A program made the translations under genes and the position numbers. Positions 1-64,000 of a stretch of 64,000 bases of DNA are shown piece by piece; the stretch's first letter is position 1, and every line of letters starts with the position of its first letter. Origin of the DNA: an uncultured Pelagibacteraceae bacterium (GTDB taxonomy: Bacteria > Pseudomonadota > Alphaproteobacteria > Pelagibacterales > Pelagibacteraceae); contig CACBIY010000002.1 in assembly GCA_902539445.1 (NCBI GenBank), positions 104,005 through 168,004 on the forward strand, read 5' to 3'. The notes beneath the pieces are model-generated. The model was not told the DNA's origin. It made no database searches and was given only the letters and a program-made list of their open reading frames with translations.

Positions 1-64
1 AATTAAGCAGGTTGATGAAAAAACAAGGTCAAAAACTTCTATAAACGACCTCTTAAGAGACTGA
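1..64 (+). CDS. dapD: 3' end of tetrahydrodipicolinate N-succinyltransferase (partial, window edge)
   Basis: Frame from base 2 reads IKQVDEKTRSKTSINDLLRD*, the typical DapD C-terminus; directly upstream of dapE. Confidence 0.85.
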   Translation, partial: IKQVDEKTRSKTSINDLLRD

Positions 65-65
65 A

Positions 66-1224
66 ATGAAAACTTTAAATCAGTTACAATTAGCTAAAGA
101 GCTAATTAGATTTCCTTCAATTACTCCTGTAGATGCAGGTATAATGAAATTTTTAGAAAAAAAATTGAAAAGACTTGGTTTCAAAACAAAAACACTCGAA
201 TTTAAAGAAAGAGGCTTTAAGCCTGTTAAAAATTTATATGCAAGATTCGGAAATAAAAGTCCAAACTTCTGTTATGCAGGTCACCTGGATGTTGTGCCTC
301 CAGGAAATATAAAAGATTGGACAACTAATCCATTCAGACCATCTATTAAGCGAGGTCACTTAATTGGAAGAGGTGCGAATGATATGAAAAGTTCTATTGC
401 AGCTTTTGTTTCTGCTGTAAGCAAGTTTTTATCAAAAAATAAAAAATTTGATGGATCAATTAGTCTGTTGATAACAGGCGACGAGGAGGGTGATGCAGTT
501 AATGGCACAAAAAAAGTTGTAGAGTTTTTGAGAAAAAAAAGAGAGAAGATTAATTTTTGCTTAGTCGGTGAACCAACTAACCCAAATGTTTTGGGTGAAA
601 TGATTAAAATTGGTCGAAGAGGCAGTTTAACTGGTAAATTAATTATATTTGGTTTACAGGGTCATGTTGCATATCCTTCTAGAGCAAATAATCCCTCAAC
701 TACAATTGTTAATATTTTAAAAGAATTAAAGGAAATTAAGTTCGATAAAGGAACTAAAAATTTTCAACCTACAAACTTGGAGGTTACTAAAATAAATATA
801 AACAATACTGCAGATAATGTTATTCCAGCGACAGCTGAAGCAACATTCAACATAAGATTTAATAATAAACATTCCTCAAATTCTCTTAAAAAAAAACTTA
901 ACAAAATTTTTAGAAAAATGACCAAAAAACATAAATCAAAATTTAAAATTGAGTACAGAGTTTCTGGTGAAGCTTTTTTTGACAAAACCTAACAAAACAA
1001 CATTTATGATACAAAATATTATTAAAAAGATAACAAAATTAAAACCAAAATTATCTACAACAGGTGGAACTTCAGACTTAAGATTTATAAGAACCATATG
1101 TCCAGGTCTTGAATTTGGTTTAGTTGGAAAAACTATGCATAAAGTTGATGAGGCAGTATCTCTTAAAGATCTTAAAAATCTTACAAAAATTTATGAAAAT
1201 ATTTTAAAAAATTATTTTAAATGA
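66..1224 (+). CDS. dapE: Succinyl-diaminopimelate desuccinylase (M20), split by a 1-nt frameshift in a T7 run at 974-980
   Basis: GHLDVVP, GRGANDMK, TGDEE and GEPT motifs in ORF 66-992. The C-terminus (GGTSD, EFGL, HKVDE) is in ORF 949-1224. Removing one T restores SGEAFLTKP. Confidence 0.92.
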
Positions 1225-2144
1225 ATACAGCAATTGTAAATTCCGACTCTTATGAAAAACATGACACTGGTGATGGTCATCCTGAACAGCCTAAAAGAGT
1301 AATTGCTATAAAAGAAAAATTAAAAAAAAGAAGTGATCTGATTTGGGAAAAACCAGGTAATGTGCCAGATGATATATTGGCAATGACACATTCAAAAGAA
1401 TATATTGATAATTTAAATAGTTCATTCCCTCAAAAGGGTCTAAAATTTTTAGATGGAGATACTGTAATATCACCAGACAGTAAAAAAGCAGTATTTGATG
1501 CAGCTGGCTCAACAATTAGGGCCATTGATGGAATAGAAAATAAAGAATTTAAGAACGCGTTTTGTTTAGCAAGACCTCCAGGACATCATGCGGAAAAGGA
1601 TAAGGCAATGGGATTTTGTTGTATATCAAACGCTGGGGTAGCCACTAATTACTTAATTAAAAATTATAAATATAAGAGGGTTGCGTGTGTAGATTTTGAT
1701 GTGCACTGGGGAAATGGAAATTATGATGTTATGCGTAATAACAAGAATTCATTATATATTTCAACTCACCAATATCCTTTTTATCCTGGAGGAGGTACAG
1801 ATAAAGATAAGGGTGATTTTAATAACTCTTTAAATATACCTTTACCAGCAGGAACAAACTCAGAAGAATATTTAAATGCATTCAATAGAGTTTTAGATAG
1901 GTTAATTAATTATAAACCTGATTTTCTTATATTCTCGGCAGGTTTTGATGCTCATAAAGATGATCCTCTAGCTCAATTTAAACTTGAAACAAAAGACTTC
2001 TATGAAATTACTAAAAGAACTTTAGCTGCTACCAACGAGTTCACTCAAGGCAAAGTTATCTCTATTCTTGAGGGAGGCTATGATTTAAATGCATTATCTG
2101 AAAGTGCTAATGAACATGTTAACGCACTTGTAGAATTTAATTGA
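1221..2144 (+). CDS. Histone deacetylase family (Zn-dependent HDAC/AcuC/AphA-like) protein
   Basis: GHPE, RPPGHHA, GFC, DFDVHWGNG, SAGFDAH and LEGGY motifs; ATGA overlap with the dapE stop. Confidence 0.92.
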   Translation: MNTAIVNSDSYEKHDTGDGHPEQPKRVIAIKEKLKKRSDLIWEKPGNVPDDILAMTHSKEYIDNLNSSFPQKGLKFLDGDTVISPDSKKAVFDAAGSTIRAIDGIENKEFKNAFCLARPPGHHAEKDKAMGFCCISNAGVATNYLIKNYKYKRVACVDFDVHWGNGNYDVMRNNKNSLYISTHQYPFYPGGGTDKDKGDFNNSLNIPLPAGTNSEEYLNAFNRVLDRLINYKPDFLIFSAGFDAHKDDPLAQFKLETKDFYEITKRTLAATNEFTQGKVISILEGGYDLNALSESANEHVNALVEFN

Positions 2145-2174
2145 TTTAGATTAAGTTAATAATAATTCACTCAT

Positions 2175-2666
2175 ATGAAACTTTATAGAATTAAAAGATC
2201 TAAAATTGATAAGAAAGGAAGAGGTCTTTATGCTACACGTGATATTAAAGAAGGAACAAAAATAATTAATTACGTTGGCAAAATTATTACAAATAAAGAG
2301 GTTGATGAGTCAATTAAGTTTGATAATAAAAAACCCATTTACTTATTCACATTAAATAAAAAATATACTCTCGATGGAGATTTTTCATGGAATATTGCAG
2401 GTCTAGTAAACCATAGTTGCAATAATAACTGCGATTATAATGGCAAAGGTTTAAAAGTATGGATTACAGCAATTCGTGATATTAAAAAAGGAGAGGAGTT
2501 TACTTGTGATTATGGATTTGGTTATGATGAAGACTATAAGCAATTTCCTTGCAAATGCGGTTCAAAAAATTGCTGTGGGTATATTGTAAGAGAAGAGTCT
2601 AGATGGAGAATTAGTAAAAAGTTTGCAATGAGTAACAAAAAAAAATTAATAAATAACTCTCGCTAA
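2175..2666 (+). CDS. SET-domain protein-lysine methyltransferase with post-SET Cys motif
   Basis: GRGLYA, NHSC, DIKKGEEFTCDYG and CKCGSKNCCG motifs. Confidence 0.9.
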   Translation: MKLYRIKRSKIDKKGRGLYATRDIKEGTKIINYVGKIITNKEVDESIKFDNKKPIYLFTLNKKYTLDGDFSWNIAGLVNHSCNNNCDYNGKGLKVWITAIRDIKKGEEFTCDYGFGYDEDYKQFPCKCGSKNCCGYIVREESRWRISKKFAMSNKKKLINNSR

Positions 2667-3386
2667 ATAAAGACCTTCAGGTGGTGCTGGTGGTGCGCAC
2701 AAAATCCTTTTTTTTGAGTTCATAACAAAATTGAATTTTTTTAGAGTCCATTTTTTTTCACCTACATATTTTAAACAACCAACCATTGATCTAACTTGTT
2801 GTTGTAGAAAAGATTGAGATTGAAATTCTATCTCTATTTTACTATTTCTAGATTTTATTTTAACTGATCTCATTGTTTTGATCGGACTTTTAGCTCTACA
2901 GCTTGAGGCTCTGAAAGTAGAAAAATCTTTAGTACCAACTAATTTTTTCGCAGCTTTTTTCATTATCTTTAAATCAAGTTTATTAATAATATGCCATCCT
3001 CTATTTTTATCTATTACTGGTCTACTGGGACGATTAATGATTTTATACTTATATATTCTCATTCTTGCAGAAAATCTTGCGTGAAAATCATTGTTTTTTT
3101 TCTTAATTTTAATAATTGAAATCATTTCCTTATTTAAAAAATAATTCAAAGATTTGACAAATTTACTCAGATTTTCAATTTTTTTTTTACACTCAAAATG
3201 AGCAGATTGTTCAAGTGCATGCACTCCTTTGTCTAGTCTCCCAGCGCCAAACAAAATAATTTTTTCTTTTAATAGTTTAGAAATTCTCTCTTGAATAATG
3301 CCTTGTATAGTTTTACCTTTTGTTTGAATTTGCCAACCTCTAAAATTGGTGCCTACATACTCTATCAATATTTGATATCTAAACAT
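2646..3386 (-). CDS. truA: tRNA pseudouridine(38-40) synthase (start taken at MFRYQILIEY, not the longer ORF start)
   Basis: GWQ, GAGRLDKGVHA, DFSTFR, FLQQQVR and APPEGLYL motifs; follows fmt. Confidence 0.93.
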   Translation of the reverse strand: MFRYQILIEYVGTNFRGWQIQTKGKTIQGIIQERISKLLKEKIILFGAGRLDKGVHALEQSAHFECKKKIENLSKFVKSLNYFLNKEMISIIKIKKKNNDFHARFSARMRIYKYKIINRPSRPVIDKNRGWHIINKLDLKIMKKAAKKLVGTKDFSTFRASSCRAKSPIKTMRSVKIKSRNSKIEIEFQSQSFLQQQVRSMVGCLKYVGEKKWTLKKFNFVMNSKKRILCAPPAPPEGLYLARVIY

Positions 3387-4311
3387 TAGATATAATTGAA
3401 CCTTTTCTAATTTGGGATCCAAGCATAAACTCTCCAATTTTTTGCACCTTTTTCCCCTCTCTCTGTATTTCAAAAACTTTAATAGATTTTTCACCCCCAC
3501 ACGCTATCTCAAGATCATCTGATATAACCTCACCATTTTTACCAATCCCATTTCCAATTTCTGCTTTTAAAATTTTATATCTTTGTCCGTTAAAATTGAA
3601 AAAAGCTCCTGGGGAAGGATATAAGCCATTAATTTTTCCAATTATCTTTAAAGCATCGCTATTCCAGTCTATTTGTCCTTCTTTTTTAGTAATTTTTTTT
3701 GCATAAGTGGCTTTGGAATTATCTTGATCAACAAAGTTTGATTTACCCTCAAAAATTTCATCTACAACATCTAAAATTTTATCCGCTGCTATTAAAGCGA
3801 GTTTTTCTGAGACCTCTTTTGCATTGAGACTTTGATCAAGTTTTATTTTATAAGTGTTACTTACAGGTCCACTATCCAATTCTTCATTAATTTTCATTAT
3901 ACTAATCCCTGTTTCTGTATCTAAATTCATTATAGCTCTCTGAATAGGTGCAGCACCTCTCCATTTTGGGAGTATAGATGCATGAATATTTATAAAACCT
4001 TTTTTTGTTAAACTTAAGAATTCTTTAGGAATTATTTGTCCATAGGCTACAACAATTGCAAGATCAGCCTCCATTTTTTTTAAAAACTCATATTCCTCAG
4101 TGTTGTTTCTCAAGTTCTGTGGAGATCTGAATTCTATATTTAAAGTTTCTGATATACCTTGGACTGGTGATTTATTTATCTTCTGACCTCGGTGGGATTT
4201 TTGGGGTGGTTGTGTATAAACTAAATTTATTGGAAAACCATTTTGATAGAGTGATTTCAATATTGGAACTGCAAACATGGGTGTACCCATAAAAATGATT
4301 TTTTTAGGCAT
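3379..4311 (-). CDS. fmt: Methionyl-tRNA formyltransferase
   Basis: FMGTP, VVAYG and NIHASILPKWRGAAPIQ motifs; def-fmt order. Confidence 0.96.
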   Translation of the reverse strand: MPKKIIFMGTPMFAVPILKSLYQNGFPINLVYTQPPQKSHRGQKINKSPVQGISETLNIEFRSPQNLRNNTEEYEFLKKMEADLAIVVAYGQIIPKEFLSLTKKGFINIHASILPKWRGAAPIQRAIMNLDTETGISIMKINEELDSGPVSNTYKIKLDQSLNAKEVSEKLALIAADKILDVVDEIFEGKSNFVDQDNSKATYAKKITKKEGQIDWNSDALKIIGKINGLYPSPGAFFNFNGQRYKILKAEIGNGIGKNGEVISDDLEIACGGEKSIKVFEIQREGKKVQKIGEFMLGSQIRKGSIISNV

Positions 4312-4313
4312 TT

Positions 4314-4838
4314 CTAAACTAATATTCTGTCAGGATTTTTTTTTGTTTTTGAAATTTTTTTGATGATGATATCTCTTTTTAATTTTGATAAATGGTCAAT
4401 TATCAATTTTCCATCTAAATGATTAATTTCATGTTGTAAACAAGTTGATAAAAGACCGTCACACCTTAAATTTTTTTTTTTCCCATTGATATCAATATAT
4501 TCCACTTCACAAATTTTTGGCCTTTCAATTTCTATAAATGTATCTGGAATTGATAAACAACCCTCCTCATAAATTGAGGTTTCATCACTCACTTTTTTTA
4601 TAACAGGATTTATGAAACTTAAAGGCTCGCTCTTTTCATCTTTATTTGACACATCAATTACTAAAATTCTTTTAAGGATACCTATTTGTACTGCAGCTAA
4701 TCCGATACCTTTCGAAGCGTACATTGTATCAAATAAATCATTAATAAGTTTTTTTTCGTTAGTGCTGACTTTTTCTAATGGTTCGGAGATTTTTTTCAAA
4801 GTTTCATCAGGAACTGTAATTATATCTTTAATGCTCAT
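4314..4838 (-). CDS. def: Peptide deformylase
   Basis: GIGLAAVQIG, EGCLS and QHEINH motifs. Confidence 0.97.
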   Translation of the reverse strand: MSIKDIITVPDETLKKISEPLEKVSTNEKKLINDLFDTMYASKGIGLAAVQIGILKRILVIDVSNKDEKSEPLSFINPVIKKVSDETSIYEEGCLSIPDTFIEIERPKICEVEYIDINGKKKNLRCDGLLSTCLQHEINHLDGKLIIDHLSKLKRDIIIKKISKTKKNPDRILV

Positions 4839-4861
4839 TAGATAAATAGATAAACTAATTT

Positions 4862-6634
4862 TTAAACTTTTAAAGGAAGAACTTTTAATAGAATTTTATT
4901 ACGAATAGAGTCTATGTTTAATTGATTTAGTGCACTTATTATAAAAAATAGGGTATCCTCATCTAAAGTATTCAACTCATCTTGACCAATGACCTCTATA
5001 ATTCTGAGAATTGTTGAAGCAGACTCATTATTATTTACCATGACTTGAATATCTGTTGGCATTTCAGAGCCTAGAATTTTATATAAATTGTCGTATTTCT
5101 TATCAATTTTTATGCCATCTGATTTCAATGACTCAATTAAAATAATATCTTTTTTGGAGATAGAATACTTTTTATCCTTTTTTATTTTTTTGAGAAAATT
5201 ATTGAGATCTTTTTCTGCTTTTGTTTGATTATATTCCCCAATAAAATATTTTATAAGTTTCGATTGATGTAAAAGATCATCATTATACTTTATTTTAGTT
5301 TGTTTTTTTTCATCAGTATTAATATTTTCTAAATAAAAACTAGTATGCTTTGAGGAAACTTGATCTAATTCAATATCTTGTAACAGATCTTTTAGTTTCT
5401 CCTCAAAAGCATTACCAATTTTATCCTTGATGAATGCTTCTTTTAGAAGTTTCATTAACTCTATTTTTTTATTTATGTCAGACTCTAACAATACACTTTG
5501 ATATAAAAGGGCCCTACTCTCAATATTAGCTAAAGATTTGAATACTGTTTTGACATTCAAAAATTGATCAATCGTAAACTGAAATCTTTTGTAAATTTGA
5601 AATAAATCATCTTCAAGATAATTCTTGTTATGAGTAGCATATTCAATTAATTCTATTTTTTCTAATTCATCCAAGTCGATTTCATTAGTTTGGTATAATA
5701 AATTTGAAGCAGCTAAATATTTCCATATTAATGGATTAGTATTTTCTTTTGGTTCAAAAAAAAATTCTGGGTTTGTTTTATGGGCCAAATGAAACTCTAA
5801 GATACTTTTTTCAGATACAGCTTTATCAACTTCATTTGTGTATCCAAAAAGATAATTTAGTTTATTTTCAAAATATTGGTCTTTAAAACCTAATTCTTTT
5901 TTTAAGTCAAAAATTAATTGTGCTTCATCTTTTTTTCCATTGTTTATCAAACAATAGATATTAAATTTTGACAAATAATTATTTTTTATTGGTTCTGAAT
6001 TATTTAAAAAAATCTTACAAGCCTCATCAAGCTTAGACTCAGATAAATATTTATCAACTAAATATTTACTTAGTTTAGGGTGTAAATTTAAAATATCATT
6101 CTTAATTAAATACTCCTCTATGAGCTCTAAGTTATTATGTTTTATTAACCAATCTGATTTGATTTTTAAAAAATCCTTCTCACTAATATTTTTTTTGGGA
6201 TAATAAGCATTAGTTAATAAAACTATGTTCATAAGTTCTGAAGCATCGCTTGATAAGTTTATTTTAGCTAGATTAGAGAAAAGGTATTTTAATTGATCAC
6301 CATTAGAATTCGACCACATATCAATTTTTAATCCAAAATCCTCAGGATCGTAAAGACCTATTATTTTAATTTCTTTGGAATTTAAAGTTTCATCAACTTT
6401 AATTGAATCTGATCTTTTTTTAGTTTGCATATTAAAAACATCAATTTTTTCAGTTTCAAGCTCACTTTCGGTAATAGAAATTAATTCCTTATTCTCAGAA
6501 TTTTCTTGTATTTGTTCTTTATCAATATTCCATATATCTACAGGTTCATTTTCTGAGAAAGAATTGGCTATCGAAAAAGAAAAAATAATTAGAATTGATA
6601 AAAAAGTTTTATTTAACAATTTTAAAATTTTCAT
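4862..6634 (-). CDS. Hypothetical exported protein (590 aa, signal peptide, helical)
   Basis: Long ORF with a basic then hydrophobic N-terminus; no motif recognised. Confidence 0.75.
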   Translation of the reverse strand: MKILKLLNKTFLSILIIFSFSIANSFSENEPVDIWNIDKEQIQENSENKELISITESELETEKIDVFNMQTKKRSDSIKVDETLNSKEIKIIGLYDPEDFGLKIDMWSNSNGDQLKYLFSNLAKINLSSDASELMNIVLLTNAYYPKKNISEKDFLKIKSDWLIKHNNLELIEEYLIKNDILNLHPKLSKYLVDKYLSESKLDEACKIFLNNSEPIKNNYLSKFNIYCLINNGKKDEAQLIFDLKKELGFKDQYFENKLNYLFGYTNEVDKAVSEKSILEFHLAHKTNPEFFFEPKENTNPLIWKYLAASNLLYQTNEIDLDELEKIELIEYATHNKNYLEDDLFQIYKRFQFTIDQFLNVKTVFKSLANIESRALLYQSVLLESDINKKIELMKLLKEAFIKDKIGNAFEEKLKDLLQDIELDQVSSKHTSFYLENINTDEKKQTKIKYNDDLLHQSKLIKYFIGEYNQTKAEKDLNNFLKKIKKDKKYSISKKDIILIESLKSDGIKIDKKYDNLYKILGSEMPTDIQVMVNNNESASTILRIIEVIGQDELNTLDEDTLFFIISALNQLNIDSIRNKILLKVLPLKV

Positions 6635-6788
6635 TAGGTATTATTTTTTCAATTGTTTTTTTTGGTGCTGGGAAGTCCAATTTATTTAAAAGAAAAATTA
6701 TTCCAATAAATACAATTGCAAATAAAAATAATTTTATCAATAATCCAATTATGCTTTTGCTATAACTTGTTTTTCTAGTAAATTGCAT
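6609..6788 (-). CDS. Small single-TM hypothetical protein, 59 aa (not in ORF track)
   Basis: Manual translation MQFTRKTSYSKSIIGLLIKLFLFAIVFIGIIFLLNKLDFPAPKKTIEKIIPNENFKIVK*; fills the gap and overlaps the start of the 590-aa gene. Confidence 0.65.
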   Translation of the reverse strand: MQFTRKTSYSKSIIGLLIKLFLFAIVFIGIIFLLNKLDFPAPKKTIEKIIPNENFKIVK

Positions 6789-6845
6789 ATAGATTTAAAT
6801 AATTTCAAATTAAGACATATTTGTGTTTTTTCAATAAAGAAACTT

Positions 6846-7358
6846 ATGAAATCAAAGGAAAATTTAGTTTTTATCGGAATGATGGGCTCTGGAAAGAGTT
6901 CTATTGGCTCTATGGTATCAAAAAAACTAAATCTTAATTTTTTTGATATTGATCAATTAATTGAAAATGATCAAAAAATGAAAATATCAAAAATCTTTGA
7001 AATTAAAGGAGAAAACTTCTTTAGAGATATTGAAAAAAAAATAACTCTTAATATTTTAAAAAGTAAAAAGGGTGTAGTTGCACTTGGTGGAGGAGGCTTC
7101 ATTAATCGAGTTATCAAAAATGAGGTTCTAGAAAATCACTTATCATTTTGGCTTAATTGGAATATCGATACGTTAGTTAATAGGATAAAAAACAGCAAAA
7201 AAAGACCTTTAGCAGTGAATTCAAGTAAAAATGAACTCATAGAAATCATAAAAAAACGTTCAATTATTTACTCTAAAGCACTATATAAAATAGATTGTGA
7301 GAATTTTACAAAACAACAAATTGCAAAAAAAATCATAGATATTTATGAGTCCAATTAA
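6846..7358 (+). CDS. aroK: Shikimate kinase (start taken at MKSKENL)
   Basis: GMMGSGKS P-loop, GENFFR, ALGGG and RPL motifs; precedes aroB. Confidence 0.93.
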   Translation: MKSKENLVFIGMMGSGKSSIGSMVSKKLNLNFFDIDQLIENDQKMKISKIFEIKGENFFRDIEKKITLNILKSKKGVVALGGGGFINRVIKNEVLENHLSFWLNWNIDTLVNRIKNSKKRPLAVNSSKNELIEIIKKRSIIYSKALYKIDCENFTKQQIAKKIIDIYESN

Positions 7359-8451
7359 ACTGATAGTTAAAACTAATTCAGAAAAATATCCTATCATAAT
7401 TGGGAGAAATTTAATTTCTAATTTATCACAAATATTAAAAAAAAATTCTATCAACTTTAAAAAATGCTTGTTAGTTTTAGACAAAAATATTCCAAAAAGA
7501 TATGTCAAACAAATTTCAAAATCTCTAAAAAGATATGAAACTCAAAAATTTATTTACAATGCAAATGAGAAAAATAAAAACCAGAAAAATGTTAATAAAA
7601 TTCTAGATCTTTTACTTCAAAAGAATTTTTCAAGAGATGACTGTTTAATATCTATTGGGGGAGGCATTACGGGTGATGTAGCAGGTTTTGCTGCAAGTTT
7701 ATTCAAAAGAGGTTTAAAATTTGTTAATATTCCAACAACATTGTTATCACAAGTTGACTCTTCTGTTGGCGGAAAAACAGGCATTAACACATCTCAAGGC
7801 AAGAATTTAATTGGAAGTTTTTATCAACCTAAAATTGTTATCAGTGATGTAGACGTTTTGAGAAGTCTACCATTTAGAGAAGTAGTTTGTGGTTACGCAG
7901 AAATAGTGAAACATGCATTCATTACAAATAAAAAGTTTTATAATTTTCTGGAAAAAAATATTGATGACGTATTAAAACTAAAGTCTCCAACTATTGAAAA
8001 ATCTATTTATGAGAGTTGTAAAGTAAAAAAATCAATAGTTGAAAAAGATGAAAAAGAAAAAAATTTGAGAAAAATTTTGAATTTTGGACATACTTTTGCT
8101 CATGCATATGAGGCAAGTTTAAATTTTTCAAAAAAATTAAATCATGGAGAGGCGGTAATTCTGGGTATGAAATCTGCTTTTGAATTTAGTAAAAATAAAA
8201 AATTGATTACCAATAAAGAATTTGACTCTGCGATTAAACATCTAAATAATAATCATTTTCCAGTTTCTATTAAAAACTATTTTACAATAAAAAAAATTAA
8301 TCAGATCATATCCTTTATGATGAGGGATAAAAAAAATAATTCTAAAAATATTAAGCTTATGTTAATTAAAAAAATTGGAGGTCCAATAATTGAAAAAGAA
8401 ATTTCAGATGTTGCTGTTAAACTTTTTTTAAAAAAGAGATTAATTAATTAA
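7345..8451 (+). CDS. aroB: 3-dehydroquinate synthase
   Basis: GGGITGD, PTTLLSQVDSSVGGKTG, NFGHTFAHA and HGEAV motifs. Confidence 0.96.
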   Translation: MSPIKLIVKTNSEKYPIIIGRNLISNLSQILKKNSINFKKCLLVLDKNIPKRYVKQISKSLKRYETQKFIYNANEKNKNQKNVNKILDLLLQKNFSRDDCLISIGGGITGDVAGFAASLFKRGLKFVNIPTTLLSQVDSSVGGKTGINTSQGKNLIGSFYQPKIVISDVDVLRSLPFREVVCGYAEIVKHAFITNKKFYNFLEKNIDDVLKLKSPTIEKSIYESCKVKKSIVEKDEKEKNLRKILNFGHTFAHAYEASLNFSKKLNHGEAVILGMKSAFEFSKNKKLITNKEFDSAIKHLNNNHFPVSIKNYFTIKKINQIISFMMRDKKNNSKNIKLMLIKKIGGPIIEKEISDVAVKLFLKKRLIN

Positions 8452-8700
8452 AATTTGTAAAGAGTGAATATGATTTTTTAATTCCTCATCTAATATTTTA
8501 TAAACTTTTTTATTACTCTCAACTTTATTTAATTTCTTAAGCTCCTCAGAGTCTATAGTGACCTTTAAATGAAATTTATTACTCTCGTGTCCTGAATGGT
8601 TTTTATGTAAAAATGTTTTATCTTCTATCAAAATATTTTCGATATTAATATTTTTTTTTATTTTTTTTTTTACGTTTGAGATTAATTCATCTATATTCAT
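8440..8700 (-). CDS. BolA family protein
   Basis: 86 aa, H..H..H pattern and C-terminal IHSLQI; divergent from the J-domain/cobST genes. Confidence 0.8.
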   Translation of the reverse strand: MNIDELISNVKKKIKKNINIENILIEDKTFLHKNHSGHESNKFHLKVTIDSEELKKLNKVESNKKVYKILDEELKNHIHSLQILIN

Positions 8701-8716
8701 TTGATATAATTATATC

Positions 8717-9238
8717 ATGAAAAATATCTGTGACTGGAATAATTGCAATGAAATTGGTGAATATAAAGCACCAGTTGAAAAAGATAATAGTAAAAAATTT
8801 AGATTATTATGTTTAAATCATGTCAAAGAATTCAACAAAAATTGGAATTATTTTTCGGGTATGAATGATGATCAAGTAATTGACTTTTTAAAATCAGATA
8901 TGGTTTGGCATAAACCTACGCAAAGTTTTAGTTCTTCAGATAACTTTTTTAAAGTCTTGTGGAGTAATACTTTGAGAGATGATCTTGATAAAGAAAAGTT
9001 AAAAAGCGATTTTAATCATATGGGACAATTTAGATATAATCACAAAGACATTAAAGCATTTGAAATATTGGGTATTTCAGTAGGGTCGAAATGGGAAAAA
9101 ATTTACAATAAATTTAAAATACTTGTTAAAAAATTTCACCCTGATATGAATTCTGGTAATAAAAAATTTGAAGAAAAACTTAAATCAATAACTTTGGCTT
9201 ATACTCAGTTAAAAAATACTTACAGAGAAAAAAATTGA
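8717..9238 (+). CDS. J-domain protein with N-terminal Cys/His motif
   Basis: N-terminal CDWNNC...YKAP...CLNH; C-terminal J domain with KKFHPD. Confidence 0.85.
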
Positions 9239-10209
9239 CACCAGATTTAAACAACCAACCTGACATAAAACTCTCAATAAAACAGACTTTTGGGATCGAC
9301 TCTAATATGGAGGTCGATGCATTTTCTAAAAAAAGCGAGTACGTGCCAGAAATAGATAAAAATTATAAATTTGATCGTGATACTACTTTAGCGATTATCT
9401 CAGGTTTTGCATTTAATAAAAGAGTTCTTGTTCAGGGTTATCACGGCACAGGAAAATCTACACACATAGAGCAAATTGCTGCAAGATTAAATTGGCCGTG
9501 CATCAGAGTAAACTTAGACAGTCATATAAGTCGTATAGATTTAATAGGTAAGGATGCAATTGTTTTGAAAGATGGAAAGCAAGTTACACAATTTAATGAA
9601 GGAATTTTGCCTTGGTCAATACAAAACCCCGTTGCATTGGTATTCGATGAGTATGACGCAGGAAGACCTGATGTAATGTTTGTTATCCAGAGAGTGCTTG
9701 AAGCAGAAGGTAATTTTACTCTTTTAGATAAAAATAAAGTTATTAAACAAAATAAATTTTTTAGATTATTTGCAACCTCTAATACTGTTGGTTTAGGAGA
9801 TACAACAGGACTTTACCATGGAACTCAACAAATAAATCAAGGACAAATGGATAGATGGAATATTGTTACAACTTTAAACTACCTTAGCCTTGATAAAGAA
9901 ATGGAGATTATTTTAGCGAAAAATAAAGAGTTAAATAATACAAAGGGTAAAGAAAAAGTTTCTAATATGATTAAAGTCGCATCATTAACTAGAAAAGGAT
10001 TTATAGCTGGGGATATATCAACAGTTATGAGTCCGCGAACAGTTTTACACTGGGCTGAAAATGCAGAAATTTTTAAAGATACAGGTTATGCTTTTAGAGT
10101 AACGTTTTTAAATAAGTGCGATGAAATCGAAAAGAATATAATTGCAGAGTATTACCAAAGATGTTTTGGTGAGGAATTACCAGAGTCCTTATTAAATATT
10201 CAAATTTAA
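9235..10209 (+). CDS. cobS: CobS-like AAA+ ATPase
   Basis: Walker A GYHGTGKS, Walker B VFDEYD and [10 protein letters not shown]; TTG start. Confidence 0.9.
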
Positions 10210-12008
10210 TGAATAACAAATCTGAGAGTTTTAAGGAAAAACTTAGACAGGCTCTGTCGTCTACAGTAAGAGTAATCTCAGACGATTTAGGAGTCAATCC
10301 AAAAAAAGATATTAAAAATTCTGAAAAACAAGATTCAATTGAACTAGAAAATTTAAATTCAAAAAATGATTTTATTAAGGCTAGAGCAGAAACGGACTCC
10401 AAAGCTCTTAAAAAGAAATTTTCTGATGAATCAATATTTAAAAAGAATTTACCCACCAGCTCGTCATGTAAATCACTTTATACAATTACAGAAAAAATAA
10501 GATACGAAAAATTGGGATCAAAAATGCTAAAAGGGGTAAAAAAAAATTTAGAGGATAATTATATTCAGATGATCGACCATAAAAGAAAAGATCAAATTAA
10601 ATCTAAAGATGATGTGCCTGTAGTTGAGGCTTTTGAATTATATATGCTGAAAAATTTCCACAATATCAAACTCAATTCTTTAACATCAAGAATGTTAAAC
10701 TTCTGGGAAAAAGATTTTGATAAATCAATTTTTGAACATATAGAATTTTTTAAACAAAATTTAGAAGATCAGAATATTTATAGTTCGAAGTTCTCCCAGA
10801 TACTGCAAGAAATGGACATTTTTCAATCAGATGAAAACGATGAAAAAAGGGATGAAACACCAGAGGATAATAAAGAAAATCAGTCAAGTGAAAATGATGA
10901 TAGTGAGGATGAAGACAAAAAAGATCCTGACAAGCAAGATGAAACGGAGGCCAGTCTAGACTCGGACTATAATATTGATGAATATAAATTAGATGAACAA
11001 CTTGTAGATACAGAGTCAGACGAACAAAACTCTGAGCAAGTTATCCAAAAGAAAAATTTAAAAGATCTAAATGTAGATTATAAAATTTTTTCAACACAGT
11101 TTGACGAAATTACGAAAGCCGAAAATCTTGAAAACGCAGATGAAGCAAATAAGCTTCGAAAAACTTTAGATCAACAATTAATTGGTTTTCAAGATGTTAT
11201 AACTAAACTTGCTAATAAACTTCAAAGACAATTATTGGCAAAACAGAATAGAGCTTGGGAGTTTGATTTAGAGGAAGGATTACTTGATAGCTCTAAGCTA
11301 CCAAGAATTATAATGGATCCATATAATTCATTGTCTTTCAAGAAAGAAAAAGATTTAGACTTTAAGGACACAGTGGTAACACTTTTAATTGACAACTCGG
11401 GGTCAATGAGAGGTAGACCAATTACAATTGCAGCTATTTGTGCTGACATTTTGTCTAGAACTTTGGAACGTTGCTCAGTGAAAGTAGAAATATTAGGGTT
11501 CACAACAAAAAATTGGAAAGGCGGGCAAAGTAGAGAGTTATGGAATAAAAATAATAAGCCAAAGACACCTGGAAGGTTGAATGATTTAAGACATATTATT
11601 TATAAAGGAGCTGATACTCATTGGAGGCAGGCAAAAGATAACCTCGGACTTATGTTAAAAGAGGGCTTATTGAAAGAAAATATAGATGGGGAGGCTATAA
11701 CATGGGCTTTCAATAGAATTAAAAAAAGAAAAGAGGAAAGAAAAATTTTAATGGTAATTTCAGATGGTGCACCGGTTGATGACTCAACCTTATCAGTAAA
11801 TTCAGGAGATTTTTTAGAAAAACATTTAAAAAAAATGGTTAAGTTTATTGAGGATAAATCTGAAATAGAAATTTTAGCTATAGGGATTGGTCATGATGTT
11901 TCTAGATATTATAAAAGAGCAATCAAGATCACTGATGTAAATGAACTTGGTGATGTAATGATTTCACAACTAAGCTCATTATTTGATAAAAAAGCTAAAT
12001 TACATTAA
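10209..12008 (+). CDS. cobT: CobT-like VWA-domain protein
   Basis: Acidic linker, [22 protein letters not shown] and ISDGAPVDD motifs; coupled to cobS. Confidence 0.9.
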
Positions 12009-13285
12009 ATTTTTTTTAAATCTTGATTTTTCCATCTAATATTTACTTCTGCCCCAGATCTTGTTTTAGAATTTTGACAATTTAAAGAAGCAAAATTTTT
12101 TTCAAGTAAGTTTTTGCCTATAAATATTCCAAGACCTAAGCCCGATTGATTTTTATCTATATTCTTGAGTGATCTTAAATAAGGTTCACCTATTTTTGAC
12201 AATATCTCACCTGGATATCCTTTTCCATCATCTTCAATAGTAATTTCAGTATATTCATTATTACTTTTAAGGGTTATAAATATTTTTTCTTTAGCAAATT
12301 TATTTGCATTTCCAATAAAATTTCTCAAACCATATATAATCTCTATTGATTTTGGAATTTTTCTAGGGCTTGAATCTTGATCAAAATTTAAAATAAATTT
12401 TTTATTACTTGTTTCCTCAAATGAGTTTACAATTTGATTGATATATTTTTTAAAATTCAAGTCTTCATCTATAAAATCATCTTCTTCAATTGGATTTAAA
12501 GATAATCTTTTCAAAATTTGATTACATCTTTCAACTTGACTTGATAATAATTCTATATCCGAGGTCAATTCTTTACGTTCTTTTAATTGATGTTTTAACT
12601 CTTGTGAGATAATTTTAATCGTAGATAAAGGAGTTCCAAGAGAATGGGCTGCTGCTGCTGCTTGACCTCCCAAAGATAACATCTCATGTTCTTGAGCCAT
12701 TATTTCTTCCATTTTACTTAAAGCCTCTTTTCTTTTTCTGGACTCTGATCCAAAAACTATCGCAAAATAATTTAAAAAAATTAAGGCAATTATTAAAGCG
12801 ATTGGAATTGAAAAATAATAATAATTAGAAACATGAAAATGATTATTTAATGGTGCAGGTAAATCTTCTGAATAAAATGTTAGAAAAATAATCATTAATA
12901 ATGTTGTGATAACTAGAAATAAATTAGTTCTGATACCTAGATTTGAGGACGCAAATACACTGGGAATTAATAAAAAAATTACAAAAGGATTAGCGATTCC
13001 TCCTGTTAAATATATAAGTGAGCCTAATTGAAAAATATCTATCATTAGAAAAATTAATGCAGATCTATCTGAAAGTTGAGTTTTATTATAAATAAACACC
13101 AAGTAAAAATTACTCAAAACTCCTACAAAAATAATTAAATTTGATAAAATAAAATTAAAATTAAAATTGAAGAAAAAATAAACAATATAAACGGAAATTA
13201 ATTGACCTATTATACCAATCCATCTTAAGGAGATATAAGTAGATTTTTTTAAAGTATGAAATTTAGAAGTTTCAAAGAACTTCAT
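12005..13285 (-). CDS. regB: RegB/PrrB/ActS-type redox sensor histidine kinase
   Basis: Multiple TMs, quinone-binding GGIANPF, H-box [11 protein letters not shown], redox Cys in ERCNQIL, N/G boxes. Confidence 0.9.
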
Positions 13286-13288
13286 GGG

Positions 13289-15403
<2,115 letters not shown>

Positions 15404-15523
15404 TCAATTATAATCACAAATTTCTTATATAAATGTAAAATAAGTGTGATATTTCAAGGGTTATTTTATGTTGTGTAAAATGAGATTCGAAAGAATGTTT
15501 TTCAGGTAATTATATTAAAAAAA

Positions 15524-16291
15524 TCACCAAGGTATCTCTTTGCCCAATGAATTAATAAATTTTCCGTTAAATGACTCAACATTTGATGATATCAAATCAA
15601 TTATTAAATTAGCACAAACTTCACTTTTTATTTGTCCGCCTGGATTCATTCCTGATTGAACATTGCCAGGATCTATAGCAAATACTATTGTCTTCAATCT
15701 AGCATTTAAGTCTATAGACATATTTTTCGTTATAGAATTCAAAGCTGTTTTTGAAGCTCTGTATATGTATGCGTTACCTTGATTATTTAGTTTAATGCTG
15801 CCAGCATCACTACTAATGTTAATTAAAACTTGAAGATTTTTAGTTGATGATTTGTCACCTAATATTATTTGCATAATTTTTAAAATAGAAAATGAATTAA
15901 CCATTAGTACTTCTTGAAATTTTCTAAAATCAAGTTTTTCTATTTGTTGGTCTTCAAAAGATCCTCCAAATACACCAGCACAATTAAATATCAAATTTAT
16001 TGAAGTTTCTTTTAGTTTTTCTTCAAGATCTTTACATTCATGTATATTTCTTTGGTCATACTTTACTATCGTTAAATTTTCATTCTTTATACATTCTAAA
16101 TTTTTAGAATTTTCTCGATAAGTAGCCAAAACTTTATTACCTAGAGCTAAAGTTTTTTTTGTTAAAGCAAGTCCAATTCCAGAATTAGCTCCAGTTATCA
16201 AAATATTTTTATTATTTATATTTGCTAAATAATCTTTTTTTGAAAATTTTCTAGTATAAAAAAATTTTTTTATTTTTTTTCTTAATCCCAT
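15524..16291 (-). CDS. Short-chain dehydrogenase/reductase (CsgA-like)
   Basis: ITGANSGIG, NCAG, NISS and YRASK motifs. Confidence 0.9.
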   Translation of the reverse strand: MGLRKKIKKFFYTRKFSKKDYLANINNKNILITGANSGIGLALTKKTLALGNKVLATYRENSKNLECIKNENLTIVKYDQRNIHECKDLEEKLKETSINLIFNCAGVFGGSFEDQQIEKLDFRKFQEVLMVNSFSILKIMQIILGDKSSTKNLQVLINISSDAGSIKLNNQGNAYIYRASKTALNSITKNMSIDLNARLKTIVFAIDPGNVQSGMNPGGQIKSEVCANLIIDLISSNVESFNGKFINSLGKEIPW

Positions 16292-16417
16292 TACCTATTT
16301 TTTAGCATCAAACTAGTCCACAAACTAGGCTAAGTAAAAAAATATTTAACCCTTAAAAACTTTTAAAATAGTGATTTTAATGAATAAAAAACATTCTAAA
16401 TTTTATAGTTGAATTGG

Positions 16418-16507
16418 TGGCGGAGAGAGTGGGATTCGAACCCACGGTACCTGTGAAGATACACACACTTTCCAAGCGTGCGCCTTAAACCACTCGGCCA
16501 TCTCTCC
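16418..16507 (-). tRNA. tRNA-Ser(GGA), CCA encoded
   Basis: GGAGAGA/TCTCTCC acceptor stem, CACGC-TT GGA AA-GTGTG anticodon arm, long variable arm, GTTCGAATC. Confidence 0.97.
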
Positions 16508-16514
16508 AAAAGAA

Positions 16515-17030
16515 TTATCTGAAAAATTCTAACTTTTTACCAACTTTATCCTTCTTAGATAAAATTGGTTTTTTTATTGGCCATTTAATTTTAACTTCTT
16601 GATCTCTCCAATCTAAAGTTGTTTCACTTTCTTTATGTCTATACTCAGAACATTTATAATGAACTATACATTTATCTGATAAACATAAAAAACCATGAGC
16701 AAAACCCTCTGGAATGTAAAAAGAATACTCAGACTTATCTGATATTATTAAAGAATAATATTTTCCAAACGTTTTTGAATTTTTTCTTAAATCTACTGCG
16801 ACATCCATAATTTTTCCAAAAACAACAGTAATGACTTTTGCCTGAGGTTTTTTAGTTTGTATATGTAAGCCTCGAATTACATTTTTTTTAGACGAAGACA
16901 TTACATCAAATTTAAAATGTTTTTTGATCAAATTATTTTTAAACACCTCTTTAAAAAAACCTCTATTATCAAAAAACATTTTTGTTTTAATTATCTTTAA
17001 ACCAGCGATATTAACATTTTTAATCTTCAT
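16515..17030 (-). CDS. rfbC: dTDP-4-dehydrorhamnose 3,5-epimerase
   Basis: DNRGFF, RGLH, VDLRKNSKTFG and GFAHGF motifs. Confidence 0.92.
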   Translation of the reverse strand: MKIKNVNIAGLKIIKTKMFFDNRGFFKEVFKNNLIKKHFKFDVMSSSKKNVIRGLHIQTKKPQAKVITVVFGKIMDVAVDLRKNSKTFGKYYSLIISDKSEYSFYIPEGFAHGFLCLSDKCIVHYKCSEYRHKESETTLDWRDQEVKIKWPIKKPILSKKDKVGKKLEFFR

Positions 17031-17035
17031 TTAAT

Positions 17036-17845
17036 TTATGAGTGAGTTTTTTTTTCAAAAAAAGTCCAATGCCATTCTAAATATTTTGTATTTTTTTTAA
17101 ACCAAAAAGACAAATACCGTTCTGCTAGATAGGCATATAAACGTTGTTGATCATAACCTTTTAAGTTTTTAAGACCAAACTCTTTTTCGCAACTGAAGAG
17201 CCATGAAAATAAACTTTTAAACCATTTATCAATTATTTTTTTTTTTGAAATAAACATTATATGTGGATTAAAACTACTATTTTCATTCACAAATTTTCTA
17301 AATAAAATTCTCTCACTTTTTTTAAGATGATTGATAGCCTTATCTAAAATTCCAAAACCATGGTGCATGTCAAAATGAAGTTTAATATTTTGTTTTTTCT
17401 TATCATAAATTATCGATGGATCTTTTAATAAATTTTTGTATCCTCTTTTCAAGAGTTTCATCTTTTTAGGATTATCAATTTTAATTGGTTTACATATAAT
17501 GCTTTCGTAATCTGACCATTTTTTTGGAGGTTTTTTAAGAATGAATTTTTGAAGTTGCTTAAAATTGGTTATTTTTTTTTTTGATTGAAGCCAAAATCTC
17601 CTTTTTTGGCAAAAACCAACCCACAAATTTTTATCTAGTTTTTTTAATTCATTTTTCCAAAACCAATAATGAAATGTTAATTCTGAATAATTTCTCTCTT
17701 TAGATTGTATGTTTTTGCCTGATAAACTTGAAATATATCTTTTTTTAAACTTTTTATTTCCTACACCGGCCAAGTTTAAATTTAATTGTTCTAAGTATTT
17801 TAATTCAATATTTGTAACACAATAAATTTTCATTTTGACCATCAA
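17036..17845 (-). CDS. DUF4422-like putative glycosyltransferase
   Basis: YSELTFHYWFWKN, GFCQKRRF and RLYAYLAERYLSFW pattern. Confidence 0.7.
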   Translation of the reverse strand: MMVKMKIYCVTNIELKYLEQLNLNLAGVGNKKFKKRYISSLSGKNIQSKERNYSELTFHYWFWKNELKKLDKNLWVGFCQKRRFWLQSKKKITNFKQLQKFILKKPPKKWSDYESIICKPIKIDNPKKMKLLKRGYKNLLKDPSIIYDKKKQNIKLHFDMHHGFGILDKAINHLKKSERILFRKFVNENSSFNPHIMFISKKKIIDKWFKSLFSWLFSCEKEFGLKNLKGYDQQRLYAYLAERYLSFWFKKNTKYLEWHWTFFEKKTHS

Positions 17846-17848
17846 TTT

Positions 17849-18568
17849 CTAAAATTTTACTTTTACTATTTTCTGAAGTTTTTTTATATTTATTGTGGAG
17901 TCAAACGGTACTTTTATCTTCATCTTTTTATTTTGATAAATTTTTTTTACTTTTTTATTTTCTTTTTTTGCAAAATTATAAATATATTGTGCCCTTCCAC
18001 CAATATTTATTATCCCCTGTTTGTTTAAAAGCTTAAAAAGAATTTTTGCAACTTCATCATGATACATGAAGCTAGTCTTTACATTTGCAAAAGCTTTTTT
18101 GTGTATGAACGGTTTCTCTGTCATACAAACCCTTAAAATCAAAGAATTTTTATATAATTTAACTGAACACTCGCCACCTAATTTTGACCAAGCATAATTA
18201 TTAAAAGGTTTTAAAGGATCATCTTCATTATAGTTTCCATTTGTTCCGGGGTATACATAATTAGTTGAAAAATAAATTAATTTAATATTTTTATGGGAAC
18301 AAGCCATTGTGACGTTGGCAGTCCCTATTATATTGAGATTAATACTTTTATTGATGTCTTTTTCGTGTAACTCCATCGGTCTTGAAAATCCAGCTAAATG
18401 AATAACAATGTCAGGTTTTGTTTTTTGTAAATATTTTAACATGGAATTAAAATTTAAAATATTGAATTGATTTTTATTTGGGAAAAAAAGTTTATGTTTA
18501 GTGAAAATACTTTTTAAGTGATTTCCAAATCTCCCTGTGCCACCTGTTACTACAATTTTTTTTCTCAT
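17849..18568 (-). CDS. RmlD-like NAD(P)-dependent sugar reductase/epimerase
   Basis: VTGGTGRFG, HLAG, STNYVYPG and YAWSK motifs. Confidence 0.85.
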   Translation of the reverse strand: MRKKIVVTGGTGRFGNHLKSIFTKHKLFFPNKNQFNILNFNSMLKYLQKTKPDIVIHLAGFSRPMELHEKDINKSINLNIIGTANVTMACSHKNIKLIYFSTNYVYPGTNGNYNEDDPLKPFNNYAWSKLGGECSVKLYKNSLILRVCMTEKPFIHKKAFANVKTSFMYHDEVAKILFKLLNKQGIINIGGRAQYIYNFAKKENKKVKKIYQNKKMKIKVPFDSTINIKKLQKIVKVKF

Positions 18569-18579
18569 AAAAATAAGTT

Positions 18580-19434
18580 CTATTTTTTTCTTAAAATTGC
18601 TATTTCGTTAAAATTACCTTTATATATTTCTATACTGTCAATATTATATAAAAAATTATCTCTATCATTTTTTTTGATATAACTTGAATTTAATAATGTT
18701 TTTTCTTTTTTAAATTTAAACAAGATTTCTCTAAGAGTTGGTTTTTCATTCTTAAGGTTCATATCTTTTCTGGTATCAGGAAAATCAAGTTCCTCTACAA
18801 TAAACAGACCTCCACTATTCAATTTTTTAAAAAGCATGAATAAGCTGATAATTTGATCTTTCAAGGAATGTCCTGCGTCCTCGATTATAATATCAAAATT
18901 ATCAGAAAATTTATCAATTATATTTTTTTGTATGGAATCTTCATTGGACGAATTTACATAAAAATTTTTAATTCTATTTGATCTATATCTAAATAAATCA
19001 GGATAAATATCTGCTGCAAAAAATTTTGAATTTTTGAAATAAAAAAATAATGCAGCTGAAGCATTGCCATGAAATGATCCTATTTCTAATATATTAAGAT
19101 TTTTAGATTTCAAATTTTCGAAATATTTTTGATAAAAATTGCTGTAACCATGTCCTTTTATCTTTAGCGTAGTCCTCTTGGATGGATGAGCATATTGGTT
19201 CTCAAATTGATTGCCTTTATCACTATTAAAAAAATCAAATAATTTTCCTAAATCTGAAGTTTCACTTAAACCAAATCTATCTACAAATTTATCTAAATTA
19301 ATAATTTTCGGCAGATGAATTAAATTGATAAAATATTTTATTGGAATAACAATTAATATATATAATTTTAAAATATAATTTGCTTTTTTAAATCTGTGCT
19401 CATAGTAAATTTTATAAAATGTTCGTAATTTCAT
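18580..19434 (-). CDS. Putative class I SAM-dependent methyltransferase
   Basis: ILEIGSFHG and FDIIIEDAGH motifs. Confidence 0.7.
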   Translation of the reverse strand: MKLRTFYKIYYEHRFKKANYILKLYILIVIPIKYFINLIHLPKIINLDKFVDRFGLSETSDLGKLFDFFNSDKGNQFENQYAHPSKRTTLKIKGHGYSNFYQKYFENLKSKNLNILEIGSFHGNASAALFFYFKNSKFFAADIYPDLFRYRSNRIKNFYVNSSNEDSIQKNIIDKFSDNFDIIIEDAGHSLKDQIISLFMLFKKLNSGGLFIVEELDFPDTRKDMNLKNEKPTLREILFKFKKEKTLLNSSYIKKNDRDNFLYNIDSIEIYKGNFNEIAILRKK

Positions 19435-19498
19435 ATTATTTGATTTATATTCTAAAAGTTTAGCAAAGTAATTATTTAAATAATTTTAATGCTAATAA

Positions 19499-20596
19499 AT
19501 GAAAAAGATTAAAAAAAAACTTAGTTTTTTATACAAAAGTTTAATTAGGTCATTTTTCATAATTCTATATGGAAAAATAATTTTTTGTAAGAATCCTGAA
19601 AATGAAAAAGATATTTCAATTGAGGAAGTAAAAGATGAAAATCTTAAAGATCCAAATAATAATAAATATTTAATATATAAAATCAAAAACGGGAGAATAT
19701 TTAATGATTTTGTAGAGAATGTTGCAATTATATCTGGAAATAAAATAATTGATAAAGTTTCTTATCAACAAGTTAAAGGTGAATTCAAAGATGCAAATTA
19801 TAACTCGGTTCTTTACAAAGGAACACCATATTTAAAGACAAAATTTAAAAGAAGAGTTTTATCATTAACTCAAGGAGCTAGTGGTCATAGAAATTATTTT
19901 CATTGGCTTTATGATATTTTGCCTAAAATAAATATTTGTTCTAAAAATTATAATTTAAAAGAAATAGATTATCTATATATATCAAAACTTCAAACATACC
20001 AAAGATCGACACTAGAAATTTTAGGTTACGATAATCTAAAAATAATTGACTCTAATAAAAAAAGACACATACAAGCGGATGAAATAATCTGCACAGAGCA
20101 TCCTTGGTATAAAAAAGGTTTTATACTGGAAGAGGCTAAAAAATTACCTGAATGGATCGTGAGATGGATAAATGAGACATTTATAAATCATGGAAAAAAA
20201 TTTAATTGTAATGAAAAAATATTCATTGATAGAAGTGAGTCAATTTTTTCACATTGTCAGTTTGTAAACAATCAAGAAATTATAAATTTCTTAAAAAATG
20301 AAGGCTTTACAAGTTATAAAGTTGGACAGCTATCTTTTCAGGAACAGATATATCTCTTTAATAATGCAAAAATAATTATAGGGGCTCATGGGGCAGCATT
20401 TGCAAATTTAGCATTTTGCAAAAAAGATACCAAGATAATTGAAATAAAGCCAAAAAAACACCCAAACTTTGTTGATCAGCATATTTCTAAGATAAAAGAG
20501 TTAGATTTTAATTTAATAGAAACTGATGAACTTAAAAATAAAGATAGAAATGGTGATATTTTTTTAGATACAATAAATTTAAAAAAATTTTTGTAA
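19499..20596 (+). CDS. Glycosyltransferase family 61 (DUF563) protein
   Basis: NYFHWLYD, IDRS, QEQIYLF and IIGAHGAAFAN motifs. Confidence 0.85.
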   Translation: MKKIKKKLSFLYKSLIRSFFIILYGKIIFCKNPENEKDISIEEVKDENLKDPNNNKYLIYKIKNGRIFNDFVENVAIISGNKIIDKVSYQQVKGEFKDANYNSVLYKGTPYLKTKFKRRVLSLTQGASGHRNYFHWLYDILPKINICSKNYNLKEIDYLYISKLQTYQRSTLEILGYDNLKIIDSNKKRHIQADEIICTEHPWYKKGFILEEAKKLPEWIVRWINETFINHGKKFNCNEKIFIDRSESIFSHCQFVNNQEIINFLKNEGFTSYKVGQLSFQEQIYLFNNAKIIIGAHGAAFANLAFCKKDTKIIEIKPKKHPNFVDQHISKIKELDFNLIETDELKNKDRNGDIFLDTINLKKFL

Positions 20597-20659
20597 ATTT
20601 TCATGTTTACAAAAATTTTTTGATAATTCTAATTATCAAATTTAGTGGTATAAAAATTA

Positions 20660-21538
20660 ATGGATCAATATAATTTTAAAGATACAATTACAATTATAAT
20701 TGTTTTGTATCGCGAAAATTATAAAATCTTATTTAAAACTTTGGACAAAATTAGAGACTTTAAAAAAATAATAATTGATAACTCAAATAACTTAGAATTA
20801 AAAAATAAAGTAGAGGCAAATTTTAAGATTGAAAAATATATATTAAACAAAAAAAATATTGGATTTTCTGCAGGATATAATCAAGGTGTGAAACTATGTG
20901 AAACTGATTTTTTATTAATTTTAAATCCAGACTGTATTATTGATAATAAAAGCATAATAAAATTATACGAAAAACTTAATCAAAATAGGGATTGTTATTT
21001 AACCACATCGACATCTTATAATGAAAATAATCAATTAACTTATGCTGGGGGCTTATTACCCGAAAATGGAGAAAAGGATTATCCAATCAAACTTGAGGGT
21101 GATATTTGTGTTGAAAACACTCTAGGTGCATGCATGTTTTTTAAAAAAGAAGATTTTATTAAGATAGGTTTATTTGATGAAATTTTTTTCCTTTTTTTTT
21201 CTGACGATGATTTATGTAGAAAAATTAAAAAAAAAAATAAGTATATTATTCAAGTATTTGACTCAAAATGTTTTCATTCACATGGTATCAGCAAAGTAAA
21301 AAATATTTTCGAAAAAATCTATTTGAGAGAACATTATTATCTACTAGATAAATTTCATTATTTTCATAAATCAGATAATCATAAGGATATGATGAAAAAC
21401 ATTATTGATAAAAAAAATAATTATTTGATAAAAATATTTTTTTCTTTAATCACTATGAGGTTCAAAAAGGTTGTATATTATTTTGCTCGATACACCGCTA
21501 TTTTAAAATTCAATAATTTTCTTAAAAAACTAAGCTAA
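20660..21538 (+). CDS. Glycosyltransferase family 2
   Basis: IIDNSN, NIGFSAGYNQG, LNPD, GACMF and GLFDE motifs. Confidence 0.88.
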   Translation: MDQYNFKDTITIIIVLYRENYKILFKTLDKIRDFKKIIIDNSNNLELKNKVEANFKIEKYILNKKNIGFSAGYNQGVKLCETDFLLILNPDCIIDNKSIIKLYEKLNQNRDCYLTTSTSYNENNQLTYAGGLLPENGEKDYPIKLEGDICVENTLGACMFFKKEDFIKIGLFDEIFFLFFSDDDLCRKIKKKNKYIIQVFDSKCFHSHGISKVKNIFEKIYLREHYYLLDKFHYFHKSDNHKDMMKNIIDKKNNYLIKIFFSLITMRFKKVVYYFARYTAILKFNNFLKKLS

Positions 21539-22327
21539 AAAATCAGAAAATTTTTCTCTATTTTCTAATATATAATTGGGTAATTCCTCATCTTTTATAA
21601 CTTTAAACTTAAAATCTCTTCCAAATAAATCTTTATGAGAATTTATTTTTTTAATAATTTGATTAATATCTGTAAATTTAGTTTTATTAAACTCTGAATG
21701 AGCAAATGATTTTATTTTTTTACTAACTTCCTCGGGAGGCATTACAAAAGAAAAGTGCCAGCCACCTTTATCTACAATGTTCCATTTAATTTTATCCAAT
21801 CTATAAAAAGGATAGTTTTTTACTTTTTGTTTCCTTAACCATTGAGGGTTCTTTAAATATTTAAATTTACACATTTTCGACCCATACCAATTTGGCTCTG
21901 AAGCATTAAGTAAATTGAATTTATAGTAAATCATCTTTTGTTTAAAAGCGGTATATTTTCTTTTATCTATAAGCACTTGGTTAATTTCTTCCAAATTTGG
22001 TATTTCATCAATGTCTGAAATAATTATGTAATCTTCTTGATTTGTATTTTCTAAAGCTTTTAAAATATAATTTCGATGATAGTTCTCTCTTTCCCAATGA
22101 TTAAAACCATTTGGAAAATCCTCTAATTTTAAATAAATGATTTTTTCTTTAAACTTTTTAAAGTTCTCTATATTGAAATTATAATTTTCTTTTATTTCTC
22201 CGCTGTGATTATATCTTGCCTCAATGATCACAAACTTATCAATATGTTTATCTAATAAATTTAATCTTAATTCTAATATTAGATCCTCATTATTATAAAG
22301 AAAACAATCTATGATATTCATTTTCAA
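21530..22327 (-). CDS. Glycosyltransferase family 17-like (GnT-III-like)
   Basis: [30 protein letters not shown] and KIKSFAH motifs. Confidence 0.82.
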
Positions 22328-24129
22328 TCTTTGTTGATTTTTAGAACTCCTATAAAAGCTTCTTGTGGTATCTCAACTCTACCAAATTGTTTAGATCTTG
22401 CCTTTCCTTTTTTTTGTTTCTCTAATAACTTTCTCTTTCTGTCGGTTGCTCCACCCCCGTGAATTTTAGTTAATACATCTTTCTTAAATCCTTTAATTGT
22501 TTCTCGCGCAATAATTTTGCCGCCTATAGCTGCTTGGACTGGTATCATAAAATTATGTCTGGGTATCAAGTCTTTAAGTTTCTCACATACTTCTCTTCCA
22601 GTTTTTTGTGCAAAATCTTTATGTATCATCATGGCTAAAGCATCAACTGGTTCACTATTTACTAAAATTCCAAGTTTGACCAAATCGCCTTCTCTATGAT
22701 TAATAATTTCATAATCAAAACTTGCATATCCACTAGTCATTGATTTTATTCTATCATTGAAATCAAAGACCACTTCATTAAGAGGTAGTTCATAGTTTAT
22801 TACCGCTCGATTCCCCGAATAAGAGAGGTTTGTTTGAATACCTCTCTTATCCTGACATAACTTAATTAGTGAACCTAAATATGCGTCTGGAGTTATAATT
22901 GTGGCTTTAATCCAAGGCTCCTCGATTGACTTGATTAATGTGGGATCTGGAAGTGAAGAAGGATTCTGTAAATCTATACTTTTTCCATTATTTAGATTCA
23001 CCTTATACACAACGCCAGGAGTAGTTGTTAAAAGATTGACGTCAAATTCTCTTTCTAATCTTTCAGATATTATCTCCAAATGAAGCAATCCCAAAAATCC
23101 ACATCTAAAGCCAAGACCTAAAGCTGATGAGGACTCAGGTTCAAAAGAAAAACTTGCATCGTTAAGTTGTAATTTAGCTAAACCATCTTTTAGTTTTTGA
23201 TATTCAGAACTATCTACTGGAAATAAACCACAAAATACAACTGGTTTACTGGGTTTAAAACCAGGCAAAGGATCAGTCAATGCCTTTGTAGCATCGCAAA
23301 TAGTGTCACCAACTTTTGTTTCTGATAAAACTTTAATTCCAGTTGTTATGAAGCCTATTTCACCAGTGTTTAATTCCTCTATATTTTTTGCTTTTGGAGT
23401 AAATACTCCAACTTTCTCGACTATGTAGTCTTGATTTGTAGAGAGCATTTTTATTTTCATATTTTTTTTTAGTTTACCATTTATAACTCTTACTAATATT
23501 ACAACACCAAGATAGGTGTCATACCAGCTATCAACTAGTAAACATTTTAAATCTTTATTAGTTTCTCCTTCAGGACCTGGAAGTTGATTAACAATTTGTT
23601 CTAAAATTTCACTTATGCCTTCTCCTGTTTTTCCAGAACAAGGAATTGCTTTATCAGTATCAATCCCTATCACATCTTCAATTTGCTTTTTAGTTCTATC
23701 TAGGTCTGAAGCTGGTAAATCAATTTTATTAAGAACCGGAATAATTTCATGATCAATATCTAAAGCCTGATATACATTAGCTAATGTTTGAGCTTCAACA
23801 CCTTGAGTACTATCAACAATTAATATTGATCCCTCACATGCATACAATGACCTGCTGACTTCATAGCTAAAATCGACATGACCTGGTGTATCAATAATAT
23901 TCAAAATATAGTTTTTTCCATTTTTGGCTTTATAATTTAATTTAACAGTCTGGGCCTTGATCGTAATTCCTCGCTCTCTCTCAATATCCATGGAATCTAA
24001 AACCTGCTCTTTCATTTCTCTGTCTGTTAAACCTCCACACTTATGGATAATTCTATCTGCTATCGTTGATTTACCGTGATCGATGTGCGCAATTATTGCA
24101 AAATTTCTAATATTATCAATAGTGCTCAT
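22324..24129 (-). CDS. lepA: Elongation factor 4 (start taken at [10 protein letters not shown])
   Basis: [28 protein letters not shown] and [11 protein letters not shown] motifs. Confidence 0.97.
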
Positions 24130-24136
24130 TTGGGTA

Positions 24137-26542
24137 TTAGGATCGAATTTTAGCGCCAGTTTTATTTTCAACTGTCTTGATTATCAAGTTATTAATTTGC
24201 TCTAAATCAGCCTCATTCAAAGTTTTCTCGGATGACTGTATTGTTACACTGATGGCAATTGATTTTTGGTTTTCAGGGATATTATCACCTTGATAAAGAT
24301 CAAAAACTTTAACATCTTTCACTAAACTTTTATCAATACTAGTAATACAATTTATCAAATCTTGGGCATTCACATCTTTGTTTACGATAAATGCAAAATC
24401 TCTTTGTGACTTTTGATAGTCAGAAAATGAAAATTTTACTTTAAGATCATTTAAAGTTTTCTCTGGTAATTTTAAATTATCCATAAAAATCTCAAAACCA
24501 ACTAAAGCCTCGGTTTTCATGTCAATCTGCTTTAAAATATTAGGATGTATTTCTCCAAAATATGCAGCCATTTGTTCTTTTCCATAATTTAAAAATACTC
24601 TTCCTGATTTACCAGGGTGATAATAATTGGGTGTCTCGCTATCAATAAAAAATTTTTGAGAATCGTAACCAGCTTCAACTAAAGTTTGGATCACGTCTCT
24701 TTTCGCATCAAATACATCTATGTTTCTATCTTTTTCAATCCAAGACAACCTAGATTTTTTTCCTGCTGACAAACCACAAACTACTGTATTCTGTTCACCA
24801 GGATTAGGACCATTAAAAATAGGGCCTATTTCAAATATTGATAAATCTTTAAAACCTCTATCAAGATTTTTATTCATATAAATGATTAAATTTGAAAAAA
24901 TTGAATTCCTTAAAACTCCTAATTCTGAACTAATAGGATTAATAATCTTAATTTCTTTTTTTTCATCTCTAAAATGATCATTATAACGTTTGTCAGTAAA
25001 CGACCAAGTGATTGTCTCCAGATAACCTTTGGAGGCAATTGATCTTTGTAAAAAATGAAATAATTTTTGAAACTTATTTAAAGTAGGTTTTTTTCTTTGT
25101 TTAATTGGCTCTATATACTTTATCTTTTCATAACCACTTATTCTTACCAACTCCTCAACAATATCTACTTCCTGTGAAATATCTGGTCTCCATGAAGGAA
25201 CAGTCAGTTTGAGTCTTTTCTTATCTTTTTTAACTCCAAAACCAAGATCTTCTAAAATTTGAGTCATTTCTTTTAAAGAAATTTTAAAACCAGATATTTT
25301 TTCAAAAATATTTGGGTCAAATGCAATTTTTTTTATTTTGTAAGTTTCTATTTTTTGAATGTCAATTTTGCTTATTTCACCACCGCAAATTTCTTTTATT
25401 AATTTTGCAGCTTTATTTAAACCATCTTCGATTGATAACGGATCTATGCCCCTTTCAAATCTAAACTTTGCATCAGTATCAAGATTCAATTTTTTTGCTG
25501 TATTTCTTATTGATCCAGGTTCAAAATAAGCTGACTCAAGTAATACATTTTTTGTGTTAAATTCTGTACCAGATCTTGTACCACCAATAATTCCTCCAAG
25601 TCCTAAAACACCTTTGTTATCAGTAATAACACACATGCCACTCTCTAATTTATAATTTTTATTATCAAGTGCTATAAACTCTTCTCCAGAATGAGAATTT
25701 CGAACAATTATACCTTTTTCAATTTTATCAGCGTCATAAGCATGCAATGGACGATTAATATCAAGCATTACATAGTTTGTGATGTCAACTATTGCTGAGA
25801 TAGGTTTTTGACCAATAGAAATTAATTTATCTTTAAGCCATTTAGGGCTTTCAGAATTTTTTACATTTGTTATTAAACAGCTTCCAAACGCAGTACATCC
25901 TTGTCCTTTTTCCTTATTAATTTTTACTTTTAAGGTGTGTTTATTTTTTGAATGAATTTTTTTTTCTTCTAGATCTACTAACTTTCCAAAACCTGATGCT
26001 GCCAGATCTCTAGCTATTCCCCTGACTCCAAGACAGTCTGGTCTATTAGGTGTTATGGATATATCAATAAGATTTGATTTTGATTTTAAAAAATAACTTT
26101 TACCAATATTTTTTCTAAATTCCTTGGTTAATTCAGTAATCCCAACGCTTTCATCAGACAGATTTAATTCAGACTCTGAACAAAGCATTCCATAAGAAGT
26201 AACACCTCTTATTTTAGCGACTACTAATTTTTTCTTAGTTTTAGGGATAATTGCACCTGGAGGAGCATATATAGTAAGCAATCCTTCCCTTGCATTTTCT
26301 GCACCACACACAACTTTTTTAATTTCATTCTCACCAATATTTACGTCACAAACTTTAAGTCGATCTGCATTTGGATGTTTTTCAGTTTTTATAATTTCAG
26401 CTACTTTGAATAATTCATTATCACCAGAAATACTTTCTACACTCTCTACTTCTAGACCAATATTGGTAAGTTGCTCTAAAAGGTTTTTTTCTTTTAGATT
26501 TGTCTTTAGATGATCTTTTAACCAATCAAATGTTATTATCAT
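24137..26542 (-). CDS. pheT: Phenylalanine-tRNA ligase beta subunit
   Basis: HPNADRL, TPNRPD, FERG and SWRPD motifs; FDX-ACB C-terminus. Confidence 0.96.
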
Positions 26543-27606
26543 CGACTGAGACCTCTATAATTCGTAGGTACATCCAATGGATCAAATCCAAAATGATTCA
26601 ACCATCGGTAATCACAATCAAAAAAAGCTCTTAGGTCATTTATACCATATTTGAGCATTGCAAGTCTATCAATCCCAATACCAAATGCGTATCCCTGAAA
26701 CTTTGATGGGTCTACTTTAACATTTTTTAAAACATTGGGATGAACCATTCCGCACCCTAAAATCTCTAACCATTGATTTCCCTCTCCAATTATAATTTTT
26801 CCATCTTTCATCTCGTATCCAATATCAACTTCAGCAGATGGTTCTGTAAAAGGGAAATGACTAGGTCTAAATCTCATCTTAATTTTATCTACCTCAAAAA
26901 ACTCTTTGATAAAATAATCTAAACATCCCTTTAGATGACCCATGTTTATATCTTTATCTATATGAAGTCCCTCAACTTGATGAAACATTGGTGAATGAGT
27001 TTGGTCACTGTCTGATCTGTAAGTTCTTCCCGGTGCAATTATTTTAAATGGTGGCTTGTCTTTCAACATAGTTCTAATTTGAACTGGAGAAGTATGTGTT
27101 CGTAACAGTTTCTGCTTTTTTTCATCTAGATAGAACGTATCATGCATATCCCTAGCAGGATGATTTTCTGGCGTATTTAGCGCTGTAAAATTATTATATT
27201 CATTCTCAACGTCTGGTCCTTCTTCAACGCTAAAACCTATTTCGGAAAAAATTGATGATATTTCATCGATCGTTTGTGAGACTGGATGAATTTTTCCTCG
27301 AACAAATGATCTTTCAGGTAATGTAATATCAATTTTTTCTTTTTCTAATTTCTCGTTAATTTCAGCACTTTTAAGTTCATTTGTTTTTGAATTTATTAAA
27401 TCCTGGAGTTCATCTTTAATTATATTCAAGTCAGAGGCAAATTTTTTTCTCTCTGACTCTGCAATTGTCCCTATCTTTTTAAATTGGGTTGAAATTAATC
27501 CGCTTTTACCAAATAGATCAGATTTAATTTGGTTTATTTCTGAAATATCTAATTTTCCACTAAGCTTTGAAAGAAATTCATCTTTTATTTTTTTAAGATC
27601 TGACAT
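26539..27606 (-). CDS. pheS: Phenylalanine-tRNA ligase alpha subunit
   Basis: [24 protein letters not shown] and GFAFG-like motifs. Confidence 0.97.
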
Positions 27607-27615
27607 TTTTACAGA

Positions 27616-27635
27616 TTATTTCTTCAGAGAAATAA
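27616..27635. other. 8-bp hairpin TTATTTCT-TCAG-AGAAATAA between rplT and pheS (possible pause or terminator)
   Basis: Perfect inverted repeat, but AT-rich and weak. Confidence 0.3.
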
Positions 27636-27649
27636 AACAATAGCGAAGA

Positions 27650-28006
27650 TTAATTTAAAGCTGATTGAGCTTTTTGAACGATAGTTTTAAAGGCTTCTGG
27701 ACTATCATAGGCTATTTCAGCTAGAATTTTTCTATCAATTTTTATTCCACATTTATTTAATCCATTAATAAACTTAGAATATGTCAAACCTTCTGCTCTA
27801 ACCCCAGCATTTATTCTTTGTATCCACAGTGATTTAAAATCTCTTTTTTTATTTCTTCGATCTCTGTATGCATATTGCATAGCTTTTTCCATAGCTTGCT
27901 TTGCAACTCTAATCGTATTTTTTCTTCTGCCCCATTGACCTTTAACAGCTTTTAAAACTTTTTTATGTTTTGCTCTACTAGTTACACCTCTTTTAACTCT
28001 TGCCAT
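27650..28006 (-). CDS. rplT: 50S ribosomal protein L20
   Basis: MARVKRG, AYRDRR and LWIQRINA motifs. Confidence 0.98.
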
Positions 28007-28007
28007 A

Positions 28008-28214
28008 TTAACCCCTTAGACTGTAAGGCATATATGACTTAACAATTTTACCGTCTTGTTTCGACATAGTTGTGGTGCCTCTTAATTTTCTTATTTGAGA
28101 ATTTGTTCTTTTTATCATGCCATGTCTTTTACCGGCTTGGGCCATTATTACTTTACCCTTTGCAGATATTTTGAACCTTTTTTTTGCAGAGCTTTTTGTT
28201 TTTAGTTTTGGCAT
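28008..28214 (-). CDS. rpmI: 50S ribosomal protein L35
   Basis: [14 protein letters not shown]. Confidence 0.97.
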
Positions 28215-28267
28215 AATTTTGCGATTTTATACAAAGAATGTTATTAATTTACAACTACTATTAAAGC

Positions 28268-28813
28268 TTATAAAGGCTGAATTACCATTATCATTTGCTT
28301 TCCATCGAACTTCGGATGTAATTCTACCTTACCAATTTCCTTCATATCTTCTTTGATCTTTGCCATTAACTCATTGCCTAAATGTGAGTGCTGAAGTTCT
28401 CTACCTTTAAATCTTATTGTAAATTTTACTTTATCACCTTTAGCAATAAATTTTTTTGCATTTTTTACCTTAAACTCATAATCATGTGTCTCAGTTACAG
28501 GCCTCATTTTAATTTCTTTCAATGCAATTATTTTTTGTTTTTTTTTAGCAAGGTTTGCTTTTTTTTGCGCATCGTATTTATATTTTCCCATATCCATGAT
28601 TTTGCAAACTGGTGGATTTGCATTTGGAGCTATTTCTATTAAATCTAAACCTTGATTCCTTGCCATCGATATTGCTTCGTTTGTGCTAATGACACCTAAA
28701 TTTTCTCCGTCACTGCCTATAACTTGAACTTCTGGAGATGAAATTCTATTATTAGATCTTGGACCTCGATCTTTAGTTCTTCTCTGAAAATAATTTTGCT
28801 TAAAATCTGCCAC
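28268..28813 (-). CDS. infC: Translation initiation factor IF-3 (GTG start abutting the thrS stop)
   Basis: LDLIEI, PPVCKIMD, KEIKMRP and RFKGRE motifs. Confidence 0.96.
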   Translation of the reverse strand: MADFKQNYFQRRTKDRGPRSNNRISSPEVQVIGSDGENLGVISTNEAISMARNQGLDLIEIAPNANPPVCKIMDMGKYKYDAQKKANLAKKKQKIIALKEIKMRPVTETHDYEFKVKNAKKFIAKGDKVKFTIRFKGRELQHSHLGNELMAKIKEDMKEIGKVELHPKFDGKQMIMVIQPL

Positions 28814-30733
28814 TTAAATTGAAGACGCTTTATTTAAAGCAGAAAATGTTTTTAAAAATTTATTTAGTTCCATATTTTCTTGTTTATTAGAGTCCAATCT
28901 TCTAATAGTTACCGAGTTACTGTCAACTTCTTTTTTACCACAAATTAATAAAATAGGGACTTTTGCAAGGGAATGTTCTCTTATTTTATAGTTCAAATTA
29001 TGATTTTTTAAATCAACTATTGAACTCATCCCAGCTTCTTTTATTTTTTTGGAAACTTTACTTGCATATTCTTCAAAATCTTCTGAGATTGGAATTACTA
29101 CTGTTTGTAACGGAGATATCCAAAATGGAAACTTACCAGCATAATTCTCAATTAAAATTCCAATAAATCTTTCTAGTGATCCAAACAAAGCTCTATGTAA
29201 CATCACTGGAACTTTTTTTGTTCCATCTTTGTCAACATAGGTAGCATCTAATCTTCCAGGTAAGTTTAAATCTACTTGTACTGTTCCACATTGCCAATCT
29301 CTACCAATTGCATCTCTTAAAACAAATTCTATTTTTGGACCATAAAAGGCTCCTTCCCCCTTATTAATACTGTATTCTAATTTAGTTGCTTTTACTGCCT
29401 CTAGTAATGAAGCCTCAGCTTTATCCCAAACTTTATCTTCGCCCACTCTTACTTCTGGTCTGTCAGCATATTTCAAAACCACTTTTTCAAAACCTAAATC
29501 TTTATAAATATCCAAAATTAAATTAGTTACATTTAAACACTCACTAGTGATTTGATCTTCCGAACAAAAAATATGAGCATCATCTTGTGTAAAAGCCCTT
29601 ACTCTTAGAAGTCCATGCAAAGCACCTGAGGGCTCATATCGATGTACTTTGCCAAATTCTGTTATTCTTAATGGTAAGTCTCTATAACTTTTTAAACCTT
29701 GATTAAAAACTTGTATATGACCTGGACAATTCATAGGTTTTATCGCAAAAACTTTTTCATCAGGAGTCTCGGATGTATACATGTTTTCTCCATATTTTTC
29801 CCAATGTCCTGATTTTTCCCATAATAATCTATCTAATACCTCTGGGGTATTTACTTCCTTGTATCCTGCTGCATCTTGGCGAGCCCTCATGTAGTTAATC
29901 AATTTTTGAAATAATGCCCAACCCTTCTCATGCCAGAAAACAGATCCTGGGCTTTCCTCTCTGAAATGAAACAAATCCATTTCTTTACCAAGTTTTCTGT
30001 GATCTCTTTTCTCTGCTTCCTCAATTCTTTTTAAATAATCATCTAAATCTTTTTGAGAGGCCCAGCCAGTTCCGTAAATTCTTTGTAACATTTCATTATT
30101 TGAATCTCCACGCCAATACGCTCCAGCAACTTTTGTAAGCTTAAAAGCCTTACCAATTTTGCCAGATGAAACTAAGTGTGGACCTCTACACAAATCATGC
30201 CATGTATCACCATGATGATAAACAGTTAGTTCTTCGCCCTCAGGTATACTCTCTATTATCTCTGCTTTATATTTTTCACCAATTTTTTTGAAATGGCTTA
30301 TTGCTTTATCTCTCTTCCAAACCTCTCTTCTTGTTTTTACATCTTTGTCAATTATTTCTGACATTCTTTTTTCTATTTTTTCTAAATCATTCTCTGTAAA
30401 AGGTTCTTTCCGAGCAAAATCATAGTAAAAACCATTCTCAATTACTGGTCCAATAGTTACCTGTGTGCCAGGGTATAATTCTTGAACAGCCATCGCCATA
30501 ATATGAGCAGTGTCATGCCTTATAACTTCAAGACCTTCGGGATCTTTTGAAGTAAAAATTTTTACTGAACAATCTTTTTTAATTGAAAAATATAGATCTT
30601 TTAGCTCACCGTTCACACTCATTATCAATGCTTGTTTTGATAATGACTTACTTATTTTTTCTGCAATATCTAAACCTGTAACTTCTGTTGGGAATTCAAT
30701 GTTTTTTCCATCTGGTAGTGTAATTATAGGCAT
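28814..30733 (-). CDS. thrS: Threonine-tRNA ligase
   Basis: TGS domain, [20 protein letters not shown] and [11 protein letters not shown] motifs. Confidence 0.98.
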
Positions 30734-31888
30734 TTAGTTTAATAGTCTTTTATACTCTGAATATGTAGAAAAACACATTTTTTCAACATTAAATTTTTTA
30801 ATTATATTACTTCTTCCTTCTCTGCCCATTAGATTTATAGATGTTTCATCCATTGTTAATCCACGAATTATTTTTTTACTTAAAGACTCTGCGTCTCCTG
30901 ATTTAAATAAAAAGCCTGTTTTTTCATCATTAATTGTCTCGTTAGATCCTCCAATATTACTAGCTATAATTAATTTTTCCATTGATTGTGCCTCTACTGC
31001 TACTCTTCCAAAAGCTTCTGGTTCTATTGAGGCTGATACAATTATATCTGAAACTTTATAGGCTAAAGCCATATCCTCACAGTGATCTATAAATTTTATT
31101 TGGTTTGTTAAACGATATTGCTCTGTAAGACGAATTAATCTTTTTTTATATAGATCTCTTCCTTGATCATTTCCAAGTATAACCGCGTGAAAAGCTTCAT
31201 AACCTAATTCAATTTTAACTAAGTTAATTGCCTCAATAAACAATTCTTGTCCTTTCCATGAAGTAAGCCTACCAGGCATTAGAATTATTTTTTTTTCATC
31301 ATTTATATTCCATTTTCGAAGTAAATTTTTTTCATCATTTTCTAATTTTGTAGAAGAGTCAAAATAATCAACATTTATTCCTCTAAAAATAACTAAAAAT
31401 TTTTTTCGGCTTGTCAAAAATTCAGAATAGTTTTCTTTAATATGAGAAAAAATAAAATTTGATCCCGCAATTATCAAATCAGATCTTACCATGACAGAAT
31501 TATAAAATTTTTTAATTTTACCGCTAAAATTGTAAGTTCCATGAAATGTTGTTACAAACTTTCTATTTGTTAACTTTGTTGCAAATAAACAAGACCAAGC
31601 TGGTGCTCTACTTCTTGCGTGAACAATTGAGATCTTAAAAAATAAGATTATCCCAATTAATAAAATTGTATTAATTAAAATTAATAATGGGTTTTTACTA
31701 TGTACTGGAAGTTTAATTAATTTTACTTTTTTTTTATCCACAAATTTTGTTAATTCCCCACCACTAGTTACTATAAAAGACTCACACCCATTTTCTGTTA
31801 AATAATGAGCAATATCATAACATCCAGTTTCTGCCCCTCCGTAACCTAGTTTTGGTATTACCTGTAAGACTTTTATATTAGACGACAT
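30734..31888 (-). CDS. Glycosyltransferase family 4
   Basis: GGAE, HARSRAPAW and EAFGRVAVEAQ motifs. Confidence 0.9.
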   Translation of the reverse strand: MSSNIKVLQVIPKLGYGGAETGCYDIAHYLTENGCESFIVTSGGELTKFVDKKKVKLIKLPVHSKNPLLILINTILLIGIILFFKISIVHARSRAPAWSCLFATKLTNRKFVTTFHGTYNFSGKIKKFYNSVMVRSDLIIAGSNFIFSHIKENYSEFLTSRKKFLVIFRGINVDYFDSSTKLENDEKNLLRKWNINDEKKIILMPGRLTSWKGQELFIEAINLVKIELGYEAFHAVILGNDQGRDLYKKRLIRLTEQYRLTNQIKFIDHCEDMALAYKVSDIIVSASIEPEAFGRVAVEAQSMEKLIIASNIGGSNETINDEKTGFLFKSGDAESLSKKIIRGLTMDETSINLMGREGRSNIIKKFNVEKMCFSTYSEYKRLLN

Positions 31889-31930
31889 ATATTAAGATTA
31901 TATAATAATAGAGTCGACTAATAAACTTTT

Positions 31931-32677
31931 ATGAGTAAATTCAACTACTTAAAAATAAATAATTCTAAAAAGATTAGATATTTAAAAAATTACCAAAAAA
32001 ATACAACTTACATTGTTTTTTTACATGGGTTTATGTCTGATTTAGAGGGAAAAAAACCCAAAGCATTTTTAAATTTTGCAAAAAAAAATAAACTTGGTTT
32101 TCTTGCACTAGAATATTCTGGTCACGGTAAATCATCTGGTAAATTTACTGACGGTAATATCTCAAAATGGACTAAAGATACAACTTTATTAATTAAAAAA
32201 ATTGTCAAAAAAAATGAAATCATATTAGTAGGCTCAAGTATGGGCTCTTGGATCGCTTTAAATCAATTTAAGTTTTTTAAAAAACAAATTATAGGGTTTT
32301 TAGGAATCGGTTCTGCACCTCAATTTTTAGAAGGTTTAATGTGGAATAAGTTTTCAAAAAAAATGAAAAAAGAAATAACAAAAAATGGAATTATTAATTT
32401 GAAGCATGGAAAGTATGAATATCCAATCTCTTTACAACTAATTAAAGATGGACGTAAAAATAAAGTATTCAATAAAAAAATTTACGTAAAATTAAAAGTT
32501 ACTATGGTTCATGGACAAAAAGATGAGTCTGTCCCTATCAGTTATTCAAAAAAAATTTTGAAAATCTTCTTAAATTCTAAAAAAAAATTAGTTATCATTA
32601 AAAAAGGTGATCACAGTTTATCTTCACCTAAATGGCTAAGCATATTATTAAAAGAATTAAAATTTATGATTAACTGA
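31931..32677 (+). CDS. Alpha/beta hydrolase
   Basis: HGFMSD, GHGKS, GSSMG nucleophile elbow, HGQKD and GDH motifs. Confidence 0.88.
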   Translation: MSKFNYLKINNSKKIRYLKNYQKNTTYIVFLHGFMSDLEGKKPKAFLNFAKKNKLGFLALEYSGHGKSSGKFTDGNISKWTKDTTLLIKKIVKKNEIILVGSSMGSWIALNQFKFFKKQIIGFLGIGSAPQFLEGLMWNKFSKKMKKEITKNGIINLKHGKYEYPISLQLIKDGRKNKVFNKKIYVKLKVTMVHGQKDESVPISYSKKILKIFLNSKKKLVIIKKGDHSLSSPKWLSILLKELKFMIN

Positions 32678-35600
32678 CTTCTTTTATCTTAGACTTAAAT
32701 GTAATTGGATTTTTTAGTTTATTAATCATTTCTTTTGGACAAACCTGAACAAAATTTTTAATTTCAACTTTAAAGTTTTCAAAAATGTTTTTTGATAACA
32801 AAGAGCCTGTTTCCTTTGAATGTTCCAAAATTAATTCTTTTAAATAATTTATCCAATAATCTGTTTCAACATTTTGCCAAACAACCGAGTCTGGATTTAC
32901 TTTTTTTTCAAACTCATTAGATTTATCATAAATAAATGCCATACCCCCAGTCATGCCAGCTGCAAAATTATCTCCAACATTTCCCAAAATAACTACTGTT
33001 CCTCCGGTCATGTACTCACATCCATTTGAGTCACATCCTTCAATAACTGTAGTTGCACCAGAATTCCTAACTGCAAATCTATCACCTGCTTGACCTGCAG
33101 CAAAAAGTTTGCCTGAAGTAGCTCCATACAGAACTGTATTTCCGATGATTGTATTTTCATTAGAAACTAAATTACTTTCATCTGAAAGTTTTATCGATAT
33201 TGTAGCACCTGACAATCCTTTGCCGACATAATCATTTGCATCACCTTTAAGATTTAATTTTAATCCTTTTGATGAAAAAGCACCAAAAGACTGACCCGCA
33301 GAGCCTTTGAAATTTAATGTAAGGAAATTTTCATCAAGTTTTTCGTAACCATACTTTTTGTAAAGATGATGTGAAATTCTTGTTCCAACTGCCCTGTTTG
33401 TATTTTTGATAATAAATTCTTTCTCAACTTTTTCTGAATTATCTAAAGATTTTTCTATTTCTGGCCAGATTTCTTGATCTAATGTTTCAGGTACTTTATT
33501 AATCTCCAATGACTCACAATATCTTTTATTGTTTCCTGGGTCTGCCTGAACAAATAATGGATTTAAATCCAAATCATCTAAATTTGGTGACGCTTTATTA
33601 ACTTGCATTAATAAATCAGTTCTTCCAATAATATCATTTAGTGACTTAAAACCTAATTCAGCTAAAATTTCTCTTACTTCAGATGCAATAAAAGTGAATA
33701 AATTTACAACCTTGTCTGGGGTACCTGTAAATTTCTCTCTTAATTTTTCGTCTTGTGTACAAACACCTACTGGACAGGTATTTGAGTGGCATTGTCTTAC
33801 CATTATACATCCCATAGCCACCAGAGCAGTTGTCGCAACTCCATATTCCTCTGCTCCCATCATTGCAGCAATAACAACATCTCTTCCTGTTTTAATGCCA
33901 CCATCAGTTCTTAATGTAACTTTGTGTCTTAAATTGTTTAATGTTAAAACCTGATTTGCCTCAGTAAGACCCATCTCCCAAGGTATTCCAACATATTTTA
34001 CACTTGTTTGAGGAGTTGCACCTGTTCCTCCATTATGACCTGAAATTAAAATAATATCTGCTTTTGCTTTGGCTACACCTGCAGCAATGGTTCCAATTCC
34101 AGAAGATGCAACTAATTTAACGCCAACTCGTGCCTTTGGATTTGTTTGCTTTAAATCATAAATAAGTTGTGCCAAATCTTCTATCGAGTAAATATCGTGA
34201 TGTGGAGGTGGAGAAATTAATGTTACTCCTGGTGTGGAATGTCGTAGCCTTGCAATTTCCTCTGTTACTTTAAAGCCAGGTAACTGACCGCCTTCACCTG
34301 GTTTAGCGCCTTGAGCCATTTTAATTTCTATCTCATTACAATTGTTCAGATAATTTACAGTCACACCAAATCTAGCGGATGCAATTTGTTTAACTCTAGA
34401 ATTCGCACTATCACCACTATCCATCACCTTAAATCTTTCTGCATCTTCTCCACCCTCACCACTACAAGAGGCTCCTTTAATTCTATTCATTCCAATAGCT
34501 AGTGTTTCATGCGCTTCTTTAGACAAAGCACCGTGGGACATGCTTCCACTGCCAAATCTTTTTAATATTTTTTCTATTGGTTCAACTTCAGATAAATCTA
34601 TTGATGGACCCAATTTTTTTTTTCTAAAATCAACTAGATCCCTCAGATTTATTGGTGGTAAATTATATATACCATCAGCATATTTCTTATATGCCTCATA
34701 TGAATTTGAGCCTACAGCACTTTGTAATAAATGAATTAGCTTTCCTTGATATTGATGTGTTTCTCCATTTTTCCTGTATCTATAAATACCTCCAATTGGC
34801 AATACAGTTTCTGTACTTTCAAATGCCTCTTTGTGAATTTCTCTTATTTTTTTTTCAATTCCAACTAAACCAATACCTGAAATTTTCGATGTAACTCCAG
34901 GAAAGTAATCATTTACAACTGTTCTGCTCAATCCAACTGTTTCAAAATTACATCCACCTCTGTATGAACTTAAAACGGAAATTCCCATTTTTGACATTAT
35001 CTTCAATAAACCAGCGTTAACTGAATTAATGTAGCGTTGCACACACTCATCAAAACTAAATTGGCCAAAAAGTTTTTTTTCATATCTCTGATATAAACTA
35101 TCGAAAGCTAGGTATGGATTTACTGTAGTTGCTCCAACTCCAATTAATGTTGCAAACGAATGTGTATCTATAGCCTCTCCAGACTGAACATTAATAGAAA
35201 CATAACCTCTTAATTTTTTTTGTATTAAAAATGTGTTTATGGCGCCAACACATAATAACATTGGCATTGGTAATCTTTCAGATGAAAGATTTTTATCGCT
35301 TAAAATCAATTGGGTAATACCTTGTCTTACTGCAATTTCTGACTCTCTTTGGATCCTGTCAATTGAATCTTCTAAATTTTCATTTTGTGAAAATGAGCAA
35401 TCAATAGTCACCGAGTTTTTTCCAAAAAAATTAGTGAACTTATTAAATTGTGAATTTGACAGAATAGGGCTATTTAAAACATAAATATTCTCTTTGGTTA
35501 AAGTATCAAAATCAAGAATGTTACCTAAATTTCCAAATCTAGTTTTTAAACTCATTACTTTATTTTCTCTTAAAGAGTCAATTGGTGGATTCGTTACTTG

Positions 35601-37175
35601 ACTAAAATTTTGTCTAAAAAAATGGTAAAGCGGTCTATACTTATCAGATAGCACTGCTAAAGGAGTATCATCACCCATTGAACCTGTTGCTTCTTTTGCG
35701 TCCTCTGCCATTGGATGTAAGATAAGTTCTAGATCCTCTAAACTTATTCCAAAAGTATATTGTCTTCTCCTTAAACTTTCGCCATCAAAATTATGTTTTT
35801 CATTAGAGATTGATAATTTTTCATCTAAATCAATTATTTGAGAATTAAAATGCTTAAATTCTTTAGCTAGATAATCTTTTATTTGACTATTAGAAAAAAC
35901 TTTACCTTTTTCGATTCTGACTCCAATAATTTCACCAGGACCTAGTCTTCCTTTGGTTAAAATTTTTTTTTCATTTAAATCAATCATTCCTGTTTCTGAG
36001 CCTGCAAAGATCATTTTGTCTTTTGTGATAGCATATCTCAAAGGTCTAAGACCATTTCTGTCATTTGCAGCTATAACCCATTCATTGTCTGTAGCTGCAA
36101 TAGCAGCGGGTCCATCCCATGGTTCCATTGTACTATTTAAAAAATTAAATAATTGCTGATGACTTTTTGATAATGTCTTATTTTTTTTCGACCATGCATC
36201 CGGAACTAGCATCAATTTAGCTAATGGAGCAGATTGGCCTGATTTATTTAATAATTCAAATACATTATCTAAAGCTGCAGAGTCAGAGACACCCTTTTGT
36301 ATTACTGGTTTTAAATTTTCTATGTCTTCGAAAAGCGGGCTGCTCATTTCTTGTTCGTGAACTTTCATCCAGTTTTTATTTCCTTTATAAGTATTTATCT
36401 CACCATTGTGCGCTATAGCCCTAAATGGTTGGGCTAAACTCCAGCTCGGTGCAGTGTTAGTTGAAAATCTTTGATGAAAAATTGCATATCTTGAAATAAA
36501 TCTTGAGTCTCTAAGATCTAAATAAAAGTCAGATAATGCTTCTGCTAGATATAGCCCTTTATAGATTATAGACTTTGAACTAATTGAGCAAATATAGAAA
36601 TTATTCAGTGAGGCATCAAAAGCCTTATTTTCAATTCTCTTTCTAGTTTCATAAATTTTTCTCTCTAATTTTTTATCTAATAAATTTGGATCGTTAGGTT
36701 TAAAGAGAACTTGTATGATTTCTGGCATGGTTTGAAGAGCTTTTTCTCCTAAAACTTTTGAATTAACTGGCACTTGTCGCCAACCATATATACTAAAATT
36801 ATTCTTAGTTAGTTCGCTCTCAACTATTGTTTTACAACTTTCTTGTGCTGAATAGTCATTTCTAGGTAAAAAAATCATTCCTACACAGATTTCAGAATTA
36901 TCATAATCGTGTCCAGTAACTTGTATTTTTTCTATAAAAAAATCTTTTGGAATTTCGACATGTATTCCCGCTCCATCTCCTGTTTTGCCATCTGCATCGA
37001 CAGCACCCCTGTGCCAAACTGCTTTTAAAGCTTCAATTCCATACTCAACTATAGCCCTAGATTTTTTTCCTTCTGTAGATGCGATTAAACCAACTCCACA
37101 AGCATCATGTTCCATGTCTTTTGAATAAACATGATTTTTTGTAAGTAACTCTAAATTTTTTTTATAATTTTTCAT
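32670..37175 (-). CDS. gltB: Glutamate synthase large subunit (start taken at MKNYKKNL)
   Basis: HDACGVG amidotransferase start, HQRFSTNT, GSMSHGALS, QGAKPGEGGQLPG and CHSNTCPVG motifs. Confidence 0.97.
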   Translation of the reverse strand: MKNYKKNLELLTKNHVYSKDMEHDACGVGLIASTEGKKSRAIVEYGIEALKAVWHRGAVDADGKTGDGAGIHVEIPKDFFIEKIQVTGHDYDNSEICVGMIFLPRNDYSAQESCKTIVESELTKNNFSIYGWRQVPVNSKVLGEKALQTMPEIIQVLFKPNDPNLLDKKLERKIYETRKRIENKAFDASLNNFYICSISSKSIIYKGLYLAEALSDFYLDLRDSRFISRYAIFHQRFSTNTAPSWSLAQPFRAIAHNGEINTYKGNKNWMKVHEQEMSSPLFEDIENLKPVIQKGVSDSAALDNVFELLNKSGQSAPLAKLMLVPDAWSKKNKTLSKSHQQLFNFLNSTMEPWDGPAAIAATDNEWVIAANDRNGLRPLRYAITKDKMIFAGSETGMIDLNEKKILTKGRLGPGEIIGVRIEKGKVFSNSQIKDYLAKEFKHFNSQIIDLDEKLSISNEKHNFDGESLRRRQYTFGISLEDLELILHPMAEDAKEATGSMGDDTPLAVLSDKYRPLYHFFRQNFSQVTNPPIDSLRENKVMSLKTRFGNLGNILDFDTLTKENIYVLNSPILSNSQFNKFTNFFGKNSVTIDCSFSQNENLEDSIDRIQRESEIAVRQGITQLILSDKNLSSERLPMPMLLCVGAINTFLIQKKLRGYVSINVQSGEAIDTHSFATLIGVGATTVNPYLAFDSLYQRYEKKLFGQFSFDECVQRYINSVNAGLLKIMSKMGISVLSSYRGGCNFETVGLSRTVVNDYFPGVTSKISGIGLVGIEKKIREIHKEAFESTETVLPIGGIYRYRKNGETHQYQGKLIHLLQSAVGSNSYEAYKKYADGIYNLPPINLRDLVDFRKKKLGPSIDLSEVEPIEKILKRFGSGSMSHGALSKEAHETLAIGMNRIKGASCSGEGGEDAERFKVMDSGDSANSRVKQIASARFGVTVNYLNNCNEIEIKMAQGAKPGEGGQLPGFKVTEEIARLRHSTPGVTLISPPPHHDIYSIEDLAQLIYDLKQTNPKARVGVKLVASSGIGTIAAGVAKAKADIILISGHNGGTGATPQTSVKYVGIPWEMGLTEANQVLTLNNLRHKVTLRTDGGIKTGRDVVIAAMMGAEEYGVATTALVAMGCIMVRQCHSNTCPVGVCTQDEKLREKFTGTPDKVVNLFTFIASEVREILAELGFKSLNDIIGRTDLLMQVNKASPNLDDLDLNPLFVQADPGNNKRYCESLEINKVPETLDQEIWPEIEKSLDNSEKVEKEFIIKNTNRAVGTRISHHLYKKYGYEKLDENFLTLNFKGSAGQSFGAFSSKGLKLNLKGDANDYVGKGLSGATISIKLSDESNLVSNENTIIGNTVLYGATSGKLFAAGQAGDRFAVRNSGATTVIEGCDSNGCEYMTGGTVVILGNVGDNFAAGMTGGMAFIYDKSNEFEKKVNPDSVVWQNVETDYWINYLKELILEHSKETGSLLSKNIFENFKVEIKNFVQVCPKEMINKLKNPITFKSKIKEVS

Positions 37176-38614
37176 TATGCTACTTTTATTTTTTTTAGTT
37201 GCATATTTTCTAAATAGGTTTTCATTGAGGAAGCTGCATCTCTCCCATCTTTGATTGCCCATACTACTAATGAAGCTCCTCTTACAATATCACCTGCTGC
37301 AAAAACTCCTTTTAAATTTGTTTCCATCGTATTGAAGTCAGTTTTAACTGTTCCCCATCTTGTTACTTGTAACTCTGGTGCATCAAATAATAATGGTAAA
37401 TTTTCTGGATCAAATCCAAGAGCTTTGATCACCATGTCGGCTTTTACTGTAAATTCTGAACCTTCTTTAATTTCTGGTTTTCGTCTTCCTGACTCATCTG
37501 GTTCACCTAATTCAATTTGATTAACCACTAAATTTTCAATTTTATTTTTTCCTTTAAATTCTTTTGGACTAGAAAGCCAAACAAATTCTACACCCTCCTC
37601 TTCAGCATTTGCAACTTCTCTAGCAGATCCAGGCATATTTTCTTTGTCTCTTCTATATAAACATTTTACCGACTTTGCCTTTTGTCTTACTGAAGTTCTT
37701 ACACAATCCATTGCTGTATCACCACCACCTATTACTACAACATCTTTTCCCTCAGCGTTTAAAATTCCTTTATCAAATAACTCTACTTTATCTCCTAGGC
37801 CTTTTTTATTTGATGCTGTCAAAAACTCCATTGCAGGAAAAATATTACCTAAATCATTACCAGGCAATTCAACTTCTCTTGGTTTATATACACCCGTTGC
37901 AATTAAAATTGCGTCATGTTTTTTTCGCAACTGTTCTAGAGTTGCATCTTTACCTACTTCAAAATTTTGAATAAATTTTATTCCACCATCTTTTAACAAC
38001 TTTGTTCTGCGCTCAACTACATGTTTTTCAAGTTTAAAATTTGGAATACCATAAATTAACAATCCACCTGCACGATCATATCGATCATAAACAGTAATTT
38101 TATATCCATTTTTCCTTAGCTGCTCAGCAGCTGCTAACCCTGCGGGGCCAGCACCAATTATTCCAACGCTTTGATCTTTTTCATGTTTTAAAGAAATTGG
38201 TTTAACCCAGCCTTGTTCCCACGCTGAATCATTAATATATTTCTCAACTGAACCTATGGTGACTGTTCCATGTCCTGATTGCTCAATAACGCAGTTACCC
38301 TCGCACAATCTATCCTGAGGACAAATCCTTCCACATACTTCTGGCATATTGTTAGTGCTTTGAGATAACTCGTAGGCCTCTTTTAATCTTCCTTCAGCTG
38401 TAAGTTTTAACCAATCTGGAATATTGTTGCTTAAAGGACAATGTACTTGACAGAATGGAACTCCACATTGAGAACATCTGCTTGACTGTTCCTCGGCTTT
38501 TTTGGTAACAAACTCATCATAGATCTCATTAAAATCTTCTTTTCTAGTACCAATCTCTCTTTTAGGTGGGGTTTGTTGACCTATTTTTACAAATTTTAAC
38601 ATTTTATTAGTCAT
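37175..38614 (-). CDS. gltD: Glutamate synthase small subunit
   Basis: RCSQCG..C...C, GRICPQDRLCEGNC, GAGPAG and GGGDTAMDC motifs. Confidence 0.96.
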   Translation of the reverse strand: MTNKMLKFVKIGQQTPPKREIGTRKEDFNEIYDEFVTKKAEEQSSRCSQCGVPFCQVHCPLSNNIPDWLKLTAEGRLKEAYELSQSTNNMPEVCGRICPQDRLCEGNCVIEQSGHGTVTIGSVEKYINDSAWEQGWVKPISLKHEKDQSVGIIGAGPAGLAAAEQLRKNGYKITVYDRYDRAGGLLIYGIPNFKLEKHVVERRTKLLKDGGIKFIQNFEVGKDATLEQLRKKHDAILIATGVYKPREVELPGNDLGNIFPAMEFLTASNKKGLGDKVELFDKGILNAEGKDVVVIGGGDTAMDCVRTSVRQKAKSVKCLYRRDKENMPGSAREVANAEEEGVEFVWLSSPKEFKGKNKIENLVVNQIELGEPDESGRRKPEIKEGSEFTVKADMVIKALGFDPENLPLLFDAPELQVTRWGTVKTDFNTMETNLKGVFAAGDIVRGASLVVWAIKDGRDAASSMKTYLENMQLKKIKVA

Positions 38615-38797
38615 AGAATCTTTAATTTTTTGGCAAACTATACATTGTTTTTTCTATTAAAAGTATTATTTAGGTCAATAATTATGACCTATAATTGCGT
38701 TTATTTAGCTTAAATTATAAGAAATTTATTTTTTGCATACCTACTATGATTAAATCGAATTGTTTAAAATGAGTATTTTTTAAGTTACGACATCTTA

Positions 38798-39577
38798 ATG
38801 CTTCAAGATTTTATAGAAATCCTAATTCTTTCTGCAGTCCAAGGAATTTCTGAATTTTTACCTATTAGCTCTTCAGCTCATCTAATTTTAATATCAAATT
38901 TTTATGACTTTAGCTCAAGTTCTTTATTTATTGATATAGGTCTGCATTTGGGCTCTTTGTTTGCAATAATTTATTACTTTAAAAAAGATTTATTAAATTT
39001 AAGAAACAATCAAAAATTATTGGTTTTGATTTTATTTGGCTCAATACCTCTTATAATTTTTGGATATATAATATATTCGACTGAAATAATTAATCTTTTA
39101 AGAAATATAGAAATAATTGCATGGACAACTCTATTTTTTGGTTTAGTCCTATTTTTATCAGATAAAAGAGATGTTGATCAAAATATATCGAATAACTTAA
39201 ATATAAAAACAATGTTATTTATAGGCTTATTTCAAATTTTAGCACTCGTACCTGGTGTAAGTAGAGCAGGAATAACCTTAACAGCAGCTCGATTTCTAAA
39301 ATTTAATAGAGTTGACTCAAGTAAAATTGCCTTTTTATTATCTATACCTGCGTTAGCTGGTGCAAGTTTTTTAGGTCTTAAAGATGCTGTACAACAATCT
39401 GCTGAATTCAATTATTTATTATTAATTGCGATTACCCTTTCTTTTTTCTTCTCATTTATAACAGTAAAATTTTTTATAAGATTCATAAGGAATTTTTCTT
39501 TAACCGTGTTTGTAATTTATAGAATTTTGATTGCTTTGATTTTATTATTGATAATTTATTTTCCTCATCATGGGTAA
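38798..39577 (+). CDS. uppP: Undecaprenyl-diphosphate phosphatase
   Basis: QGISEFLPISSSAH, PGVSRAG and FLLSIP motifs. Confidence 0.93.
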   Translation: MLQDFIEILILSAVQGISEFLPISSSAHLILISNFYDFSSSSLFIDIGLHLGSLFAIIYYFKKDLLNLRNNQKLLVLILFGSIPLIIFGYIIYSTEIINLLRNIEIIAWTTLFFGLVLFLSDKRDVDQNISNNLNIKTMLFIGLFQILALVPGVSRAGITLTAARFLKFNRVDSSKIAFLLSIPALAGASFLGLKDAVQQSAEFNYLLLIAITLSFFFSFITVKFFIRFIRNFSLTVFVIYRILIALILLLIIYFPHHG

Positions 39578-40441
39578 TAATTGAGAAATTAAAACACCGC
39601 ATAATATAAAAAAACACCCTAATATATTATTAAAATCTAAAATTTGACTTAATAGAAACCATGCTGCGATAGTTGCAAATACACCTTCTAATGAAAAAAT
39701 TATAGCTGCTGGTGCAGGTGTTATATTTCTTTGAGCGTAAATTTGTAGAACGAATGCAAAACCTCCTGATAAAATTCCAGCATATAGGATAGAGTCTATC
39801 TCTTTGAGAATATTTTCGATTACAAATTCTTCATAAATCAATCCAATAAAAAAAGAAAATAAAGCTACTAATAAAGTTTGGATCGCACCTAATGTTAGGG
39901 GTAAGTTATAAGTTTTAACAATCATTCCAGTAAATATAATGTGAGTACTCCAAAATAATGCTCCAAGAATGACCAGTGTGTCCCCAAGTCTAACTGTTGC
40001 ATCATAAAAATTGGTTAAAAGATATCCACCAATTAAACACAAAATCACTGAAGGCCATACACTCCAATGCAATGAGTCTCTCTTAAATATGAAAATAATA
40101 ATTGGTACCATAGGAACATAAAAAATCGTAAAGAAAGCAGCATTAGCTACATCTGTATAAAGCAGAGCTACTTGCTGCAATGCCGAGCCTAAAAATAATG
40201 ATAATCCGATTAAAAAAGATAGAATAGCAAAATATCTAAAGCCAATTTTAAACTCTAATTTAAATTTTTTAGTCTCAAACAACAATGCTAAAGGAAAGAT
40301 TGCCAAAAAACCCACAAAAAATCTTACAGCGTTAAATGTAAATGGACCAATATCATCCATACCAGTGTCTTGAGCAATAAATGTAGTTCCCCAAATAAAT
40401 GTACACAGTAAAGCACTTAACAGTGAAACGCTTTTAGACAT
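39545..40441 (-). CDS. DMT/EamA family transporter
   Basis: About 10 TM segments; IWGTTF and SLEGVFA motifs. Confidence 0.9.
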   Translation of the reverse strand: MSKSVSLLSALLCTFIWGTTFIAQDTGMDDIGPFTFNAVRFFVGFLAIFPLALLFETKKFKLEFKIGFRYFAILSFLIGLSLFLGSALQQVALLYTDVANAAFFTIFYVPMVPIIIFIFKRDSLHWSVWPSVILCLIGGYLLTNFYDATVRLGDTLVILGALFWSTHIIFTGMIVKTYNLPLTLGAIQTLLVALFSFFIGLIYEEFVIENILKEIDSILYAGILSGGFAFVLQIYAQRNITPAPAAIIFSLEGVFATIAAWFLLSQILDFNNILGCFFILCGVLISQLLPMMRKINYQ

Positions 40442-40449
40442 AATTTTTA

Positions 40450-41715
40450 TTAAACGGCTAACTTATAAGCAAAATTTTTACCAAGATTTTCTTTTAAATC
40501 ATTATTAAATCGAGCTGCCTCCGCACCATCAATAATTCTATGATCATAAGATAGTGAAAGTGGCAACATAGTACGCGTTACAAATTTTCCATCCATGAAT
40601 ACTTGTTTTTTTTCTGCTCTTCCTACTCCTAAAATAGCAACTTCAGGATAATTTATAATTGGGGTAAAAAAAGATCCCCCAATTCCCCCTAGGCTAGTTA
40701 TCGTCATCGAACCTCCAAATAACTCCTTTTTTTCAATTTTAAGATCTCTACATTGCTGACTGATTTTTTTTAATTCTGTACTTATTAAAGAAATATTTTT
40801 ATTATCTGCATTTCTTAATTTAGGAACCATCAAGCCATGTGGAGTATCTACTGCTATACCGACATGATAATACCTTTTAACAGTCATTTTACCATTTTCA
40901 ATTTGATCGATTGAGGTATTAAAATTTGGAAATTTTTTTAATGATGTTGTTAATGCTTTTACGATGAAAGCTAATGGAGTGATTTTTTTTTTCTCACCTG
41001 TATATACGTCCGTAAGAGAAGTTCTAAATTCCTCTAATTCAGTTATATCAGCTTCATCATGATTGGTTACATGAGGAATTTTTGTCCAAGAGTTCATTAA
41101 ATATTTAGATGACAGCTTTTTTACTCTAGGGATGTCTTTAATATCCACTTCTCCGAAGTCTGAATGAGAATATTCTAGTTCAATTTTTTGTTCTGTTGTA
41201 TTTTGATCTTTGGAACTTTTATCAGATTTAGTTGCAACAAATAACTTCACATCACTTTCAGTAACCCTACCTTGTCTTTCGCTACCAGGGACTTTGTTGA
41301 TATTAACTCCAAGTTCTCTCGCAAATTTTCTAACTTTTGGTGAAGCAGAAGCTTTTGTGGAAAAATCTTTAACTATTATGTTTTCAGTCTCATTGGTTTT
41401 TTTTAAATCATCTTTTTTTATCTCTTTTGGAAATTGACTTTTTGGTAATTCTTGAGCACTTGTTTCTTTTATTTCTTTCTCACTTTCAATTTCAATAATT
41501 TTATCACCTTCCGATACCTTGTCTCCAATTTTAACGTTCAAAGAAATTATAGTTCCATCATCGGAAGATGGTATTTCCACACTTGATTTATCACTTTCTA
41601 TAGTTATTAATGGATCATTCTTTTTTATTTTTTGACCTTTTTTAATTAAAACTTCAATGACCTCTACGTCTTTGAATTCACCAATATTTGGAACTTTTAT
41701 ATCTTTCTTTGACAT
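40450..41715 (-). CDS. aceF: Pyruvate dehydrogenase E2 (one lipoyl domain)
   Basis: Lipoyl ESDKSSVEIP, PSBD ASPKVRKFARE and catalytic DHRIIDGA motifs. Confidence 0.94.
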   Translation of the reverse strand: MSKKDIKVPNIGEFKDVEVIEVLIKKGQKIKKNDPLITIESDKSSVEIPSSDDGTIISLNVKIGDKVSEGDKIIEIESEKEIKETSAQELPKSQFPKEIKKDDLKKTNETENIIVKDFSTKASASPKVRKFARELGVNINKVPGSERQGRVTESDVKLFVATKSDKSSKDQNTTEQKIELEYSHSDFGEVDIKDIPRVKKLSSKYLMNSWTKIPHVTNHDEADITELEEFRTSLTDVYTGEKKKITPLAFIVKALTTSLKKFPNFNTSIDQIENGKMTVKRYYHVGIAVDTPHGLMVPKLRNADNKNISLISTELKKISQQCRDLKIEKKELFGGSMTITSLGGIGGSFFTPIINYPEVAILGVGRAEKKQVFMDGKFVTRTMLPLSLSYDHRIIDGAEAARFNNDLKENLGKNFAYKLAV

Positions 41716-44700
41716 TATAGTTTTGTCGGCATTGGTTTATCTTTATCAATTTGATACTTATTTATTGCTTCTTGAGCATATTTAGATGCAATTAATTGCT
41801 CTTTAGCTAAAACACTTAGTCCGTATGCAACGACATGTTCTTTATCAACCTCAAAGAACTTTCTCAAATTTTTTCTGGTATCACTTCGACCAAATCCGTC
41901 TGTTCCTAACGAGTAAAAGCTCTTATTAATATAAGGTCTTATCTGGTCTGAATTCATCCTCATATAATCTGATGCAGCTAAAATTGGACCTTCAGTTTTG
42001 CCTAGACAGCTTTCAACATATGATTTTTTTGGTTCTTTTTCAGGATTTAATAAATTATACCTTTCAACCTCCAGCCCATCCCTCCTTAATTCGTTAAAAC
42101 TAGTTACACTCCAAACCTCACTATCAATTTGATATTCCTTTTGTAGAATCTCGGCACCAGCTATCATTTCTCTTAAAATTGTGCCTGATCCTAAAAATTG
42201 AATTTTGGTTTTTTTATGTTTGTTAAATTCTTTTATCTTATACATTCCTTTTAAAATACCCTCTTCACACGATTTTTCAGCTGGCATTGCAGGATGAGGA
42301 TAATTTTCATTCATTGTTGTGATATAATAAAAAATATTTTCTTTCTTTTCATGCATTCTTTTCAAACCTTCTCTAAATATTGTTGCAAGCTCATAATGAA
42401 ATGTTGGGTCATAGGACTTACAATTTGGGATAGTTGATGCCATTAAATGACTATGTCCATCTTGATGTTGTAAACCTTCTCCTGCTAATGTTGTTCTCCC
42501 AGCTGTAGCACCAATTAAAAATCCTCTTGATTGACTGTCTGCTCCTGCCCAAGCAAAATCACCTATTCTCTGGAAACCAAACATTGAGTAAAAAAGATAT
42601 ATAGGGATCATTTCAATATCATGATTTGTGTAAGAAGTACCTGCAGCAATCCATGATGACATTGCGCCTGCCTCATTAATTCCTTCCTCCAAAACTTGTC
42701 CACTTTTTTCTTCTCTATATGAACTTAATTGCGCAGAGTCCTCAGGTTCATATTTTTGTCCCTCATGAGCATAAATACCAATTTTTTGAAAAAAACCCTC
42801 CATACCAAATGTTCTCGCCTCATCAGGAATGATTGGTACTAATCTTGGTGCAACATTTTTATCTCTTAGAAGATTAGTAAGCATTCTTACTAATGCCATT
42901 GTAGTAGACATTTCTTTTTTACCTGTTGATTCTTTCATATTATCAAAAATGTTTTTTGGAGGAGCTTTAATAGGTTTTGCATAAGTAGTTCTCTCTGGGA
43001 TAAATCCCCCTAATTGAAGTCTTCTTTCCTTAATATATTTTATTTCAGGTGAGTTTTGATCTGGCTTATAATATTCAATATTTTGCACCTGTTTATCAGT
43101 TAGAGGAACATCAAACCTATCTCTGTAATACATCAAATCATCTATATCTAATTTTTTAGTTTGATGTGTTGTATTTACACTCTCGCCACTTTTGCCCATT
43201 CCATAACCCTTTATTGTCTTCGCAATCACAACTGTTGGGCTTCCAATATTTTTTGAGGCTTTATCATAAGCTGCAAAAACTTTATGAGGATCATGTCCAC
43301 CTCTATTCAATCTCCATATATCTTTGTCTGAAAGGCTTGAGATTAACTCTTTAGTTTCAGGATATTTTCCAAAAAACTTTTCTCGCACATAAGCTCCATC
43401 TCTCGCTTTCATTGCTTGATACTCACCATCTACAGTTTCATTCATAACTTTAATTAGATGACCAGTTTTATCGTTAGCCAATAACGGATCCCAATAAGAA
43501 CCCCAAATTACTTTGATAACATTCCATCCAGCTCCTCTGAAAATACCCTCTAATTCTTGTATGATTTTTCCATTACCCCTCACAGGTCCATCCAATCTTT
43601 GAAGGTTACAATTGATTACAAATATTAGATTATCTAATTTTTCTCTAGCTGCTAAACCAATTGCCCCTAAAGACTCTGGTTCATCCATTTCCCCATCTCC
43701 TAAAAAAGCCCAAACTTTTCGTCCCTCATCTTTGATGAGACCCCTATTAATTAAATATTTCATATATCTTGCTTGATAAATAGCTAACATTGGTCCTAAA
43801 CCCATTGAGACCGTGGGAAATTGCCAAAAGTTTGGCATCAACCAAGGATGTGGATAAGATGATAACCCCCCTGGATTAACTTCTTGTCTAAAACTATCTA
43901 ATTGTTTTTCATTAAGTCTTCCCTCAAGAAATGCTCTTGCATACATACCTGGAGCACTATGTCCTTGAAAATAAATTAAGTCTCCTCCAAATTTATTATT
44001 TTTTGCTCTCCAAAAATGATTCATACCCACATCATAGAGTGTTGCCGCAGATGCAAATGTTCCGATATGTCCTCCAAGTTCTGGAAATTTTTTATTTGCG
44101 CGAACAACCATTGCCGCAGAATTCCATCTGATCAATGACCGGATTCTTCTTTCAATATTTTGGTCACCGTTTGATTTTTTCTCTTCATTTACTGGAATTG
44201 TATTTATATAGGGTGTGTTTTGTGTGTAAGGAATATTTGCACCCTCCATATAAGCTTTATTAATTAATTCTTTTATTAAATAATGGGCTCTTTGATTTCC
44301 ATCTTTTTCAATTACTGCAGTGAGTGACTCTAACCACTCATTGGTTTCTAATGGATCAATATCATTGTCATTAACTACTTGAATTATTTCTGGCTTTTTT
44401 CTCTCAATATTATTTGTATGGACGATTTGCTTTTGTTTTTTTTCTAATGAATTTTCTGCCTCTTTAATCAAATTTTCAGTGTCTTTAGGGATACTTTTTG
44501 TTGTAGATTGTTCTTCATTTGAACCTAAAATATTAAGAATTAAATCACCTTTTGAAACTTTATCACCTACTTTAACTTTTATTGTCTCAATTGTTCCTGA
44601 TAACGTTGAAGGTATTTCAACACTCGATTTATCACTTTCTATAGTCACTACTGGATCATTCTTGGCAATTTTTTGGCCTTCTTTGACAAGCAATTCAATG

Positions 44701-44753
44701 ACCTCTACATTTTCAAAGTCGCCTATATCAGGAACTAATAGTTTTTCACTCAT
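41715..44753 (-). CDS. aceE: Pyruvate dehydrogenase E1, homodimeric type, with N-terminal lipoyl domain
   Basis: DIDPLETNEW, GGHIGTFAS, GDGEMDEPE ThDP motif and GEGLQHQDG; lipoyl ESDKSSVEIP at the N-terminus. Confidence 0.95.
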   Translation of the reverse strand: MSEKLLVPDIGDFENVEVIELLVKEGQKIAKNDPVVTIESDKSSVEIPSTLSGTIETIKVKVGDKVSKGDLILNILGSNEEQSTTKSIPKDTENLIKEAENSLEKKQKQIVHTNNIERKKPEIIQVVNDNDIDPLETNEWLESLTAVIEKDGNQRAHYLIKELINKAYMEGANIPYTQNTPYINTIPVNEEKKSNGDQNIERRIRSLIRWNSAAMVVRANKKFPELGGHIGTFASAATLYDVGMNHFWRAKNNKFGGDLIYFQGHSAPGMYARAFLEGRLNEKQLDSFRQEVNPGGLSSYPHPWLMPNFWQFPTVSMGLGPMLAIYQARYMKYLINRGLIKDEGRKVWAFLGDGEMDEPESLGAIGLAAREKLDNLIFVINCNLQRLDGPVRGNGKIIQELEGIFRGAGWNVIKVIWGSYWDPLLANDKTGHLIKVMNETVDGEYQAMKARDGAYVREKFFGKYPETKELISSLSDKDIWRLNRGGHDPHKVFAAYDKASKNIGSPTVVIAKTIKGYGMGKSGESVNTTHQTKKLDIDDLMYYRDRFDVPLTDKQVQNIEYYKPDQNSPEIKYIKERRLQLGGFIPERTTYAKPIKAPPKNIFDNMKESTGKKEMSTTMALVRMLTNLLRDKNVAPRLVPIIPDEARTFGMEGFFQKIGIYAHEGQKYEPEDSAQLSSYREEKSGQVLEEGINEAGAMSSWIAAGTSYTNHDIEMIPIYLFYSMFGFQRIGDFAWAGADSQSRGFLIGATAGRTTLAGEGLQHQDGHSHLMASTIPNCKSYDPTFHYELATIFREGLKRMHEKKENIFYYITTMNENYPHPAMPAEKSCEEGILKGMYKIKEFNKHKKTKIQFLGSGTILREMIAGAEILQKEYQIDSEVWSVTSFNELRRDGLEVERYNLLNPEKEPKKSYVESCLGKTEGPILAASDYMRMNSDQIRPYINKSFYSLGTDGFGRSDTRKNLRKFFEVDKEHVVAYGLSVLAKEQLIASKYAQEAINKYQIDKDKPMPTKL

Positions 44754-44852
44754 TTAATATTTAGATCTTATACACTATAAAATTTTTCTTAATTGCTAAT
44801 TTTAACACATTCTGCCCAATTTTTTGACACTCTTCTTATGTATCCATCAAAA

Positions 44853-44969
44853 ATGATTAAAAAATTATTAAATACACTCTTGCGACCAAAAGAAAGCACT
44901 TACATTGATGCTAAAATTTGGATTCAAAATATTTTACTTGAAAAGAAATTTAAAAAAATTAATTCTTAA
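44853..44969 (+). CDS. Possible 38-aa small protein MIKKLLNTLLRPKESTYIDAKIWIQNILLEKKFKKINS
   Basis: Manual translation; fills the gap and ends overlapping the thiolase stop; TTGACA at 44824. Confidence 0.3.
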   Translation: MIKKLLNTLLRPKESTYIDAKIWIQNILLEKKFKKINS

Positions 44970-46129
44970 ATTCTCTCAACACATATGGCTATGCCCATTC
45001 CACCACCTATACATAGTGTAGCACAACCTTTATTTTTTTTCTGTTTTATCATTTCATGAATGAGTGTAACTAATATTCTTGCACCTGATGCTCCTATGGG
45101 ATGGCCTAAAGCTATGGCTCCTCCATTTACATTAACTTTACGCTCATCAATATTTAACTCACGAATTACAGCAATGCTTTGAGCAGCAAAAGCTTCATTA
45201 ATTTCAAAAAGATCTATATCATTCAGATTCCATTTTGCTTTTTTAACTGCTTCACGCACAGCCTCAATTGGCCCAAGACCCATCAGAGTTGGATCAACTC
45301 CAACTGAAGCCCATGAGATTATCTTAACTAATGGTTGAATTGATTTTTTTTTAGCCTCCTCTAAGGTTGTTAATAATAAAGCGGCAGCACCATCATTAAT
45401 TCCAGATGAATTTCCAGGTGTCACGGTTCCATCTTTTTGAAATACTGTTTTTAGCTTTTCTAAATCTAATTTAGTTAACTTTTTTCTAGGATGTTCATCT
45501 ATATCAAGATGGATACCAGGTTGGTTTATTTTAATTAGTTCCTCCTCAAATCTGTTAGTATTAATCGCAGTTTCTGTTTTTTTTTGAGAATTTAAGGCAA
45601 AGTCATCTTGATCGATTCTTGAAATATTAAATTTCTTTGCAACATTTTCAGCAGTTACACCCATATGATAATTATTAAATGCATCTATTAATCCGTCATT
45701 TATCATTGTATCTACTAAATGTTTCTCTGAAATTTTTTTATTATTTCGATAGAAAATTGAATGTGGAGCTAATGACATACTTTCTTGGCCACCAGAAATT
45801 ACATTTTTTACCTCTCCTAATTTAATTGATTGATAACCTGAGATTACGGCTCTAAGTCCAGAACCACAAACTTGATTTACTATGTGGGCTGGTTTAGAAA
45901 TATTTATACCTGCATTTATTGCGGCCTGTCTTGCAGGATTTTGGCCTCCACCAGCCGTGAGTACTTGGCCCATAATTACCTCATCAATATCATCTTTATT
46001 CAATTTACTTTTTCTTAAAATTTCTCTAATGACAATTGATCCCAACTTATCAGCACTTAACTCTTTAAGAGACCCTTTGTAGGCCCCAATTGGAGTTCTA
46101 ATAGCCTCTACAATTACAACTTCATTCAT
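44966..46129 (-). CDS. Acetyl-CoA C-acetyltransferase (thiolase)
   Basis: NQVCGSG, NEAFAAQ, GHPIGASG and CIGGGMG motifs. Confidence 0.95.
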   Translation of the reverse strand: MNEVVIVEAIRTPIGAYKGSLKELSADKLGSIVIREILRKSKLNKDDIDEVIMGQVLTAGGGQNPARQAAINAGINISKPAHIVNQVCGSGLRAVISGYQSIKLGEVKNVISGGQESMSLAPHSIFYRNNKKISEKHLVDTMINDGLIDAFNNYHMGVTAENVAKKFNISRIDQDDFALNSQKKTETAINTNRFEEELIKINQPGIHLDIDEHPRKKLTKLDLEKLKTVFQKDGTVTPGNSSGINDGAAALLLTTLEEAKKKSIQPLVKIISWASVGVDPTLMGLGPIEAVREAVKKAKWNLNDIDLFEINEAFAAQSIAVIRELNIDERKVNVNGGAIALGHPIGASGARILVTLIHEMIKQKKNKGCATLCIGGGMGIAICVERI

Positions 46130-46213
46130 TCAATTATTCATAATAATTTAAATTTGTCTTAGCATTAAAATACACTAAAAAATGATATAGAATAATAAAT
46201 AAAATTTAAAAAT

Positions 46214-46290
46214 GCGCCTGTAGCTCAACTGGATAGAGCGCTTGGCTACGGACCAGGAGGTTCTGGGTTCGACTCCTAGCAGGCGCACCA
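46214..46290 (+). tRNA. tRNA-Arg(ACG), CCA encoded
   Basis: GCGCCTG/CAGGCGC stem, CTTGG-CT ACG GA-CCAGG anticodon arm, GTTCGACTC. Confidence 0.97.
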
Positions 46291-46410
46291 TTAATAAGAT
46301 AAATTATGTTGAAATGGCTGATTAAATCTTCTCTTCAAATGTCTGTTATTTATTTTTTCTTAATTATTCTTATAATTTTAATTATTTTAACTTTTATACT
46401 TTAACGAATT

Positions 46411-46815
46411 ATGTCTAATTCATTTGAACAAATAAGTTTAAAACATGGTTTTATGAGACATAATGGTGGTGTTATGTTTAGGAATGTTTCTGAAACCGAA
46501 TATGAATTCAAATCAGTCATTAATGAAAACCATTTAAATGCGGCAGGTATAACTCATGGCGGATACTTGGCAGCTTTGATAGATGCTGGGGCTGGAACAG
46601 CAGCACACCGTAGTGTTCAAAATGCACCATGTGTAACAATTTCGTTAGATCTTAAATATATCGGTGCTTCAAAAATTGGTGATGAGATTATAGGGCATGT
46701 AAAAATTTTAAAAAAAACAAAAACTCTAGTATTTTTATTTTGTGAATTAAAATGTAATAACAAAATAATCACATCTGCTTCTGGAGTTTGGAAAATTCTT
46801 AAGATAAAATCTTAA
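46411..46815 (+). CDS. PaaI family (hotdog) thioesterase
   Basis: NAAGITHGGYLAALID motif. Confidence 0.88.
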   Translation: MSNSFEQISLKHGFMRHNGGVMFRNVSETEYEFKSVINENHLNAAGITHGGYLAALIDAGAGTAAHRSVQNAPCVTISLDLKYIGASKIGDEIIGHVKILKKTKTLVFLFCELKCNNKIITSASGVWKILKIKS

Positions 46816-46989
46816 GACTTTGTGTTTGATAGTAATTTGGACAATAAATCATATTATGTTAAGCTAGACCTTTTAAGAATTTGAAATGAGAACTTTTAAC
46901 AGAACGATTCGGTCATGTTTTAGTCTATTTTTGTTCTTTATTAGTAACTACATCTTGTAGGTAGAATATTTAATATACCAAAGATAGAA

Positions 46990-49467
46990 ATGAAAAAAAA
47001 TAAAATCACGGCAGTGCTGGGTCCAACAAATACTGGCAAAACCCATTTGGCAATAGAAACAATGCTCTCTTTCAATAGTGGGATGATTGGTTTTCCATTA
47101 AGACTTTTAGCTAGAGAAGTCTATGACAAAGTTATTAAAAAAACTAGATATGATGAAGTTGCATTAATAACTGGTGAAGAAAAAATTATACCTAACAATG
47201 CAAAATATTTTTTGTGTACAGTAGAGTCAATGCCAATAGATAAAGATTTAGAATTTGTAGGTGTTGATGAGATTCAAATGTGTGCAGACCATGAACGAGG
47301 TCATATTTTTACAGACAGATTGCTTAATATTAGAGGAAGTAAACTTACAATGTTTATGGGTTCAAATACAATCAAAGGAATAGTTTCAAAATTAAATGAT
47401 GATATAGAATTCATAGATAGAAAAAGATTATCTAAACTCACTTACTCAGGTTACAAAAAAATCTCACGTATTAATAGAAAAACAGCAATTATAGCTTTTT
47501 CAACGGAAGAAGTTTATGCAATAGCAGAATTAATACGAAGACAAAAAGGAGGGGCTGCAATTGTAATGGGATCTTTAAGTCCAAAAACAAGGAATGCGCA
47601 AGTAGAATTATACCAATCAGGTGATGTTGATTTTTTAGTTGCAACCGATGCAATTGGAATGGGTATAAATATGGATTTAGATCAAGTGTATTTTTCTAAT
47701 CTAAAGAAATTTGATGGAAAAAAATTAAGGAAACTTAATCTATCTGAGATAGGCCAAATTGCTGGAAGAGCAGGTAGATATCTCAATGATGGTAATTTTG
47801 GTATCACAGGTGATTGCAAGGAAATTACTGCTGAAGAAGTTGAACTTCTAGAAAACCATAAGTTTGAAAATATTAGAACGTTATTTTGGAGAAACTCAGA
47901 TTTAAATTTTAACAATGCCACTTCGTTATTAAAATCACTTGAAGAAAAGCCAAATAGAGATTGGCTAAGAAAAATTCATGAGTGCGAAGATGAGAAAGTT
48001 CTGAAGTATTTTTTAAAGAGGTTTGACATATATAATATGCAAAATGCAAAGGAAACATTGACACTACTATGGGAATGCTGTCAAATTCCTGACTTTGTAA
48101 AGAAAACTTATGGAAATCATATCGATGTCGTAGAAAAAGTTTTCAATTTTTTAAAAAGCGATAAGGGGAAAATATCAGATAATTTTATGCATTTACAGCT
48201 TATGAAACTTGATAAAATAGATGGAAATGTAGATTCTTTAGCAAATAGAATTGCAAATGTGAGAACTTGGTCATATGTTTCAAATAAAAACAATTGGGTT
48301 GAAAATCAAAATTACTGGATTGAAAAAACTAAATTCTTAGAGGATAAACTTTCAGATAGACTTCATGAGGAACTTACAAAAACATTTATTGATAAAAGAG
48401 CCAGTGTGCTTGCAAGAGGTTTAAAACAAGATATGGAATTTGATACTAAAATTTTAGAAAATAATAATGTAATGATTGACGATCAATTTATAGGTAAAAT
48501 AAATGGACTTAAATTAGAACTTGATCTTAAGAAAGGAGCTTTAGAAACCGATATTAAATCTCTCAAAAAAGCTGCAAGAAAGACGATAGGACCAGAACTA
48601 AAAAAAAGAGTCCAAATTGTAATTGATACAGGTTTAGTTGAATTAAAAAATGACTCTAAGATTTATTGGAATAATGCAACAATTGGTAAGTTAATTCCTG
48701 GTAAAGATTATTTAAGCCCTAACATTGAATTATTGGTGGATGACATGTTGGAGCAAAATCAAAAAATTAAATTAATTTCTTTTTTAGAAAAATGGCTAAA
48801 GAATAAAGTTTCAACAGTTTTAAAAAGCCTTTACGACTTAAAAGATCTAAAGGATAAAAACTCATCGATTAAAGCCTTAGCTTATCAACTTTATGAGAAT
48901 AATGGTGTGATTAAGAGAGATAATGTATCTGAATATTTGAAAAAATTAGATCAAAATGACAGAAAAATTTTAAGAGATCTAGGTGTAAAATTTGGTAGAT
49001 ATCATGTCTTTTTATTTAAATTGATAAAACCAGAACCAGTTTCATTAAGAACTCTTTTGTGGAAAAATCATAATCAAAAATACTTTAATCTGGAACCTCC
49101 AACTTTTGGCTTAAATTTTTTAAATGATAACAAAATTCAAAATAAAAACTTTATGTTACTTTGTGGATTTGAAAAATTTAATAATTTCTATATTAGAATA
49201 GATATTTTAGAAAGATTGTTTGTACAAATAATAAATTCGGATACAAAAGATATGAAAGAAATAAAGATGATACCAGAGATGTTAAATTTATTAGGATGTA
49301 ATAAAGATGACTTTAAACAATTGCTTAAAGCTATGAGTTATAAGATTTTAGAAAAAAATAACGAAGTTTTCTTTAGATATGTTCCAAAAAAGAGGGTAAA
49401 GCCTCAAAATAAAGAAAATATTAAAGAAAATCCCTTTGGTGTTCTTAAAAATTTAAATCTTAATTAA
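46990..49467 (+). CDS. Suv3-like superfamily 2 helicase
   Basis: GPTNTGKT, LRLLARE, CTVESM, DEIQ, ATDAIGMG and QIAGRAGR motifs. Confidence 0.9.
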   Translation: MKKNKITAVLGPTNTGKTHLAIETMLSFNSGMIGFPLRLLAREVYDKVIKKTRYDEVALITGEEKIIPNNAKYFLCTVESMPIDKDLEFVGVDEIQMCADHERGHIFTDRLLNIRGSKLTMFMGSNTIKGIVSKLNDDIEFIDRKRLSKLTYSGYKKISRINRKTAIIAFSTEEVYAIAELIRRQKGGAAIVMGSLSPKTRNAQVELYQSGDVDFLVATDAIGMGINMDLDQVYFSNLKKFDGKKLRKLNLSEIGQIAGRAGRYLNDGNFGITGDCKEITAEEVELLENHKFENIRTLFWRNSDLNFNNATSLLKSLEEKPNRDWLRKIHECEDEKVLKYFLKRFDIYNMQNAKETLTLLWECCQIPDFVKKTYGNHIDVVEKVFNFLKSDKGKISDNFMHLQLMKLDKIDGNVDSLANRIANVRTWSYVSNKNNWVENQNYWIEKTKFLEDKLSDRLHEELTKTFIDKRASVLARGLKQDMEFDTKILENNNVMIDDQFIGKINGLKLELDLKKGALETDIKSLKKAARKTIGPELKKRVQIVIDTGLVELKNDSKIYWNNATIGKLIPGKDYLSPNIELLVDDMLEQNQKIKLISFLEKWLKNKVSTVLKSLYDLKDLKDKNSSIKALAYQLYENNGVIKRDNVSEYLKKLDQNDRKILRDLGVKFGRYHVFLFKLIKPEPVSLRTLLWKNHNQKYFNLEPPTFGLNFLNDNKIQNKNFMLLCGFEKFNNFYIRIDILERLFVQIINSDTKDMKEIKMIPEMLNLLGCNKDDFKQLLKAMSYKILEKNNEVFFRYVPKKRVKPQNKENIKENPFGVLKNLNLN

Positions 49468-49471
49468 AATA

Positions 49472-49876
49472 ATGTTTTTTAAAAAAGATAAGAACGAAAA
49501 TAACAATCTATCTAAAGTAGCTGCACTTTTAATTCATGCAGCAAAAATTGATGAAAACTTTTCAAAAAGTGAAGAAGAAATTATAAAACAAGCTCTTTTA
49601 CAAATAGGTGCAAAAAATGAAAATTTAGAAAAAATATTTGCTGACGGCAAAAAAATTGAGGAAGATTCAAATCAAATCCTAGAATTTACAAAAGAAGTAA
49701 AAAATATGGAAGAAAAAGATAAATTAAAAATAATCGAAACACTTTGGAGAATAATTTACTCAAATAATGAAGCAGATATTTATGAAACAAGTTTAATGAG
49801 AAGACTAGGTGGACTTTTGTATATTGACAATAAACTAATGGGCGATATTAAAGAAAAAATTAAAAATAAAAACTAA
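49472..49876 (+). CDS. TerB family protein
   Basis: [13 protein letters not shown] and LWRIIYS...YE..LMRR pattern. Confidence 0.75.
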
Positions 49877-49878
49877 AC

Positions 49879-50205
49879 ATGACTTACATAGTAAATGATA
49901 AATGTATTAAATGTAAATTGATGGACTGCGTCGAGGTTTGCCCTGTCGATTGTTTTTATGAAGGAAAAAATATGCTTGTAATTAAACCTGATGAGTGTAT
50001 AGATTGTGGCGTTTGTGAACCTGAATGTCCTGTAGATGCAATTAAAGCTGATATAGAGCCAGGGATGGAAAAGTGGTTAGAAATCAATAAACAGTATTCT
50101 GAAATCTGGCCTAACATAAGTGAGAAAAAAGATCCACCTTTGGATCATGAGAAGTATAAAGATGAGCAAAATAAGTTTGAAAAATATTTTAAAGAAAACC
50201 TTTAA
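49879..50205 (+). CDS. fdxA: 7Fe-type ferredoxin
   Basis: [18 protein letters not shown] and [12 protein letters not shown] motifs. Confidence 0.95.
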
Positions 50206-51031
50206 AAAAAAAACAAAATCAAAAATCAAAAAAAAACCAATCAAAAAAGTTAAAAAAGCAAAAATTATCAAATTAAAAAAAGTAAAGAAAATTTCAAAGA
50301 TTACAAAAAAAATTGAAAAAAAAGGCAAACAAAAAACCGAAGTTCAAAACGAAAATTTAAGAATTCCCAAGAGCAATGAAATTAAGCCTGAAATCAAAAA
50401 GGTAAAAAAACAAAATTCTGAAAAAAGAGAATATAAGATTAAAGATTATATCGTATATCCTAAACATGGTGTAGGTCAAATTACAGAATTTAAAAAAATT
50501 AATATAGGTGGGATAGATGTTGAAACGTATATTATTAAATTCGAGAAAGACAAGGCTAATGGAATGGTACCAGTTAATAAACAATCTCATTTACGAGCTC
50601 TTTCCACAATTAATCAAGTCAATAAAAGTATTTCAATTTTAAAAAGCAAACCAAAGATTAAAAGATCTATGTGGAGTAGAAGAGCCCAAGAATATGAGGC
50701 CAAAATTTCCTCTGGTAAAATTTATGAATTAGCTGAGGTAGTAAGAGATCTAAATAAAGGTGACGATCTAATGATTGATCAATCTTATAGTGAAAGACAA
50801 CTTTTTGAAAAAGCCTATGATCGAATTCTTTCAGAATTCCAAATTGTTTTAAATGTTTCAAGAGAAGATACACAAAAAAAACTTGATAAAGCGCTCAAAA
50901 GAAATCTAAATAAGGAGTTAAAGGAAGAAGATAAAAGTACTAAAACATCTGATACAACTACAACTACAACTACAAGTGAATTAACTGTTGAAGAGCCAAT
51001 TTCAGAGGATGATGAACAAATAGAAGAATAA
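50162..51031 (+). CDS. carD: CarD/CdnL family RNAP-binding factor with Lys-rich N-tail and acidic C-tail
   Basis: [14 protein letters not shown] and WSRRAQEY motifs; follows fdxA as in alphaproteobacteria; start at MSKISLK inferred. Confidence 0.88.
50954..50977 (+). repeat. (ACAACT)x3+ACAAGT repeat encoding a poly-Thr tract in the CarD C-tail
   Basis: Read directly from sequence. Confidence 0.8.
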
Positions 51032-51073
51032 AAAAAACGCCTCTCACACATAAAGTTATGAGAAGCGTTTTTT
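51029..51073. terminator. Bidirectional intrinsic terminator between carD and the basic-peptide gene
   Basis: A-run, ACGC-CTCTCA ... TGAGA-AGCG, T-run; A/T tracts on both sides. Confidence 0.75.
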
Positions 51074-51091
51074 AAAAAGAATACTAAGTTA

Positions 51092-51169
51092 TTATCTTCT
51101 TCTTCTTTTTTTAGCTTTTTTCTTAGCTTTTTTCTTAGCCTTCTTTGCTTTTTTTCTTCTCTTAGGCAT
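51092..51169 (-). CDS. 25-aa protamine/histone-H1-like basic peptide MPKRRKKAKKAKKKAKKKAKKRRRR (not in ORF track)
   Basis: ATG with GGGAG Shine-Dalgarno 6 nt upstream, double TAA stop, downstream terminator and upstream TTGACA. Confidence 0.8.
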   Translation of the reverse strand: MPKRRKKAKKAKKKAKKKAKKRRRR

Positions 51170-51185
51170 CTTTAGCTCCCTTTTT

Positions 51186-51249
51186 AGTTAAACGAATCAA
51201 ACTGATTCGTAATTAACTTATTTTTATTTTTTTATACACGTTATGTCAA
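51186..51249 (-). promoter_or_regulatory. Candidate sigma70 promoter (TTGACA-17-TAAAAA) plus ACGAATCA/TGATTCGT palindrome upstream of the peptide gene
   Basis: -35 at 51249-51244, -10 at 51226-51221, inverted repeat 51192-51210 containing two GANTC sites. Confidence 0.55.
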
Positions 51250-51368
51250 TTCTTTAATTGAAGTATAAAATTTTGAAAAAAAATTTTTGTAAAAATATAA
51301 TTTTAAATTTTAAAAAAGTGCAAAAAAGTTAATGTTTATGCGCTTTATAATCAAATATTTTTAATAAA

Positions 51369-53069
51369 TTAATAAAGTTTTTCTAAATCATCTTTATATT
51401 TATCTAAAATTTTTTTTCTTTTTAATTTTAATGTTGGTGTTAACATTCCATTTTCAATTGAAAATTCTTCCTCAATTAATTTAAATTTTTTAACTTTTTC
51501 AACTAAAGATAAAGTTTTATTTAAATTTTCTAAAAAAATTTCAATTTCTTTTCTATTTTCGGTGCTTTCAGAAACAATTAATGCAACTAAATAAGTTTTT
51601 TTGTCTCCATAAACAAAACTTTGTTTAATTTTTTCATTTAAACATAATAAATTTTCAATTTTAGATGGTGAAATGTTATCTCCACCAAGAGTAACTATTA
51701 TCTCTTTCTTTCTATCAGTAATTTTTAAATTTCCTTCTTTTGTGATCTCCCCAATATCACCGGTGTGCAACCAACCATTCCTTATGACATCATCCGTCTC
51801 TTTTTTCATATTCCAATATCCAAGCATTACATTTTCACCTTTGACTAAAATTTCACCATCCTCAGCTATATTTACCTGATTTGTTTTAAAAGGAGGTCCT
51901 ACTGTGTCGATTTTGATTTTTTCAGGAATATTACAACTTACAACAGGTGAGGCCTCTGTAAGACCATAACCTTGGAGGGTAGGCAATCCAATTGCGTTTA
52001 AAAATTCTCCAATTTTTTGGTCTAAAGCACCGCCCCCAGACACAAAGGCTTTTAGTTTTCCACCGAACTGATTTTTTATCTTTTTTCTTACTAGTTTTTC
52101 ACAAAAAAAATTAACTAATTTTTCTTTTAAAGTTAAATTCTGATTATTTAGTTTTTTGATACCAAGGGAGATAGTGGATAATATCAGTTTTTTTTTGAAC
52201 CCTTTTTGTTTTGAAAAATTTATTGAAATTTTGCCATACAAATTTTGATAAAATCTTGGGACAGCTGTCATAATCGTAGGTTTTGCAATGGACATATTGG
52301 ATAATAACTTCTCTAGACTTTCAGCATAATAAATTCTTGCACCAAGTGAAATTTGAACAAATTGAACTGCATGCTCATATGAATGAGATAATGGTAACCA
52401 TGTTAAAAAAGTAGGTTCACCATCCTGAACTAATTGATTTAATATTGCTTGAGCTCCCTCACAATTTGATAAAATTCCTCCATGACTAAGCATTACCCCT
52501 TTAGGATTACCAGTCGTTCCGGATGTATAAATTATACAAGCAAGATCTTTTCTTTCAAGATTTTGATTAAAACTTATATGAGTATCTGATTTCTTTTTTT
52601 CTAAATATGCATCGAATATATTTTCTACATTTTCAACTCTTTCATTTATATTTTCAATAGATAAAACTTTAATCTCTTCTGAAATAAATTTTTCAATTTT
52701 TTTTAATTGGATTTCATTAGAAACAATACAAATTTTTGGCTTACAATCATTAATGATGTATTCATAATCTTTCTCTGAATAAGTTGTAAATAGTGGAACC
52801 GTTACTCCACCTGCATTCATAATCGATATATCAGAGATAAGCCACTCTGGTCGGTTTTCAGATAATAGTATACATCGGTCTCCATCAGCTAAATTTGTTC
52901 TTAAGTATTCAGACAAAATTTGAATTTTTAACGCAACTTGTTCCCAAGTAAAAAAATTTTTTTCATTTTCTTTTAACCATTTTAAAAATGGCCTATCGGC
53001 AACTGAGTTTATTTCTTTATACTTGGAAAAAAAAAGTTCTACTAAACTGTTTATTCTACTTAATTGCAT
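51369..53069 (-). CDS. Long-chain fatty acid-CoA ligase (AMP-binding)
   Basis: YTSGTTGNPKG, GYGLTE, GWLHTGDIG and TDRKK motifs. Confidence 0.92.
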   Translation of the reverse strand: MQLSRINSLVELFFSKYKEINSVADRPFLKWLKENEKNFFTWEQVALKIQILSEYLRTNLADGDRCILLSENRPEWLISDISIMNAGGVTVPLFTTYSEKDYEYIINDCKPKICIVSNEIQLKKIEKFISEEIKVLSIENINERVENVENIFDAYLEKKKSDTHISFNQNLERKDLACIIYTSGTTGNPKGVMLSHGGILSNCEGAQAILNQLVQDGEPTFLTWLPLSHSYEHAVQFVQISLGARIYYAESLEKLLSNMSIAKPTIMTAVPRFYQNLYGKISINFSKQKGFKKKLILSTISLGIKKLNNQNLTLKEKLVNFFCEKLVRKKIKNQFGGKLKAFVSGGGALDQKIGEFLNAIGLPTLQGYGLTEASPVVSCNIPEKIKIDTVGPPFKTNQVNIAEDGEILVKGENVMLGYWNMKKETDDVIRNGWLHTGDIGEITKEGNLKITDRKKEIIVTLGGDNISPSKIENLLCLNEKIKQSFVYGDKKTYLVALIVSESTENRKEIEIFLENLNKTLSLVEKVKKFKLIEEEFSIENGMLTPTLKLKRKKILDKYKDDLEKLY

Positions 53070-53073
53070 AATT

Positions 53074-53158
53074 TGGTGGGCGAAGAGAGAATCGAACTCT
53101 CACTTCTTGCGAAACACGATTTTGAGTCGTGCGCGTCTACCAGTTCCGCCATTCGCCC
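53074..53158 (-). tRNA. tRNA-Leu(CAA), CCA encoded
   Basis: GGGCGAA/TTCGCCC stem, CACGA-CT CAA AA-TCGTG anticodon arm, variable arm. Confidence 0.97.
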
Positions 53159-53216
53159 CGATTGTTTAATAATTAATTAAATAGTATAAGAACTAAAATT
53201 ATATTAAAACCAAAAA

Positions 53217-53822
53217 ATGTTTAAAAATCTTTACAAAAAATGTTTAGATTTAGCAGGTCACAAAAGTTCTAAATATTACTTAGCAATTGTGTCATTTGTT
53301 GAGAGCTCTTTTTTTCCTATTCCTCCTGACGTTATGGTTGTTCCGATGGTAATCTCCAAAAAAGCGGATTTTAAAAAAATTTTTTTTATAACAACAATAT
53401 TTTCAGTTTTAGGTGGTATGCTCGGCTATGTAATTGGAGCATTCTTTTTTGAGTTTGGAGCACATATCATGAATTTTTATGGTTATGAGGATAAACTATA
53501 TAATTTAAAAAAAAGCTTGATCAAAAATGATGGTTTTTATGCTTGGCTAGGGATTCTTTTTTTAGCAGGTTTTACCCCTCTTCCTTATAAAGTTTTTACG
53601 ATTGCAAGTGGTCTCATAGGATTTAATTTTTTAATATTTGTTTTAATAAGTTTAATTTCTAGAGGGTTAAGATTTTTTTTAGTGTCATATCTCTCTTATA
53701 AGTTTGGAGACTTGTTTAATGAATTTATGGATAAACATGGGTCAAAATGGTTTACGATAATTGGGATATTAATTGTTATTGTTGGATTAGTGGTTTATCT
53801 AATTTTTAGATCTAATGTTTAA
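53217..53822 (+). CDS. YqaA/DedA family membrane protein
   Basis: ESSFFPIPPD and FTPLPYK motifs. Confidence 0.9.
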   Translation: MFKNLYKKCLDLAGHKSSKYYLAIVSFVESSFFPIPPDVMVVPMVISKKADFKKIFFITTIFSVLGGMLGYVIGAFFFEFGAHIMNFYGYEDKLYNLKKSLIKNDGFYAWLGILFLAGFTPLPYKVFTIASGLIGFNFLIFVLISLISRGLRFFLVSYLSYKFGDLFNEFMDKHGSKWFTIIGILIVIVGLVVYLIFRSNV

Positions 53823-54300
53823 TTTAAAAGCTGAATTTTATTTAAAAATAATTTTTTTATTTAGCTTTATTGCTTTAATTTCAGCTTTTTTTATAGAATA
53901 TATTCTTGGACATCAGCCTTGTAATTTATGTTTAATAGAGAGAATTCCCTATGGATTAAGCATTATGATAATAATGGCGATTTTTTTAATTAGAAAAAAT
54001 CAGAAATTCCTAGTTATGTTATTAATCCTTACTTTTATCTTCTCTTTTGCAATTTCATTTTATCATTTTGGAATTGAACAAGGTTTTTTTCAGGAGTCAT
54101 CTGTTTGTGGAGTAAAGAGTTCGACAGAAATTGTCACTAAAGAAGATTTGCTTAAACAATTAAGTGAAAAAACAATAAGTTGTAAAGATGTGACATTTAG
54201 GATTTTTGGATTATCGCTCACAAGCATTAATATTATAATTAGTTTATTGTTTATTATAACACTTTTCAAAATTTTTAAGAAATATGAAAAAAACAAATAA
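53815..54300 (+). CDS. dsbB: Disulfide bond formation protein B family
   Basis: PCNLCLIER motif, second periplasmic Cys pair, 4 TMs. Confidence 0.85.
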   Translation: MFNLKAEFYLKIIFLFSFIALISAFFIEYILGHQPCNLCLIERIPYGLSIMIIMAIFLIRKNQKFLVMLLILTFIFSFAISFYHFGIEQGFFQESSVCGVKSSTEIVTKEDLLKQLSEKTISCKDVTFRIFGLSLTSINIIISLLFIITLFKIFKKYEKNK

Positions 54301-54814
54301 AAGAGTACAGGAATTTATTAGAGTTGATCATGCTGGTGAAAGAGGTGCTGTCAAAATCTATGAAGGCCAATTGTTAGCTTTAAACACTATTGTAAAAAAT
54401 GAAAGTTTAAAAAAAACAATTGAAGATATGAAAGAACACGAAATAGAACATTGTCAATTTTTTGAAAAAGAGATAAAAAAAAGAAATATAGAACCAACAA
54501 AATTTTTACCCTTATGGGATTTACTAGGTGTTGGTTTGGGTTTTGGCTCTACATTATTAGGCAAAAAAGCTGCAATGCTATGTACAGCATCCGTTGAAGA
54601 AGTTATTGATAAACATTATTTAGATCAGATTAATCAGCTTGGTCCTGAAGAGGAAGAATTAAAAAAAAAAATTACAAAATTTAGACAAGATGAATTAGAT
54701 CATAAGGATATTGCTTATGAAGAGGGTGCAACAAAAAAAGGCTTTTACGCTATAATGGACAGAATTATCAAAACTGGATCTAAATTAGCAATAAATATTT
54801 CTGAGAAAATTTAA
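54284..54814 (+). CDS. coq7: Demethoxyubiquinone hydroxylase (Coq7)
   Basis: IRVDHAGE, HE.EH, VEEVIDKHY and DE.DH di-iron motifs. Confidence 0.92.
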   Translation: MKKTNKRVQEFIRVDHAGERGAVKIYEGQLLALNTIVKNESLKKTIEDMKEHEIEHCQFFEKEIKKRNIEPTKFLPLWDLLGVGLGFGSTLLGKKAAMLCTASVEEVIDKHYLDQINQLGPEEEELKKKITKFRQDELDHKDIAYEEGATKKGFYAIMDRIIKTGSKLAINISEKI

Positions 54815-54816
54815 TT

Positions 54817-55386
54817 TTAAGCTTCTAGCTCAACATCCCAATATAAATAGTCCATCCAACTTTTATGTAAATAATTAGGAGGAAAATTCTTTCCATTTCT
54901 ATGTAAATCTTCAGTTGATGGTTGATAAGGATATTGATTAAGTTTCATTCCTGAAGATTTTAATAATTTTCCACCTTTTTTAACATTACATGCTGAACAT
55001 GCTGTTACAACATTATCCCAGTGTGTTTCTCCACCTTTTGATCTTGGTAACAAATGATCAAAAGTTAATTCCTCTCCACTTCCACAATATTGACAAGAAA
55101 ATTTATCCCTTAAAAAAACATTAAATCTTGTAAAACTTGGTTTAGATTGTGGAACTATGTAATCTTTAAGAGCAATAACGCTCGGAAGCTGCATTTTGAA
55201 TGATGGACTTCGTACAATTCTATCATAACTACTTACTATAATTACTCTATCTAAAAAAACTGACTTTACTGTATCTTGCCAAGACCATAATGATAAAGGA
55301 TAATAGCTTAAAGGTCTATAATCAGCATTTAAAACTAATGCAGGACATTTTTCTAATGATACATTTTGTTCAATAAAGTTGTTCAT
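54817..55386 (-). CDS. HNH endonuclease
   Basis: RDKFSCQYCG, TFDHLLPRSKGG and NVVTACSACN motifs. Confidence 0.9.
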   Translation of the reverse strand: MNNFIEQNVSLEKCPALVLNADYRPLSYYPLSLWSWQDTVKSVFLDRVIIVSSYDRIVRSPSFKMQLPSVIALKDYIVPQSKPSFTRFNVFLRDKFSCQYCGSGEELTFDHLLPRSKGGETHWDNVVTACSACNVKKGGKLLKSSGMKLNQYPYQPSTEDLHRNGKNFPPNYLHKSWMDYLYWDVELEA

Positions 55387-55423
55387 AAATTAATTTTAAC
55401 TTAAATAAAAAATGATTTCAATA

Positions 55424-56086
55424 TTAAGAACTCATTTTATTTTTTTTTAAAATATAATTTAATGCTATACTGGAAGCTTCGATAGGAATATGATGATCGC
55501 AATTCTTAATTAAATGGGTCTCTATTTCAATATTAGATCTGATAAAAAAATCTTTTGCCTCTAACATATAATTGGGTGAGACAACTTGATCAGAGTCACC
55601 ATGAATTAAAAGAATATTTGTTGATGTTCTCTTTCTTTGTTTGAGATCCTCCTGATTAATAATCTTACCAGAGAAACCTACAACACAACTAAATTTATTT
55701 TTAGATGTAAGCCCTAAATTAATTGACATCATACATCCTTGACTAAAACCAGACAAACAAATTTTATCGTTTTCAAGATTATATTTAATTTTTACCTCAT
55801 CTATGAATTGATTGAGTTTTTTTTCAGCCTTGATTGTCTCATTTAAAATGTATTTTGGATCATCTTTTGTAAGATCAAACCATTGATACCCAGATGGATT
55901 TATTGGACAAGGTTCATGACCATTCGGGCAAAGAAAAATTGTATTTGTAAGGTGTCTTTTCCAATTTAATGAAAGCATACTTATATCTTTACCATCACCT
56001 CCGTACCCATGTAGTAAAATGACTGCGTTTTCAATTTTCACATCTTTTTCTGGTTTTATAATGGTTGTATCAAGGCAAAATGTCAT
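55424..56086 (-). CDS. Phospholipase/carboxylesterase
   Basis: LHGYGG, GFSQG, HGDSD and catalytic His motifs. Confidence 0.9.
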   Translation of the reverse strand: MTFCLDTTIIKPEKDVKIENAVILLHGYGGDGKDISMLSLNWKRHLTNTIFLCPNGHEPCPINPSGYQWFDLTKDDPKYILNETIKAEKKLNQFIDEVKIKYNLENDKICLSGFSQGCMMSINLGLTSKNKFSCVVGFSGKIINQEDLKQRKRTSTNILLIHGDSDQVVSPNYMLEAKDFFIRSNIEIETHLIKNCDHHIPIEASSIALNYILKKNKMSS

Positions 56087-56135
56087 AGTAATTGATTTAT
56101 GTTTTTTTATCTATAAAACAGCCTACTATAATTTT

Positions 56136-56339
56136 ATGATTTCTGGAATATTAGTAAAAATTTTATCTATAATCTTGCTTGTGGCTGTTGGTTTAGTTCT
56201 AATTCTTGGTATTGGAACTTTATTTAAAGGTGGAGAAACAAGTAAGAAATACTCTAATAAATTAATGCAGTTAAGAGTCTTGCTACAATTTATAGCAATT
56301 ATAGCCTTAGTTGCTTTTGCATATTTTTTTAAAAATTAA
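56136..56339 (+). CDS. HIG1-like twin-TM small protein (start taken at MISGIL)
   Basis: SNKLMQLRVLLQF motif flanked by two TM helices. Confidence 0.8.
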   Translation: MISGILVKILSIILLVAVGLVLILGIGTLFKGGETSKKYSNKLMQLRVLLQFIAIIALVAFAYFFKN

Positions 56340-56845
56340 TTAAAATTACTTAACCACTTAATAAATTTTTCATCAACAAAGTCGATTGATCCAATTATTC
56401 TTGCAAACTCAAGTCCATCTTTGTTAAAAAGTATAGTTGTAGGAAGACCTCTTAGTTTAAATTTCTTTGCCAATGTATTGGGCGAGTCAAAATATATTTC
56501 TAAATTTTTTATCTTCAAATCTTTAAAGAAAGTTAAAGATTTTTGACTAGTATCCTTGCCAATATTTATAGGAAATATCTTTAGATTATCTAAATTTGGA
56601 TTTTCAGCTAACAAATCTAAAGATGGCATTTCATCTTTACATGGAGCACACCAAGTTGCCCAAAAATTCAATAAAACTAGATTTCCTTTATAATCATTTA
56701 AGTATAATTCTTTATTTTTAATGTTTAAAAACGTTATATCACTGTAATTTTTTAACTCTTTATTAATGACTAAATTTTTTATATCGGATGCGTCACTAGC
56801 AAAAGAATTTGATAGCATTAAAACAAATATTATTAATAATCTCAT
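56336..56845 (-). CDS. TlpA/ResA-like thiol-disulfide oxidoreductase
   Basis: NFWATWCAPC and GLPTT motifs. Confidence 0.9.
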   Translation of the reverse strand: MRLLIIFVLMLSNSFASDASDIKNLVINKELKNYSDITFLNIKNKELYLNDYKGNLVLLNFWATWCAPCKDEMPSLDLLAENPNLDNLKIFPINIGKDTSQKSLTFFKDLKIKNLEIYFDSPNTLAKKFKLRGLPTTILFNKDGLEFARIIGSIDFVDEKFIKWLSNFN

Positions 56846-56869
56846 GTTAAATAGGTATAATTAATTATC

Positions 56870-58261
56870 ATGGTAAAAAATAAAAACAACCAGACAATAT
56901 GGAATACAAGAATTAAAAATAATTCTTCTAATCTCTCACAAAAAATAGGTAGCTCTATTGATGTAGATAAAAGACTGTATAAAGAAGATATAAATAGTTC
57001 TATTGCTCATGTAGAAATGTTATTTAAACAAAAAATAATTTCTTTTAGAACAAAAAATAAAATTATTTATGGACTAAATAAAATTGAAAAAGAAATATCC
57101 AATAAAAAATTTGAATTTAATAAAAAATACGAGGACATTCATATTAATATTGAAAAACGACTGTTTCAAATAATTGGTGAAGAAGCAGGTTATGTTCACA
57201 CAGCAAGATCTAGAAATGACCAAGTAATAACCGACTTTAAGATCTGGATTAAATCTGCAAATCAAAAAATTAGTGTGATGTTAAATAACGTAATTAAAAA
57301 TTCAATTAATTTAGCTCAAAAAAATGTAGATACTATTATGCCAGGTTTTACTCATTTAAAAAATGCACAAGCAGTTTCATTTGCACACTATCTAATGGCA
57401 TACGTAGAGATGTTTAAAAGAGACAAAGACAGATTTAAGAATAATTTAAACAGTCTAAATGAAAACCCATTAGGTGTTGCTGCATTAACTGGCACTTCAT
57501 TTAACATTGACAGGAACTATACGACAAAAAAACTTGGTTTTGAAAAGCCTACAAATAATTCAATCGACACTGTAGCGGATAGAGATTTCGTTTTAGATTT
57601 TCTTTATAGTGTTTCTGTTTGTTCGTTGCATTTATCAAGAATTTCTGAAGAATTAATTATCTGGAATTCTGATGGTTTTAATCTAATTAACCTCTCAGAT
57701 AAAATAGTAACTGGTTCATCCATAATGCCACAAAAAAAAAATCCTGATCTTTTAGAGTACTTAAGAGGTAAATCTGGAATTACTTTTGGTAATTTATTTT
57801 CAATGTTTACTATATTAAAAGGATTGCCTCTTTCATACTTTAAAGATCTTCAAGATGATAAAGAAATTATTTTTAAATCATATGATGTTCTTTTTCAAAG
57901 TTTAAAAGTATTTAATGAAATTCTTAAGAATGTAAGTCCTAATAAAAAAAGAATGCTTGAATTGGCATACTCAGGTTACATTACTGCAACAGATTTAGCA
58001 GATTACCTTGTTAAGAATAATTCAATGTCTTTTAGAAAAGCTTATCAAAAAACAGCTTTGCTAGTGAATTTAGCTGAAAAGAAAAAGAAAAAACTAAACG
58101 AATTATCATTGGAAGACTTAAAAAAGATAGAACCTACATTAACAAATGACGTGCTAAAAGTGTTTGATTTAAAGAATTCTGTCAATTCCAAAAAATCTTA
58201 TGGTGGAACATCTTTTGATAATATCAAAAAGATGATAAGGAAATATAAAAAATTAAGATGA
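56870..58261 (+). CDS. argH: Argininosuccinate lyase
   Basis: EDIHINIE, HTARSRNDQV, PGFTHL and GSSIMPQKKNPD motifs. Confidence 0.96.
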   Translation: MVKNKNNQTIWNTRIKNNSSNLSQKIGSSIDVDKRLYKEDINSSIAHVEMLFKQKIISFRTKNKIIYGLNKIEKEISNKKFEFNKKYEDIHINIEKRLFQIIGEEAGYVHTARSRNDQVITDFKIWIKSANQKISVMLNNVIKNSINLAQKNVDTIMPGFTHLKNAQAVSFAHYLMAYVEMFKRDKDRFKNNLNSLNENPLGVAALTGTSFNIDRNYTTKKLGFEKPTNNSIDTVADRDFVLDFLYSVSVCSLHLSRISEELIIWNSDGFNLINLSDKIVTGSSIMPQKKNPDLLEYLRGKSGITFGNLFSMFTILKGLPLSYFKDLQDDKEIIFKSYDVLFQSLKVFNEILKNVSPNKKRMLELAYSGYITATDLADYLVKNNSMSFRKAYQKTALLVNLAEKKKKKLNELSLEDLKKIEPTLTNDVLKVFDLKNSVNSKKSYGGTSFDNIKKMIRKYKKLR

Positions 58262-58392
58262 TTAAAAAAATTACATTTGTTATTTTAGTTTGTTGTTCTT
58301 TAGTTTCTTGTGGAAAGAAAGGTGATCCCGAATATAAAGCCTTAAATCAAGAAATTAAAATACCAACAATTATAATTAACAAAACTTCATGA
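58258..58392 (+). CDS. Small lipoprotein, LptM/YifL-like, 44 aa (not in ORF track)
   Basis: MIKKITFVILVCCSLVSCGKKGDPEY..., lipobox plus CGxKG; ATGA overlaps with both argH and lysA. Confidence 0.75.
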   Translation: MIKKITFVILVCCSLVSCGKKGDPEYKALNQEIKIPTIIINKTS

Positions 58393-59603
58393 AATACATT
58401 AACAAAAGACTAACATTGGAAAAAGTCAACTTCCAGAAGATAGCTAAAAAATTTGGAACACCTTTTTATTGTTATTCATATTCAAAATTAAAAGAAAATG
58501 TAAATAGATTTAAAGAAAATTTTAAATCTTTTTCACCTTTAATTTGTTTTGCAGTTAAATCGAATACTAATGTTAATTTAATTAGAGAAATTAAAAAATT
58601 TGGTTTAGGGGCTGATGTAGTTTCTTTAGGTGAGCTCATGATAGCCATAAAAGCAGGAATAAAACCAAATAAAATAGTATTTTCTGGAGTTGGAAAAACT
58701 TCTAGTGAATTGAGTTTTGCAATAAATAAAAAAATACTGCTCATTAATGCTGAGTCATTAAGTGAAATAATGGAAATAAATAGACTTGCAAAATTAAGGA
58801 ACAAAAAAGTGAGGGTTGGAGTTAGACTTAATCCTAATACAGATGCAAAAACACTAAATCAAATTTCTACAGGAAAAAAAGAGAATAAATTTGGAGTAAA
58901 TAAAGATGCATTTCATAAAATTGTGGATTTTTGTAAAAATTCAAAAAATATAGACCTAAAATGTTTGAGTGTTCACATAGGTAGTCAAATTTTAGATCAT
59001 AAACCCTATGGAAAAATGCTTGAAGCTGTTAGCCGTATCTTAGATAAGACTAATCATCAATTTGAATTTATTGATTTAGGTGGAGGTATGGGAATTAATT
59101 ATTCTAATAAAGACAAAACACTTAATTATAAAAAGTATAACACTGCAATAAATAATTTTCTCAAAAAACATGACGTAAAAATTATTTTTGAACCTGGAAG
59201 ATCTATAATTGGCAATACTGGTATGTTAATTAGTAGAGTTGTTTATATTAAAGACAGTGGTAGGAAAAAATTTATAATTTTAGATGCTGCTATGAATGAT
59301 CTTATGAGACCCGCATTATATGGGGCATTTCATAGGACATTGCCAGTAATAAAATCGAATAAAATATCAAATAAACCTTATGAATTCGTTGGTCCAATTT
59401 GCGAAAGTACTGATAAATTTATAACATTAAAAAAATTTCAAAAATTAGAGGAAAAAGATTTAATAGCTATATGCGATGTTGGCGCATACGGTATGTCTTT
59501 GAGCTCAAATTATAATTTAAGACCTAAACCAATAGAATTATTAATTAAAGGTTCAAAAATTAATGTAATTAGAAAAAGACAAAAGCACGCAGAAATAATC
59601 TAG
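58389..59603 (+). CDS. lysA: Diaminopimelate decarboxylase
   Basis: FAVKSN, NKFG, HIGSQ, DLGGG, EPGR and GPICESTD motifs. Confidence 0.96.
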   Translation: MKYINKRLTLEKVNFQKIAKKFGTPFYCYSYSKLKENVNRFKENFKSFSPLICFAVKSNTNVNLIREIKKFGLGADVVSLGELMIAIKAGIKPNKIVFSGVGKTSSELSFAINKKILLINAESLSEIMEINRLAKLRNKKVRVGVRLNPNTDAKTLNQISTGKKENKFGVNKDAFHKIVDFCKNSKNIDLKCLSVHIGSQILDHKPYGKMLEAVSRILDKTNHQFEFIDLGGGMGINYSNKDKTLNYKKYNTAINNFLKKHDVKIIFEPGRSIIGNTGMLISRVVYIKDSGRKKFIILDAAMNDLMRPALYGAFHRTLPVIKSNKISNKPYEFVGPICESTDKFITLKKFQKLEEKDLIAICDVGAYGMSLSSNYNLRPKPIELLIKGSKINVIRKRQKHAEII

Positions 59604-59614
59604 CTTTTAACACA

Positions 59615-60316
59615 ATGTTAAGAAACTTCATATTTTCATTATTTTTTTTTACTGGAATTATTATTATTTCAATAATTTTTTTGCCCTCGTTTTTCTTACC
59701 TAAACAAGTAGTGTTGTTTGGTGGTAAGCTAATGGGTCACTGGACGAGTTTTTGCTTAAAATTTTTTCTTTCAACAAAAATAATAATTAAAGGGACTGAA
59801 AATATTATTAGAGATGAAAAATTTTTTATAGCAGCATCACATCAATCAATGTTTGAAACTTTCTTTCTTCAAACTTTATTTAACTCACCTGTATTTATTC
59901 TAAAGAAAGAGTTATTATTGATACCTATATTCGGATGGTATTTAAAAAAAATTGGATCTATATCTGTTAAAAGAGGTCAAATTACAAAAGATAATCTCAG
60001 TTTTTATGATGAAATTTCAAGTGTAGTTACTAATTCAGATAGACCTTTGATAATTTTTCCTCAAGGAACTAGAGTTTTACCTAATGAAAGACCTCCTTTT
60101 AAAAAAGGAGCCTCTAGAATTTATGAGAAACTTAAAATTGCTTGTCAACCAGTTGCTATTAATTCTGGATATGTTTGGCCTAAATCAGGAAGAAAAATTA
60201 GCAATAGAACTATTACTATATCTATAATGCAAAAAATAAATAATGATTTGGATAAAGAAGTATTTCTTAAAACTCTAGAGAATACAATTTATTCAGAATT
60301 AAATCTTATAGATTAG
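59615..60316 (+). CDS. plsC: 1-acyl-sn-glycerol-3-phosphate acyltransferase family
   Basis: SHQSMFE (HX4 acidic), KKEL and FPQGTR motifs. Confidence 0.82.
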   Translation: MLRNFIFSLFFFTGIIIISIIFLPSFFLPKQVVLFGGKLMGHWTSFCLKFFLSTKIIIKGTENIIRDEKFFIAASHQSMFETFFLQTLFNSPVFILKKELLLIPIFGWYLKKIGSISVKRGQITKDNLSFYDEISSVVTNSDRPLIIFPQGTRVLPNERPPFKKGASRIYEKLKIACQPVAINSGYVWPKSGRKISNRTITISIMQKINNDLDKEVFLKTLENTIYSELNLID

Positions 60317-61425
60317 CCTTTCATGGGCATCACCACATAGATACTATCAAAATCACCTGGATCTTTTATTAAAGCTGGAGATCCTGTATCGTTTAAAAAT
60401 AATTCTATTTTTTCCCCGTCAAGCTGTGAAGCAATATCTATTAAATATCTAGAATTGAAACTGATTTCTAAGTCATGGTCAAATTGAACACCCAAAGTTT
60501 CATTACCATCACCACTAGTAGTATTATTAACAGAAAGATTTAAGGTATCCTTAGAAAGGTTAAACTTAACTCCATCTTTTTTATCTAGTGATACAGATGC
60601 GACCCTATCAATAGATCCTAAAAATGATTTGAGATTTGTCTCTAATTTTTTTTGATTATTTTTAGGGATTACTTGTACATAATTTGGAAATTTTCCATCA
60701 ATTAATTTAGAAATTAAAATACTATTAGTTAATTCAAACTTTATTTTTGATTTTAAGTTAGATATTTTAAGATCACCATCATAATTATCTAGTAAAGAGC
60801 AAAGTTGGAAAATAGTTTTTTTTGGAAGAATAATTGGGTCGAAATTTATTTTTTCACTTAATCTTATTTTGGAAATTGACATCCTATGACTATCAGTTGC
60901 GACGGCAGTTAAATAGATTTTATCCTCAACTTCAGTTTGATGAAAATATATACCACTTAAGTAATGACGTGTTTCATCATTGGATATTGAAAACTTACAC
61001 TTATTAAGTAACTTTAAAAAATGTTTTGAATTAATTGCAAAAGTATTATCATTAAAATTTTCGTCAGTAAGTGGAAACTCTGAGGAATTTATACAGTTTA
61101 GATTAAATATTGATTTTTCAGACTCTAGTTGAAGTTTGTTTTCGCTACTCATTGATAGGTTTAATTTTTTGTCTGAAGAAAATTTTCTAACAATATCAAA
61201 CATAATTGAAGAAGTTGTAGTTGTATTTCCCTCCTCTAGAATTTCAACATTTTCAATTTGATGAATAAAAATCAAATCAAGATCTGTGGCTGTGATTGTT
61301 AATTTTGAGTTACTTGCATTTAGTAAAACATTAGAAAGTATCTGTAGCGTGCTCCTTTTTTCTATAACACCTTGACAATAACTTAAGGCTTCTTGAAGCT
61401 CTTTTTGATTAACGTTAAATTTCAT
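60313..61425 (-). CDS. dnaN: DNA polymerase III beta clamp
   Basis: ATDLD, ETRHYLSG, ATDSHR, SKLIDGKFPNY and VVMPMK motifs. Confidence 0.97.
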   Translation of the reverse strand: MKFNVNQKELQEALSYCQGVIEKRSTLQILSNVLLNASNSKLTITATDLDLIFIHQIENVEILEEGNTTTTSSIMFDIVRKFSSDKKLNLSMSSENKLQLESEKSIFNLNCINSSEFPLTDENFNDNTFAINSKHFLKLLNKCKFSISNDETRHYLSGIYFHQTEVEDKIYLTAVATDSHRMSISKIRLSEKINFDPIILPKKTIFQLCSLLDNYDGDLKISNLKSKIKFELTNSILISKLIDGKFPNYVQVIPKNNQKKLETNLKSFLGSIDRVASVSLDKKDGVKFNLSKDTLNLSVNNTTSGDGNETLGVQFDHDLEISFNSRYLIDIASQLDGEKIELFLNDTGSPALIKDPGDFDSIYVVMPMKG

Positions 61426-62822
61426 CCTTCTTTATTGTATAAAATAATATTTTTTAATTTCTTTATATTATCATTCATGTCTGGATTTTTTTCTTTTAAT
61501 TTTTCTATTGTTTTCACAGAATGAATTATGGTCGTATGATCTCGATTTGAAAATTCTCGTCCGATTTCTGGTAATGATTTTGTGGTTAAAATTTTAGTTA
61601 GGTAAATAGCCGTCTGTCTTGGTCTAACTAAATATCTCGATCTTCTTGAGGATAACATCTCATTTTTACTAATTTTGAAAAATTTGCAGACAATTGTTTG
61701 TATTGAGTCTATTGTTACGTTATTTTCTGTTAAATTTAATAAATCTTTCAAAATAATTTTTGTCTCAGATAGACTCGGTAGTTTGTTATAAATCCTGGAA
61801 AATGAAACTATACGATTTATTGCTCCAACTAATTCCCTTACATTAGTGGTGATCTTATTACTTATAAAATCTTGAATTTCATCTGTAACATTTACTTTGT
61901 CAGCGTATAGAGTGGTAAGTTCATTTATTTTGTGATCGATGATCTTTCTTCTTAAATCATACTCAGGTTTTTGAATATCTACAACTAGACCTCCAGAGAA
62001 TCTTGATTTAATTCTTTCTTGAATTCTAGACAACTTATTAGGTGGTCTATCAGCTGAAACAATTATTTGTGACTCTTTATCTAAAAGTGCATTAAAAGTA
62101 TGAAAAAACTCCTCCTGCATAGCTTCTTTACCATTCATGAACTGAATATCGTCAATTAATAAAACATCTGTATTTCTAAAATACTCTTTAAATTTGACCA
62201 TATCGTTAGATTTAATTGATTTTACAAATTGATACATGAAACGTTCAGCTGAAATAAACATCACTTTTTTGTTTTTACTCATTTCGTAGCCTATAGAATT
62301 TAGAAGATGAGTTTTACCTAAACCTACGCCCCCGTATATATAAAGTGGATTATAATAGGAAATATTCTCAGATACCTTTAAAGAAGCCTCAAAAGCTATT
62401 TTATTGCTTGAGCCAGTTAAAAAATTTTCAAATCTTTTATTGGGATCTATTCGACTATATTGTAAATGAGAGTCTTTTATAAATGAGACTTTTTCAGATT
62501 TGTTTATTTGATTAAATTCATTATATTTTTCACTTTTATTATCCTTTTTTTCTATAATCTTAAATTCAATCCTTATAATTTGTTTTTTATGTTTTCTGAT
62601 AGTTTGTAAAATTTGATCTAAATATCTTGATGTAATCCAATCACGGATAAACCTCGTTGGAACAGTTAATAGTATATAATTATTAAACTCCTCACATAAA
62701 TCAATTTTTTTTATCCAACTTTCATAAACTTCTATTCCCAATTTAATTTTTAATTCAGACTGAATTAATTTCCAATCAAGATTAATCTTATCAAAACTTT
62801 TGTTTGTGTGCGTATTGTTCAT
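61422..62822 (-). CDS. dnaA: Chromosomal replication initiator DnaA
   Basis: NPLYIYGGVGLGKTHL, LLIDDIQ, FFHTFN and RDHTTIIH motifs. Confidence 0.97.
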   Translation of the reverse strand: MNNTHTNKSFDKINLDWKLIQSELKIKLGIEVYESWIKKIDLCEEFNNYILLTVPTRFIRDWITSRYLDQILQTIRKHKKQIIRIEFKIIEKKDNKSEKYNEFNQINKSEKVSFIKDSHLQYSRIDPNKRFENFLTGSSNKIAFEASLKVSENISYYNPLYIYGGVGLGKTHLLNSIGYEMSKNKKVMFISAERFMYQFVKSIKSNDMVKFKEYFRNTDVLLIDDIQFMNGKEAMQEEFFHTFNALLDKESQIIVSADRPPNKLSRIQERIKSRFSGGLVVDIQKPEYDLRRKIIDHKINELTTLYADKVNVTDEIQDFISNKITTNVRELVGAINRIVSFSRIYNKLPSLSETKIILKDLLNLTENNVTIDSIQTIVCKFFKISKNEMLSSRRSRYLVRPRQTAIYLTKILTTKSLPEIGREFSNRDHTTIIHSVKTIEKLKEKNPDMNDNIKKLKNIILYNKEG

Positions 62823-63093
62823 TTTTTCGGAGAGACTCCAGTTACATCAATAATGATGGTTATTGCAACAAATTATTTTACTAAACTGAAAATAAATAAA
62901 ATCTGGGATTGTGTAAAAAATTTTTTTAAAAATTTCTTTGACAAATTTTTTTTTTATGTATTAAAAAAATAAATAAAATTTATGATTGAATTAAATATAA
63001 TATTTTTTTACTAATTCTAAATATTGTAATTTAAGATTAACGCATCATATATAAAGCGTATTCTTTAAGTTGAATCAACTTGAGGTATAGAAA

Positions 63094-63354
63094 TTATAAG
63101 GAACTTATTTTTTTTGTAATTCTAGATACGTTCCTAGATGCATTTTGTTTTTTTATAATTCCGGTTTTGGCAATCTTCATTAACTCAGAATTCAACTTGG
63201 GTAAGAACTTTAAAGCTTCTGATTTTTTTTTATTTTCAATCAGAACGTTCATCTTTTTTAATGCAATTTTGTATCTACTTTTTCTCGCTTTATTGACTGC
63301 AGTCTGTTTAGATATTCGTCTAATTCTTTTAATTGCTGATTTTGTATTAGCCAT
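63094..63354 (-). CDS. rpsT: 30S ribosomal protein S20
   Basis: MANTKSAIKRIR...NASRNVSR. Confidence 0.96.
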   Translation of the reverse strand: MANTKSAIKRIRRISKQTAVNKARKSRYKIALKKMNVLIENKKKSEALKFLPKLNSELMKIAKTGIIKKQNASRNVSRITKKISSL

Positions 63355-63405
63355 AATTTTGCAGGGGTATAACCGCTTAAATAGGCCTGGTCAATAATAT
63401 ATTTA

Positions 63406-64000
63406 TTATTTTTGACATATTTCACACAAAAATGTTGATCTATTTGATTGAGTTATTTTATTAATTGTTCCCGAACAATTAAATCTTTTACATTTTTGTT
63501 TATCTCTACCATAAACCTTAAATTCTTTTTGAAAATTACCTTGATCGCCTTTTGTATTTTTAAAGTCCCTTATGGTTGATCCACCTTTTTTTATAGCATT
63601 TTGCAAAATTTTTCTTGAATTTATAACTATATTTTTGCATTGATTTTTTTTTAAATATTTAGCCGAAATTGAGGGATTAATTTTTGATAAATATAAAATT
63701 TCACTCGCATAAATATTTCCGATTCCAGATACAAAATTTTGATCTAATAAAAAATTTTTTATATTCTTATCTTTTTTTTTAAAATAATTGATCAAATACT
63801 TTAAATTAAATTTTTTATTGAAGGGTTCTGGACCATAACTTTTAAACTTTTTTTTTAGACTATTAAAATCACTGAAAAATTGGAAATAGCCAAATCTTCT
63901 AGGGTCATTATAAACTAACTTGATATTCTTAAAGAAAAATTCAACATGATTGTGATTTTTGGGCAAATTTGGTGAATTATAAAAACTAGTGTTAGTGGGA
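63406..64000 (-). CDS. mutM: Formamidopyrimidine-DNA glycosylase (partial, 5' end beyond the window)
   Basis: DPRRFG, LLDQ, GIGNIYASE and C-terminal C4 zinc finger; the frame stays open to the window edge. Confidence 0.93.
   Translation of the reverse strand, partial: PTNTSFYNSPNLPKNHNHVEFFFKNIKLVYNDPRRFGYFQFFSDFNSLKKKFKSYGPEPFNKKFNLKYLINYFKKKDKNIKNFLLDQNFVSGIGNIYASEILYLSKINPSISAKYLKKNQCKNIVINSRKILQNAIKKGGSTIRDFKNTKGDQGNFQKEFKVYGRDKQKCKRFNCSGTINKITQSNRSTFLCEICQK

What the first reader, a model, noticed from the sequence alone, without database searches (positions are those of the whole stretch)
51092..51169. Unannotated 25-aa protamine/H1-like Lys-Arg micropeptide with a complete expression unit
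Seen in sequence: the minus strand encodes MPKRRKKAKKAKKKAKKKAKKRRRR (19 of 25 residues K/R, repeated KKA units). It has a GGGAG RBS, tandem TAA stops, a terminator shared with carD and a perfect TTGACA upstream. It falls below the ORF-track size cut-off. Established: KKA/AKK repeats characterise histone H1 tails and bacterial H1-like DNA-condensing proteins such as chlamydial Hc1/Hc2. Inference: this is a minimal nucleoid-condensing or RNA/ribosome-binding peptide in an ultra-small cell.
Basis: partly seen in the sequence, partly recalled or inferred. Interest (0 to 1): 0.85.

Follow-up and report, generated by a model that had tools for sequence, protein, structure and literature searches.

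The report
Hidden polycationic mini-protein gene of SAR11
The ocean bacterium SAR11 carries a real, never-annotated gene for a tiny peptide made almost only of lysine, arginine and alanine, and in the genus Pelagibacter its ribosome-binding site is the exact complement of the loop of the 'rhtB' RNA hairpin, whose function has been unknown since 2009.

Summary
Window 51169..51092 (-) encodes MPKRRKKAKKAKKKAKKKAKKRRRR, with TTGACA-17-TAAAAA, a 5' hairpin, a GGGAG SD, TAATAA stops and a bidirectional terminator shared with carD. It is the only such ORF in the 1.1-Mb genome.

The gene is real. An ortholog lies convergent to carD in every Pelagibacterales locus that could be inspected (17-50 aa in family f1, 84-85 aa in f2). 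Indels are whole codons, substitutions are mostly synonymous, and A-runs are broken by AAG. It was not found beside carD in 29 other alphaproteobacterial families. No protein database holds it.

The main addition concerns its regulation. In genus g1 the invariant GGAGCUAAAGAUG (SD to AUG) is the perfect complement of the 13-nt loop of Rfam RF01814 ('rhtB sRNA'). This is the only contiguous match of at least 14 nt in the genome (ddG about -17 kcal/mol). G-U pairs fix the RNA strand, and Hfq is absent. In most genomes the hairpin forms the leader of a LysE-type exporter gene; in this genome it stands alone.

The most likely reading is an H1-tail-like nucleic-acid-binding polycation whose translation is controlled by antisense pairing, as with Chlamydia IhtA/Hc1. 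The scan reached the same reading earlier on other SAR11 genomes.

The parts
51244..51249 (-). -35 hexamer TTGACA of the micro-gene promoter
   Evidence: TTGACA(T) is conserved in all g1, other f1 and f2 loci.
51221..51226 (-). -10-like TAAAAA, 17-nt spacer (the scan alternatively calls AAAAAT at 51225..51220 with an 18-nt spacer)
   Evidence: The AAAAAAATAAAAAT block is conserved in g1. The TSS is inferred at about 51213-51215 and has not been mapped.
51192..51210 (-). 5'-proximal leader hairpin ACGAAUCA-GUU-UGAUUCGU, containing two GANTC sites
   Evidence: -7.6 kcal/mol. A hairpin is present in every lineage, but with G-U pairs (g8, g10) or a shifted, longer stem (g5, g6, g7), while AACGAAUCA stays constant. 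This indicates RNA-level structural conservation.
51167..51180 (-). Translation initiation region GGGAGCUAAAGAUG (SD GGGAG, 6-nt spacer, AUG); proposed pairing site for the rhtB hairpin loop
   Evidence: The 13-nt core GGAGCTAAAGATG is 100% invariant in 25 unique g1 leaders while the flanks vary. It is the only perfect complement of the sRNA loop of at least 14 nt in the genome. RNAduplex gives -30.7 kcal/mol, rank 2 of 147,130 windows. Cofold ddG is -17.4.
51092..51169 (-). CDS for the 25-aa polycationic peptide MPKRRKKAKKAKKKAKKKAKKRRRR (stop TAA at 51094..51092; second TAA at 51091..51089)
   Evidence: Orthologs appear.
51032..51073 (-). Bidirectional intrinsic terminator shared with convergent carD
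   Evidence: 17 pairs, 5 GC, T-run. The stem is conserved in all g1 loci. The weak ctRNA_pT181 hit is this hairpin.
50120..51031 (+). carD (CarD/CdnL-type) with a Lys-rich N-terminal extension; convergent neighbour and synteny anchor
   Evidence: Used as the synteny anchor.
51369..53069 (-). Upstream neighbour, acyl-CoA ligase-like gene (566 aa); its stop lies about 120 nt before the micro-gene promoter

Best explanation
Window 51249..51032 (-) is an independent, strongly signalled transcription unit for a translated 25-residue polycation. Orthologs of 17-85 aa occur throughout the order Pelagibacterales. The peptide most likely acts as a generic, histone-H1-tail-like or protamine-like counter-ion that binds and compacts DNA and/or RNA; this step is inferred from composition and from the tolerance of length changes. 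In the genus Pelagibacter its synthesis is probably controlled post-transcriptionally. The 13-nt apical loop of the rhtB hairpin RNA (Rfam RF01814, encoded elsewhere; in this genome at G000:C1:203116-203160) base-pairs with SD-spacer-AUG of the peptide mRNA and occludes ribosome binding without Hfq. In most genomes that hairpin is the 5' leader of a LysE-family exporter mRNA, so the pairing may also act in the other direction, on exporter expression. What is shown: the gene, its conservation, the coding signature, the complementarity, co-occurrence, RNA strand and energetics. What is inferred: expression of both RNAs, repression, and what the peptide binds.
For: Gene and translation:
- Orthologs lie convergent to carD in 18/18 g1 loci with enough DNA, 22/22 loci of six other f1 genera and 9/9 f2 loci.
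- Lengths run from 17 to 85 aa and always differ by whole codons.
- In 17 independent pairs there are 42 synonymous against 30 non-synonymous codon differences (11 of them K<->R), while only 19% of random changes would be synonymous. Differences by codon position are 16/26/60. GCN spacing mod 3 is 309/31/20.
- AAG makes up 26% of Lys codons against 13.8% genome-wide. No A-run reaches 11, against 21% expected. Arg is 229/229 AGA.
- The ORF is unique in the genome.

sRNA link:
- RF01814 scores 74.9 bits (gathering threshold 55) at L077 1679..1599.
- Its loop AUCUUUAGCUCCC is the reverse complement of GGGAGCUAAAGAU.
- The exact 14-mer occurs twice in most g1 genomes.
- Strict patterns find the hairpin in 145 and the ORF leader in 155 of 172 genomes, with both in about 131.
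- No RF01814 match above cut-off exists outside g1, where the start regions differ.
- The strand test gives 56 WC + 18 GU + 2 mismatches on the Rfam strand against 56 + 0 + 20 on the other.
- ddG is -17.4 and -18.3 against -1.0 +/- 2.0 for shuffled controls; the loop is 99.8% unpaired.
- The window's genome keeps the hairpin plus T6 without the adjacent LysE gene.
- Hfq is absent in 6 genomes.
- A precedent exists: IhtA loop 1 occludes the AUG of hctA (PMC4355289).
Against:
- No compensatory co-variation was seen. The core never varies, and flank variants are uncompensated (G189/G171 hairpin GGTT against target GGCT; G087 loop ..CUCCG against target GGGAG).
- The complementarity could be a relic of an inverted partial duplication of the gene's 5' end.
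- The hairpin is usually a cis leader of rhtB, so its conserved loop might serve that gene alone.
- The peptide has no detectable homology to any nucleic-acid-binding family, and its binding partner is pure inference.
- Order-wide conservation of the peptide without the sRNA shows that the sRNA is not essential to its function.
Confidence: 0.6

Rival explanations
1. The peptide is a dedicated small ribosomal or ribosome-associated protein, analogous to eL41, bTHX, bS22 or bL37, that fills an rRNA groove.
For: Its size and charge resemble the tiny basic ribosomal proteins (own knowledge). The promoter and SD are strong, codon use is highly biased, it is universal in the order, and the N- and C-termini are conserved.
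Against: Length varies from 17 to 85 aa through repeat gain and loss within one order, which is unlike structurally fixed ribosomal proteins. No NCBIfam, Pfam or PDB hit was found. The gene is not in a ribosomal operon.
Confidence: 0.15
2. The transcript is mainly a regulatory RNA or sensor. The Lys/Arg-rich ORF reports Lys/Arg-tRNA supply, and its free start region pairs with and opens the hairpin in the LysE-type exporter leader, so the regulation runs from the peptide mRNA to rhtB.
For: In 13 of 16 aligned loci the hairpin lies 8-20 nt upstream of the LysE-family (PF01810) start codon on the same strand. The predicted duplex unwinds the entire hairpin. LysE-family members export basic amino acids (own knowledge), and the ORF is 76% Lys/Arg.
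Against: The peptide is conserved order-wide, under purifying selection, where no rhtB hairpin exists. The window's genome has the hairpin but no adjacent LysE gene. The substrate of this exporter is unknown.
Confidence: 0.12
3. The shared 13-14 bp is a double-stranded DNA operator for one DNA-binding protein, or only a relic of an inverted duplication, and there is no RNA-RNA pairing.
For: The sequence identity extends beyond the loop into ATGGCTAA, which suggests common descent. Meyer et al. 2009 (PMC2704228) noted that the lower stem resembles an inverted repeat.
Against: G-U pairs and covariation show that the hairpin is selected as RNA on the antisense strand. The shared block sits exactly in the unpaired loop and exactly on SD-AUG. 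It is invariant in more than 145 genomes while the flanks drift.
Confidence: 0.07
4. This is a type I toxin-antitoxin-like pair: a toxic small peptide whose translation is blocked by a trans antisense RNA.
For: The architecture (small ORF plus an sRNA covering SD-AUG) matches type I systems. Over-produced polycations are often toxic; HctA is lethal in E. coli (PMC3469542).
Against: The peptide has no hydrophobic or transmembrane segment. It sits at a fixed syntenic position in every genome of a streamlined order, and six genera and family f2 have it without the sRNA.
Confidence: 0.03
5. The ORF is a chance open frame in A-rich non-coding DNA.
For: The genome has 29% GC, so AAA/AAG-rich frames arise easily. 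The frame is short and of low complexity.
Against: It is unique in the genome and absent from simulations. ATG, SD, frame and stop are conserved across two families. Synonymous changes are in excess and differences concentrate at codon position 3.
Confidence: 0.02

Closest known systems
Chlamydia histone-like protein Hc1 (HctA) with its sRNA IhtA (PMC3469542, PMC4355289)
   Same: A Lys-rich, H1-like basic protein whose mRNA start region is occluded by the loop of a trans-encoded hairpin sRNA. The precedent is experimentally shown.
   Different: There is no sequence homology. Hc1 is about 125 aa, against 17-85 aa here. IhtA pairs over 6-7 nt around the AUG and not the SD, whereas here 13-14 (up to 19) nt cover SD plus AUG. 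Here the sRNA is usually the leader of an exporter mRNA. SAR11 is free-living and has no developmental cycle.
rhtB RNA motif, Rfam RF01814 (Meyer et al. 2009, PMC2704228)
   Same: The partner locus is a bona fide member (74.9 bits): a bulged hairpin with a conserved loop, often followed by poly-U, next to rhtB.
   Different: The motif was published as an orphan with no function or target. The complementarity of its loop to a hidden ORF's SD-AUG is not in that paper, nor in any paper I could find.
Coxiella burnetii ScvA (Heinzen 1996, as cited in PMC13568565)
   Same: An unusually small, basic, stand-alone peptide that is suspected of condensing chromatin.
   Different: It is unrelated in sequence, and richer in Arg/Gln according to my recollection. 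It is stage-specific in an intracellular pathogen, and no sRNA partner is known to me.
Eukaryotic H1 C-terminal tails and protamines; bacterial AlgP- or Hc2-type KPAA/AKKK repeat proteins (own knowledge)
   Same: They share the (A)KKK / AAPKKK repeat composition, the extreme positive charge and the repeat-number variation. The 85-aa f2 ortholog looks like an H1 tail.
   Different: The f1 versions are only a fraction of the size (17-50 aa) and have conserved MAKRRKKA and KKRRRR ends. Homology cannot be demonstrated for low-complexity sequence.
Tiny basic ribosomal proteins eL41, bTHX, bS22 and bL37 (own knowledge)
   Same: They are about 24-33 aa and more than 50% K/R.
   Different: Those proteins have fixed length and specific sequence. 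This peptide varies five-fold in length and matches no ribosomal family model.

Membership tests
Rfam RF01814 rhtB RNA (partner locus, G000:C1) | Covariance-model score above the gathering threshold (55 bits) | tested here: met
   74.9 bits, E = 3e-14, full-length match at L077 1679..1599 (-).
Rfam RF01814 rhtB RNA (partner locus, G000:C1) | Bulged hairpin with a conserved loop, selected as RNA on one strand | tested here: met
   19 variants give 56 WC + 18 GU + 2 mismatches on the Rfam strand against 20 mismatches on the other. Outer-stem pair 10 covaries (U-A / A-U).
Trans-acting antisense sRNA / mRNA pair (IhtA-hctA type) | An unpaired sRNA loop complementary to the SD and/or AUG of the target | tested here: met
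   a 14-nt perfect match, unique in the genome, ddG -17.4 kcal/mol, loop 99.8% unpaired.
Trans-acting antisense sRNA / mRNA pair (IhtA-hctA type) | Phylogenetic co-occurrence of the sRNA and the matching target site | tested here: met
   (both in about 131 of 172 g1 genomes); outside g1 there is no sRNA and the start regions differ.
Trans-acting antisense sRNA / mRNA pair (IhtA-hctA type) | Compensatory co-variation between sRNA and target | tested here: inconclusive
   the 13-nt core never varies at either site, and flank variants are not compensated.
Trans-acting antisense sRNA / mRNA pair (IhtA-hctA type) | Both RNAs expressed; repression shown | not testable with these tools
The SAR11 TSS table of PMC5069720 is not held.
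Bacterial histone H1-like proteins (Hc1/HctA, Hc2) | Sequence membership in a family model | tested here: not met
   Searches (Pfam, E up to 10; NCBIfam): no hit for the 25-, 50- or 85-aa forms.
Bacterial histone H1-like proteins (Hc1/HctA, Hc2) | Lys/Ala(/Pro)-rich repeats with extreme basic charge | tested here: met
   60-86% K/R, with AKKK / AAPKKK units.
Bacterial histone H1-like proteins (Hc1/HctA, Hc2) | DNA binding and condensation | not testable with these tools
   This needs EMSA or microscopy with the peptide.
Small basic ribosomal proteins (bTHX, bL36, bS22, bL37, eL41) | A family-model or solved-structure sequence match, and a fixed length | tested here: not met
   Searches gave no match. 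One search shows lengths of 17-85 aa.
Type I toxin | A hydrophobic, membrane-active peptide | tested here: not met
   the residues are only M, P, K, R and A; orthologs add T, S, G and V sparsely.
Cis leader peptide / attenuator | A regulated gene downstream on the same transcript | tested here: not met
   the terminator follows 19 nt after the stop, and the next gene (carD) is convergent.

The most novel reading that the evidence does not exclude
A protamine-sized polycation is a core, abundant nucleoid/RNA counter-ion of the most abundant marine bacterium. Its synthesis is wired by a direct mRNA-mRNA (leader-loop to SD) interaction to a LysE-type basic-amino-acid exporter. This would make an Hfq-free regulatory circuit that couples the Lys/Arg economy to chromosome or RNA packaging in a nitrogen-streamlined cell.
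Probability: 0.2. Interest if true: 0.85.

Novelty: new variant of a known kind. Interest (0 to 1): 0.68.

Why it matters
SAR11 is the most abundant heterotrophic bacterial group in marine plankton and a model of genome streamlining with very few regulators. A universally conserved gene with strong expression signals, missing from all annotations and from a 15-billion-protein collection, means that an unannotated component of its cell biology has been overlooked. Trypsin-based proteomics and gene callers with length cut-offs are expected to miss it. The complementarity also gives the first concrete, testable target for the rhtB RNA motif, an orphan since 2009, and one of the few candidate trans-acting RNA regulatory interactions in SAR11. 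If the link to a LysE-family exporter is functional, it connects basic-amino-acid handling with synthesis of a nitrogen-expensive Lys/Arg peptide. It would also be a second, independent example of the Chlamydia IhtA/Hc1 logic, this time in a free-living bacterium.

Tried and rejected
- Protein-profile search of genomes with the peptide alignment missed even the window's own copy because of low complexity. I replaced it with DNA patterns and carD synteny.
- The 1-mismatch 14-mer hits outside genus g1 are chance matches inside coding regions.
- My first screens wrongly suggested that family f2 lacks the gene: the size filter was at most 60-70 aa and the N-terminal pattern search was negative. 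Reading the syntenic slot showed 84-85-aa orthologs.
- The 13-nt near-match on contig C12 is antisense to an aconitase coding motif, so it has the same polarity as the sRNA and is not a target.
- The second conserved 'GCUCCC' downstream of the hairpin is the start of the rhtB ORF (ATG CTC CC.), not a second seed.
- An earlier scan note claimed the two sites 'co-vary'. I did not reproduce this; the sites are co-invariant.
- Exact look-up of 10 variants in the protein collection found none. A homology search with the 85-aa form gave only 2 unnamed metagenome fragments. PDB searches found nothing meaningful.
- I did not run structure prediction. The window peptide is below the 30-aa limit, and a low-complexity polycation would give no informative fold.

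Full report
**Observation.** The minus strand of the window carries, exactly as described, an ATG ORF at 51169..51092 that encodes MPKRRKKAKKAKKKAKKKAKKRRRR, with 19 of 25 residues K/R. The surrounding signals are:
- TTGACA at 51249..51244, followed 17 nt later by TAAAAA;
- a hairpin ACGAAUCA-GUU-UGAUUCGU at 51210..51192;
- GGGAG at 51180..51176, 6 nt before the ATG;
- TAA TAA stops;
- a 17-pair terminator at 51073..51032 that abuts the stop of convergent carD (1 terminator found against 0.1 expected).

This is not a chance frame. It is the only ATG-ORF of 17-60 aa with at least 70% K/R in the 1.1-Mb, 29%-GC genome, and none occurs in five third-order Markov genomes.

**It is a conserved, translated gene.** I used CarD as a synteny anchor and found an ortholog in the same convergent position as follows.

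| Group | Loci with ortholog | Length (aa) |
|---|---|---|
| Genus g1 | 18/18 loci with enough DNA | 17-35 |
| Six other genera of family f1 | 22/22 | 21-50 |
| Sister family f2 | 9/9 | 84-85 (MEELKVIFAKARKKAKKKAAPKKK...RRKKRR) |

All length differences are whole codons. In 17 phylogenetically independent same-length pairs I counted 42 synonymous and 30 non-synonymous codon differences, 11 of the latter K<->R. Only 19% of random single-base changes would be synonymous. Differences by codon position are 16/26/60, and successive GCN triplets are in phase 309 times against 31 and 20. AAG is enriched (26% against 13.8% genome-wide) and placed so that no A-run reaches 11 nt, where 21% would be expected with genomic usage. 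Arg is 229/229 AGA and Ala is 75% GCT. This fits selection against slippage on poly(A), which I know from the literature on AAA-lysine runs. No comparable ORF lies within 1.5 kb of carD in 29 other alphaproteobacterial families. None of ten variants is present in a 15-billion-protein collection. The 85-aa form finds only two unnamed metagenome fragments. There is no Pfam, NCBIfam or PDB match.

**Expression unit.** TTGACA, the A-rich -10 region, the 5' motif AACGAAUCA and a following hairpin are kept across both families. The hairpin is built differently in different genera: G-U pairs in g8 and g10, and a shifted, longer AUCAC...GUGAU stem in g5, g6 and g7. It is therefore an RNA structure near the inferred 5' end of the mRNA, plausibly a stabiliser. 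The constant GAATC is also a GANTC site, and a CcrM-type methylase is encoded; I did not pursue that further.

**The rhtB link.** Within genus g1 the block GGAGCTAAAGATG (SD-spacer-ATG) is 100% invariant in 25 distinct leaders, while neighbouring positions drop to 40-90%. The exact 14-mer occurs a second time in most g1 genomes. In the window's own genome that second site (G000:C1:203116-203160) is a full-length match to Rfam RF01814, the 'rhtB sRNA', on the opposite strand (74.9 bits against a gathering threshold of 55). Its 13-nt apical loop AUCUUUAGCUCCC is thus the exact reverse complement of GGGAGCUAAAGAU.

- **Uniqueness and energy:** apart from the sRNA gene's own antisense, the micro-gene start region is the only perfect complement of at least 14 nt in the genome. 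It ranks second of 147,130 windows by duplex energy at -30.7 kcal/mol, against a mean of -7.4 and SD of 3.5; the rank-1 site needs a 15-nt bulge.
- **Unfolding costs:** with these included, ddG is -17.4 and -18.3 kcal/mol for two cognate pairs, against -1.0 +/- 2.0 for shuffled mRNA. The loop is 99.8% unpaired.
- **Strand:** across 19 hairpin variants the inner stem has 56 WC + 18 G-U + 2 mismatches on the Rfam strand, and 56 + 0 + 20 on the other.
- **Co-occurrence:** strict patterns find the hairpin in 145 and the matching leader in 155 of 172 g1 genomes that are at least 90% complete, and both in about 131.
- **Outside g1:** no RF01814 match passes the cut-off, and the orthologous genes use other start regions, such as GGGAGAAAAGATG and GGGAGGAACGGAGATG.
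- **Hfq:** it is absent from the window's genome and from five closed genomes.

I found no compensatory co-variation. The core never changes, and flank variants are uncompensated.

**Context of the hairpin.** On its own strand the hairpin follows a conserved extended -10 (TGnTAT). In 13 of 16 aligned genomes it ends 8-20 nt before the start codon of a LysE-family exporter (PF01810, 71 bits), which is the 'rhtB' of Meyer et al. In the window's genome, G044 and G134 it is instead followed by a T-run or other sequence. The window's genome has only a 29%-identical LysE paralog elsewhere. The hairpin is therefore retained without its usual cis gene, which argues for a trans role. Because the predicted duplex unwinds the whole hairpin, regulation could also run from the peptide mRNA to the exporter. 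Meyer et al. 2009 (PMC2704228) described the motif as a bulged hairpin with a conserved loop, poly-U in about half of the cases, and no assigned function.

**Function.** Nothing tests the peptide's activity. Three points favour a generic nucleic-acid-binding polycation, H1-tail-like or protamine-like, over a fixed ribosomal component. Repeat-number changes are tolerated five-fold within the order. The f2 form is built from AAPKKK repeats. And there is a closely analogous system in Chlamydia, where the loop of the sRNA IhtA occludes the start codon of the histone-like hctA mRNA (PMC3469542, PMC4355289). Coxiella ScvA is another tiny basic peptide suspected of condensing chromatin (PMC13568565). 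My probabilities are:

| Claim | Probability |
|---|---|
| The gene is real | about 0.95 |
| It is translated | about 0.9 |
| The rhtB-loop pairing is functional | about 0.7 |
| It is a generic DNA/RNA-binding polycation | about 0.55 |
| It is a ribosomal protein | about 0.15 |

**Earlier scan notes.** After I had reached the rhtB link, a look-up showed that follow-ups on other SAR11 genomes had reached the same reading (e1-5132539, e1-5267485, e1-5235780). Those notes also supplied the IhtA lead, which I checked in the papers.
- the strand test;
- the exporter-leader context and the loss of that context in this genome;
- the 85-aa f2 orthologs;
- the class-level absence;
- the A-run avoidance;
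- the absence of Hfq;
- the failure to reproduce 'co-variation'.

**Limits.** The SAR11 TSS table of PMC5069720 is not held.

Noticed in passing
window 50120-51031 (+): CarD carries a long Lys-rich N-terminal extension. Open frames of 210-333 aa against a core of about 160 aa appear in all Pelagibacterales loci, but mostly 165-270 aa in other Alphaproteobacteria. A second polycationic element thus sits right next to the micro-gene.
   Followed up: partly
G000:C1:203116-203160 (locus L077 1599-1679, -): The rhtB hairpin in the window's own genome is followed by T6, and no LysE/rhtB gene is adjacent. The nearest downstream gene is a 230-aa porin-like ORF about 525 nt away. A DUF2805 gene is the conserved divergent neighbour in all genomes.
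   Followed up: partly
loci L106-L114 (genera g5, g7) and L021-L029 (family f2), leaders of the orthologous gene: Leaders in lineages without the rhtB sRNA carry a CUCC / GCUCC element 12-15 nt upstream of the SD. It could sequester the SD in cis, and may be a cis counterpart of the trans loop in genus g1.
   Followed up: no
window 51203-51210 (-) and all orthologous leaders: AACGAAUCA is sequence-constant across two families even where it is not part of the stem. It contains a GANTC site, and a CcrM-type methyltransferase is encoded (G000:C9:19667-20326, 238 bits). The constant motif may be the TSS region or a methylation/regulator site.
   Followed up: partly
whole genome G000 and closed genomes G013, G065, G044, G056, G073: No Hfq (PF17209) is detectable in six genomes of the genus. 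Three HU/IHF-family genes are present in G000.
   Followed up: yes
window 53077-53158 (-): There is a tRNA gene (Rfam RF00005, 58.5 bits) just upstream of the acyl-CoA ligase-like gene. The Plastid-ycf2 hit on the opposite strand is its mirror image.
   Followed up: no
G000:C12:18126-18139 (-): A 13-nt copy of the core, GGAGCTAAAGATG, recurs in several genomes. It lies antisense to a conserved aconitase motif (KTSLAPGS), so it is a coincidence of coding sequence and not an sRNA target.
   Followed up: yes
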